A stretch of 64,000 nt of DNA, taken from NCBI GenBank assembly GCA_010093815.1, contig ML996569.1. One strand, 5' to 3'. The notes below the pieces were generated by a model. That model was not told the origin of the DNA and ran no database searches. It was given only the letters and a program-made list of their open reading frames with translations. Every line of letters begins with the position of its first letter. Position 1 is the first letter of the stretch. Positions 1 through 64,000 of this stretch are shown here, in pieces. Made by a program: the position numbers and the translations under genes. This DNA is from Pseudovirgaria hyperparasitica. Taxonomy: Eukaryota.

Positions 1-528
1 CCGCCCTAATCCTCGCGGATGACGGTGTCGAAATCACTGTACGTCCGTCTTATCAGCATATTGTCCTGTTATCACAGAGTTGCAACTGCGACATCACGTC
101 AAAGAATTGCGCAAACCAGGAATTGCATTCGCTGACAATTTTACACAGGCAGACAAGCTCCAAACTCTCATCAAGGCCGCAAACATCGAAGACGTCGAGC
201 CGATATGGACATCCCTCTTCGCCAAGGTATACATCTTCCAGCAACGCAACCACTGAGCAGAAAAGTAACATCGTCTAGGCTCTTGAAGGCAAAGACGTAA
301 AGGACCTGCTTCTCAACGTTGGCTCTGGCGGAGGTGCCGCCGCTGCTCCAGCTGCCGGTGGTGCTGCCGCCGCCGGTGGTGACGCCGAGGAGGCCAAGGA
401 GGAGGCTAAGGAAGAGGGTATGTTCATTTCCCCACTCCATCTCGCATACATACAAGACGTCACTTGCTTACAAACCTACAGAGAAGGAAGAGTCGGACGA
501 CGACATGGGCTTCGGTCTGTTCGACTAA
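1..528 (+). CDS. RPP1: 60S acidic ribosomal protein P1 (5' truncated by window edge)
   Basis: Exons <1-38, 149-226, 279-417, 482-528 splice to [49 protein letters not shown]../[15 protein letters not shown], the canonical P-protein C-terminus. Confidence 0.97.
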
Positions 529-1053
529 GCGCATTTCCTTTGTATCCCTCCCTCACCAAACCCCTTGTTCAAAACCTTCCGAATTTCAAAGAAAGCTACG
601 AAATGCATGTGGGATCCGGCTGCTCAGGCGTCAAGTCGTGGATGCAGATTTAGACGGTTAATACCAATATAAAAATCCGATATCCTCGACACAAAAATCG
701 ATGCTATACGGCGCAACGAAGACGTGAAATGTGACAGAAAGCTGTAGAGATGCTCGACTCTCATAAGAAGGCACGTGAGATAACGGAACAGCTGATATTT
801 TGGCACAACTCAGATGGCGTAACGAACGTGGAACTTTGTAGTGTTCACTAAGATGTGCAGATCGAAAGACCTTAGTTGACTCGTCCTACTCATGTCCATC
901 GACCCTACGTACACTCGTGCGTCTGACTCAATTAGAGCGGCGCGACCAGCGCCATTGCCACTCCAGTTTCCCCGTATAATACAAATAATCAGACATTAAT
1001 CCTAATTCCCAAGCTCATCCAAAGCGCCATATAACCAAAATATTCCCCCACCC

Positions 1054-4000
1054 CTATACCCTCCGCTGCGTGTTACTCAGCAGTCGATCCGCCCGTTCAA
1101 ATACCAAACTCGTCCCTGGAAACCCGGCCTGCATCGGCAACGTCGGAATAATGGACGCACTGTTGTTTGGCGCACTCATACCCAAAGCCTGCGCACCGTT
1201 GGGCACCGTAGCCTGTACAGCCGCGCCCAGCGCCGCACTCAACGGCGTCGCAGGCACCGGTGTGACCGTGCCCGTCTGTAACCCATTATGATGAACAGGG
1301 GCATGATTAGTTGCTATTGTCGTATTTATTGGATTAGGGGCCGGCATAAATCTACTTGTGCCGTTTGACGCGAGAGAGACACTTGTTCCGGGGCGGGAGA
1401 TAGGGGCTGTGAGATGTGAGCTAGCTGAGCTGCCCATGGTGTTGTTATTGATGGAGATTTCGGGGGCAGGGAGGAGTTGAGCAGTTTGCGGGGTCATGCG
1501 GGACCAAGGAGAGGCGTTGATTTCCATGGAAACGTCCTTTACGGCCTTATGAATGGGCTTCAGAGTACGGCGGAGATCAGGGATTGTGGCCACATGGGCA
1601 TTTTCGACAACAAGAGTAGCGAAATCTCCCCACATCTATGAGATTAGGTCAGTGGCAATTGCTAAGAAGAGAGTGCATGAGCTTACCTTGCAGAACCCAG
1701 TAGCCTGTTGCCAGAAGTCTGGTTGGTTACGAGCGAGCACATCCCTAAGTTTAATGGCTGACATTCGGCGGTTGAGCATGTCAGTCACGGACAGGATGTC
1801 ATCGCTTTTCTGGACGAGCTCAGCCAAGACACGAATTTTCGCAACAGGCGGTATCATTTCGGATTCCGAGGCTATCCTATGCTTGTGAAATAGATGTCGG
1901 TAGTTAGGCAGAATTCTTGTGATCCTCTCTGTAGCTGTTTTGAGCTTCAGAAAGATCTTTTCGAAGGATGTTTCCTCGTTTGCTTCATGATCATTCTGAT
2001 ATGCGGTATTCCTGGTACTGAGTGCTGCGAACGATTCTCCAGACCGTGGCGTTACGCCGCGGTCAATGCTTCGTGTATTGGTTCGACTATGATTGTATCC
2101 ATGCACAGACCCTGGCTGAAGTGTAGAAGTTGGATAGGCGTCGTAGCTACCATTGTTGGTCCTCCGTCGTGGTATGTCTCGCTCCATGGATGCCACATTT
2201 GAAGATGAGCCACGTTTGCTAGTAACTGTCTGGTTGCTATATCGTATAGGAGGTTGCATCATAGATTCCAGATTCGCCCCAAGCACAGAGCATGCGTTGC
2301 GTATTTCAGCAGTACTACCCTGAATCAACAGCATCACAGTCCGAAGTAGTCGAGGGTCAGAGCTTTGATAGATCTCCTTTGCACTGTCATATATTGATAC
2401 AAACAGCAACATGTACTTCTGTATGCTGTCGATCAAATATGTGCGAATCTTGGCCGAGAGGTTTGTTGCGTCGTCGTCGTCCTCTTCTGCAAGGGTATCA
2501 AATTGTTGGAGATGTGCACCTAGCTCACGTATTCGCCCATCGGCGTCTTTTAATCGCCTGTTTAGATGCATCTGTCTTTCAAGTCCATTGTCTGCTCTTG
2601 AAAACTTGAGATTGCGTGTGATTTGCACTACTGGTGCGTGAAGTTGGGATATTGCGTACAACACGGTCTTGGAGGCTTCAACGACGACGTCCGGTGCACG
2701 AGATCTTCTTTTATGTTCTAGTAAGTCGGATAGAGGCCTGTGGGTGATTGTTCGCTGGGAGGCACCGTCCATAGACGAGAAGCTAGAGTTTGCAGAAAGC
2801 ACAGCAGAGCCAGGTAATGTGCTACCAGAAAGTGACATCGCAGAGCTTTGACTTGAAGTTCGAGAGTGATCGGCGGTTTGCTTCCGTACTTCGTCAACGT
2901 TTCCAAGTTCAGACACATTTTTGATAATCAATCCTCCCCGCTTTGCACGAATCGTCGCCGAATTTGCACCCTCGCTCGAGCTTCGATTCCGTTCGTTGCT
3001 TGTTGCGAGCGGAGATATGATAGGTCTTCGGCCGTTGGTGCTCTGCTGTGACTGGCCACGGTAATGGGATCGCACGATATGGTATGGAGGCATGCCTGGT
3101 GATTCTGGCTTGGATAGTGCGTCAAAAACGTCTAGCCCACTTATGCTTGGTTTGACGGGAAATCTACCGCTCATCATCCGCTTTGCAGGTCGGGGAGTAT
3201 CGACAGTACTTTCGCTATTGTTTTGTTAGTTGAAAGCTGAAAGGTTTGAAAGTGCGAGAGGAAGGGGGTCACTGACCTTGAATCTCCCTCTGACTCAATG
3301 CGTAGTCTTTCACGAGTTGCAATTTGCCTCAGGTACCTCTTGACCTGTGTGGTTATGACGGCGTCCTTTTCGTTCTCATTCGAGGGTGCAGGGGCATCTT
3401 TCTTGATTGTACATATATCGTGTGGCGGAAACGTTATAGGATTGCCGTCGAGCTTCAAGACCTGCAAGCTTCCTATCTCGCCCAGGCACAACGGTAATTT
3501 TTCAATTTTATTTCTCTGGATGGCTAAAACTTTGAGGGAGGTAAGGTTGGCGATCTCGTCTGGTAAGACTTTTATTCTATTTTTGCTGACGTCGAGAATC
3601 TCCAGTGAGAAGAGTTGCAACACCTGTGGCAATCAATTAGTACTCTTAGCTCATCTGTAATGCATGTCATATGTCTTACTGATGGGGGCAAGTCTCGCAT
3701 GGAGTTATATCGAACATTGAGGTACCGCAGACGATGACATTCTGACAGCCTGGTAGGGAGCACGGACAAATGGTTGTGCGACAGAGCAAGTCTGTTGACA
3801 ATCAGTATTTCCAGGCAACAAAGCCATTAGGATATTTCAATCTCGCCTTTCAATCTCATCCTTAATAATATCAATCACCTCCTCTGGTAGACGCGAAATG
3901 CCTTTGTGACCCAAATCGATTGTGATGCCGGGTTTTTGCAAGTCTTTCGGTGTCTCTTCTTCGTCCACCCGTCGCGTCTCCTCTCGCGCAGATTCGATAG

Positions 4001-4064
4001 CTTCTCTGGCGAGACCTACAACCTCGTCGTCGGAGACGGTTGGACGGGAAGGCTCGTCGCTCAT
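1054..4064 (-). CDS. SOG2: RAM signalling network leucine-rich repeat protein Sog2 (multi-exon)
   Basis: N-terminal LRRs (TIDLGHKGISRLPEE, LRYLNVRYN, LEILDVSKNRIKVLP, LQVLKLDGNPI) followed by SOG2-type helical region (VVEASKTVLYAISQLH, DPRLLRTVMLLIQGSTAEIRNA, FWQQATGFCK); ORF pieces 3837-4064, 3572-3769, 3174-3632, 1636-3177, 1054-1635 joined by introns. Confidence 0.88.
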
Positions 4065-4734
4065 CGTTGCGATCGCGTTCGACGGCTCGATATGATGCTA
4101 TCTGGTTGAAGTCGTGATCATTATTGCGCTGTAATTATGCCGAGATCTTCGCTGTAGTCGGTGTTATAACCACCTGGGTTGTGGCCACAATCGTCCCTGC
4201 GAGCGCGAACAGCTGGATGCTGAGTTGAAGAGGTGTAGGTCTGAGGTCGCTGACGACACATGCAAGTCCCTCTGACATCGGTCTCATCTTTTTACCCCTG
4301 CGGCGTTGGACCGGCCAGGAAGGGGAAAGTGTGACTAGCTGCCCCTCAAAAAACGGCCGGCTAGCTATCTTTCGGTGTGCTAGCCGCCCGCGCTTGGTGG
4401 GACTTTGTGGGCACATCGACATCGCGGCGATCGAACATAAGCTTCGTGGTGTGTTCTAGAAATTTCAATTACATTGACCAGACAGACATATATCAATTAT
4501 TGCGTTCACAACAAGATGTGCATCGTTGGGGCTGTCCAGATGCTGGAGAGCCAAAAGCTATATGGAAGATAAGCAACCAAATTTGAAATAATCAAACATT
4601 CAGACTCGATAATCTTGGGGCTTTCCTAGCAAAAACGGAGTAGACATTCCGTTCGCGCTATCGCTGAATGTTACATCAGAACAGGTACCGAAAGAAACGC
4701 CGTGATGAATCTAGAGATGTTGCGAGCCAACATG

Positions 4735-6446
4735 CTAGGAGTATTTCTCAAAGTCGACCTTCTTAGCTCTTTCACTATGACCGCTCACATCAATACGCAC
4801 GCTAGTTCTCGTTTCCAGCGCCGCGGTGTCTAGATCCCACCCCTTCACCCTCAATTCTGCTACCCATTCCATGAACTTGCTGTTCAGCTGCTCCAGACTC
4901 TGACGTAAGCGTTCAAGCACCGCGTCCTCTGCAGACGATACAGTCTCAAGTTTCACTTCGCTCTTCGTCACAGGCTGTTTCTCTCGCTGTTGGTGACGCA
5001 TATGCTCAAGCAAACATGCGTGCCACCATGCCTTGATCTGGTCTATCGGCGTACATCCGCGCTTGAGAATGATGAGGTAGGTGTTCGTCGAGGGGTGTGG
5101 CCACAGGATGTAGTTTTGTGAGTCGAAGACTTCGAGGAGGGTGGAGATAGAAATCCGGGGAAAGTGAGACAGGGTTGCTTGGTTGGCTGGAGCGAGAGAG
5201 GAGAGAAGAGTGATGAGGGGGACGCCGATGTGTGCTTTCGCTAGACGCTTCGAGGTTGAGGATGCTGTTACTGCAGAAACAGGGAGAAATAGTGTGGAGG
5301 ACGGATAGAAGATGTATTCGCACGCAGCAATGTGAGCAGGGCTGGGTACCCCCATGGAAGCATTTTTGGGAGCAATTAGATGCTGGAAAACCAGCCCAGC
5401 CCGCTGTCGATTCAAGGTTCGCATGCAAACTGCTCGTACCGCTAAGGTGTTGAGCATCAAATGCAGCACTAGAAGAACGATCAGGGACGCCCATGTTGCG
5501 AGCGGCGTCGTTATCCTTGACACGACCAGAGAACCGGCGAGCATGCCCAAAAGTGAAATCACAGTTTCCTGACTGGCGTCCTTCTGCAGCTCGTTAGCTT
5601 CATGAGGAAAGTAATACTCAGCGTTGGGTAGAAGGGCTGACCGCATTCAACTCTCCCAAATTTCCCCACCTCGCAAAATGTGCACTGAGGCTCGCCTTTG
5701 CGCTGCCGGCCGCAACGCCGCATAGACTTCGAAGCATACTGCTTGCGCTGAACACGATAACTCGAAAGGGCCGGGGGAAAATAGGACTTAGACAATCTAG
5801 GACCATGGCCGCATCGTTAAATACGTCGGCAGCGAGGCGATATGTTTTACATTCGGGTTCAATGGCTTTGCCCAAGCGGTGCGCGAACAGGATAGTAGTG
5901 ATGCGGCCAGCAGCTTCTTGCAGTATAGATAAAAGAATGGCGTAGTTTGGAGTCGTACTTGCATCGCCGACACCAACACCTATGATATTGTTAATCTGGT
6001 TCGTGCGACATCGAAATGAAGGCTCTACCTTCAAGAACAGCACGATTGGACAGTAAGCCGGCGATTGAGCTTGCGAAGGCTTGGAGTGAGTCCTTGAATG
6101 GTTTCAGCAGCTTGATATCCAATATGAACTCGCATTGTTACATAAATCTGATATCTGACGAATATATCAGTATTGTATATGTCGTGTACTCGCATCTATA
6201 CATACTCTAAGTAGTCCTCTGTTACACTATGTGGATAGCCTGCGGGAAGGAAGACATCGAGTAGCTTCTGCCATGGGGATTTGCCGTCGTTCGGAAACTT
6301 TGAGAGTTTTGTAAGCATGCATTGAACCAGGCGACATGTTCAAACCTTACAATGACATCTATTCTGGTCTTTCCTTCATTGTTGATGGTTTCAACATATG
6401 TCGAAGTCAACTTCCCAGCTTCATCTAGCTCGTATATTTCTGGCAT
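4735..6446 (-). CDS. RUS1/DUF647 family protein (multi-exon)
   Basis: Motifs GVGVGDAS, ILFAHRLGKAIEPECKTYRLAADVFNDAAM, ASLSAHFARWGNLGELNA, KDASQETVISLLGMLAGS, AVRAVCMRTLNRQRA; ATG at 6446 (MPEIYELDEAG). Confidence 0.9.
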
Positions 6447-7554
6447 GATGAAGTGGTGCAGCAAAGGCCAAATGATGATGGATGTTCCGGACGGACCAGT
6501 CACTACTAGCAGGGTCGCGTTGGGCTAAGCAAGAAAACTTTACATGGGTCCACCGATGCGTACCTCATGTTTTGTTTATGGAAACCCGTCATAAACAAAA
6601 TCTATGGTATTTGAAATGCGATGCAACATCTTCTGCGTTATTATTAATGAAATAACAAGGCAGACATAGACTTATATGACATATCTCAAGCAGACCCGAT
6701 ACGAAATATGTACACGACCTAAGGCTATTCGATTGATGATTTATATTGGCTTATGATGAAGTGGGCAGAGATGCCATACCAATCACTCCTACGGTATGAT
6801 AATTGCACAATTCCTCGTGTCTACAGCCTTGAAAGCGGAGCAGAAACCTGTCGCCGAAAGAGCACCACGTGGTTTATCTTCGCCTCAAATCCTGAAAGGG
6901 TACATCGTATATGCCATATGATGAGTAAATAACAGAGAGAAAAAACCAGCACCGGAAAAGCCATATATGCAGTCGTCAGATCATCAAAAATATTGCTAGA
7001 ATATAGCCTCGCCAATGAGCCGATATATAACGCCGATAACAACAGTACCGTCAGGCTGCATGAATGCCACACCAGACGGAAGGCCGGGTGAGATGAGGTT
7101 CGCGGGTGATGGGAAATGATGATCGGAAGAGGAGTGGTGTGTCGGCAGTTGTAGGCAGGATGATCATTATATGCTCGTAAATGTGTGCAGTCTCATGTAT
7201 GGGATGAGAGATTCAATGCAAACGGGATCTCCCAGCGTGCTGCGTGGTTTCGTCATGGGTGACGAGCGGCGCAGCAGTGTGACTGAAGGTGGGAGGTCCT
7301 GATGCCCAGGAGACGGTTCGACGGAAAAGGCCCGGTTCTGGGTAGCTCACTTAAGTCAAGCAGGCACGCCAGGTTTTCGAAAATGCTGTAACGGTGCAAA
7401 CCTCCCAGATGCTCGCATAACTGCGAGCGGGCGTACTCATTTCTGAAGCCCAATGCAATGCAGATGGGTTGATCATAATAATAACAAGAAGTGAAAGAGT
7501 GAGACCGTATTTCGATCCACCGTTCGACCCTTTTGGATCTAGACATTACGCCCA

Positions 7555-8766
7555 TCACTCTTCCATGCGATCGGCAGCCTCACTTTCTTCTCTGAGTTGA
7601 CCCCCGCTTCGTTTTCTCCAACCCAATTTGCTCGACACTCGTTTCCATTGGTTGGCCGTCGCATTAGCTAGGCTCGCATGATCTCCACGGGTGCTCCGTG
7701 GGCTACTGTTCGCACTTGAGATGTAGCCGGTTTGGGTGGTGGTATGAGGATGACTGCTGTTGTATAGCTCTGCAGCCCACCCACCACCGTATTGTTCACT
7801 CATTGGGGGCGTTGTTGGTGGTGTCATTGGGTCATTTGATGGTGAAACGCTCCCAGAGTCGTCCGTAAGCGTCTCTGATCCAGAGGCGTTGCTGTGAGTA
7901 GATGCAAACCGAGCCGGACCAGATGCAAATCGAGAGTGTTGCGTAGCAGGGCCTAGAGAACGGGAATAAGTAGCAGGCGCTGATGCACGATTGTAAGCAT
8001 GTGTCGGTATCGAGGTGGCTTGTGATGTCGTTTGTCGCACATGTTGTTGAGTGTGTGCGGTAGCGTAATAAGCCTGAGCATCGTACTGCTGTGTAGAGGT
8101 GTCGAGGTTTTCGTCAGAGGAGTTAGCCTGAATGCCACTAGCTGGACATTGGCTGTTGAGAAATGGTACCAGAACAGATTCTTCCATGAGCTCATATACC
8201 ATGCGAACCGCAGTGTCTAGAACAGTCGGATCCGGTGGTAGAGCCGAATCAGCTTGCGCCTGACGGAGAAGATGATCTCGTGTTTCCGCAGGTAAATTCA
8301 CTTCGCGGTTTCCGCCAGGTGCAATGTAAGCGTCGACTAATCTTCTCCACAACTTTTTGACGTTGGCACCTTCGTCACTTGAGAAGGGTTTTCGATTGAC
8401 CATTTTAGCATAATGTTTCTTGTATCGTGAAGCGTCCATGGTGAATTCCAGTGTTTCAAGACAATGTTTGCGAGATAAGTAGGCCATAAAGTCGGCGAGC
8501 GAATATGGCGATTGTGAGGTATTTGCTAATATTTCGGACAGATTCGGTCTCCTTGTGCAGTACGGACCAGACGATGTGGACCGCGGTATTGACACGGTCA
8601 GAGGTCGAGTGGAAAGGTATTCGGTAGCCATCTTGGGCTTGTACCGAGTTTCTTCTTCCTCGCTACTCGACTCGTAGACGGCGGTGGAAGTGGAGAAGGA
8701 ATGGGAAGATTTGGATGATATTGTCTTGATCTGCAGCGAGGGCTTGTTGGATTTCCGATGTGGCAT
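7555..8766 (-). CDS. Regulator of G-protein signalling (RgsA-like)
   Basis: RGS domain: PNLSEILAN..PYSLADFMAYLSRKHCLETLEFTMDASRY..YIAPGGNREVNLP..VYELMEESVLVPFLN; first ATG at 8766. Confidence 0.88.
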   Translation of the reverse strand: MPHRKSNKPSLQIKTISSKSSHSFSTSTAVYESSSEEEETRYKPKMATEYLSTRPLTVSIPRSTSSGPYCTRRPNLSEILANTSQSPYSLADFMAYLSRKHCLETLEFTMDASRYKKHYAKMVNRKPFSSDEGANVKKLWRRLVDAYIAPGGNREVNLPAETRDHLLRQAQADSALPPDPTVLDTAVRMVYELMEESVLVPFLNSQCPASGIQANSSDENLDTSTQQYDAQAYYATAHTQQHVRQTTSQATSIPTHAYNRASAPATYSRSLGPATQHSRFASGPARFASTHSNASGSETLTDDSGSVSPSNDPMTPPTTPPMSEQYGGGWAAELYNSSHPHTTTQTGYISSANSSPRSTRGDHASLANATANQWKRVSSKLGWRKRSGGQLREESEAADRMEE

Positions 8767-11700
8767 AACGGATCTCCACAAGGTACGATGGGTCCGGCCG
8801 GCGGTCTCTTCGCTGTCGTTAGAACTAAAGCAAACGCAAAGCTGCAAAGGCCGCGAACGGCTGTTTTGAGAAGCCACGGTTGCGGATAACCAAGATAAAA
8901 CGATCGAAAGAGCGCGATTGCAACCAAAGGTAACAATGCAGAGTGCAGTGTAAGTGATGTTCTGTTATATTACCAGCTCATTGGCTTCGACAGTGGTGCA
9001 ACGCCTGGAGAGAGTGGTAGGCACGGGAGCTCTATAGGCGTTACGAACGAACGAGTAAAGGGCTACACTCTGCGTTCCTCGCACAAGACGTCTCGAAAAG
9101 GCGCGTTGCAGTATTGAGAATGTTTGTGTAGCAGAGCTAAAGCAGCCGTTGCCTGACAAACGAGATCTGATGACTACTCTTCTCGATATTGGTTTCCTAA
9201 CGCTTCCTTATATGATACTGTGGTCAATCCCACCTGACTTTATGAACTATTGTGCCAGGTTCTGGTAGGGTTGAGACGTCAAAGAATGCTGAATGTATCG
9301 ACGATGTTCGACTAGTTGGTGGGATCTGTAATGCAAACACGGTCGAGGAATGTGAATCGAGTCTCCGGTGGCTTCAGGAATGTCGGTCGATGTATGGGGA
9401 TGCTGTTACGATCTTTGAGCGAAAAAAAAAACAGACGAGTGGAATTGTCGTCAGAGCGATGATGAGAGCGGTTGACCAGACGAAGTAGTGTAGTGTAGGG
9501 TGGTGGCGCGGCAGTGGAAGGAAGCAGGGAGGCAGCGGTACCAGGATTGATATGGCACTTAAGATGTGTGTTCGATCCAAGGAAACGAGGGATTGATGGT
9601 ACAAGGATGTATGGCGTGAGGGACGAGAGAGAAAGAGAGATAGAGAGAGGAGGAATGGTGCAAGCGTGAGGCAGACAAGACAGCGACAAGAGAGAAGCTT
9701 GGGAGGAGAGGATAAGGTGTGAAGTGTGGGAGCGTGCTTGGGGGAGGAGGATTTCGGGTGACAAGGGCGGAGCAGAGAATGCTTCTGCGTCGCTTTCTAG
9801 CGCTTCTAAAAGAACGCCAATCACTCACTCCACTGCCTCCTCCAACCCCCTCCCCCCCCCAAAACATGTCGTCCGTTGCCCACGCCCACTCAGCGGAAAC
9901 AAGGCCTTGTTCTGACAGACAGGTTTGGCTTACGCTGAAGCACGGATGGTGATAGGAGGTAATAAAGGCTACAAGGAGCATAGCGTCGATGGGCGCACAC
10001 CGGACAGCTGATCATCTACCGTGATTAACGCTGACAATACAGACGTTCTGTAAGTAGCCAGCAGGGCATCTGTCCCTTACGGCCATGGCAGATCTCATGC
10101 ACTAGAAGGCTAGCAGAACACGCTAAACCGCCAGCCCAGCACCGGCCAAGCCAGGCGATCCCAGCCGACTCCACTGCGAGAAAGAAGAAGCCCGCGCGCC
10201 CGCCTGCCCACTGCCTACTACTGCCCACTCTACTGCCCACCGCCCACCACCCACAACCATAACCACCACACTACCACCACTACTGTTACAGTAACCCATC
10301 ATTTGACTTCAGTCCGCTGATAGGACCACTGTCGCTCCACGCTGAGGCGTCCTCCCGGCAGTGATGAGACGTCTGCGCCCGCGTTGCTCTGCTTCTGTCG
10401 CGCCTTGCCCTCTACAAGAGCATGGGGCCCCAACGGTCAAACCATGCAGAGCCCCGGCTTGTGCGTTTCGTGCTTTCTCTCCCTGTCTTCTCGAGTCCGT
10501 CTCCTTCTCAAGATATTCTCACTACGCGGAGTTCGGACAATATGCCAACAAATGAGCGCTCATTCTGGTCGATGCCAGCAGGCAGGCCGCCCGTATGCCG
10601 CGCAGTAGTGCTAGAGCACGCATAATGGAATAGAACTGGCGAGAAAACGTATTGCTGTCCACTTCGCCGTCCGTCAGCGTGCACGACTTGTAACACGCTT
10701 TGGACGTCAATTTACGACAGCAATTTCAAACCTTGCTGGTAAAATAATCGACCCGAATTTTCCTGCTGGGTCCTTGTCTTACCATGTCGGAGACGGTGAA
10801 TCACGGCGAGCCAGAGCCGCAGCCAGGCCAGCGCGGTAGGGCCAGCTCGCAAGCTTCGCATTTCATTTCACAACATTAGCACGAAGCTAATTCGACGCAG
10901 CGGAAACTTTCTTCTACTGACTCTGGCCTAATTCCGTAGCGTCTGCGTTTCGCTACCTATACTACCGCGGTACACTACACTTGCGGTGTCGTCGACCTCC
11001 AGGTGCTCCACGTCTATGGCATCATATCTATGGTCACGGAAGAAAAGAAAGAAAAAAAGACTCATTGTTTGCTCACGACTCCACACTGAATACAAACAAT
11101 CTGTGCATGGTCGGCACAGCAAGCAGCGGACAATTCTCACTGCAGGCCCCTAACATCCCAGATTTCCAGGGCCATGAATAATATATAAGCAGCGGAAAAG
11201 CCTTGACCTCATCCTGGCCATGTCGAGCCGTGCAAGTATGACAGAGTGGCGACATGTGGACTTCTACTGCATACATATTAGTACATGGAATACTTTTCGA
11301 AGAGGCTGATGCGCCGAAGGTGGGGAGATTCAGCACTATCAATTATAATGTCGACAGACGTAGCCCACTTCCAATACTCTTTGAAGCATCTGGCATTTCA
11401 ATGCGGTCTGGAGACGGCTTGCCTTGTTAAGCCTGATCGCGGCCGCTTGACCGTCTCAGGCATCGACCCGGGACCGCTCTATGGCCCAAACAGGACGGTG
11501 ACAATCATTCCTCTGCCTATATCCGGGTGCATCGACGGTCCGATCACCGTCACATCGCGAAAATGGAAAACCCTACTGCGAGAACATGGTGATAATGCAC
11601 CAATTGTAGGCACGCAAAGCCTCAACTTGTTCAAACTTCAACCAGCAACCAATTTGTTGTCTCATCTGCCACGGACCAAATCTCTTTCGCACATGTGCCA

Positions 11701-14700
11701 CCCGCAAGCGCCACCCGGTGTCCTGGCATCCGCCTCTGTTTCTCGCACTCACGCTTGGTGACCTTCCTAATCAACTTGGACATCCCTCGCTCGGCTGTTA
11801 GAGCACGGTTATTGTGAGACGTCAGCAATTCGATGGACCGCAATAGTCCAGCCAACCACGTCGCGAAAGCCTCATACGCCACTCATCCACCGTGGCTGCA
11901 TGGAAGGTTTCTCGAACATTGCCCCTTACTGCCTAGTCGCACCATCGCTTTCTCTCTCGCTCTGATGCCCTGTATCATGGTACCAGGCTGGCTCAAAAGT
12001 CGCACAGTGACACCGGCTGTATCGGCTTGCGACGACTCCACGTCCATGCTCACGCTCCCTGGAAAGGCGCTTACGTGCCTGACAAGGGAGTCATCATCAG
12101 GGATTCTGAAGAGACAGACAATGCTGTGTTGCATCTTCGCACGTGTTTCTATTGCTCTAGAGTACCTGCTCTCCGCGGCTCGGCATATCACGATGAGTAC
12201 CTTCGTCCACGTCGAACACAACACCGAGCTCGGGACTCACGACCGGAGTGCATTGTGCAGCAATAAAATCTGTTGAGCCGTCGCATGCCGCCAGATGTTC
12301 ATTATTTCTTCTCACATCCTCATGCGCCACGGTCAAAGAACACGCGCTTCGTTTCCTCGTTCTTTGGACTCAACAGCCCCTCCCTTCAAGATGAATTAAT
12401 AGCCTCCGCTCCACCAATGTGAAGCTGAAGATGCGCATGTCTGCATGGAAATACAAGCCTACTTAAACACGAATCGTTACAGATAATCTAGCCATTGCCA
12501 TTCTGCGAGAACACTGTAAGTTATCGGCGATTGTTAGAGAAACAGCGTAAATTACCAACGGACTCTTACGCCAAATGCAACACTATGCCTTAAACCCTCC
12601 TCGTGGTCACTGGACAGTGATAAGGTTTTGAGGCCAAAGAGTGGAAATGTCATCTGCGGTCCCCGCTGAGAACTATTCCCGGACTTATAATCCACTTATT
12701 ATTGACAATCTTTCTGAAACCAATCCTCCGCGCCCGTGTCGCCCCACGCTTCACGGAACTTAAACCATTTATTTCAAATATTGAACCAAAGGTCTCTGTT
12801 CATACAGTACTATAAGCATCTAAACGTGGGGCAAGATGTCTTCCCACTTGCATGATCAGATCATGTTAGGCGAGCCATTCGCAGCACGGTAGGTCATAAG
12901 GCGGTGCCATCTCTATCTACGCACTGCGTATCAATCAATAGTGCATTAATTTATACCCTTGTAGCCATCTAATATCAGGGCTCATCTAATCAATCATACG
13001 TACCATCTTGCAGGATGCGCATATAGACTACAGGACGTCCCTCTCTCGCATGCGATAAATATTATCAATCGGTCGCTACCTTCTTCTTGTTCGTGCAAGA
13101 TATCCATATCAAAAGTGGTTACACGTCTAGTAGCGTCACGCCTGTGGCTGACTAGGGAATGGTAAATGATCAGCATTCGAGCGAATCTTCGGCAATTTGC
13201 ACCAAGCATCCACTAGCTATCTAATGCAGCACGCCATATTGCGGATAGCAAATCCTTGACGGTCGGCAGTGCAAGTCTAAGCCAATCATTTCCTAACTAT
13301 GTAAAGCTATAACAGACCATGTCGATCACGATCATGTTATCTATGAAACTAATGACTGTCTTAAGTCGCTATATGCTATAGGTTATAGACTTCATAAAGG
13401 CCATCGTTGCCTTCACTACCTGGTCCAGCATGATCATCATCGTCATCATCAAGAGATGATCGTTCGATCTCGCGCATCCTGTCACGAACCCAGTCGTCTT
13501 GGCTGATGCGAACTTGCGGTCGTCGTCAGCATAAGCGTCCTTGTTCCCACGGCTGCATGTAATCTATTTCCATGTTCACCGAGGGTCATGCTCTTCTTGA
13601 CACTCAGATATGGATACGCTAAGACAACTTGTGCTACCAGCTCTCTGGGTCGGCTGCACTTGCATCCTTGTTATCTCTCGATATTTGGCTACGCTGTCAT
13701 AGATAGGAATGAGGACCACCAAGGTGAGTGATGCCATATAGCGATAAGATAAAGTCGTTCCCCTTGTAATAGCGACTCAAGGACAGGTGATCATGGAAGC
13801 TTTGTCGTCAACCCCTTTTGAAGTTATCGAGATGAGACAGCTCTGTCGTGGACCAACGTCGACGACGGCCAGCGAGACACGAACAAGGAATACGAGTTCA
13901 TATACCGCAAGCGTGTAACCATCTGTTGCCTTTCAGAATGTCCTGCGTGGCGGTAAAAGCCAAAAGCCCGTGCTTTTCCCCTCAGCAACGTACACGGTAC
14001 TCTCTTCCTGGCCTATCCTCATGCACATATATATCGCTTTCCTCGGTCGAGCCCGTGGGCTTTCTCATCAAGCCTCTCATATCTGTAGTTTTATACAGCT
14101 CAGATGAATCTCTGAGTCACTTTTCTACCAGAACGCCTCCTCGCTTACAGCCACCTCGTACTCTCCAAGCCTCAGTGAAAATGCCGCAACCAGACCGGCG
14201 GGAGTACTGCATAGCCGTCTCCCGTCCGTCGCCAACGAGGATCGAACCAGTGCACTGGAAAGCGACCTGGGCACTTTCGCGGTCGAGGCTTGGAAAGATA
14301 TTGCGTACGTGGAGGAAGGATCAGCTGTAGATCTGACGACCTTGGCAGAAGAGATATATATTAGGCGTTCTTAGCGATGGTCGGACGTGCGGTCGCTTGG
14401 GTGGGTGGCTGTGTGTTCGCCGGCCATTGTTCCAAGGATGCGGTGTCTTTTTTTATTATTGATGCTTGGGCTGTCATGTAAGTGTTGCTGGTCGGCTGTG
14501 TGGTGGGATAGCACCGTGGTGGTAATGGTGGGAACTCAAACGGGGTCCTCAGGTTGCGCAGTATTGTGTACGTGTCAGTGACATCCTTCACTCGCCAGGC
14601 GTCTTGTGTCTTGCGTTTTGCTGGCACTATACACTTGATTGTGTACGCATGTACCCAAGTTCGCTTCAGTTCCTGTGTCTTGTCAGAGACTTTGATTGAG

Positions 14701-15196
14701 GTCACTCATGAGTCAGAGCCGTGGTAGAAACCTAGCATGTATGCAAGTCTGTTATACGATACCTACTATATATCCGAAAATCTGGAAACGTACGGAGCGC
14801 TTGGGTCGATGGTAAGCTGTCACAAAACCTACGTTCCCTTTGAAAATGTCCTACGGACGACTCATGATTTTTGAAACGTGACATTCCATTTATTTCAGGC
14901 GGTGATACTTCGGCATAGCGATTGAAGTGGTTGAGACCACACCATTTGAAGTCTACGGTTCATGACGACTGTTGGTACTGGTGCAAGTATTGTTATAACA
15001 AGATATCATCAGTATGAACAACAACTTTCTGCTAGTAGCCTCGTTCTTAATGGCCGATCCAACCACTGGTCGGCCCGATCACATCCGATCCGATGCCGCC
15101 GTCAGGGTCTCATGAATTCCTGAGCTAGGTTGAGGTTGAGCTTCAAGCTTCGCATCTGATGAACCTTCAATATTCTCGTTGGATAGTGCATTGACA

Positions 15197-16387
15197 ATGC
15201 GCTCCTGGCGAGTTGTGACTGTCAACTTCCAACAAGTCTTTTCACCAGCCCTCTGCATCCGCCACCATCTCCCAAGAACCGCAAAACATACATCGACCGC
15301 AGCCCTTCCGTCACGTCTCATCCAACGCCGAACCTTCCATGTCTCGCGTCCACGACAGATGCCGGAAATCTCGGCGGCGGCGGAAATGATCATCGTACCC
15401 AGCCACTATCTCCTCACTACACTTCATGGCTTCGGTCTGCCCTGGTTCGCCGCCATACCCGCCGGAGCCCTTCTTGTGCGCTGCCTCTTCCTTCTCATCT
15501 CCGAGATCCCTGCCGCGAAGCGCGCTCAGCGTTTGCACAACTACATCCTGCCTGTAGGCTACGCGCGACAGCCAGTCGTCGCGGAAGAGACTCGAAGGCA
15601 GTGGTCCCGGGTGACGAGAAATCGCGCGCTGATCAAAAAAGAGGTAGAGCTAGCAGTGAGAAAGGATGGAGAGCTGGTAAGGAAGAGATTTGGCGCAGAT
15701 AGCTGGTATCACGAACTAGCAAGGTTCGTGGCATTACAAACTGGGCAGTTGGCCGTTTTCCTTAGCATGGCAGAGACCGTGAGGAGGCTGTCGGGGGCGA
15801 AGATTGGGCTTCTAGGCATGCTTGCGAACTGGAGGTCTGGGTGGAAGCCTGATGCCGTGGATGGTGCGGTAGAAGCTGTCGGGACGACGGATGCTTCGCA
15901 GATTGCTGCTTCACCGGCAATTGACGTTTATTTCCCTCTTCAGACACTGGATGACTGCATCAGTGTACCTGCCAAGCCCTCAATCGCATCCACGATAACC
16001 ACATCCGCGCAGCCCCACGAATGGTTCGACCCGTCCATGGCCACGGAAGGCTTCCTCTGGTTCACGAATCTCTGCACCGCTGATCCCTCCGCGGTCGTCC
16101 TGCCCGGTCTAGTATGTCTCTCGATGCTGGCAAACATTCGCATGTCGAGCGGATTGCAGAGTATACGCGATACCAGCGGCCCGACTTTGGGCACCAGGAT
16201 TTTATCACTTCTCAGCATCGCTATCTTCCCGTTCATCAAGGACTTTCCGGCTGCGGTGCTGTATTACTGGTTTTGTAGCCAGTTCTTTCTTGGGACGAGT
16301 AGATTGTTGGTTCGGTGGTGGATACCAAAGTCGAATCCAGTGAAGTCTCGAAAGCCGCCGGTCGATCCACCTTCCTTCAAAGGCTGA
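15197..16387 (+). CDS. COX18: Mitochondrial inner-membrane insertase Cox18 (Oxa1/YidC family)
   Basis: Arg-rich presequence; LHGFGLPWFAAIP, SMATEGFLWFTNLCTADP, PAAVLYYWFCS are typical Oxa1/Cox18 motifs; no long Oxa1-type C-terminal tail. Confidence 0.8.
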   Translation: MRSWRVVTVNFQQVFSPALCIRHHLPRTAKHTSTAALPSRLIQRRTFHVSRPRQMPEISAAAEMIIVPSHYLLTTLHGFGLPWFAAIPAGALLVRCLFLLISEIPAAKRAQRLHNYILPVGYARQPVVAEETRRQWSRVTRNRALIKKEVELAVRKDGELVRKRFGADSWYHELARFVALQTGQLAVFLSMAETVRRLSGAKIGLLGMLANWRSGWKPDAVDGAVEAVGTTDASQIAASPAIDVYFPLQTLDDCISVPAKPSIASTITTSAQPHEWFDPSMATEGFLWFTNLCTADPSAVVLPGLVCLSMLANIRMSSGLQSIRDTSGPTLGTRILSLLSIAIFPFIKDFPAAVLYYWFCSQFFLGTSRLLVRWWIPKSNPVKSRKPPVDPPSFKG

Positions 16388-18535
16388 GGAAAAGATACCA
16401 GCTGGCAATAGAGTGATGGCCCGAGTGGTGTGTCCATTCACTGCGTGTGATCCTCAGACCAAATGAAGCTCAAAGGATACAGGGTCTATCTTCCATGACG
16501 ACTAGATCTGGGAACGCTCCTCGAATGCGAGGTAAGGGAGATTGGCTTGGACTGCTGGATACGTATCAGCTTTTCCCTAAATGGCTTCAAAGAGTCGCTT
16601 CTACGCCTGAGCTACGGACCGTGACCCAACCTCATCAGCCACTGGTATACACATCACCAACAGCAAATCCGAGACAAAGAACATCCAGAAGCCCACACCT
16701 AGTGGTAGTGTTTGCTCGCCTGCGTCTAATGCAATTTGGGCACGAATGACAAATGACCCAGCGCACAATTAAGCGCCTCACATCATTCGCTGCGTGGCTC
16801 CAAAAGAGACCGGGAAGCTTCTCTAAGTGGTAAAAAATGTTTGATGAGCCTAGCCACAGAGATAGTACAAATAGATATCTACCTCTATCCCATCATGAAA
16901 TCATATGATCAATGTCCGCTCTCATATTATGCCCAAGTCCAGGGCTGTGTCATCTCGTGTTACGTAGAAGGGGGATGTGTATCAGAAACATGTGCTAGAT
17001 GTGTTAGTCTTCTTCAAGTAAGATGATTGTCAGTATTCTCACCTCGATCATTGATTTTACCGATCAATATGTTCTGGAATCTGTATCGGTAAAAGCAAGC
17101 TATACATGCTATCATGTCTAGCCATCTGAGCCAAGACGCCAATCATGAACAGAGTAGAGGACGAGATGTGTAGGGACGAGAGTATCGCGAGGGAGGGGTA
17201 CGGCTACATATTCAGAATATTCAGAATATGGCTTGAAGATAAGTCGATGTGTAGATAGCTGGTTTTGTCTGTTTATACTAGCCTTTGCGTCGCTCAAGGA
17301 TCAATGAGCATGAGAATCGAGAATGTAAGGGGCTTGATCTTGTCGATTATATAAAACTCGACACAGACAGGCCGGGCAAGCAGTGGAGCAGGTAGAAGAA
17401 CCTGACAAAAATACGGACACACGGTCTTGCCAAATGGCTCCTACAGATCAAAATGACATTCGAGATTCATTAACACGTGATGATAAGGATAGTTTGTTAG
17501 GATACCATTGTAGTAGTGAGGATAATGGATCTTACTGCTGGTCAATGGCGTTGTATCAATCATCTTTCGAGTTTCTGCCGGGCAACAGCGACAAGTCAAG
17601 GGTTTGGACTGAAGAATAAACAATAGTACAGTCGTACCCTGATAACTTGGAGGAAGATAGAAATTCAGACTGCCTGCTGAATGGGCGGTCATGATCATAT
17701 AACGAATCCTGTCAGCTTGTCTCACGGTCTGGTTCGAGTAGAATCCTACTGGTACGGTTAGAACGAATGTCCCAATTGTATTCAGACGCTTAGACTGCTT
17801 CGGATGGAACATGATATTTCTCCTGAGTCACCGCTCGAAGCAAGTATTCTTCTATTGGACATCTGAACGAGAGACAGACAGACAGAGTGGTTCATGGTGA
17901 CGTAGCCTGCGCGATATACGAGGCCGATTACGCAAGTGAATCCCATCTATGTTCCTATTCTTTTGCGAGTGGAAAGGTAGTGGAGGGCTATGTTCCAGGG
18001 GGTCTCTTGCCATGATTCACTTGCGGGCTACTACCTTTTCTTACATTTCGAGAAGTTGGACTGAATACCATGTATTACTATTGTATTTCCAATTGCGTTC
18101 TCTGATTCATGTTCCGCGAGTGGACTAACCTTGAAAGATTGAGGGACTCGCCGCAGCCGTGTTCTGTCCGAATAGCACTGTTAGCGCAGAACACAGCTTT
18201 CATTGAGTGAATGCAACCCCGGGCCTCGGAGCTGTATGATTCGCTGGCTGCAGGCTTACAGGAAAAGTGAATCTCTGTTTTGCAGTTGTGCTTGCCTGTA
18301 CTCGCCTGTGCTCTGGTTGATAGTTCATCATCAATAAGTAACACCTATTGTGCCCCGACAATAGAACCCCTAACAACGCTCAATACAAGAATTAAGCTCG
18401 GACTCATCCATCCAGTGATAACTCTACTATAAGAACCTCCCACCTCTCTGCCCTTCTTCCATCCTCAGACCTCTCACTACAACCTCCTCAAACACCCAAT
18501 TCCTCAACCCACAACCACCACTGCCCTCCTCTCCA

Positions 18536-19375
18536 ATGGCCGTCACCACAAGAAGAAATCGCCAGCCAACCCGCCGCTTCGACCCCGACCCTCCCACCAC
18601 CAAGCCCACCCTCAAGCGCAAAGCAGAGACTCCCGTACCGGCCAGCGGAGCAGCTGGATCTGCTCCGCGTAAGCGCCAGAAAGTCACTGTCCAGGCTGCC
18701 CCTTCCGCCATTCCACCTCCCCGCCACGCCACAAATCTGCCTCTCATCACCCTTTCCCCCGACCCCTCCCGGCCCTGGGTGTCATTTGCGGTGGGCAGCG
18801 CGCAGTAAAGGGCGGTTCTCTCGCGGGACCGGATCACCGTAAGTTTTTCCCTGCTCAACATTCATCGATTTCGGGCTGTTGGCTAACGAGATGTATAGCG
18901 GCTCGCCGAGTTCAGTGTCCGGGATGTGGTGCTCTGCCTTGGCGCGCCTGGAGCGCGCTATCGCATCATCGGGGGTCCGCACTGGGTGCCGGTGTGCAAG
19001 GGGCTGGCGTACAGCCTGGAGCGTCTGAGTCCTGTGTCAGAGAGGGAGCCAGCACCGGCGCCGGAAGTTGTGAGGCAGGGGGCTTTGAGCCTTCTGAGAA
19101 GAGTGAGTTTGCTTTCGACGTCTTGGTACATGGAGACTGACAGGGGTAGGGTGCTCGTGGAGATGGTGTTCGCTCTGGAGAGAGGCGTGGAGCTCGGGGG
19201 TTGTTGCAGGTGCCCAGGAGGGCGGATGTGGAGGAGAGGAGTGTTTATTGGGGGTGTAGGGTGTAGATTTTGTGCTCCCAGGAGGGGAGAAGGGTTGTTG
19301 TGTCCGTTGGATAGGGCTCTAGAAGGCATACTCGATCGATATCGAGGAGATGTAGAAATGCTATGCTTCAATTGA
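18536..19375 (+). pseudogene. Hypothetical two-exon gene with an in-frame TAA
   Basis: ATG 18536, TAA 18806-18808, 10 further codons, then intron 18839-18898 (GTAAGT..GCTAAC..TAG) splicing in frame to ORF 18926-19375. Confidence 0.55.
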
Positions 19376-19607
19376 CGATCTTTACATCCTTGAGTTATAT
19401 TCCATACTAAGTATGCACGAGTATTGTGACAGCTACAGACATGTCACACCACCAGATCTGAAGTACTGCGCGGGGTCGAGCCAGAACACTTTCGGTCGTA
19501 TGATACTATTAGGAGTCGAGGATATCGATAAAGCGAGTTAACATTCCATTCATCATTAAAGACCGACAATACTTCTTCTTCTTCTTCTTTACTTGATAAG
19601 AATCGAC

Positions 19608-20718
19608 ATGAGCGCTGCAGTTATACAGTCAAGTCATTCCGATGACTTTAAGAAGCCACAAAGTGCTCCGAGGGATTATGCTTTCGTTCGGGAATGGAAT
19701 GATGCAGTTAGGTACGTGAGATATGTTACTTCCGAATATACATGTTAATGACATTACTGCTAGACTCGCGCAGCAGCATTGGATATGGTCCTATATCATG
19801 GATGAGAAGTACCCGCTACATCCAGCAGCACAAGCTCTTGTCAGCGCGGACAATCCCACTCGTGAGCCGGTCCATATAGCAGATGTCGGCTGTGGAAACG
19901 GGTTGGTCTGTATATCGACAGATGCGTGAGATTCTAACACCATATTACAGGACCTGGCTTCTTGACTTGTACCGCAAGATGCCTCAAACCATGTGCGACA
20001 AAGTGTTTTACGTGGGGACGGATCTTTCGTCGGACTATCTGCCACCGACTGGGGACATGCCACAGAACATGACGTTTTCTACCCTTGATTTGTATGGTGA
20101 CATGCCGGCCGACTTTATCGGAAAGTTCGACGTTGTCCATATCCGCATGTTTGCGGTAGTGGTCAAGGGTAATGATCCAACATCTTTGTTGCAGAACGTT
20201 GTGAAGATGCTGAAGCCAGGTGGTATCCTCCAGTACGATCTCACTCTGACGTGTGGTATCCTGTTGACATTTCCCAGATGGGACGAGATGGCAGTCGCAT
20301 CCTGCAGGGCCATCGCTTCAATCAATGGTGTCAGTACGATGGCTTCGGAGGAGTGGATCAAGGCCCTCTTTGAGAAGTTCAAGATTAGTTTCGACTCGTC
20401 ATACGAGTAGGACACGCCTGCTACCACTTTCTAGAACATGGACGCTGACAAATGTATAGATGGATCCTACATCTGAGCGAATACTTTGAGACAGTGGGTC
20501 TGAAGATCGTTGACTCAGTGCACATGGAATGTCCGAAGGAGCTTCGACGAACCATGACCAGTAACATCATCACAGCTTCTGAAAATCTGTCACGATCTAT
20601 GTCCAGAGATGAAAGCTGGATTGGCAAATGGAGTGCGATGATGGCAGAGGTCAACCAGGGTGTCTGTATGGTTCAAGATACGGTGATGGTGGTCGGACAG
20701 AAGCCTACTATATCGTAA
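19608..20718 (+). CDS. Class I SAM-dependent methyltransferase (LaeA-like family), ~5 exons
   Basis: RLAQQHWIW, IADVGCGNG/TWLLDL, GTDLSSDYLP, KFDVVHIRMF, LKPGGILQ/WDE; introns approx 19712-19762, 19902-19950, 20233-20277 and one near 20410-20459. Confidence 0.88.
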
Positions 20719-22796
20719 ATCTGACAAGCACTGCCACATAATGATATAGTAGACTCGTAGTCACCACAGCACGCGTTAGCTTTTTGGTCAGAAAGGGGCA
20801 CTTCAGTGAGGCTCTTGACACACGATGTACCAACCTCCTGCAGTGTAGATATCCCCAGAGCATCTTTAACGTGCTATGTTCATGTTAACAAGCGCAAAAA
20901 TACTACAGCATCAATAATATAGTGAGCCTTCTACTTGTCAGCCCATGTCTGGTGCATCATCGGGAGCCCCAACCGTGCACCTAGAGACCCTAACCACGGT
21001 CCGAGCCTCGCTTGGTGCGCCTGTATGGCTCAAGCTTCGAAGTTCGACGATCTAAATTTTTCGTCTGCTTAGCCATAAGGAGGATGGACTGCTCTCCTAT
21101 CTAGATCAGTTTCATGTTGGAGTTCACTCTGCAGCTTATCAATCGACACTACGACCCCCCCAGCTCCTCATCCTGTTGGCTCCACGTGTAAATTAAGCTT
21201 ACAACCAGACGCCCTACTAACCTAACCAAGTAAGGACTCGCTCTGGTTTAGCGAGACCCAACAATTAACTACCTCACTATAGCGATCGAAGCTACAGCAG
21301 AATGACAGCTGGTTTTCCTGGTGGAGCTAATACGATGGATGCTTCGCAGTCCCTTCCTTTCAGTCCTCTTCCGTTGAGGTGCATCTGAAGAATTATATCA
21401 GTAGACTCACACAAGATTGACGGGTATCCTGTCCACCACGCTTCATGCAAGTGTTGAATGTTCATCACCATCCTATAGTCCCAATTACGGTAATACGTGC
21501 GAGCTAAAGATCGATCATCGGGTGGTCTCATTAGCTGGGTCACGCATGGTACTGAGCACGGTGGGGAAACGGAAACTTTTCGCCGTTCTCGTCAACTTTT
21601 TGTCTCCATCAAGTCTCCATCAAGCCTGCTCGGTGACCCGGCAATGCCGATCTCAGACGGTCTATGGTGCTATGACGTTTCAATTGACCGTGCAAGGCTG
21701 TGCTGCCTTGACTCCAACGGTCGCGCGGCAATACACGCGCGTCTAGTACCCTCAATGCATTCATGATAGGATCACAGACCACAATGCTGTACACGGACGC
21801 AGAATACTACCCTAGTTACAACATCTTGGATATTTTGAGGTCCAGGTTGGGCTAGTCTACGGTCACGTTGTCACACTTTATACCTAATCTCACATGCAGC
21901 GCTCGATGCTTTATTGGTCTGCTGGAATCCTTAACATGGCATTTGTGGAACCGATAGCCCTCCTTCTATCTCGCCTCCATGGTGCGTCACTCGAGAATCC
22001 ATCCAAGGGTCACCGTCCCTGTTAAGCGATATCAGCCACGCTGGGTACGGCTATTTCCAGCATCCTAGCGGACATATTTGAGTCATCTGAAACATATCCA
22101 TTTAGTCAGACTATGTGAAACGTTGGGGTGTAGTATTGTCTGTTATTGCCTACACCGGACTGCAACCGTCCATCACATATGTCAATTGGCGTCAGATGTC
22201 AAGGTCCATTACCACGTTGTATGGCGAAGCACGCGAGTACGCCAATTAGAGGTGCAATTAGCCGAGCCTAAGTATTGAATACTCCAGCCTTGAAAATCTG
22301 GGTCTGGTCCTGCAGGCGGCCAGGGGTGATTGGCGTGCGGGAGGGATGCACAGGTCTGCCTGGTGGTCTGCCTAGCCTTGGCAGCCGCGGCTCAACGAAG
22401 GTAAGATCAACCCCCCTGTGGACGGAAACAATAGCAATCGGCATCTCGGTCTGAATATGGTTCCATACCCCGGCCGCATAGGACCCTATATGCTTAATAT
22501 CATGGTCTCAGTTGATGATAGTTCAGGAGTTTCATGTGTCCAAATAGTACGTCCCATAGCCCTGGGAGGCCCCCCAAAGAGTAGAATCATTGTGACCGTC
22601 CTAGATATCGTGACAAAAACAAACATCACAGATCTCTTGCAGAGCAAGCCACCTGCAAGCTAACATAGAGCCCTGCAAAAGAATGCGAAGTGTGATATGG
22701 CTGTGTCAGCTTACAATCGCTCGTAAGAAGTCACACCAATATCGAATCCAAGCCATGAACTCCTTTACCCATGCCCCTCTCGCTAAAAGTACGAAC

Positions 22797-23791
22797 TCAA
22801 CGACTCCCATATCCTGGTGCAGTTCGATAATATGTGGAATAATCGACCCCCGAGTACAATATTGGATCAGGGTATGCAGTGCTTGTGGATGGCGAATACC
22901 CCATAGAAGTGGCAGCAGTGTGTGATACTGAGCCAACCTGGGGGTAGGCGTAGTTGTATGTTGCAGGAGTGACTATGGCTTGCTCTACCTCTCCATAGGT
23001 AAAGGCATAGTTAGGTCCAGGACTTGTATAGTTCGTGTTGTACCAAGTCATGGCCTCGTCTGAAGAAACGGGCATCATTGATGACATCCTCTCTGGAGCT
23101 GGAGTATCGTTTTCTAGAGACAGTGTGTCGTTTTCTAGAGACAGTTCTGATGGTGAACTAGCTGATGCGTACATGTTTGGGCTGGTTGGAGGCGTTTTGT
23201 ACGTTAGATATGGAGGGATTTCTGCAATTGTTAGCATGCCGATAGTTGACATAACGATGATGAATCTAAACCTACGAACTTCTTCGAACATATCATCCTT
23301 TGTTATCTTGCCCTTCTTCCGCGCTTCACTCTCATACCGGTCAATTTTTGCTTGGGAAATCAGTTCACCGCGTAAGAAGAATTCTGTCCGGATGCCTGGG
23401 CGTTCTCGTTCCCTCTCACGCCTTTTCTTCAGCATTGCTTTGTAGTCAGACCCTCCAGTTCTCTTCTTCATGCCCCACTTTCGGAGCTGACTCTTCCACT
23501 GCTTTTCGCTGGGACCAGTATCAGCTGGAATGTTGAGAAAATAAGGAATACCGGAACATACGTTGCATGAAAAGCGTAAGTGTCTTCCATGTATGTCATC
23601 ACAGTCCTTAATTCCTGCTGAGCATATAGTTGTTCGATTTCTGCTCTGTGGCTGTTCCAGTCCCGCTGGTGTAGGGTCTGGCGAGGTTGACTTTGCCGAT
23701 CAAACATGTGGATGTTGAACTGATTGTGATGATGTATCCAGAAGTCCATTTTGGGTTCTTCGGTCTTGATATGTATAGGTGCTTCGACCAT
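22797..23791 (-). CDS. Clr5 domain-containing protein
   Basis: DWNSHRAEIEQLYAQQELRTVMTYMEDTYAFHAT /intron/ RKQWKSQLRKWGMKK matches the Clr5 domain pattern; second intron near 23285-23225; 3' end uncertain. Confidence 0.75.
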
Positions 23792-26700
23792 CTGGATCTG
23801 TCTCAGGTGAAACTTATGGAGGTAACAAGGCGACTAGGCAACCGAGCCAACAGCTTAATGAAGAAGTCCCGGAGTAGAAAGGCTCCAGATATAGCAGTGT
23901 GACAGAAATGTACCCTTCAGCGAGTCAGGAAAGGTGACGTAAACAACTGTTGTACAGTGCCGCTCTATGCAATGCTAGTAGACCAACGGTTCATGGGCTC
24001 CAAGCAGATCGAATGGCAAATGATTGCAGAGAGGTCAACGCAACGTCCAACACTGGTGCCGTAAGTCGAAGAAGCAGTGACGAACAAACATGGAATGAAC
24101 CTACATGTGGCGTATGCTTGATTCTTGAGGGTCGGCAAGCCGGGAGAACGTGGGGAGCATATATCGACATCTTGAGACGGGTATGAACGACGACACTAAC
24201 CCAGAGCAACGGTTCTGATGATCCCTGGGGGGGCCAAGGAGTGGCTGTTGGCTCAGGAGGGGGGGGAGGGAGAGGAGAACTTTGAATTGGCCAAGAAGCC
24301 GTAGCCCCCATTATGGTTGTCTGCTCCGATCATCTAGCCTGTTCACACTTATCACGATGTGCTTATGGTTTTGTCTTCACTTAAGTCAGCCTCAGCTCTG
24401 CCAAATGGGGTTTGAAGCGCGAGCTGTTTTAACGCCTTTTTTCGGCCACTCGCCGGGTGAAGCTGGGTCCGTGCGCTCCGTGCGTCTGTCGTCGACGAGC
24501 ATAATGAGAAACACGCCGCCCGATCTCATGAACACCGCCCATTCCTAATTCTAAACTTGTCCAGTAATTCGCGAACTCATCCGATATAATTATAGCACCC
24601 ACAAGCCATCGACTTATTCATCCACCCAGCGTCTACCAGTTCCACCACCAGCCTCGAAGGCGTCGCAACACGCTACGCAAGTGCCATGCATAACTCGACA
24701 GCTTTACGCAGTCATTGTAGGTTGTACCGCAACGGTATTGGATAGATACACTTCGGCACCGACAGGCCCGAATCTATTTCCTATCGCCGCATCTTGACCT
24801 CTTGGGAAAGGACGAATGCTTCAAGCTGTCTAGCAGGATACAATGCAACAAGACCTGCTGTCCTAATCAGTGTCTCTTACTCAACTGACATAGCCACAAA
24901 GCGTGGAATTTGGATGCAGAAATCGTCGTACTAAGGTCAAATTTCAGGGCAGGGCCCACCAAGACATCCTTAATAGGGATTTGGACGAAACTTGATCGTC
25001 GCACTGCCCATTTCATGCGCCTCTGGAGCATCCAATGGTTCTGTAGTCAGGTCGACGAAGCCAAGGTACGTATTCTATACAGTGCGAACTATATACTCGT
25101 TAGAATAGTCAGAAAGTTCTGAGCTAATTGCAGATGATTCTTCCATTGGTAGCTGCATTCGTGTTGATATTGCGGCCCCCGTCACAGACCCTATCCTAAG
25201 TTGCCGAACCTGACTACCAGAGCAACTGATTGCAACAAACGATCTAAGTTGCGGTAACAAGCGCTTCCTATTTTGATTCTAGAAAGATATGTTTCTGTCG
25301 ACCGTTTCACGCCCAAAAATTACGAGGCTTAGACCATCTTATGTGCTATATGTTGTGAGATCACGTTTCCAGCGTTTCTATGCTGCTCGTCCTCTCGCTT
25401 GTATTGCCTTATTTGTTATATGCTACTAAACGGTAAACACGAAAGTAAAGCCGGTATTTTAAGGTCTGCGTCGTGCAAGATCGCAGAACTGACTACCATT
25501 GAAGATATGTATCAGATCGTGAAAGGCTCAGGACAATTCACAGCTACGTTGAATGCTAGCCTCCGAGTCCGGCAGGTCCTGAGGTGTTGGAAAACCATCC
25601 TCTTCTCGGCGTAGCATCTATACCCGGTTCCAAATATGGTAATTCGGCGCCGGGAGCTGGTATGCTTATGCTTGTTGTATGTGGGTTCTGTGAAAGCGGA
25701 TATTCCGCACTCGCACTTCATCCAACACTATCATCCCTCGGTCTCTACGGGTATGTTGGTATGAACCAAAAATTTCATTTGCAAAGTTCTGTAGTGCAAG
25801 TGTTTTCGGTACCCGCGGGTACTGCGTGGAGAACGCCTTGCCACTAATTAGTCAGAAGAAAAGAAACCGGCTATCCCCTTCGTGCTCCAACAGCAGCTAG
25901 CAGCACTGACAGCTCTGCAATCGATTTCAGCCCCAATGACAGAATGCTAAATTACGACTTCGATGTATAACAGAAGATATCATGTGCGTTGTACAAGCTC
26001 GAGTCATCTCGTGGCACCGAGCGTTTACTTTTGAGGATTCGATCGGTGCAATATGCCGTACGCCACCGCTAATCACAAGTCAGCAAAGCTTAGATACTAT
26101 TAGCTTCAATAGACTGCTTCCCGTACCTACGGGTACAGTGACCAGAATATGGTCTCAAGTTACAAAAATGACCAGAACATGACCATGGAATATTTCTTAA
26201 TACTAGCGCTATGATATGGAGGACCACTAAATAGGCAAAATGCTTCGACTATGAATCCGAATTCCAATTTTGGAACTCCATGTTTCAATTGACACCAGTC
26301 TAAAAAAGATGTGTTGGTTTGACCAGATGCGGATAAGAATGCTGACACCAGAAATACTTCTTTCTGCAACTCATCATACCTCAGTCCAGTCGTCGATATT
26401 TGAGAATGGACAGCTCTGCCTGGACGGTTACAATGTCCAATTCCGCTATCAAATCCAAGGACGTAGGTGCTTCTAACCATCAAACTTGGTCGTCGCGAGT
26501 GTGCTAACTGCTCGTCAACACCAAGACACTACCATATGGCGAGTTCCCCCATGACGCTGGCGTCCTCAACTGTGGCTATACGATGCGTCGATGGCTGAAT
26601 CAAGAACAAGGAGAAGAAGAATGGATATCAAATGAAATTGTCGATACAAAGTCTACCAGCCAGAGCGTCAAGCACTGCAGTGCTGACGGACGGACGGGAT

Positions 26701-26840
26701 ATGAGACAGGAATGTGACGTAGAAAGATTTATTGGGTATCTGTTTTAAAAAGGACGCTAAACGCTTTTGCTTCCCGTCATCTATTTCTTGAATTGGCTAT
26801 GTATTTTCGGAAGATTCAAAAGATTGTCAATCTTGGTAAA

Positions 26841-28333
26841 TCAGAATTGAACATCTTCTTTATAGTAGTGGTCGGCCACAATCCTGTAAAGATAAGTTGG
26901 AGCATGGCCCCCGATATTAGTGATATACAAGGTGACGAGGTCGGCTGGAACATAGTCATAGAGCGGGTTCATGACTTCAAAATGCTCAACGGCATATCCA
27001 TCCGAGAAGTCAACAACATTGCCGGGGTCTCCGTACTCAATGAGCTCTTCGTCGTTGAAAGGATAGACAGGGCTGAGCTTGTAAACGGGACTGAGAACGT
27101 ACACTGGAGTACGATGAGCTTTTGCGAGCGTAGCGATGATGCTAGCGCCGCTCGCTGCTAACAATGCACCATTTGCAAGCACTGCATGAGTCGCAAGTAT
27201 GACCGTGTTGATCCGCGGCATTATTGCAGAAATTTGGGAATCGGATATGACAACGGTCTCTATGCCTGCAGCATGTAGCGGTTTGAACCGGTCTTCGCCC
27301 TCCAGTTCGTCAGTGACCTTGCGTCGACCATTAAGCACGGTATCGTGCGTCTCTTCAGCGTCATTGGGGGATCCCTCCGCGACTATGACGGTAAACTTCC
27401 GTTTCCTCGCGACTGTTAGTAAGAATTTCTGGACTGTCGTTGAGACAGAATGTATCAGAATCATCTCATTCGCATGGATATGGTCCATAGCAAAACCAGC
27501 AATCTGGTCATCTGCTTGTTGGAGTTCATCCGCCAGTTCGTTGATGCCTTCGATGACCTCAGCTTTGAGATTGATTTTCCCACCACTTCTGTTAGTTCCG
27601 ACGGTGAAGTCCTGAGCAGTAGGTACGCGCGGTGTGATGGTTCCCGTGGTGGCTAAAGGAGTCATGGACGGTGAGGGGGTATCTGACTGCTGAAAGATTC
27701 CAAATAATGAATTTCCCATTGGCATCGTCCCTTGTGCATATGAAGTGGCTGAAGAAATAAGTTGTGGCCTAGAGGGGAGCTCAATCGAATCTGACAAGTT
27801 TTCGCTCATAGGTATATCTACGGGTTGAGTTGCTCCATGTTTCAGAGGACTGAAGGCCGAAATTGTGGAGGGTAGAGGTGGTCTCTGGGGATGAGACAGC
27901 CCGTCTTGTTCTTGTTGAGGGCTCAGAGCTCCGCTTGGCGTTGTATTCGATACGTCGTCTGCGTTATCCTTTGCAACCTCCCTTACTAGACCCAACACAC
28001 GGCGCACGATATTTCCCACTACCATTTCTCTGGGCTGTGCATTGATGAGTCTTTGGCCGACTTCTCGGACTCGTCGAAGTAGACCGTCCGCATCACTACC
28101 GTTGTATTGTCCCACAACTCGCAATAAAAGTTCGGTCGTCGCGATTGCGCAAGGTCGGGAGTTTCGGATCTGTCGACGCTTGAGAAGTCTGGTGTGACTC
28201 AGTACATGTAATTTCAGAACTCTAGAGCAACATACGATATGAGTAGCTCTATAGCTGGCTCGGCTGGCTTTGTCTTCAGAGACTTCAGGAACGAGGTCAG
28301 ACCTGGTGTGATAGAGGTTGTGGGAGTGCTCAT
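26841..28333 (-). CDS. GCD7: Translation initiation factor eIF2B beta subunit
   Basis: ATG 28333 MSTPTTSITPGLTSFLKSLK, intron 28189-28235, LLKRRQI..AQPREMVVGNIVRRVL..DHIHANEMILIHS..HAVLANG..YKLSPVYPF..DYVPADLVTLYITNIGGHAPTYLYRIVADHY. Confidence 0.95.
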
Positions 28334-29185
28334 GGTGGACGCGACTGAGCTTAAGTATTTGAGGTCGATGGCGCACCTTTTTTCAAGGTAAGCTGCTCCC
28401 GCGGATCAAGACTTGTAGCTGATAGATTATCTAGCTGTGCGATTATATACTTCCTGTGGGAGATTCCGCACGACTGTTGTAAAGAGAACTAGTCCGATAT
28501 GCATGAAAGTGATTTAGAGGGGTAAAGATATCGAAGTGGAAATGTTCAAAGCGACCCGGGGACATTATAGGTTGGAGTTAGCCTATTTTAGCACATGAAC
28601 GACGTTAGCGTATGTTTGGTTTGCGACCGGCCTGAGGCGTCATCAGCCGATCCTGAGCTGTGTAGGTTCTCCTCTACCTTTGATCTGTAACTCTTTTGTC
28701 CCGTCACCTAGGCGCTTCTGAATATCACTTTCCCTCCGATTTCGCTTCTTTCGTAAATTGGATTTTATCAGACGTTAGTTGCGCCGCATCTTCTGAATAA
28801 GGCCTTGGCTCTACGTCCTCGGCTGACGCGAATCCTAAACCTTCGTTCGGCATCCCCAACCAGCACCACGCTCAAGATCTGTTGAGAACCTACACATACA
28901 TATTTACCATTTACTACGAGCATACTGTCACCCTAGAGAATATATATACGCAATCCTTGACCCACTATGGTTTGCTACGGAGCATGAACCACTCAAATCC
29001 TCGCGCACCGGACTTGACTCTCCAAAACTCTGAGGATTTCCCGAGACTAGGTCACGGCGCTTGACAAGAGCGCCTGACGAAAGCGTCTTGCTCGACAAGA
29101 AGCACACTCGCATTATAGAAAGGATAACCTGAGGTCAGCCAGGCTGGTATCAGTTCGGCGCCAACATTGTGATCAGTCCCCGGAC

Positions 29186-30602
29186 ATGGACACTGGATAT
29201 ACTGCGGAAACCTCCCGCTTGGATGGAGTGGCTGAAATAGAAGAATACGACGAAAAGACACCTCTAATATCGAGCACTGATTACGAGACTGTGAAGGGCT
29301 CACGCAGGTGGCGCATAACGGAACATACTATTGGAACTATCAAGATCATTGTCTCTACCATTACAGCACCGTTGAGATACGTCATAGCTTGTTTTTACAA
29401 CGAACAAGGCTACTTTTCTGCAACTCTTCCCGTCTATCGAATCGCGCGCGCATTGACAGGTAGGCGACGTAAGACTGAAGGGCACGCGGGTCAGCAGGCA
29501 CCAGAAAGAGAGAAGTCCTCCCGAAGAACACGTTCCAGGATGGCGAACAAAACGACTAATAAGCGATCGCCCTCTGCCGAATCAACCTCTGCAATCAGCT
29601 CAGACTCAGAAGCAGATGGTATGCAGGGTCATGACAGCCCAGCAAGACATACGAGGTCGAGAGGCTCCATTGCTTCTAGTAGTGGTGATGAGATCGCGCC
29701 GTCGAAGAAGTCGATACGTATTAGGCTTCACAATGAAGACGCATCAAGACAGCGCAAACGTAAAGGAACAACTACACGGACAGGGAAAAATTCAGTGGGC
29801 CCTGAACAGACCCCTTCTGAAGCCGCCGCGCAGGCTCTGAAGTCACCGTCAAGTCCGGCAACCACTCCCAAGATTACCAAATTCCCACGTGCTCCACATC
29901 CACCGAGACCCCTTGTACCAAGGCGACAACCTTCATATTCCGCGTCTGGGACAACGTCTGTTGGCCCTCACGCCCATAAAAAGACGCTCGTCATAGATCT
30001 CGACGAAACCTTGATCCACAGCATGTCGAAAGGAGGACGTTTCACAACCGGCCATATGGTCGAAGTCAGACTGCAGCAGCCTGTTCAAGCTGCTGGTGCC
30101 GTCCTAACACCTCAAGTTCCCATTTTGTATTATGTGCATAAGCGACCACACTGCGATGAATTCCTTCGAAAAGTCAGCAAATGGTACAATCTCATTGTCT
30201 TCACAGCCTCTGTACAAGAGTATGCCGATCCTGTCATAAATTGGCTCGAACTCGAGCGCAAATACTTTTGCCAGAGACTCTACCGCCAACACTGCACGTT
30301 CCGAAACGGCTCATATATCAAGGATCTCACTCATGTAGAGCCAGACTTGAGTAAGGTTATGATATTGGACAACAGTCCGATGAGCTATGTATTTCACGAA
30401 GGTATGTTGACTCAAGTCCATTCATCTCAAGTTTGACTGACATCTCGGTCTGGCAGACAACGCTATCCCGATAGAAGGCTGGATCAGTGATCCTACCGAC
30501 AACGATTTGCTCCACCTGATTCCATTTCTTGAAGGCTTGCAGTATGTGACAGACGTTCGAGCGTTGTTAGCACTTAGACTTGGCGAGCCGCAAACAGTTT
30601 AG
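29186..30602 (+). CDS. NEM1: Nem1-like HAD/NIF (CTD-type) phosphatase
   Basis: KKTLVIDLDETLIHS, YYVHKRPHCDEFL, FTASVQEYADPVI, LDNSP; intron 30402-30456; last exon DNAIPIEGWISDPTDNDLLHLIPFLEGLQYVTDVRALLALR; start codon uncertain. Confidence 0.88.
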
Positions 30603-31004
30603 ATACAGGGCATACAGTGGCGTCTGATCAAACAACGGAGCGCAGCATGGACCATTATCTTTTCTGTATCATATCTTGTGTTTAGTATAGGCGATTGACC
30701 ATCGCATCTTCGAAGGAGATACCCGGGTTTTCCGTTCGCAGCAGAGCTGGACTAAAGTGTATTGCTCGGTGATACATCGGATCAAGTCCGGACTTGATTC
30801 ATGAACGTCGACACTCCAGTACTTCACTTCCCACCACCACGAATTCACAAACCATTGCCGCCTGTGCTAGCTTCGAGCTCAATCGCGCAGCTCCAACATG
30901 CGCCCATTCTTGTGATTTCTACCAGCGGTAGCATACACTGCTACGTCAGCTTCCCACCATCTCTCCCTCTCCACCGCAGCGATCCATTCACCTGCTCCAC
31001 CACA

Positions 31005-31727
31005 ATGCCGCTCTGCTCCACCCAAATCCTCGTGACAGCAACAGCAGTCCTCATCACCACCCTCATACTCCTCACCACTCGCCTCCTCGCCATTCTCCCT
31101 TCCTCCCGCGCAAAGCCCGCACCGCGCATCCGCGGCTCACCAACACACATCCTCATCGTGCTCGGCAGCGGCGGCCACACAGCCGAGATGCTCACGATCC
31201 TGCGCGATCTGGACCCTTCCACATACACGAACCGCACATATGTCGTGGGCTCGGGTGACGCGTTCAGCGCGAGCCATGCGCGGAAATTCGAGGCGCAGCT
31301 GGAGCAGAGGCATGCAAAAACGGGGGGAACATGTACATGGAGGTACGCGATTGTGACTGTGCCACGGGCGCGGCGGGTGCATCAGTCACTGCTTACGACG
31401 CCGGTGTCTGCGCTGCAGTGTTTGTGGTGTTGTTTGCAGCTGTTGCGGAATGCGGAGGCTGGGTATCCCGATCTGATACTGACGAATGGACCGGGGACTG
31501 GGGTGATTGTTGTTCTGGCCTCGCTGGTGTTACGGTTATGTAATGTTGGAGGAGCGAGTTCACAGGATAAGATGCGGACTTTATATATCGAGAGCTGGGC
31601 GCGGGTGAAGAGTTTGAGTCTGAGCGGAAGGCTGCTGTTGAGAGTCGTCGATCGGTTTCTTGTTCAATGGGAAGGGCTGAAGGGTGTTGGTGGTAAGGGG
31701 GAGTACATCGGAGTCTTGATAGCTTAA
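31005..31727 (+). CDS. ALG14: UDP-N-acetylglucosamine transferase subunit Alg14
   Basis: N-terminal TM helix; ILIVLGSGGHTAEM, VPRARRVHQS, PDLILTNGPGT, YIESWARVKSLSLSG, DRFLVQW. Confidence 0.95.
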   Translation: MPLCSTQILVTATAVLITTLILLTTRLLAILPSSRAKPAPRIRGSPTHILIVLGSGGHTAEMLTILRDLDPSTYTNRTYVVGSGDAFSASHARKFEAQLEQRHAKTGGTCTWRYAIVTVPRARRVHQSLLTTPVSALQCLWCCLQLLRNAEAGYPDLILTNGPGTGVIVVLASLVLRLCNVGGASSQDKMRTLYIESWARVKSLSLSGRLLLRVVDRFLVQWEGLKGVGGKGEYIGVLIA

Positions 31728-31839
31728 AGGAACTATGCTTCCGCATGAAGTGATGCTTGATGGGTCGCAACCAATGGCAAAGTCACAGAAAATATTTACA
31801 GTTTCTATACTACAGACAACAAGATCATTGGTACACGCA

Positions 31840-33096
31840 CTATACAGAGGGTCGTTGCTCTCCCGCTGTAGCAGGAAGTATACCAGCAAGGCGCTCTTCC
31901 GGAACCTTGTGCTTAATCGCAAGATACTGGACAAGAGAAATCTCACCACGCATTAATCTTTCGTGCGCTGCCTCCTCTTCACTCGTCCTCTCGGCGGCTT
32001 TCTTGTTTTGCTGCCACCGCATTTCTTGTAAGGGGGTGCGGATGTGATTCAGGTCTGGATTCTTGAGGTCCTCTGCTTTTTGGAATTCGTATGCTCGTTT
32101 TGCCAAGTACTCGGGATCGTGCCTTACTCGATAATTGCTATACTTATTACGTAGCTCGTCTATTAGACCATCAGGCAGTGGGGCTTGGTGTAGCTGAGGC
32201 ATGTACGTAGCATCTTCCACTTCGATGCGTTTCGTATCGCAGTCGTGTTCGTCAACTAGGTCCGGCTCGTTATGGGGCCACGGCACCTCGATGTTAGTCC
32301 CTGCGATGAATCGAACAACGGTCTCGTCATCTGCGTGACGTTTATGCTTGAATAGTTTTGGGGGAACAGGCTCCCTGTATTCCTTTGAACCCTTCAGTTC
32401 TGGCCTGAACCGGGGGAGGTCGTCCGCATGTAGAAGCGTGACGGCGTCAACGATGACAGGTTGTTCAGCCTTGATTCCATTCTGTCCCGTTTTCGATACA
32501 AAGGCGACTAGTCGAAGATCATCCATACGCAATGGTATTTCCTGGGTACCGTAGGGGTCTTTGGATCCCGTAGCAAATCGTTCTTCTTCACTTTTCCGAA
32601 GATCAGACTGTGGAATGGTTAGTATGAGACACTACTACATCTCGCGTGACCGCCTTGCCTTGTTGATCCCCGACAATCTTGCATCTGCTGTGCGAAGCTC
32701 GACGTGTTCGATTTTACCGATTCGACCCTTGTATCTTCCATTTGCAACGGCTACGGTATCACCCTCACGGAACGGGTAAATCCATTTGGATGAGTTTTGT
32801 GGTGGCACAGTATAATTGATGAAATCATAGCCATCAAGAGTTCCGAATTCGCCCGGTGCCATACCGAGATCGTGTCGAGGAGCCAGTGGCCCGGCATTCC
32901 AGTCCTTCATCCACCTAGGCTTCACGTCCAGTTTGAAATAGTCATTTCTCATGACCGTCACCATGTTGTTGCTGTCTAAAGCTGCTTTGTACAGCTGCTT
33001 CTCAAAGCGTGCTTTTTTCTTCAGCCGTGCCCTTACAGATCGTTTTCGATTGCTCGCCGCCCGCTGAATGAACTTTTGCACCGATTGAAGCGTCAT
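31840..33096 (-). CDS. MRPL40: Mitochondrial ribosomal protein uL24m (KOW domain)
   Basis: DWNAGPLAPRHDLG; KOW motif FREGDTVAVANGRYKGRIGKI; DLRLV; RFIAGTNIEVPWP; IDELRNKYS; one intron 32608-32658. Confidence 0.82.
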
Positions 33097-33426
33097 TTTG
33101 TCGATGTTGCGCGTCGATGCGCTGTCTAGGAGGAAGTATTGCGCGAACGACTATGACGAGGCAGTAGGTAGTGGCAGATAGCACTATCCAAGTTATTCTA
33201 CTCAGTCAAGCCACATCCCGAAGCGAGAAGACGATCAGATAAACGGAAGGCGCAGTGTCAGGGTCGAGGATGTTTGATTGTGAAGAAGCTCCCAGGTTGA
33301 TACAAGCTCGAAAAGTCGACTAGTTTGGAAGTGGAGAGGCTTGGCAAGACGCTTTTCCGACTGCGACACGCGGGAAACGGCAGAATCGCGCTGTCGGACC
33401 GACATTCTGGTTTCTCTCTCTTGACA

Positions 33427-35437
33427 ATGCCTCTATTGCGCCGGGGTCCCATCTGCCACGGATGCCAGCAACGCTCGTCACAGGCTCTGCAGAGTCCTGT
33501 TCGACAGTTTCAGTGCGAGCATTGCGAGGCCCTGAACTATTTTGACGAGGTGCGGCCCGATCTGTATCAGGAAGATATCCATTGTAGCTCCGCTAACCCC
33601 GTCATAGCATGGCGATATAGCAGATCCACCACCACAAGTCACGGATCCTTTCGCAGCGTCCTCCTTACCGTCTGTGCAGTATGCATATCAAGTTCCTCGT
33701 CCGTCGACGCCGCTGCCGTCAGCAACGCAAGATACGCTGTTCTGTGCAGACTGCGTGAAGAACCAGCAGTACTACACCGATGCCTTGTCAAACTATCTTC
33801 CGCCGCCCGATGACCCTTCATATGAAAAGTATGAAGCCGCGTATAATGACTGGAAGAGGAGCCTAGAAGAGCGTTATCCGCAAGTATGTGCGACGTGCCT
33901 GCCACGAGTCAGACAGAAGTTGAAGGATACTCGATATGCGACCATAACAGAGGACCTGCGGCGGAAAATGCTGCGCAGCAAACATGGGCTCCCTATAAGT
34001 TACAACCAGATGCTGTCCAGGCGTGGTGTATTCTACATTCTTGCCGGTGCGGGATGGTGGCTCAGCATACTATCACAGCTTGCATGGCATGCTTTGGGCT
34101 TGTTGATCGCGCAAGGAAGCTATCACGACGACGATGAGATTTTACCGAGCACATGGCAATGTGGAGAACGCCTTTGGAAAGCTCACGAGATATCATGGCC
34201 ATGCTTCGAGCATGTCACCCCATTGCTATTACCCTCACTCCTCATCGGTTTCCTATGCTGCTGGTGGCATCCCACTCTAATAAAAAAGATGCACGCTTCG
34301 GGCGGGAGAATGAAGGGGCAAAAGAACTACCTACAGCTGCAGTTGGTAACCCTGACCATCAGGCTAGGACTATGGCGATTCCTGCGAGAGCCATTCTTCC
34401 TAACACCACAAGCATTCAAAGGAGCCCATACCGCAGCACTGGCATTCCTCCTCATCATGATCATCGCTTCCATACGAGCAATCCACATCGACTACACGCC
34501 TCGCTTCACATTCAAAGAACTCCAAGAACCAGCAGCACCCAAACCCTCCCCAGGATCCCGCACACCAGCTACCTCCAACCCTCACACATCACCCACCACC
34601 TTCCAACCCTCACCCCTCCGCGTCGAGCCCTTCCCCATCACCAAACTAGCCCCGACATCACCACACCACTCCCCCAACAAATCAGACCCAGAAAGCAGCC
34701 CAGACGACGACGACGACAACGACAACAACACCGCAGCAGACATCGACGAAATGGACTGGACCCCCACAAGACGCGACTCCTCAACCAGCTTCCGACCCTC
34801 CAAACCCCTAACCTCAACAACCCCCTTCAACCACCCACCCAACCAAATAATCACACACCCAATCCCCTCCCCCTTCTTCGGCACCCTCCCCTCCGCACCC
34901 CTCACGCCCGCCCACCGCGCCCGCAATCCACCGCAACGCCCCCTCTTCAAAGCGACCCCGCTCGCCAAACAGCAGGACTTTTTCACCAGCATGATGCTGA
35001 AGGGCGCAGCGCAGAACAGTAATACACGGGGTTCTGCACAGCAGCAGCAGCAACAAACACAACAAACACAGCAACAACAGACAACACCATTCACCCTCAC
35101 CCCCGCCACCCTGAACCTGGCCGAAGATCCCGTCGAGACCGGGCTGGAGAGCATCTTTGACAATTTCTTTACCATTGCGGATGAGCCGGCGGAGGTGCGG
35201 GCTGTGCGGGCGCGGACTGCGCGGAGTGCGCGGAGGGATTGGTGGGCTGTGGTGCGGATGGTGGGTGTTTGGATTAGTCCGTTGGTTGTGGGTGTGGGGG
35301 TGATGTATGCTTGGGCTGGGTGGCGGGGTGGTGGTGGTTATGGTGATGCTAGGGGGCAGGTGGGAAAGGGGCGGCAGATGCCGGTTCGGTTGCCGTTGGG
35401 GGGGACGTGGGTTGAGATGGATGGTTATGGTGGGTAG
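33427..35437 (+). CDS. IMA1: Integral inner nuclear membrane protein Ima1
   Basis: Four CxxC pairs (CHGC, CEHCEALNYFDE/HGDIADPP, FCADCVKNQ..YLPPPDDP, LEERYPQVCATC), several TM helices, MDWTPT and SPFFGTLP motifs; intron 33550-33607. Confidence 0.88.
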
Positions 35438-35887
35438 TGGGTGGGTGGGTTGGTTGTTCGTGGTGGTGATAAGTTGTGTTTTTCTTGTTTGAGGCTCGTG
35501 TTCACTCTGTTGTGGCGTGCATAAGCAATCGTACGATTGGTGTTTGTAGAGCGTGGTCGAACTCTCTCCCTTAGTGACAGAATGAAGCGTACGTGTGTGA
35601 AAGTTTTTAGAACTGCTCTTGATTATTGGGCGAGCTATTTTCATGTTGTCATCTGGCTCATCTCCATGCATACATACATACAATGGCTATACCGATGACG
35701 AAGTGACGACGACGACGACGACGGCGACGAAAGGGAAGAGTTGGGCAAAACCAGAATCCCGCGACCTTGCCTTGCCTTGCAAACCCATGCCCTTCATGCT
35801 TCGTCTTCCCCCTTCCCTTCCCTTACCCGCCCTTCCTCCCTCTCGGCCTCCCGTGTCTAGTCCCTTTCTTTCATTCTCTCTCGTTGT

Positions 35888-36456
35888 CTATGAACGAGGC
35901 TTCTCCTTCTTCTCTTTCCAGAGCGCGGACAGACCGACACCGGATACCTTGACGACCTTGAAACGCACACCGGGGATATCACCCTTGGCCTTGCCCTTGC
36001 GACCGAATCCGGCAAGGAGGACCTCGTCATTCTCGTCGACAAAGTTGAGACAACCGTCGTTGGGCACTGTGATGCTTCGTATCAGTCTCTAGCCCTCATA
36101 ACAACGATAAATCTCATTTTTCATCCCAACACCCTATATACCCACCGCCCCCCTCTCCCCCTTTCAAAAAGAAGAAAGAAAGCCACAAGCAACATACCAA
36201 AAGCAGTAACCTTCTTCCCATTCTTGATCAACTGCACGCGCACACACTTGCGAATGGCCGAGTTGGGCTGCTTGGCCTCGACGCCGACCTTTTCGAGCAC
36301 AATCCCTTTGGCGTGCGAGGAGCCGCCAAAGGGCGAGGACTTGTACGCCGTGCCGAGGAGGCGCTTCTTGTATGACAGGTCGGCCCAGCGGCCCTCGCGG
36401 CGATGGTTGCGCAGCTTGCGGGCGGCGTTGAGACCTCTTGGCTTGCCTTTTCCCAT
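35888..36456 (-). CDS. RPS23: 40S ribosomal protein S23 (uS12)
   Basis: [40 protein letters not shown] /intron 36067-36197/ [31 protein letters not shown]; probable 5'UTR intron near 36463-36554. Confidence 0.98.
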
Positions 36457-36856
36457 GGTTGCTGTTGGGTGGGTTTGTGTGTCAGAGAGAGAATTGGTTT
36501 ACAGTGGGAGGGTATGTGGGATGGGGAGATGGAGGGGAGGGGAGAGGAATCGTACCGGTTGTATGTGTGTGCTGGGGGTTAGTAGTTGGACGTCGTGATG
36601 CGGTTTTGAACGGGCAGTCGTTCGAAAGTCGAGAGGGAGGTCGAAATTTGGCGTGGGCTAGCGGATGTGGTAAGCGCGGACTTAAGCGAGGCTTCTATCG
36701 TACGCAAGGTCACGTGCTATCTTGGCCGTGCTGGCGGAAACACACAGCGGGGCGGAAAGGCTCGGCGATGTCGTCCGTCCCCTCCGCCCGAACAACCTAC
36801 ATCCTCACTCTCACTTTCAAGACCAAGGACTGATACGCCCTCTACAACAACCCACC

Positions 36857-37678
36857 ATGACCACACCCTCCAAACCCACCACCAACCTCCGCCCCCCAAT
36901 CCCATCCCTCTTCATCGGCCCTCCCTCCCACAACACATCCACCACCTCCCTCCTCCCACCAAACCCGCCTCTCACCCGCCAACGCTCCACCCACCAACCA
37001 ACAAACACCACCACCACCCCCCAAGACCCCCTCGCACGCCTCCGCCACCACAACCAACAACACAACCACCACCCCCCCAACCCCAACCCCTCCACCGCCC
37101 ACACCGACGCAATATGGGCCTCAATGCAGCACACCCTCGAAGAAGTCGAACTCTCCGCCCTCAGCGGCGCACACGTCTTCAACACGAAGCACGCAAGCGC
37201 ACTAGACGAGCTGCGCACGGCGCAAATAGCGCTTGCGCAGGCGTGGGCGAGCAGTGAGGCGGACGCAGAGTCAGAGTCAGAGTCGGAAGGTCACTCGGGG
37301 GATCCGGAGGACGCCCGGCGAGACAATCCCGCAGCAGCAGCAGCAGCAGCGGGACAAACCCTGCTATCCCCAGACCGAATAGAGCGGATAGAAAGGATAG
37401 CAACCCGGGCGCGCGGCGAGAGCGAAGCCAGCATGGGAAGTGAGCAGACGGGACAGGACGACGACGACGAAACGCGAGACGATATCGCGCACGCGCGGCG
37501 GCGGAGAGAGGCGAATGATCGGTATTTCGAGCGGGTGAGCGCGGGGGTGGCGGATGTAGTTGCGCGGCTGGAGGAGGTTGCGCGGGCGATGAGGGCGGTG
37601 GGGCAGGAGAGTAGGGAGATTTGGGGGGATTCTGGGGGGGAGAGTTTGGGTAGTGGGACGAGTGGGAGTGTGGGTTGA
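36857..37678 (+). CDS. Conserved hypothetical coiled-coil protein (possibly DUF5315-like)
   Basis: Open ~273 aa frame with ordered helices DAIWASMQHTLEEVELSA..HVF..HASALDELRTAQIALAQAWA and ARRRREANDRYFERV; family assignment tentative. Confidence 0.7.
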   Translation: MTTPSKPTTNLRPPIPSLFIGPPSHNTSTTSLLPPNPPLTRQRSTHQPTNTTTTPQDPLARLRHHNQQHNHHPPNPNPSTAHTDAIWASMQHTLEEVELSALSGAHVFNTKHASALDELRTAQIALAQAWASSEADAESESESEGHSGDPEDARRDNPAAAAAAAGQTLLSPDRIERIERIATRARGESEASMGSEQTGQDDDDETRDDIAHARRRREANDRYFERVSAGVADVVARLEEVARAMRAVGQESREIWGDSGGESLGSGTSGSVG

Positions 37679-38291
37679 AGGGAGGGTTGGGTGTGGTGGG
37701 ATGTTTCGGTTATGGATTTTGGTGCTACGGCTTCGAGTGTTTTGGGCTTGGGGGCTTATTGGGCTGCGTGGGATGGCGGTGGCTGTATGGCGGTCGATGC
37801 TATGCTGCTGGGATTGGAGAGGTGCTTTGGGATCATGGTGACGGTTTTTAGGAGGGGGCAGAGCGAGAACAGAGAGGAGAGGGCAAGGCCTCATGTCACG
37901 TTCCAAAAGAGCGGCTACACTCTTACTGAGGATTGTAGACACGGTCAATACTGTGGGACACAGGTCACTTTGCGTCGAGAGAGAGACACCAAAGGACTGT
38001 CTATAGACATGCAAAACATCCTTATAATTAGACCTCAAGCTATCTCTTCATAACATCAGAGTGCAACGTACACGTTAAGCTTCTATACGCACAATTGTGT
38101 ATATAAGACGCATCTCAGTGTCAGACAACTTGGCAGTATCTCAGAAAACGGAATTAGATGCGCAAGAAGGGCTTTCATACTCAAACGCCAATCATGCATG
38201 TGTGTCAAGTACAGATAGTATACACGTCATCGAGGCCTAGCTTGCCTGTATTTTGTACAATGAACGGGACAGACGCGCCGCTGTTATACGT

Positions 38292-39382
38292 CTATGCTGT
38301 GACTGTCTGTGCTGCAGCCTCCTCTGCCTCCTCAATGACCTCGAGCTCCGGGAGTTCGGGCCAGGGCTTCTTGATCGCGTCTTGTATTTTGACAATGCAG
38401 CCTTTATTTCCGGCGACAGGTCCTAGTGTAGCAGGTCAGCTAGACCTCACCAAATGTAAATGAAGATAAACCGGCTTACCAGATACTAGGATGATACCGT
38501 TCTCCTTATCCACCTTCAAGATCTCCAGGTTTTGGACTGTCTTCCGTATATTGCCCATCCTCCCGGGCATTTTCTTACCCGGGATAACTCGACTACCACT
38601 GCCCTGGGAGCCACCCGCGGAACCCATCTGTCGATGCGTCTTCGACACACCGTGCGACGCATCCTGTCCATGCCAGCCCCATTTCTTCATACCCTACAAC
38701 CAACGTCAGCAAAATCTTTCCCCTTCTCCGACCATACCAAAGCACTTACACCAGCAAACCCCTTTCCCTTGGTATAGCTCCTCGTATCTACGTACGTCCC
38801 CGGCACAAACCAGTCCGCCCATATCCGACTGCCCAGCGGACTCCTCATCAGCCCTTCCTCGTCGCGAACAGGGAATTCGGCCAGATAGCGTTTGGGACTG
38901 ACGCCACTGGCTGCAAAATGCCCTAGCATTGGCCGACCCACGTTCTTTGCCTGCCGGTGTCCGGCGCCAATCTGCACGGCCCAGTATCCGTGGACGTCAC
39001 GGCGCTTGTAGCTGACGACCTCGTTGCGGTCGACTTGTAGCACGGTACAGCATTTTCGTGTTCCGTCGGGGAGGTAGACGGCGCTCATGCCTTTCTTGAC
39101 GGCAAGTACGCCTGTGCGGTGAGGTAGTGAGTCGCCGTCAAGCTTGCGTCTCAGAGCGGCGGTCTTGGTGGTTGTGAGGGCTGGGCGGCCAGGGTAGTGA
39201 TTGAAGCGGTTGAGCTTGGGATTCGGGTCCCATGTCGAGTAGATTGTGCGGCGCTGGAGAAGGGACGTGGATGGTCGTGCGAGGATGGTGTTGCTCGAAG
39301 AAGGGAGAGTGCGCAGTATGGAGGGTACGAGGAAGCGCGGAGGGAGGTGCGCCGCCCAGAGGGCGCGTTCTATGGGCGGCAT
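38292..39382 (-). CDS. MRPL9: Mitochondrial ribosomal protein uL3m
   Basis: RTGVLAVKKGM, GYWAVQIGAG, YVDTRSYTKGKGFAG / MKKWGWHGQDASHGVSKTHR..GKKMPGRMG / GPVAGNKGCIVKIQDAIKK; two introns. Confidence 0.93.
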
Positions 39383-40427
39383 GATGGCTGATTGGCGGTA
39401 TGTGACCTGGGAGCAGGTTGCAAGAATGCAAGGCGAAATGAGCACGGCGTGTTGAGGACGGTTGGCGTTATAGGCTGCTGTAGGTAGTAGAGACAATGAA
39501 TGGAATGGTCTGATGAGTCGGGGGTGGAGGAGGAGCAGCAGGAACTTTTTAGTGGGCCATGTTGATTGGCTATATTAGCCGCGATGTGATAGACGCCGTA
39601 AGCGCCTCGAATCAAGCCACGGCGCTTCCAAGAATCATGACGATAATAATGAAGACCCGGACAGGGACGCAGGTAGGAGATTATCGAACCCCACACTATC
39701 ACCGTCATGTTGTATCACGAGGAGGATTGCATACGGCTTGCAGGGGTGAGTTGAGCAAATCAGGCCCCCGGATATCAGCGCGACCAGGGTTACGGGCGGG
39801 CGCCAAAGTGCGAACGGCCACAATGGGATGAGTCTTGGACAATGTCGGATAACTTCCCATTCCAGGCTAGGAAATGTCACGGAAGAGCGAAATTGGAAAA
39901 CACTGTGGAAATTGTCTGATGCTTTTGATATCAATAGTGCCTAATTCAGGACATGTATATACAGATGGGCCTCCCAGGGTAGTGTACAATAATAACAAGA
40001 ATGTGAATCGCAACGTTGGTGGTATCTTATAATCGAGGAAGCCGTAGTTGTCCTGCACCCCCGATCTTTTGTCGTTCTATCGTGATGATGATGACGTGAT
40101 ACTGTTTTTTTACTGTTATATTCGCGCGAAATGTGGCTTTGCGTAATAAGAATGCTGGTACAAAGGCTCATGTTTTGATATCAATATGTGCATCGTCCGT
40201 ATGGCATGCTCCGAAGTACCAAGTCGGCATAGGGATGTCCATGAGCTAATTCGTGGGAGGCCAGCCAATCGCTGTTGGCTGTGCTCAATCACTTCATAGA
40301 GTTTTGAACGCGAAATCGGTGACGACGAGAGCTGTATGTATGATCGACTGAGCCTTGATTCCTTCGAGAACTGATCGCGGATATTTGGGATGCTCCAAGA
40401 CGGGTGTCTATGCCTCATACTTCTCGT

Positions 40428-42718
40428 CTAGGGGCGACCACGCTCATCAGGGTCCCAGACTCCACGCAGGACCTGAGCAGGGTTTCCAGCCACTACTGTG
40501 TACTTGGGGAAAGTCTACACCGTCATTAGCTTGCTTTCTGACATGGAAAATATTGAATGACTGACCTTGCAAACTACCGACCCCGCTCCGATAGTGGTCC
40601 CTTTCCCGATAGTAATGGGTTTACCTTTCCGGGCCACGATCGTGACGTTCGCGCCGATGAAACAATCTTCTTCGATTCTGATAACCACTCCAATGGCCGT
40701 GCCTTTGCTGCCCGCACGGTCTCTTGGATGGACAGCTACTGTGTTGCCCAAAATGTTCACGTTTGGTCCAATGACCGACCTTGCGCCGATGGTAATCTGG
40801 CAGGGATCCAGAATTGTGCAATTTGAACCAATGACAACGTTGTCGGCAATGTGGATGTTGTAGCCGTATTCACAATTGAACGGTGCTTCCACCTGGACAT
40901 CCTTGCCCACGGATCCACGGGGTTGTTCCTCACGTCGGGTGTTGGGCGAGTCCATGATGGCACGGAATTGCCGGACTCTTTCTTCGCGTGACACGCCCAT
41001 CGCCGGATTCTGGGCATTGTTGAAGCGCCACAGGGCTGATTTGCATTGTTCTCGCTCGTCAACCAATTGTGGGGCAAAAAGCAGGTACGGTTCACCCTTT
41101 AGCATCTTCGACTTTTCGGACTCCAGAGGAGGAGGTGGTGGCGGTTGCTGACGGGCGGGAGGTTGATAGTGAGATGTGGAAGATGTGTGTTGAAGTGCCA
41201 TCTGTGCGACTGTGCTTGCAGACTGATGCATGGATGGGGGTGGATGTCCATACTGCTGGTTGGGAGGTGGTCGTTGTTGTGGGGCCAATGGGGGAGCATC
41301 ATAGTATTGTTTCGTAGTCGCTCGTGGATCATGAGAAGCTTCAGCATAAGTGGCAGGGGGAGGCGGATGTGTATGCGACCTAGAATGCGGCTCAGGCCAC
41401 GAGGACCAAGGCTGTCGAGCTGCGGCGTTGCTGTTGTTGTTGTCGTCGACGACAATTGGACGACCTCTGTTCCCTTCATTGTAGGTTGCTTCGTGCTGCT
41501 CCCGAGGGACATGTGGTCTATATTATGTTATTAATACCTCGCAATGTGGTCATGACAAGGGAGTTCATTACCTGAACACAGACGTAGGGTTGTATTCGTC
41601 CTTTGCCTGGATGGGCATCGGCCCGCGGCTCGTGCTTGGTCTCGGCCCTTGTGATTTCAATTGGTGGTAGCCTTCGCAGACAAATCCACCACGAATGCAA
41701 TTGCTGCCTATTATGGAAAGTTAGCGATACCTTCCATACGCTACAGGAACACAATATTATATAGAAAGCGGTGAATTAGTGTGTAGCATACATTCTGGTT
41801 TGGCTTCGTCGCACTAAAAGAATATTAGCCATTGTCACATTGGTATATAGTATAGCCGCATGGCATTTAGATCTGTACATACCTTCTTCTTGCGTCTTCT
41901 GCAGGTTTGACATCCAGTCTTTGTTCGGTTGGCAAATTGCTTCGCGATGTCAGTTCATCCTTGCGAGGCGAGGCAAGCAAACTCACCCGTTTACGCTTCT
42001 TCGGATCGACCTGCACTCCAGCTCTGGTGAGTTCGGTGGTGCTGCTTGGCTCATTGTGGTCCTGGGTGACTGAATCATCGCCATTCTCGTAGTCGACAGA
42101 TCTCTGCGTGGGTGAGTGCATTCGATCTTGAGACTCTGCCATTCTAGATTCTGATGCCAAAGTATCTGGCCTCTCCCGATCGAGCCAGGGACCAGAACCG
42201 TAGCCAGTCGTTCCAGAGTGTGGAGCTGAATGTGGGATGCTGGACAGGTTGTTTGTGCTACGTGGTGAACGCGGGCTGATTGAAGATTCGTAACCATCGA
42301 CTTTGCGCCTGGCCTGTTCAGAAGATACAGCGGCACCGGTGAATGAGGTGTCGTCTGTACCAGACCGCTTGCGCTTATGCGTACTTGAACTGTTGTCTTC
42401 CGTGTCGTTTGTGGCCTGGGACGCACGATGGGAGGCAAACCCGTTTGTGAAAGTCCAAGCGGTTTGCGTGGTATCTGAGCCTTTTACTGCCGGTCTTTCG
42501 TCGCCCTCTGAGTTTGGTAGGGAGTTTGAGCGTGCTGTGTGATAGGTCCCGTGGGATCCATTCGTTTGAGGAGCTGATCGTGGCGGAGAGCCCGAAGTCC
42601 GACCGTTTACAGCAGTAAATCCAGAGGAAGTAGCGTATGCGTTGGTATCGATGGCCTTCTCTTTGTGTATCAGATCAGCTCCGTTGGTTAGGGGTGCTTG
42701 CGCAATAGACGGCATCAT
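40428..42718 (-). CDS. Zn(II)2Cys6 protein fused to a maltose/galactoside O-acetyltransferase-like (Mac + left-handed beta-helix) domain
   Basis: Spliced KKRKR/QFANRTKTGCQTCRRRKKK/CDEAKPE/CSNCIRGGFVCEGY (6 Cys); C-terminus SEKSKMLKGEPY..VEAPFNCEYGYNIHI..IGANVTI..IGAGSVV/TFPKYTVVAGNPAQV. Confidence 0.9.
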
Positions 42719-43592
42719 TTGCGCGTTACTGTGTTGATGTCCGCCGACCGGACAGAGAACAGAAGGAGCCAGACTAGGGTGCCGACGACTTTGAGTTTCG
42801 TAGATGGCAGATGTCCAGGGCTCAGGTTGCGTGGTGTGCTCGAAGTTGTACGTGACGGGTATATTATCTTGCTCAGATGTGTGCTAAATAATAGTCGTGC
42901 GGTGTGCGCGCTGCTAGCGGTGGCGGAGGAAGGATAGTCCAACAATGGAGACGAGTGACAGTAGTGCTGGTCTATAGATGGCCAAGAAGATGGAGCTCTT
43001 TATTCAACCTTGCTCTTCAACCGGAATATTTTTAACCTTGATTTTTAACCTGGAAGCGGTTCTAGAGGTCCAAAATTGGTGGTAACGAGAGCGACAGTGT
43101 GGACTTGGAAGCGGTGTGTATCTTTTATTTTTATTTTTATTTTCCCTTTCTTCTCGGGACAATATACAGGAGTGTAGCAGCGCAACGGCTTGGAAGGAGT
43201 AGAAGCGTCAAGTGTCGATCGAGTGGGCGGGATGAGGTTATGCAAATCGCGGGTGGCTCGTCTAGCGGGGGCGGGTGTTGATGTATAGTTGCAAGCAAGG
43301 CGGCTCGCGCGCGAAGCGAGAGATTGATATCGCGGAGACCAGGCAAACGACCGCACAGCGACCGGTACACAGATGGAGAAACAAAGATATAATACGGCGC
43401 AGGCAGAAACGCGCGAAGAGGGCGGAAGAGACGGGCGGAAAGACAGTGCGCACTGAAAAGTCAAGGCGGCGCAGTGGTTGTTGGGGGAGGAAAAGAAGAG
43501 AAGAAGGGTGGTGATGAGGATGATGGGAAAAGGACGACGAAGGTTGGGATTTGTGGATGATGGGAATATGGTGGATTCAAGGTGGATGAGAA

Positions 43593-43621
43593 ACAGCAGC
43601 AGCAGCAGCAGCAGCAGCAGC
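43593..43621. repeat. (CAG)n microsatellite
   Basis: About 9 CAG units. Confidence 0.9.
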
Positions 43622-43747
43622 GCGGGAAGACAACCACACGACTTTCTTGTCTGTTTGAATGCAAGCATCCCACCCCCATCGTGTCTGCTGATTGGCTACT
43701 GAGTGGGCTGTCCTGGCAGCTTTCCTCTCTTACTCACTGTCTCTCTG

Positions 43748-43750
<3 letters not shown>

Positions 43751-43778
<28 letters not shown>
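43751..43778. repeat. (CT)n microsatellite; a complementary (GA)n run lies at ~44100-44119
   Basis: Direct reading. Confidence 0.9.
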
Positions 43779-44253
43779 AGGTTCTCTACGTCTCTCTAGG
43801 TCTCTTCTCTAGGTAGCGGCTAGTGAAGCGTCTTCTTCCGGGGGGGTGGGGGAACCTAAGCTAATGGGGGGAAGAGGGGAGGGGAGTCCCCCTAGAGACG
43901 CCCCAGAACCCACCAGAACCCCCCAAAACCCCCCCAAATCAATCATAACTTCTAGCCAGTTAATCTGCCCATCTCAGCGTCCTCCCTCCCTAAACTGCTG
44001 CCACTGCCCTCCGATTGACCCCATTCTACCCTCAAATCCCGCTGCTGCCTCCCCTGCACTGCCTTGCCTTTTCACCCCCCCTCCCCCCTTAAAAAGATTG
44101 GAGAGAGAGAGAGAGAGAGACCAGGCAGGGCTTTTGGACGCGCATGAAACCAGCATCCAGCTTTTTCACTTTACGGCCCAACCACTCACGGCCCGCAACC
44201 TTCTAGCGTCTCACAAAGTCACTGCACACTAAAAAGACTGCTGCATCTAATTA

Positions 44254-44315
44254 GAGACTGGAGATTGATGACTGGAGGCTGATGACTGGAGACTGGAGAC
44301 TGGAGACTGGAGACT
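44254..44315. repeat. (GGAGACT)n heptamer tandem repeat with GATGACT variants
   Basis: gactggagactggagactggagactggagactg. Confidence 0.85.
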
Positions 44316-46249
44316 GCACACCGGGCGGCTCTCATAGACTATAGTAGTATAATACTCAGATAGTCTCACAACATCATATAGACAGACACATAAGCCCGAT
44401 TCGATGGATTGTCATGAAGAAGCACTAGTAATTGATAATTACTGCCGCCGCTTATTCCCTCCGCCCAGATGACACGCGCTGCTGGCTGCCAAAGGTGGTC
44501 TCCACACACATCAAGCTTGGACCCGTGGCTGCTGTTGCTGCTGTATTGGAGAAGATGGCTGTGCCGCCGGGGCTATGCCTCTCTCTTCCAAGAGGCCGCC
44601 ATCCTCGCTGACCGTTCCGTCTAATTATTCTATTCCATTGCATTGCCTAATTAATCCTCCTCCTTCTTGGCCACCCGTTCTCCATTATTCCAGCTGGTGC
44701 TTTTGGGCCGCGCGAGATGATTTACTGTTCCATATCTCCAGGAGACTCTTTGTCTTGTGCAAACATGTCATCCCACTCAGCGGAGCGGATACAAGCATGC
44801 TGTCTCCCCGAACACCTGCCATTCGCTCGATTCACCGCCGCGCCGCCCACCATCCACCCACCTCGACTCAGCCAGATCGCTTACGGCTGCGAGCCATGCT
44901 CCCGATTCTTCAACATGCGCGTGCCGCTTGAGCGGCTTCTGGCGCGCCCCTTTACCCGAGTCTGTATCCGAACCTTAATCGTTTTTTTCTCATGACGCAC
45001 CGCTCCCTCCCTGCGACTTGGTCATCCTGTCCAACGCTCGTATCGTCTTGCTTACAGCTGCCTCTGCTCCTGCTTCCAGTGCTGTGTTTCCATCTGCGGT
45101 TTGGCCCGCGAATCCCGTCCCAGGTTCGCTCAGAAATGCTCGCTGCCAAGATGCACGGCCGGCGCCAAACGCTTACGCGGTGCCGATATTGGCGCGTATT
45201 GTTGGTGAGGGGGAGGGGGGTCGGGCCCATCATCCCTGCGCAACCTGCCCCACCCACCTTTCACGAAACGCAAGGTAAGGTAATGATCCTTGCCAGCTGT
45301 CTCCACGCTCTAATCTGTTTTTATCGCCATCAACATCGCTCCACGGTACACGTCGGCGCTTCTCCGTCGTCAATTTGTGGTCTTGCTGGAGGGATATCCA
45401 CATGCTGTGTGCTCTTTCGAGTCTCGATGCACTACTACGTACGTCAACCATCAGCAGCCTGGCTGGGCGTGAATATACCAGTGACGTGACGTGACGGCTT
45501 GGTACGGGTAGGTATTAGATCGCACCAACGTTGGATGCAGGTGTGTGTGTGTCTTGAAAGACATGTACGCCCGAGAACCAGACAGAATGCACGCCATATA
45601 TTAGCAGGCGTAGCAGTCGTCTATATTGCTGCAGCAGATGCCGTGCTATTTTGAAATCTGCAGGCATCTAAGCTTTGCCACGAGTCGAGCAGCGGCATGC
45701 CCTCTGGCTGATGCCGTGGCCCTGCTGGTGGCGAGCAGGGGCTGCCCAGGACCGTGAGCGTGGTGTCGTTCCCGTCACCAATGCCATGGCTGCGAGCTGC
45801 ACTATGTCTGTAGGCGCCGTGCTCATCACTTGGCGGCTTCCATTTCCATCTCTTGACTGGCCAGATCTGCCCCCCTGCCAGCCCCGAGCCAAGGAGACGC
45901 CGTTCCATGATACGTTGCACTGGCTCAGTAGTTTCCGCTCTGCCGCTGGATCCTGCAAGCGTCGGCCAACGATACGAGCGTCAAGGCTCAAGCCTTGGCC
46001 GCCTGTCAAAGATCCTCCGCAGCCTTGTCGGATCTTCAGTGACAAGTCTCGCTCCTCTTCTCTCCCTGCTCTTGTTTGCAGGGCAATAGATCTGCATTGT
46101 GGCACGCCGTGTCGTCTCGAACGAGGGGTCGCAAAGGCCGTATCTCTGAACCTTATGCGGGCTTTCGAGCATGTATGCGGGGCCAGTGGGCATTCGCTCG
46201 CACACTATATATGAATAGAGTAAGCTAACCGGTATTGGACGAGGGTGGA

Positions 46250-46280
46250 GGTGGATGGTGGATGGTGGATGGTGGATGGG
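46250..46280. repeat. (GGTGGAT)n heptamer repeat
   Basis: gtggatggtggatggtggatggtggatgg. Confidence 0.85.
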
Positions 46281-49200
46281 GGTAAAGAGTCGCTATGCAG
46301 TGTACAGTGCCAGTGGTGTGTAGGTGGAGAGTAATGACCGTTTGAGAGCGTCATTTCCGAGCTGCAGCGTGATTCGCCGAGACAAGCGCGCTTAGAGAGA
46401 GAGGCAACGTTGCCCCTCGCCTTAGGCTGTAGGCACTTGCACCACCACCTTCGGGCAGAGCAGCTGCGCAATGCAGATGAGTGCAGACCACCTACATCCA
46501 TCCCATATATCAAACCTTGGCTATTCAACGCCAACTTCACCATCACACCCACTCGCGCCCTCGCAATTCGCGCCGTTACACGTGTGTGTGTATGCGCTAC
46601 TCATGCCCATTGCATGACTTCTTGTACCTCGCATCCGCTAACGCTGAGACGGTCCGTCCCGTTCTTGGAGCAATATCACATCTCGAGCACAGCCGGGCTT
46701 CAGGATGCGTTCGCACTGCGACGAGATAGGAACCTTCGTCTGCACTGTAGCAAGACACCAACTAAATTACGACCTACTCTTAATCAATCTGACCACCTCA
46801 CCGATGCGAAGCTTCGTCATCCACTAGGCAACATGTAGAAGCTTGTGCTGACCGCTTACGGCCCAGTCAAAGACCTTGTTTTACTACGCCTCAACCCCTA
46901 CGACGCTATCACGGCCATAAAAATGTGCCTCTGGTTGGGATATAGGGGCATTCAAGAGCATTGTCACTTAGGGACCACACTGAGACATGGTACCGATTCA
47001 TCTCCACAAGGCGTGCCTCGCGACGCTATCTTGAGCACCCGTATTAGCTTTTTCGTTACGCTGTCCGATATATGCCAATATGTCTTTGGGAGAACATTAT
47101 CTTCTTTTCTATTTATGATGAGCATCTTTCCCTGCTGGCGTTTTTGATAGACCTATACTGAATCCTATGAGAACGTAGATACCCTTCAGCGGTTGCGCAC
47201 AGCGTTTGTCACAACTACTCGTCGCAGCCGCGTCGTGAGTAGCCGCGACCATGTCCCAACTCAGAAAGCATTGTCCCAGCGGAAGGGCCCCGTGGAGAGA
47301 TGGGACGGCTCCCATTAGCCAGTTCGTTTACGGTCTTCAACGCTGTATATCAGGGGAGCAGTGTTCCAATGGGTAGTACCTCCGTTCTTTCAGCTGGGCG
47401 AGACCCGCAAGCTGCGTTGCGGCACAGCAGAGCCACGTCCAACGTGCCGCGGCCGGCTGGCCACGGTCATGGTCATGGTCATGGTTTCTCCCTGTACAGA
47501 AGGAAATGGTGGACAACGTGGTATCCCGAAATATATCAGACATATCCCTAAATGATCCACATCGAGCCGTTCGCGGCCCACTTCCCCCATGTCATCCCTG
47601 CTGTCTCTATATCCGGCTCTGTGGCATGATGTCTATCGCACTGACCTCAGAATAACTTTTCAGACATCTGGTACAAGCTATCAACAGAACAAGTCGCGGC
47701 ATTCCAATCATTCGATGTGTTCTCGCTAATTTCGAGTACTGTATCCCCACGCCAAGCATGTCGAGGCTTTGGGACTTGCAACCCCTAGCAACTGTGCCGC
47801 GATCCTACATGCTCACCGCGTTTGTTCGGCTTGCAAGGTGCAAGTCATGCCGCATCCTTCTCACAGACGTCAACGTCGCGGATGCGCAGAAGTACACGCC
47901 TGATTCGGTTGAAAAGCGAAGGCTTTGACGCAGAGCGCGCCAGACGCGCTGCTGCAGATACGCATCGTCCAGATCCGCATGTCTCACACATTTGTTGAAT
48001 ATGGCGTTTGCGACTCTGAAGAAGCGTGCATTATGCACCGTGCACCTGCAAGCCACATCCACCACTGCAATCTCATGACCTTGATGATCATTCCAGCTCT
48101 AGCCCCCTGACCATGAGCATGTTCTTCGATCATGAGATGAGGCTGTATGAGCCTTGCGGTGTGCGAACAGAGTCCGCGTTTGTTGGTTCTGCTGTGCCGC
48201 AACCATTGTGTGAGCAACGCGGCTAACTGTTTTTGACTTGGTGCAATCACTCTCTGTCATAGTCGACACTCGACAGCCAGCAGCATAGCTATTATCTTCC
48301 ATGCTCAAGCGACAGGTGTGCAAGCTGATGCATGGTGCACTATCGATTCTGAAGCTAGTCAGCAGTGTAGAAAAACACTTTGCCAAGGCACCGTGATGCA
48401 TGGCACGACCAGACTTGCAATCGTTCCAAATGCTGACAATCCATTCCTCCGTTTTGATTTCTCGGAGCGTCCGTTTACCAAACCTGACTTTCGAAAGCGC
48501 CCATACACCAGGAATAAGGAACTTGGGAACTTCCAAAGCACGCGAGTCTTTACACATCCGTGTCCCGTCGATATGTCCTCGGTATGCCAGGACCCCCCTC
48601 AGCTACGCGCGTTTGTAACGTGGAAGCATCCGCTCGAAAATCCCGAACCACAATATCGGAGTCAGTTTCTGGCCGATCAAGCGCCCGCATGAAGGCTGTT
48701 TTCAGCTCAATATCCTACTTTGCGGCGATAACGAGGCGCCGATGCCCCGACGACTGGAAGACGACATCCAAACTAAATAGCATCTTTATTTCATACGATC
48801 ACGAAAAATGGGGACAGCTTTGGGGGTTTCGACGGAGATTATTCTGCTGGTACGCCAGTGATGTGTGGCTGCTGAGCAGTGCGTTTCGACACACTTGGCC
48901 TGCCGCCTGGTCTCCTGGTAAGAGATACATCACACGAAATCATCTCATCGCAAGGGGCCGCCTGGACGCGACCAAGCAAGGGGTCGACCTCAGTCAGGAC
49001 ACCTCAGAGACTTTGCTAGCCATATTCCAATCCAATGGTGTTTGCTTAGTATCGAAATTTTCTACGAAAGTAGGCAGGGGGTTAGCTCACTCTGAACCGC
49101 GCGAATGGTTCACCAGTCCTCAGTCCATGGAATCAAAATCATATAAACCCTTTGGCTATGACGACGACAGAGTAGATGGGATTCAGGGTTAAGCACTACT

Positions 49201-50364
49201 ACACTGTTTCCTATCATTCCTGCCTGGTGCTTGCACCCACCAAAACCTACTGAAACATCCAGTTCCTTGACAAGGGAGAGTCGACCGCCCGTCGTCGTAT
49301 TCACATTCACCCACCTGTCCATCTCGAGGGGGCCAGCATATATAGTCGTATCGATGTAGTACTATCTCGAAGTTCCCGGCAGACCCATCATTCGTATATT
49401 CCATTCCGTGGCTTTCCCCGGAACTGTGTCATCGGAATGGTAACTAACTACTCTATCAAGATTGGCCAGCCATTGCTTGACTCTCTCTCTCTCTCTCTTG
49501 GCGTCGGCTATGAAAGCTGGAATAGTAAAGTGCGGCGATGTGTGTGTGTATGTGTGTGTGAACCCATCCATCCATCCATATTATGTAGTCCACCAGAAAA
49601 CATCTTTCTACTACTGAATTACGCGAGGTCATGGTGGTGTTCGTCATGGTCCCCCCCCCCAAAAAAAAAGATCAAAAAAGCCACGCTTCCTTCGACCCGG
49701 ATTTGCGTCGGAGCCACTGATTACATGTCTTGTCTGTTCTTCTAAACAAAGGAAGTGCGTGAGCCAGAGGTACTGCACTCGTATTCGGCCATTCTCCATA
49801 CTCTGCTTTACGAAGGCGTCGTCTCCGCAGACCCTTGCCAGTTCATCACCACAGTGTGTCTCACTCCCTTTTCTGATTCTATGTCTGTCATCTGGCGCGA
49901 AAGATACTTGTACGTACCCGTGAGTTGGGCTTTATAGCGCCGAAGAAGGCAGTGATGAAAGGCCTTTCTTTCTTTCTTTCCAACCGGGATAGCTGGTAGA
50001 GGTGACGCTGTAGCGGCCTGGCTGTAGCATGATATATGATGTATTCAGGCGCCACGAACCGGCTTTCTTTGTGCTGGATACACGATTTGCGGTATGTGTC
50101 CTTGGGTAGAATCAGTTAGTGTGCTTCTGAGAGCAAGAAGTCATGACGTCTGTTAGCTGTGAAGTCTCAGGACGCTGTACTGGCAACAAAGCACACAACT
50201 CCTCACCCACGCACAAAACCCACCACACGACATCACACAACGCACAATCAACCCAATCCAACACGACAAATCTCGCATTCGCTCCTCTACCAACCCTACA
50301 TCCCCCCGCAAACACACCCACCAAACAACTCCCAAGCCCAAAACCCAACCCACCAACCCCCCCC

Positions 50365-51763
50365 TCACACCCCCTCCCCATTCTCCTTACCCGCCTCACC
50401 CACAACCCCTTTCCCCTCCCCCACCACCTTTCCCCCCGCCCCCTTCCCCCTCCCAATCGTCCCCATCGGCGCCCTCGCAAAGTTGATCCCAAACTCCTGC
50501 CCTCGCCCCTCGCGCCTCAGCGCCAGCCCCGACGCCGCCAATCCAGCCGCGCCCGCTCCTCTGCCCCGCCGAGCCGGCGTCTCGGGCCACGGCGTCGCGC
50601 AAAGTCCCATGTGGGACAGACGACTGCTCATGCGGTCGACGGGGGAGCACGAGCGGGAGACGCGCTGGGCAGACGCATACTCATACACCTCATTGCCGTC
50701 GTCCGCCTCGTCTTGGGCCTCCGTGGAGGGGGCAGAGGAGGAAGACGGCAGCGCGCCCGCCTCAGCAGTAGCAAGCCAATTACCGAGAACAAGATTAACC
50801 GTCGCGATGCTGAGCGCGTCCAGCTTGACGGTGCGCGACATGCTGAGGTGGAGGATGTACCTGCGCTCGACGCAGACGGGGGCGTTGATCTTGACGTAGC
50901 TCTGCAGGTACATGTTGTTCGACTCCTTTTCCGTGCTGAGCGTCGGCATGCCCTCGCTGTTCTCCTGCTGCGCGTCCTGGCCGGAGTTGAGGATGTAGAG
51001 GAGGCGGCGGCGCATGCTGACGCCGGGCCGGTAGCATTCCGACATTTTCTTGCCGGCGAGGGTGGTGATGAGGAGGACGGAGGCGATTTCGGTGCGTTTG
51101 TCGTAGGAGAGGATCAGGATTGGGTGGGCTGGTGAGTGGGGAGGGGTGTTAGCTTTCGTTCTTGGAAGGTTTGGGGGGAGGGGGGGACGGTGTTGACTCC
51201 TTTTTTCGGCTGGATGTGTGTGGGTTGAGGGGAGGGAAAAGGGGAGGATTGTTTTACGTACCCCACCAGCCGTCGTCGACTTGCTTGTTTGCGATGGAGT
51301 CTCGCGGTATCTTCTCCGGCGTGTGGAAGATGCATCCGGGCTTGACCATGAATGAGGCGACTGGCACGTTCTTCCGCTCATGGGTACGCTCCTTTCTGTC
51401 CCAGTACGATCCATACGACTTCGAAATAGGCGGTGGGTGGAGCTCGTTATACATCGGCATGTTCGCAGACTCCTCGGACAACTCTGTCACTCTTGGACTC
51501 TGGGGCGGCTCGTGTGCCTTGTCGGACTCTCTGAGCCACGGGTTGCTTTGTGTGTCCTTGTCACGGTAGGGCTGTAGCTTCTTCTTCAACCTTGCTGTTA
51601 CGCCTGGGGGTGGTTCTATGGACGGCTTTCGCGACAGGAACCTGGGCTTACTATCCGACGCCTGTGTTTCCTCTCTGCCGGACAGAGCCCTCGACTCGTG
51701 GGAAGCAGCTTGTCCTTCCTTGAATCTTCGCTCTCCGCTTGGAAATGTGTCCCAGGGTGACAT
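50365..51763 (-). CDS. Hypothetical protein A with a PemK/MazF-like domain (2 exons)
   Basis: Exon1 51763-51262, intron 51261-51129 (GTACGT..GCTAAC..CAG), exon2 51128-50365 in frame: VKPGCIFHTP..GWW/AHPILILSYD..ASVLLITTL..QSYVKIN..VKLDALSI. Confidence 0.65.
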
Positions 51764-52787
51764 GGAAATCGGACGTGTGAGTGCGGCGTGGGATGATGAC
51801 TATACTCGATGACGGTACTGTTCAAGTCGGTGTCTGATCTCTCGATCTGATATGTCGAGCTGTGATTGTCCGTACCTTGACACAAGCTCTCTCTCCTCTT
51901 CCTCGAGATACAAGGTCTGTTCTCAAACCGTCTGACCAGTATGCTAATAAAGCTGTGCGATGATCAAATGTCCAAAAAGAAGCATATATCTCTCGAAGCC
52001 GTTGACAGCTTGGTGTGCGAAAATACACTGCCGATTACAGGGCATATGCGCAGTCATATAAGTATTATACTTTGCGGACAAGCTAGCAGAGTCGGATGTC
52101 ATCAAGAGAGAGTCGGACTTTGAGATCGGAGAACTGATCGAGAAACCTTTGAATCGACAAATGGCTTCTGTCTGTCTTATAGATATATGACAATCCCGAA
52201 CTTTTGTTTCTTCCTGGTAGTGTTCTCGACACGTGAAGATGTATTGTGAGATGGTGACGTATCGATGCCCGTGGGCCCCTGAGCAACGGCTGTTGATAGA
52301 ATTCTGGATTAGAGATGTCAGTTATGGGAGGGCTTGGGGGTGAAGAGACTTAGCGTCATGCGATCTACTCTTGTATGGATATCTCTAGGCGGTTGGTCTG
52401 ATGGATTGCTAATGATGAGTGTTGCCACAACGACAGACCAGGATCGAGGCACCTGGAGTCGAGTCGAGGTCAGACTGAAGATGTAGGTGGGCTCTGACAA
52501 CTGTCGTGTTTCGAAGAGGAAGAACACGTCGAGCGCGTCACTGAGATTTTATAACTGTGGGCTACATTGACCGGTCCAATCAGGCGCAAGTGTTTCGCAC
52601 ACAGGGTGTATTCACCTGACAGCTGGAGCGCTGCGGAACAGCCAATCAGGTCCAAGTCACTGTTAAGGATAAACGAAGTTGTGGGCATAAATTTGTGAAT
52701 TGACCAAGTGAACAAGAGCGCAAAGTACAATTGCATAAAGTACGCACTAACAAAGCATGTGCCAAAAAAAACCCATTTACATCATAC

Positions 52788-53017
52788 ATGAATGTGAAGA
52801 CTCTCGTCTCACAGCTTTATCACCGCCGGATCTACTCTCCATCACCAAAGAGAACCACCGAAAGTCCAGCTCCATCCGCCGGTAATACACCCCATCACCA
52901 AAGAGTATCACCGAATGTGAAGACGCCCGTCTCACAGCTATGTCACCGCCGGGTATACAACCCATCACCAAAGAGGACCACCAAAAGTCCTGCCCACTAT
53001 GCCAGAAATGTGAAGAG
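52788..53017. repeat. Imperfect direct repeat (123-bp unit plus a shortened copy)
   Basis: aatgtgaaga at 52791, 52914, 53007; gtctcacagct..tcaccgccgg..ccatcaccaaagag..ccacc.aaagtcc duplicated. Confidence 0.85.
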
Positions 53018-53462
53018 TGTCCACTGCAATTGGTGTGCCTGCCGATCAGAAAGCTGGGTTTCTGGCGGCCGCAAGAGAGCAAGTTTCGATAGTCCTGGGC
53101 TAACCCATAGACATTGCTTGTCTCAGCGAGTAGTGCCGTAGAAACCACTGCCTAAAACTCAGAACACGAGGAGCCCGCCGGCCAGAATACGTTTTCATTG
53201 CGGTGGAAAGATAGCAAACTTATGGCAGTCTTGGGAAGAACCCACAGACGTTGTTTACATCAGCCGGAGAACCGTAAGAGACGTTTCCTGGTGCCTCAAA
53301 TATGAGGTCGTCAACGGCGCCGAACCCTGAACTGGTACAATGGCTGAGCCGGATACGACAGCTTGGCATGGATATAACTGTAAGAAGCTGTGCCCGATAC
53401 GCTACAGATTGCTCCTCTGACGAGAAGCAATCTGAGATTGTTGCGTTGGCCGACAAGTTCAT

Positions 53463-54095
53463 TCAGTGCATCGATGGGCATCTAGCCTGAAGTGCCTTCC
53501 GTGCAGTCTCATACATCTCGACACCCTCAGGGAGGAGCCTGACCATCTTGTTGCCGGCACGAAGATGGCCGCCCAACTCCTGCTCCTCAACCTGGTAGGC
53601 ATGCTTGAGATCGACGTATGAGACCTTGCTCAATTCACCGAAATTGCCGTCCATCCTGATGGGCAGAGGGACAGTGCCGTTGTGGCTCGGCCTGCACCCG
53701 TTTTCGACCATCAGGAAGTCCGAATACTGGGACGACCTTGGGCCCAAGCCCCGGAACGACGTGACTGGTGCGAACTCGACGATACCGGAGTTGCAGCAGT
53801 AATCTGTCACGACGCCCGGGTGCTCCAGGGCTCCCAGATTGCGCTCGCAGAGCAGTCTCTGATAGAGCAGACTGCTGGATGGGAGCGAGGGCACCCAGAT
53901 GAAGTCTCCCTTCTGGTATCCAGTACCAGGAGGGGACTTTGGTAGTGATGGTGATGGTGATGGTGATGGCGATGGTGATGGTGATGGTGATGGAGATGGT
54001 GGTGCTGATAGACAGAGGGCCGAATCCCTTTTAAGCCCGGCGTTGGGGCATGGCTGACGTCGCTGAGGTGGGACGTACTTGCCGGGAGACGACAT
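53463..54095 (-). CDS. Hypothetical protein B with a PemK/MazF-like domain
   Basis: MSSPGKYVPPQRR, (SP)n linker, then YQKGDFIWVP..LEHPGVVTD..VEFAPVTSF..KVSYVDLKHAYQV..VRLLPEGV. Confidence 0.65.
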   Translation of the reverse strand: MSSPGKYVPPQRRQPCPNAGLKRDSALCLSAPPSPSPSPSPSPSPSPSPSLPKSPPGTGYQKGDFIWVPSLPSSSLLYQRLLCERNLGALEHPGVVTDYCCNSGIVEFAPVTSFRGLGPRSSQYSDFLMVENGCRPSHNGTVPLPIRMDGNFGELSKVSYVDLKHAYQVEEQELGGHLRAGNKMVRLLPEGVEMYETARKALQARCPSMH

Positions 54096-54376
54096 CTCTA
54101 CTCGATCAACACATCTAAACACAGTCAGGATGCCGTAACTGGGCGGTGGGAGCCAGCTTCATTTCACGATGATGCAGGCGAGGAAGACTCACGATAAGCC
54201 CCGATGGCTATCAGGGATTTGGTTGTTATACAAGACTCCAATGGTTGATGATAGTGTTGTATGAGCAGCTTTGCTTGTTTCGGTGTGTATGAAAAGATGA
54301 GATGGTTTGATGGGAAGAAGCAGGATACAAGACGGAATAGCTGGCATTTATAACAAGGTGGGCAGCCGGATGTGAC

Positions 54377-54530
54377 TGCTCTCATGTTCAGAGCGCAGTT
54401 TCCTGCTCGAACATTGAGGCATTTGCTCTCCTGTTCAGAGCGCAGTTTACTCTCTCGAGCATTGGGTGGGTCTTCAGAAAGCCCATCGCTACCAGGCAAA
54501 TGGGGGCAGGCGCCCTGATGTTCAGAGCGC
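54377..54530. repeat. 47-bp-period direct repeat plus a third core copy
   Basis: tgttcagagcgc at 54385, 54432, 54519; first two extend as tgctctc.tgttcagagcgcagttt..ctcga.cattg. Confidence 0.8.
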
Positions 54531-55755
54531 CATAGTTCAGTCTTCAAGAAGTCCATGCCTACCACACAAAAGCGTTGCAAACTACTAAGGAACCCCCCCA
54601 GATCAGGGCGCAACAACTCTGAAGATTAGCTGTTTGCCGTTAATCAACATCTGAACGGGCACGACAACCAGCAGAGAACTGTCGTATCCGTCATGCGCCG
54701 AAGTCAGTCTCTAATGAATGAGAGTCATCGATATGTTCGGCAGCGTTCGCATCCCTGACCCCTGACTACTACCCCAGATTTCAGACCCGACATGCGGGCC
54801 CATCCGGTCTACTACGCTTAGCAGCTCAGGGACCAACCAACCAATTATGCAGGGTCACCTTTCTTGCTTCTACCTTGTGCATCGATCGAATTCTATAAGA
54901 GAGACATGGAATCAAATACTATGACATAGCGAGCAGATCAACCACTATGCGATCGGGTGTGTTATGATCCAGCGAGGCTATTTTGATATAAAACCCAACA
55001 TATCCAAAATCTTACCTAGCGTCACCAGAATGACGGATCTGCATTAGCAATCTCATAGTCAGCAGTTTTCGAGCGTGTAGAAAACAACTGGAATGGGCAT
55101 GGTTACGTGACTGACTGTGGTGACAGGAATTTCTTGGTCCCGGCCACATCCGGAGAACCAACATTCCCGCATTCAGGACACACTTTCTCCCACTGCTCGT
55201 CACATTCACGATGGAAAATAGCAAAAGGAAAGGGGTAGGGTCCCGCAGAGACTGGCTTCCTTACTAGGGAACGATCATGTAATTAGGTTGGTAGCTGGCG
55301 CATCTGCACAGAGCCTATGCAACACGCAGCGTCCGAGAGTGCGCAACCTAGCACAAGGAAACGGAAATTATCAACACCTAGAATATGATCCACAGCTATC
55401 TTAGTCGTAAAACAATACTTCTACAGCTCGAGTATACAAGTCAACTGTTGGATGATCGTTCCCGTGAATCTACAAACCGCAAGTTCTACACTGTGTTTAC
55501 TTCTGTAATGATCGATCCCCCAATCCTGTTCCGTGCTACTTCCCTCGTTGCAATACTTGATATATACCGCATATCTGGAAGTAGATCTATCAGGGAGATA
55601 TCGGCCAGGTACTCTCTGCCATGACTACAATTGACATGCGGATTGCAATTGCTTTGAAAGACAACCTACAAGCTCCAGAGCAAGCCTGATGACTTTACTC
55701 AAGAACAAGGACATGTCAATTCCTAGTCCGCCCCCACAGGCATCTCTGCATCCTT

Positions 55756-56534
55756 CTAACGCTCCGTCGTGTTCGGCATATACACGCTGAACTCCATCCC
55801 GCCATGATACGGCAATGTCACACTCTCAAACGGACCCTCGGGACCTCTCAAGAACCCCAGCAAATCCGAATACCCCTCTGCCGCATGGACGACATTATCC
55901 GTCACAACAACCGCGCCATAGTTCAGCTGCGGCAGCAGCAGCTCGAGCGCAGGCATAGCAAGATACGGCCAGACTAGCAGACCCGTCAACCCTCCCACCC
56001 AGTCACCCACCAGGAAAACTCACTATCAAGAAGCACAAAATCCACGTTTCCAATCCCGTCCCTCAGCGTCTCCTGCAAGTCGCCGACTCTCAGGTCAATC
56101 ACGTCGTCCACGCCCGCGGCTTTCCAGTTCCGGCGTGCGGCTTCGGCTTTGCTGCTTTCTTTCTCTGTCGCTATGACTTTTGGGCGCACGGGATGCACCG
56201 GCTTGGCGTGTCCGCATTCGATGGCGGCGAGCGCGAGATAGATTGTGCTTACGCCGAAGGAGGTTCCGACTTCGACGATCCGACGGGCCCCGCGGGCGAG
56301 GATGAGGTTGTAGATGGCGAGGGCTTTGTCGTTGTCTATAGCGACGAGTTTGTCACGCATGGACGCATCTACGGTTTCGATGGCGGATGGGGTGTGGAGC
56401 GTGGATGTGTCGCGGGCTAACGTGAATGCGTCTGCGTCGAAGTTGGCTTCCTGGGCTGTTGAGGCGGCGTGGAGATTATCTAGTAAGTCGCGGACCGTCG
56501 GGGAGAAGGACTTTGGGTACTTCAGTCGAGACAT
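55756..56534 (-). CDS. Class I O-methyltransferase (catechol/caffeoyl-CoA OMT-like)
   Basis: ARRIVEVGTSFGVSTIYLA, IDLRVGDL, VDFVLLD/IW, GAVVVTDN; intron 55974-56023. Confidence 0.9.
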
Positions 56535-57098
56535 TGTTTTAGACTGCAGCTTGTAGTCGGCGTAGATCTAGAAACTGTTGGCCGTTTAAGTATTTACGGT
56601 TTGTACGGCGGCTGGTGGCTTGTTGGCCGATTCCGCTCACGTGTACCGCAGATCCGGATCCGGCACGTTCGGCGCGTCCCCCCTGTTCATCTTCACTACC
56701 GTCTATTTATTGCACCAGATGCGTTTCTTTTTCCAATTCATCTGGAGCACATTGATCCTCCATCCTCCATCCGACGTCATTCAGGAACACGAAGCCAGCC
56801 AGACCAAAGCGCTCAGTCATCCTCGGAATCGTCGCTCTTCGGGTTTTGACGATCTCACTTCACCCAGCCGCTTTACCGCATTAGGCTGGACGGCGCGAGC
56901 CAGTGATTGGCCAAGAATGCAACACCACAACCTCTGCTGAATCATGGCCCGAGCCCGAGCCGAGTCTTTAATCAGCATGGGCGATGATAACGCGGAATAT
57001 GATCGCAAAAACACTGCTATGAAGATGTCTGCGCTTGTCGAGCAGAAACCCTCCCGTCTCAAATCACACCATATACCCCGAGAACTATCATATACACA

Positions 57099-58458
57099 AT
57101 GCCAACCTTCACAATCATCATCGTCGGCGCAGGACTCGCAGGACTCTGTAGCGCGATCGGACTGCTCAAACAGGGCCACAAAGTCATCATTCTCGAACGT
57201 GCTCACAAGCTCTCACCAGCAGGAGCCGGCATTCATGTCCCGCCCAACGCCACTCTGGTGCTCGAACGATGGGGCATCCTGGAGAGATTCCGGCACGTAG
57301 CCATTGTGCCAGCCAGCTTCACGTTCAGGCGGTACGACGACGGACGATTGCTCGGCAGGACGGCGCCGGAGGGAAGCGAGACCGCCTCGAGAACACCGTA
57401 GGAGACTCTCCTTGAACGCAACACCGCAGTCGACCATGCTAACCAGCACAGATACTGGTCCATGAAGCGCGCAGACTACCAGTCAATCCTCCACGACATA
57501 GCCACCGAGCTGGGCTGCGACCTCCGCCTCAATCAACACATCGTCTCCGTCAACGAAGACGAGCCCTCCGTCACGACATCCACCGGAGAACTCATCAAAG
57601 GCGACCTCATCATCGCCACAGACGGTAACATACATACATACCCCTTCCCTCCCTACACCACCCCCTACTAACATTCCCAGGCATGAAATCCCACCTCCGC
57701 ACCCTCATCCTCCCAAACAACAACACATCCCCAACCACCCACCCGCAAACCACCTACCGCGCCTGGGCCCCTATATCCACCCTAACCACCAACCCCNNNN
57801 NNNNNNNNNNNNNNNNNNNNNNNNNNNNNNNNNNNNCCACATAATCACCTACCCCACCGCAAACAACACCATCCTCTCCATCAACGCCACATACCCCTCC
57901 TCCGAAACCCCCCCAACCACCACAGATATCACCCCCCCCTTCTCAACCTTCCACCCCACAATAAAAACCCTCCTCACCCACGCCCGCGACCCGCAATCCC
58001 ACCCCCTCGCCCAAATCCCCCCTCTCCCGCGCTGGACCTCCGCATCCGGCAAAATCGTCCTCGCGGGTGATGCCGCGCACGGCATGCTCCAGTTTCTCGC
58101 CCAGGGGGCGGCCATGGCGACGGAGGATGCGGCGGCGCTGGCGGAGTGTGTGGGGCGTGTTCGAGAGGCGGGGGAGTTGCCGGCTGCGATGCGGGTGTAT
58201 GAGGTGGCGCGGAAGGGGAGGTGTGAGCGGGTGCAGGCTGCTGCTAGGAGGAGTGGGGAGTGGGTTATGATGGGGGATGGGGTGGGGCAGGAGGTTAGGG
58301 ATCGGGGGATTGCGGGGGAGGAGGTGGGTGAGGTTGGGGGTGAGGGGGAGAATGGGGTTCTGGGTCCGTTGCTGGATAGGGGGTTTCGGGAGTGGTTGTA
58401 TTGGCATGATGTGTTTGGGTGTGTTAATGGGTTGCTTGATGGGCGGGTTGGGGGGTGA
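57099..58458 (+). CDS. FAD-dependent monooxygenase (salicylate hydroxylase-like); spans an assembly gap
   Basis: IIIVGAGLAGL (GxGxxG), GAGIHVPPNA, RADYQ, DLIIATDG, LAGDAAHGMLQFLAQGAAMATEDA; at least two introns. Confidence 0.9.
57797..57836. other. Assembly gap (40 N)
   Basis: Run of N. Confidence 1.
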
Positions 58459-58667
58459 TGTCTGGGTCTGTGGGCTTGTGGGCTTGTTCAGGGGTTGTTG
58501 GAGGTGCGGGAAAGTTGGTGCGTAACGAGGCGGTATTCGGTGCTGGAGGAGCGTGTGTAGGTTGTGTAGATGTAACGAGTACCCGATGCGCAAGACTCCT
58601 ATTATCATAAGTCATAGCTTCTATTCAGTATATAAACCCCAAAACGTACTCAACAAAAACCCCCAAC

Positions 58668-60253
<1,586 letters not shown>

Positions 60254-61234
60254 GATGAGGTGGTGTAGTGGTAGTGGAAGTGGTGGTAATAGTAGTAGTA
60301 GCAGTCAAGAGGTGAAGGAACAAAGAAGCCGACAAACGAGGAGGGAAACGGGCATGATATATGTCCCTCGGACGGTACCCATCAATCCAGATCCAGACCC
60401 TTCAACGTCACTTTCGACAGGTCGAGACGAACCAACAAAACCTAGTAGGCTCTCTCTCTCATCCGCGGGGCATATCGGGTGGAGTTATAGCAGCGGACCG
60501 ATGTAGGAGCATCAACACGATCTGCTTCATGGCACTACTCTTCTGCTGGTGCACACACACTCGCAGCGGTATGCTAGAGATGAAGTGAATAGATAAGGGC
60601 AACAAACACACATGATTGGCTGCTCACCCTTTTCGCGGAACCGAAGATGGATAATTGTAAAGCGTCATCGGGTGGGGAGAAGTAAGGCGATTTAGTCATC
60701 GACACCTCAGGCCGCGATGTTGTTGGAGTGGTTGGGAGTGCACGACAGCCCAACAAGCCAGTGGGTGATGATGATGGCTGGAATTGGTTTGCAGAAAGAA
60801 GGTCGGGTATATTTCAGTACAGGTCAGGTATATTTCAGCCGGCAAGAGTCTTGGTGGGTTCGTGTGGGGTTCAACAGCTTCAACACTGGAACTGGGCGGC
60901 GCCACCAATTGCTGCATAATTATCCATAATCCCACCCTGCATCTGGGTTGATGATACAGTATATATTCATTAATCACTAGATGGGATGCACAAACAGATG
61001 AGAATTGTGGCTTGGAAAAAGAACTGAAGAAGGATCAAGCACACGACTCGATCCACTACTTGACGCCCTGCTTCTGCGCACTAACTTGCCTACCGACCAC
61101 CATCCCACGCTCTCTTCGTATCGTTGCTGACGTCCGGCATCGCTATCAGACTTTTCGCTGCTTATGTCCATCCTCTACGGAGGTATATAGTATATACTTC
61201 ATTATTCAATACCACAACACCATTGACTCGTCCT

Positions 61235-62468
61235 TCACTCGGCGTCGGTGGGATCCCAGTCTGTTTCATCTCGTTAATTGCCATTTATCCCCACTCTCGT
61301 CGTCGTCGCCACCACCTCACGCCCTGGCTCGACTTATCCCCGACTCACCTGTGACTAGGTATTCATCCAACCCGTCCAGGACTGCCATGTCCTCGTCCGT
61401 AATCTGGAATCCTCCCACCTCACTATTCTCCATGATCCGCGCCTTCTTGACGCTCTTCGGAAGAGGCACGTAGCCGTGTTGCACGCTCCACCGGACGAGC
61501 AGTTGCGCAGGCGTGCATGCGTACTTTGACGAGAGCGACACTACCGTCGGATGCTTCATCCTCATTGCGCGCACGAGCGGCGCATATGCCTCCACCAGGA
61601 TGTTGTTGTCCTGGCAGAACGACGCAATGTCTGATCTGTTGTTGAATGGGTGGATTTCAATCTGGTTGACGGCAGGCATGGTGCGTGGTTTGGCGGCCAT
61701 CAACTCCTGAAGCTGGCGGGTTTGTGAGCGTTTGTGCTTGCGGGCAAAACCGCAGTGTACGCTTCAGGCCATCTCACATGCTTCACCCCGTAGTTGCTCA
61801 CCCCTCCAATCCGAATATCGCCCTCGTCCACGGCATCTTCGACTGCACGCCAGCTATCCAGCCTGGCCTTCCTGCCGCCATACGGACTGTGAAGCAGAAA
61901 CAGGTCAATATAGCCTAATCCGCAAGTCTTGACAGATTGCTTGATAGACCTGCGCACCGCTTCATACGAGGAATTAGAGGCCAGCTTCGACGTGAAATGT
62001 ATATCTTCACGCGTCAGGCCGTCCTTGTTGCCCTCGCTGGCCAAGAACTCGGTAATCGCTTGAGCTGCCTCGCGCTCGTTGTGGTACATCTGAGCCGAGT
62101 CGATTCTAGAAGACCAGGGGGGGTTGTCTCGTCAATGGTTACACCTCTCTGCGAGCACCACAGCTTGGCTCAAACCTACCCTCGATACCCCGCCTGTTCT
62201 GTCAGTCAGAAAGAGAGATACACACACGGACCACAATCTTTTTGCATGCATAATATAATAGCAAGAGTGACAGACCTCCAGAGCCCACCTGACAGCCCTC
62301 ACCGTCTCATTGCCTGACGTGAGATAGACGCCAAGCTGGATCTGAGGCATGCTCAGGCCATTTGACAACTCGGCCAGTCAGCCGGAAACTCTCCGTTCAA
62401 AAGGGAGTTCTTGCAGTGGCGAGGCTCACCGTGACACGACTAGCTAGCGAGATGGATTGCGCGGCCAT
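61235..62468 (-). CDS. Aldo/keto reductase (multi-exon)
   Basis: [58 protein letters not shown]; last exon DWDPTDAE*. Confidence 0.93.
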
Positions 62469-62764
62469 GGCTGGTGGTGGTAATGAGATAGATGTTGGGT
62501 AATAGACAAATGCTTTTTTATTTATTTATTCTGATTAGCGGAAGATGATGGCGGCGACTGAAGGAAGAACCCCGCTGGCCTTGTAAAGGATGCGAGACTG
62601 TCAGACGATGATGATGAAAGATGTATATGACACGGGACGGCGAATCTCATGATATGACGTCGTATTGCGTGTTGACGGTGTGTCTAAAGGTTGTCCAGGG
62701 TGTCGCCTCATGCAGTGGATGCTGCTGATCTGCTCTCGCGGTCCCGGGAGAGTGGGTAGCGGAT

Positions 62765-62793
62765 GCGGTAAGGCGGTAAGGCGGTAAGGCGGC
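62765..62793. repeat. (GCGGTAAG)n octamer repeat upstream of the AKR gene
   Basis: gcggtaaggcggtaaggcggtaaggcggc. Confidence 0.8.
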
Positions 62794-64000
62794 AAAGCAA
62801 GCGGTAGGTAAATGTAGGTACAGTACATGCTGTAAGTAGCCCATAGCTTCTCTGCAGGGCCACGCAGGGTTTATACTGATTAATTACAGTGTCACTTTTC
62901 TTTGCAACTCGTGGGATTCTCATCCTGGAACGAGGTGAGATGAGATGTTGCTTTGCTTTCTTGCCCTGCTCTGGTTGCGCAATCGATACACACATACACA
63001 TACATACACATACGTACACGTTACTCGACTCAGCTGCGATGGGATGGCGACGTCTTGGCTGACTGGAGGCGAGAGCTGAGCAGGAAGCATAGAAGCTGAG
63101 GTGACGTCCTCATATCCCTTTCACAAGCGTGCATACAGAGATCTCCGTGAGGCTGCAAAGGAAGGCGAAACGGAGCGTGCCCGTACGAACGAAAGAAAAA
63201 AAGCCCTTACACAACTGACGTGCGGCTCTACAATATGCAAACCTTCGGGCAAAAGCATCTGATGAATGGGGTGGTGGATGATGACTTCAATTTCTGATCA
63301 CTCATCATTTTCACCTGGACATGCCAATCATGCATTGCCTGGACGCGGCAAGGTCCAAAATGCTGGTAATAATAATGGCGGGTGAATAGACAGCTTCAGG
63401 CAGAGCGAAGATCCCCTATTTCGGCTACCCCGGTGGGACCTTTTACGCCTCACGCACGCCCGTCGACCACCTTGAAGATCTGCGCATCCGTCCGTCCTAT
63501 CCATTCATGCGTCCATTCATGCGTCTATCCATACCACAGGGCTTCTCTCCTCACATCATCATCATTATCATCAGCAAATCACAGGCAATATCCCGTGTTG
63601 TTGCCCTGTCAGTCCGTGGCGACTACAGTACACGCCCGTAGCTGTGCTTTGATCATTGACTCTGATGATGACGACGACGACGATGATTGATGCTGGTCAT
63701 GAATGAATGAATGAACAACCGCCTCGTTCTCGCCATCGTCCAACCATCTCTTCAGCTTATCGCTGCTGCAACAGTTTCAATATTGCAAGGCGATATTGCG
63801 CACGCACCGACTTGACGACTACAGTGCAACATCAAACACCTACAGTCTCGACATGAATCATCTGCTTGATTAAGCATACAATAATTAGATTGGTCTATTG
63901 AGCGCAAGCCACTTCGCCTTGAAATTTAACCTGTACCTTAACCCTGGAGTGGGGCCAGGGCGGGAAAAGACTGGCGTGGGTGTCCCAGGTCCTTTGTTTG

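What the first reader, a model, noticed from the sequence alone, without database searches (positions are those of the whole stretch)
50365..54095. Tandem pair of eukaryotic PemK/MazF-like (toxin RNase fold) genes
Seen: two neighbouring minus-strand genes with little overall identity share the same ordered motifs. B: QKGDFIWVP..EHPGVV..FAPVTSF..SYVDL..VRLLPEGV. A: KPGCIFHTP..AHPILILS..VLLITTL..SYVKI..VKLDALSI. Known: E. coli MazF reads GDLIWVD..GHRPAVVLS..VPCTTQ..VALADQV, with R29/T52 catalytic. Both proteins keep the Pro and TS/TT positions but have His in place of Arg. Gene A has a clean spliceosomal intron, so it is genuinely fungal. Inference: a fungal family of MazF-fold RNases or RNA-binding proteins in an accessory region, possibly antiviral, allorecognition/cell-death, meiotic-drive, or a toxin plus decoy pair.
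Basis: partly seen in the sequence, partly recalled or inferred. Interest (0 to 1): 0.85.

Follow-up and report, generated by a model that had tools for sequence, protein, structure and literature searches.

The report
Two diverged fungal MazF-like genes
Two neighbouring genes of the rust-hyperparasite fungus Pseudovirgaria hyperparasitica probably encode very diverged relatives of the bacterial MazF/PemK toxin fold, but both lack the arginine that MazF enzymes need, so they are unlikely to be ordinary MazF-type RNA cutters.

Summary
Gene A (51763..50365, minus strand, one 133-nt intron) is the annotated 421-aa hypothetical protein EJ05DRAFT_536932 of Pseudovirgaria hyperparasitica. Gene B (54095..53463, 210 aa) is in no protein collection searched.

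A and B are not significantly alike pairwise (123 to 849 of 1000 shuffles reach the observed score). Neither matches any Pfam, NCBIfam, PHROG, PADLOC or PDB sequence. Both AlphaFold2 single-sequence models failed (pLDDT 31 and 32), so I did not verify the fold.

Three weaker lines do agree:
No control reached a score of 20 (0 of 200 column shuffles, 0 of 150 random ORF pairs).
- Both proteins have the same nearest ESM-Atlas cluster, Ascomycota proteins that partly carry DUF6590.
- The Atlas's own model of A resembles PemK models (TM 0.51-0.58).

The arginine present in 64 of 65 bacterial members is histidine in both. No antitoxin-like ORF is nearby.

Verdict: probably diverged members of a catalogued but unstudied fungal DUF6590-like group with a MazF-like fold. 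RNase activity, toxicity and pairing are untested. Interest is moderate.

The parts
51262..51763 (-). Gene A exon 1 (codons 1-167 plus the first base of codon 168). It holds the disordered-looking N-terminal 127 residues and the first core motif KPGCIFHTP.
   Evidence: ORF and sequence. The join with exon 2 equals P0002.
51129..51261 (-). Gene A intron, 133 nt, GTACGT...GCTAAC...CAG, phase 1.
   Evidence: Sequence. Removing it gives exactly the annotated protein P0002.
50365..51128 (-). Gene A exon 2 including the stop codon. It holds the AHPILILS, VLLITTL, SYVKI and VKLDALSI motifs, then a Gly/Ala/Arg-rich 129-residue tail.
   Evidence: (100% identity to P0002).
50755..51382 (-). Core domain of A (P0002 residues 128-292, interrupted by the intron): the putative PemK/MazF-like, DUF6590-like domain.
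   Evidence: hhalign N-half match to PemK. ESM-Atlas feature and structure neighbours for residues 120-300. The hydrophobic fraction is 0.36, against 0.19-0.20 in the tails.
53463..54095 (-). Gene B, an intron-less 210-aa ORF including the stop. Not found in the protein collections searched.
   Evidence: The exact sequence is not in the 15-billion collection. Its frame has the best codon score of six, with GC3 0.64. Atlas recognition score is 2750.
53466..53942 (-). Core domain of B (residues 52-210): the putative PemK/MazF-like, DUF6590-like domain.
   Evidence: Alignment A1. B alone against PemK gives P 0.012 over 44 columns, in the same register as A1. Atlas neighbours.
53945..54009 (.). 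Hexanucleotide microsatellite (GTGATG)n, 10.8 copies, which encodes the (Ser-Pro)n stretch in B's N-terminal tail.
54346..54352 (-). TATAAAT, about 250 nt upstream of B's ATG: a possible TATA box (inference only).
   Evidence: Read from the sequence. Not tested.

Best explanation
A and B are two neighbouring, same-strand, monocistronic fungal genes. Their core domains of about 150-165 residues are very diverged members of a fungal group around Pfam DUF6590. That group is a remote relative of the bacterial PemK/MazF toxin fold, a small beta-barrel domain that works as a dimer in bacteria.

They most likely arose by an old tandem duplication and have drifted beyond pairwise recognition. They are not a bacterial-style toxin-antitoxin module. 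There is no antitoxin-like ORF. Each gene looks monocistronic: A is spliced, and both proteins carry long low-complexity tails. The catalytic arginine of MazF enzymes is histidine in both.

The mechanism I commit to is inference. The domain binds single-stranded RNA in the groove that MazF uses. A His-Thr pair sits where MazF has Arg-Thr, giving either weak or altered endoribonuclease chemistry or binding only. A's Arg/Gly-rich tail would add unspecific RNA affinity.

Shown: gene structures, motifs, the profile match to the N-terminal half of PemK, the identical nearest Atlas cluster, and the loss of the Arg. Inferred: the fold, dimerisation, RNA binding, any catalysis, the common origin of A and B, and that B is expressed.
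For: - Gene models: A equals the annotated protein P0002 after removal of a canonical intron. B is a 210-aa ORF whose frame has the best codon score of six and GC3 0.64, in a region of 51% GC.
- Profile-profile, first set: A+B alignment A1 against 43 MazF/ChpB-like sequences gives probability 53.5%, P 1.3e-4, score 29.5.
- Profile-profile, wider set: against 65 sequences under 70% identity from several phyla it gives 80.2%, P 1.4e-5, score 34.0, A1 columns 10-63 on MazF 4-53.
- The N-terminal half alone gives 90.9%, P 1.2e-6. With B as first row: 51.6%, P 1.5e-4.
- Controls: 200 column shuffles have mean 10.5, sd 1.84, max 16.7, and 0 of 200 reach 20; the reversed alignment scores 10.3. 150 MAFFT-aligned random pairs of other long window ORFs have mean 10.7, sd 2.12, max 18.2, and 0 of 150 reach 20.
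- Singly, B (P 0.012, 44 columns) and A (P 0.04, 21 columns) align in the same register.
- ESM Atlas: both have the same first cluster (262 aa, 75 members, Ascomycota, DUF6590 on 17%) at 0.93, sharing 203 and 193 of 256 features. A DUF6590 cluster (69% of 110 members) is second for A. One bacterial PemK cluster is at rank 21 for B and rank 27 for A, scoring 0.86 and 0.87.
- The Atlas's own model of A aligns to fungal clusters at TM 0.77, 0.69 and 0.69 (the third carries DUF6590 on 43% of members). It aligns to three PemK-bearing bacterial clusters at TM 0.58, 0.51 and 0.51.
- DUF6590 has 152 profile positions, the size of these cores.
- Conserved PemK columns kept in A and B: G10 (64 of 65), P30 (61 of 65), T52 (56 Thr plus 8 Ser of 65).
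Against: - No sequence-level hit supports any family. Pfam at E <= 10 gives nothing for A, and only a low-complexity DEC-1_N hit (E 0.51) for B; PF02452 and PF20233 are absent. NCBIfam, PHROGs and PADLOC give 0. PDB sequences give nothing relevant, singly or as a profile. My own PemK HMM does not hit A or B among 703 window ORFs at E <= 10.
- A-B similarity is at chance level pairwise.
- The C-terminal half gives no profile signal (P 0.52). Only its register agrees.
- Both AlphaFold2 single-sequence models failed (mean pLDDT 30.8 and 32.4), so I verified no fold.
- The Atlas model of A is of modest confidence (pTM 0.43, mean pLDDT 0.54 for the whole protein). Its rows say 'under the bar: name no family'. 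Language-model features and a language-model fold are not independent of the sequence motifs.
- The Arg present in 64 of 65 bacterial members is His in both, and 0 of 65 have His there. Arg-to-Ala abolished cleavage in MazF-sth (PMC10893535, passages).
- B has no relative and no record in 1.84 billion representatives or the 15-billion collection, so it may not be a functional gene.
Confidence: 0.55

Rival explanations
1. One reading: active MazF-type endoribonuclease toxins, or a toxin plus a decoy or immunity partner that pair with each other. They would act in fungal conflict (antiviral, allorecognition, drive or mycoparasitism).
For: The profile and Atlas evidence for a PemK-like core is the same as above. 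The Thr or Ser that 64 of 65 bacterial members have at the T52 column is kept in both. His is a common general acid/base in other RNases (my own knowledge, not tested). The genes are adjacent on the same strand.
Against: The Arg present in 64 of 65 bacterial members, and essential by mutagenesis, is absent in both. The near-invariant Q77 (52 of 65) and E24 (54 of 65) columns have no clear counterpart. No antitoxin-like family appears in any of the 76 ORFs of 50 aa or more between 49.4 and 56.0 kb. There is no evidence of toxicity, of pairing or of presence/absence polymorphism.
Confidence: 0.12
2. The same fold, but with no nucleic-acid role. The barrel would serve as a protein-binding module, as in CcdB, which shares the fold and poisons gyrase (recalled). 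Or it would have some unrelated, fungus-specific DUF6590 function.
For: MazF active-site and base-recognition residues are lost. Only the structural N-terminal half is recognisable. The nearest neighbours are fungal proteins of unknown function, not toxins.
Against: The retained His-Pro and Thr positions lie exactly at the MazF catalytic loop and strand in both diverged copies, which suggests constraint there. A has an Arg/Gly-rich tail of the kind common in RNA-binding proteins (the association is my own knowledge). No CcdB comparison was run.
Confidence: 0.2
3. Chance resemblance. A is an orphan hypothetical gene and B an unannotated ORF that may not be a gene. The MazF-like motifs are coincidental short hydrophobic patterns.
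For: There is no significant pairwise similarity, no family hit in any library and no homologue of either in the large protein searches. The folds failed. The candidate was picked by eye for its MazF likeness.
Against: The joint profile score of 34.0 lies far outside two nulls: 0 of 200 and 0 of 150 reach 20, with maxima of 16.7 and 18.2. Two independent Atlas queries return the same first cluster out of 7.7 million, with 193 and 203 shared features. PemK models are among the nearest structural neighbours of A's Atlas model.
Confidence: 0.13

Closest known systems
PemK/MazF family of bacterial type II toxin endoribonucleases (Pfam PF02452)
   Same: The order and register of N-terminal motifs agree: G-D/C-x-x-W/H-V/T, then x-H-P-hydrophobic strand, then hydrophobic-T-T/S strand. 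The profile-profile match covers MazF residues 4-53. G10, P30 and T52 equivalents are kept. Core size is similar once two insertions are allowed. The Atlas model of A aligns to PemK models at TM 0.51-0.58.
   Different: There is no HMM-level match. The catalytic Arg is His. The C-terminal half is unrecognisable. About 45 extra residues lie between the Thr strand and the SYV strand. The proteins carry long disordered-looking tails. The genes are eukaryotic and monocistronic, one with an intron and none with an antitoxin.
DUF6590 (Pfam PF20233), an uncharacterised domain of Ascomycota proteins
   Same: It is the nearest neighbour of both A and B by language-model features (0.93), and of A by predicted structure (TM 0.69-0.77). 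The domain length is 152 positions. The taxon is fungal.
   Different: Neither A nor B reaches the PF20233 model, even at E <= 10. The first cluster carries the family on only 17% of its members. I could not obtain any DUF6590 sequence to align, so membership is a lead, not a test. I do not know whether Pfam already places DUF6590 in the CcdB/PemK clan.
CcdB (gyrase poison with the same fold as MazF/Kid; recalled, not examined here)
   Same: It would share the barrel fold if the PemK-like reading is right, and it shows that the fold can work without RNase chemistry.
   Different: No comparison was run. No sequence or profile evidence links A or B to CcdB specifically.

Membership tests
PemK/MazF (PF02452) | Match to the family HMM at or above the gathering score (23.1 bits) | tested here: not met
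   No PF02452 hit for B, for A's exons or for spliced A at E <= 10. My own PemK HMM gives no hit on A or B among 703 window ORFs at E <= 10.
PemK/MazF (PF02452) | Profile-profile similarity over the whole domain | tested here: inconclusive
   The N-terminal half matches: probability 80.2%, P 1.4e-5 for the whole alignment, and 90.9%, P 1.2e-6 for the N half alone. Controls are 0 of 200 and 0 of 150 reaching a score of 20. The C-terminal half gives P 0.52.
PemK/MazF (PF02452) | Catalytic arginine (E. coli MazF R29 / B. subtilis R25) | tested here: not met
   Arg in 64 of 65 bacterial sequences, His in none. The aligned residue is His in both A and B. The Arg is essential according to PMC10893535 (passages).
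PemK/MazF (PF02452) | Conserved threonine or serine (E. coli MazF T52) | tested here: met
   Thr in 56 and Ser in 8 of 65 bacterial sequences. The aligned residue is Thr in both A (ITTL) and B (VTSF).
PemK/MazF (PF02452) | Small beta-barrel fold forming a homodimer | tested here: inconclusive
   AlphaFold2 single-sequence models have pLDDT 30.8 and 32.4 and are unusable. The ESM Atlas's own model of A aligns to PemK models at TM 0.51-0.58, but 'under the bar'. The oligomeric state was not established.
PemK/MazF (PF02452) | Adjacent cognate antitoxin gene (MazE/PemI type) in one operon | tested here: not met
   None of the 76 ORFs of 50 aa or more between 49.4 and 56.0 kb has an antitoxin-like Pfam hit at E <= 0.01. 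The genes are separate eukaryotic units 1.7 kb apart.
DUF6590 (PF20233) | Match to the family HMM (27 bits) | tested here: not met
   No hit at E <= 10.
DUF6590 (PF20233) | Resemblance to family members by features or predicted structure | tested here: inconclusive
   Atlas features score 0.93 for both, with 203 and 193 of 256 shared. DUF6590 is on 17%, 69% and 24% of members of the top clusters. Structure gives TM 0.69 to a cluster with DUF6590 on 43%. There is no alignment or E-value, and no member sequence was available to me.

The most novel reading that the evidence does not exclude
The DUF6590-like proteins of fungi, this tandem pair among them, would be a eukaryotic radiation of the bacterial MazF/PemK toxin fold. 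A His-Thr site would replace Arg-Thr. They would act as endogenous sequence-specific RNA cutters or binders in fungal conflict or stress control; in this species that could mean mycoparasitism on rust fungi. A and B would form a functionally coupled pair, such as an effector and its regulator. In six searches of the held library I found no paper that describes a fungal MazF/PemK relative or mentions DUF6590 or PF20233.
Probability: 0.12. Interest if true: 0.8.

Novelty: new member of a known kind. Interest (0 to 1): 0.45.

Why it matters
MazF/PemK toxins are treated as a prokaryotic invention. If a widespread fungal family (DUF6590 and its fringe) shares that fold, an uncharacterised domain gets a first testable function: RNA binding or cleavage with a His-Thr site. 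It would also add a case of a bacterial toxin fold retooled in eukaryotes.

For this locus the practical gains are modest. One hypothetical protein gets a structural hypothesis. One unannotated ORF (B) is flagged as a likely gene. The simple 'MazF RNase' reading is weakened by the loss of the catalytic arginine.

Tried and rejected
- Homologue searches:
  - B in the word-indexed 5.8-billion set: 8000 candidates scored, none at E <= 0.001, probably swamped by the Ser-Pro repeat.
  - B by phmmer over 1.84 billion representatives: 1 hit, E 3e-4, on the low-complexity residues 12-60 only.
  - A exon 2, residues 1-125: 89 candidates, and only A's own record P0002.
  - Alignment A1: 187 candidates, none at E <= 10.
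  - A was never searched exhaustively with HMMER, because the single job went to B.
- DNA collections with A1: in genome contigs 56 pattern matches, none confirmed. In metagenome contigs 446 pattern matches, none confirmed. The second metagenome scan was not used.
- tblastn of B's core against 72,556 plasmids at E <= 10: 2 records, both in a carboxylase gene, irrelevant.
- AlphaFold2 without alignments: both models are unusable. I therefore ran no fold search.
- Complex prediction for A core with B core: 'no answer', score 0.00 in two runs. This is no evidence either way.
- Sequencing runs: no RNA holder is listed. The one run X1 (kind unknown, contigs) lays error-free contigs on 50784-51113 and 51248-52200. 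It lays none on B, on the intron interior or on the rest. This says nothing on expression of either gene.
- No whole genome is held for the window, so paralogues elsewhere in the genome could not be sought.
- No further copy exists in the 64-kb window.
- Rfam and tRNA scans of 48-56 kb: nothing.
- Literature: 'DUF6590' 0 papers, 'PF20233' 0 papers. Four combinations of MazF/PemK/PF02452 with fungal terms gave nothing on fungal relatives in the listings. Passages of PMC2446400 and PMC12699882 were checked and are irrelevant to MazF in fungi. No supplements were read.
- Earlier-findings look-ups returned nothing for this genome, and one unrelated prophage MazF relic from another genome.
Full report
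**What is there.** The window is fungal. The protein search returned a 421-aa hypothetical protein of Pseudovirgaria hyperparasitica (EJ05DRAFT_536932; KAF2759666.1 / XP_033602117.1) that is 100% identical to the query from gene A. ORFs elsewhere in the window carry ordinary eukaryotic families such as eIF-2B, Alg14, uL24m, Ima1 and glutamate dehydrogenase.

Gene A lies on the minus strand. It consists of exon 1 (51763..51262), a 133-nt intron (51261..51129, GTACGT...GCTAAC...CAG) and exon 2 (51128..50365). A script that joined the exons by coordinates confirmed identity to P0002.

Gene B is an intron-less 210-aa ORF (54095..53463), 1.7 kb upstream on the same strand. AHPILILS spans A's splice junction. 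The E. coli MazF strings and the positions R29 and T52 are correct as read from NC_000913.

**Is B a gene?** Its exact sequence is not in the 15-billion-protein collection, and no relative turned up.
- Its frame has the best codon log-odds of the six frames (0.062, against -0.107 to -0.306). This falls within the lower range of the window's Pfam-supported ORFs (0.047-0.278).
- GC3 is 0.64 overall and 0.73 in the core, in a region of 51% GC.
- The ESM-Atlas recognition value is 2750; 91 in 100 known-family proteins reach 2300, and 9 in 100 shuffled ones do.
- A TATAAAT lies about 250 nt upstream of the ATG.

I regard B as a probable but unproven gene.

**Is the A-B likeness more than chance?** Not on its own.
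- BLASTP gives E 7.7 for six residues.
- phmmer does not link the two among 703 window ORFs.
- Local and global alignment scores under three schemes lie at z -0.88 to 1.27, with 123 to 849 of 1000 shuffles reaching the observed score.

**Family searches.** These were negative throughout.
- Pfam at E <= 10 gives nothing for A. For B it gives only a DEC-1_N hit on the Ser-Pro tail, E 0.51.
- NCBIfam, PHROGs and PADLOC give 0.
- PDB sequences give nothing relevant, singly or as a profile.

**Profile-profile test.** I took E. coli MazF and ChpB from the annotated genome and collected relatives from public bacterial genomes. I added PF02452 matches from three further genome searches.
- 70 ORFs were reduced to 43 at under 80% identity. 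hhalign of A1 gives probability 53.5%, P 1.3e-4, score 29.5.
- With 100 sequences reduced to 65 at under 70% identity, it gives 80.2%, P 1.4e-5, score 34.0, with A1 columns 10-63 on MazF residues 4-53.
- With B as first row: 51.6%, P 1.5e-4, score 28.5. A alone gives P 0.04. B alone gives P 0.012 over 44 columns in the same register.
- The N-terminal half alone gives 90.9%, P 1.2e-6.
- The C-terminal half alone gives P 0.52.

Two controls were run:
- 200 column shuffles of A1 (against the first PemK set): mean 10.5, sd 1.84, max 16.7; 0 of 200 reach 20. The reversed alignment scores 10.3.
- 150 MAFFT-aligned random pairs of 162-residue pieces from the 45 other long ORFs of the window (against the wider set): mean 10.7, sd 2.12, max 18.2, minimum P 0.013; 0 of 150 reach 20.

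The signal is real relative to these nulls. It covers only half the domain, and the candidate was hand-picked for this likeness.

**Language-model and predicted-structure neighbours.** Two separate ESM-Atlas queries gave the same first cluster: 262 aa, 75 members, Ascomycota, DUF6590 on 17%. The score was 0.93 both times, with 203 of 256 shared features for B and 193 for A.
- For A the second cluster is DUF6590 on 69% of 110 members.
- One bacterial PemK_toxin cluster stands at rank 21 for B (0.86) and rank 27 for A (0.87).
- The Atlas holds its own model of A (pTM 0.43, mean pLDDT 0.54 over the whole protein). Residues about 126-300 align to fungal hypothetical clusters at TM 0.77, 0.69 and 0.69; the third carries DUF6590 on 43%.
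- The same residues align to three bacterial clusters whose aligned part or members carry PF02452, at TM 0.58, 0.51 and 0.51. All these rows are flagged 'under the bar'.
- PF20233 has 152 positions, the size of these cores.

These are leads, and they are not independent of the sequence motifs.

**My own structure attempts failed.** AlphaFold2 without an alignment gave mean pLDDT 30.8 for A's core and 32.4 for B's core. No fold search was justified. A complex job for A with B returned 'no answer'.

**Active site.** In the 65 bacterial sequences, the column of MazF R29 is Arg in 64 and His in 0. P30 is Pro in 61. T52 is Thr in 56 and Ser in 8. G10 is Gly in 64. E24 is Glu in 54 and Q77 is Gln in 52.

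A and B keep the Gly, the Pro and the Thr. Both have His at the Arg column. Neither has a clear counterpart of E24 or Q77. Mutagenesis reported in PMC10893535 (abstract and passages read) shows that the equivalent Arg and Thr are needed for cleavage in MazF-sth and MazF-bs. A canonical MazF mechanism is therefore unlikely. A His-based or binding-only role remains open.

**Context.**
- No antitoxin-like family occurs in any of the 76 ORFs of 50 aa or more between 49.4 and 56.0 kb. There are two sub-threshold low-complexity hits only.
- There is no RNA family and no tRNA in 48-56 kb.
- There is no third copy in the window.
- A's core (hydrophobic fraction 0.36) is flanked by a Ser/Pro/Glu/Arg-rich N-terminal 127 residues and a Gly/Ala/Arg-rich C-terminal 129 residues.
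- B has a (Ser-Pro)n tail encoded by a hexanucleotide microsatellite.
- Whether the region is 'accessory' could not be tested, because no genome or relatives are held.

**Conclusion.** The pairwise A-B similarity is not significant. The MazF-like reading rests on a half-domain profile match plus language-model and predicted-structure neighbours.

My best reading (confidence about 0.55) is a pair of very diverged DUF6590-like fungal proteins with a PemK/MazF-type fold. They have lost the catalytic Arg and are not a toxin-antitoxin module. RNA binding, with or without altered cleavage, is the most likely activity.

The family is catalogued (DUF6590) but unstudied in the literature I could search: 0 papers for 'DUF6590' or 'PF20233', and nothing on fungal MazF/PemK relatives in the other listings. 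I do not know whether Pfam already groups DUF6590 with PemK/CcdB.

Noticed in passing
window 52790-53009: Two 97-nt direct repeats, 80% identical and spaced 123 nt apart, with a 43-nt sub-repeat in three copies. They lie in the 1.7-kb spacer between A and B, with no family hit on any frame. Possibly a decayed small repeat element.
   Followed up: partly
window 54366-54530: A motif of about 28-31 nt (TGCTCTC.TGTTCAGAGCGCAGTTT, partly palindromic) occurs three times, 270-435 nt upstream of B's ATG and just beyond a TATAAAT at 54346-54352. It may be a repeated regulatory site.
   Followed up: no
window 50131-51135 (+): A 334-aa Pro-rich open frame runs antisense to A's exon 2. It has no family hit and is probably a by-product of the GC-rich sequence.
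   Followed up: partly
window 50752-51126 and 53466-53942: The cores of A and B have high third-position GC (0.87 and 0.73). Ten of the 12 Pfam-supported ORFs used as the codon training set lie at 0.47-0.64; the exceptions are glutamate dehydrogenase (0.76) and an O-methyltransferase (0.70).
   Followed up: no
window 51271-51301: A 2650-nt contig of run X1, at about 97x depth, shares a 31-nt stretch (1 mismatch) with A's exon 1 and continues with unlike sequence on both sides. It is unexplained and probably a chance or low-complexity match.
   Followed up: no
window 41870-49189: Several long ORFs have no Pfam family: 41870-42883(-), 43048-43695(-), 44473-45486(+), 45671-46204(-), 46338-46835(+) and 48518-49189(+). 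They lie next to the A/B locus. Their codon scores are mixed, 0.002-0.145 for the three that I scored.
   Followed up: partly
window 55986-58455: An O-methyltransferase-like ORF (55989-56567, minus) lies next to an ORF with a weak FAD_binding_3 match (57502-58455, plus; E 7e-4, below the cut-off). This is a possible small tailoring-enzyme pair just upstream of B.
   Followed up: no
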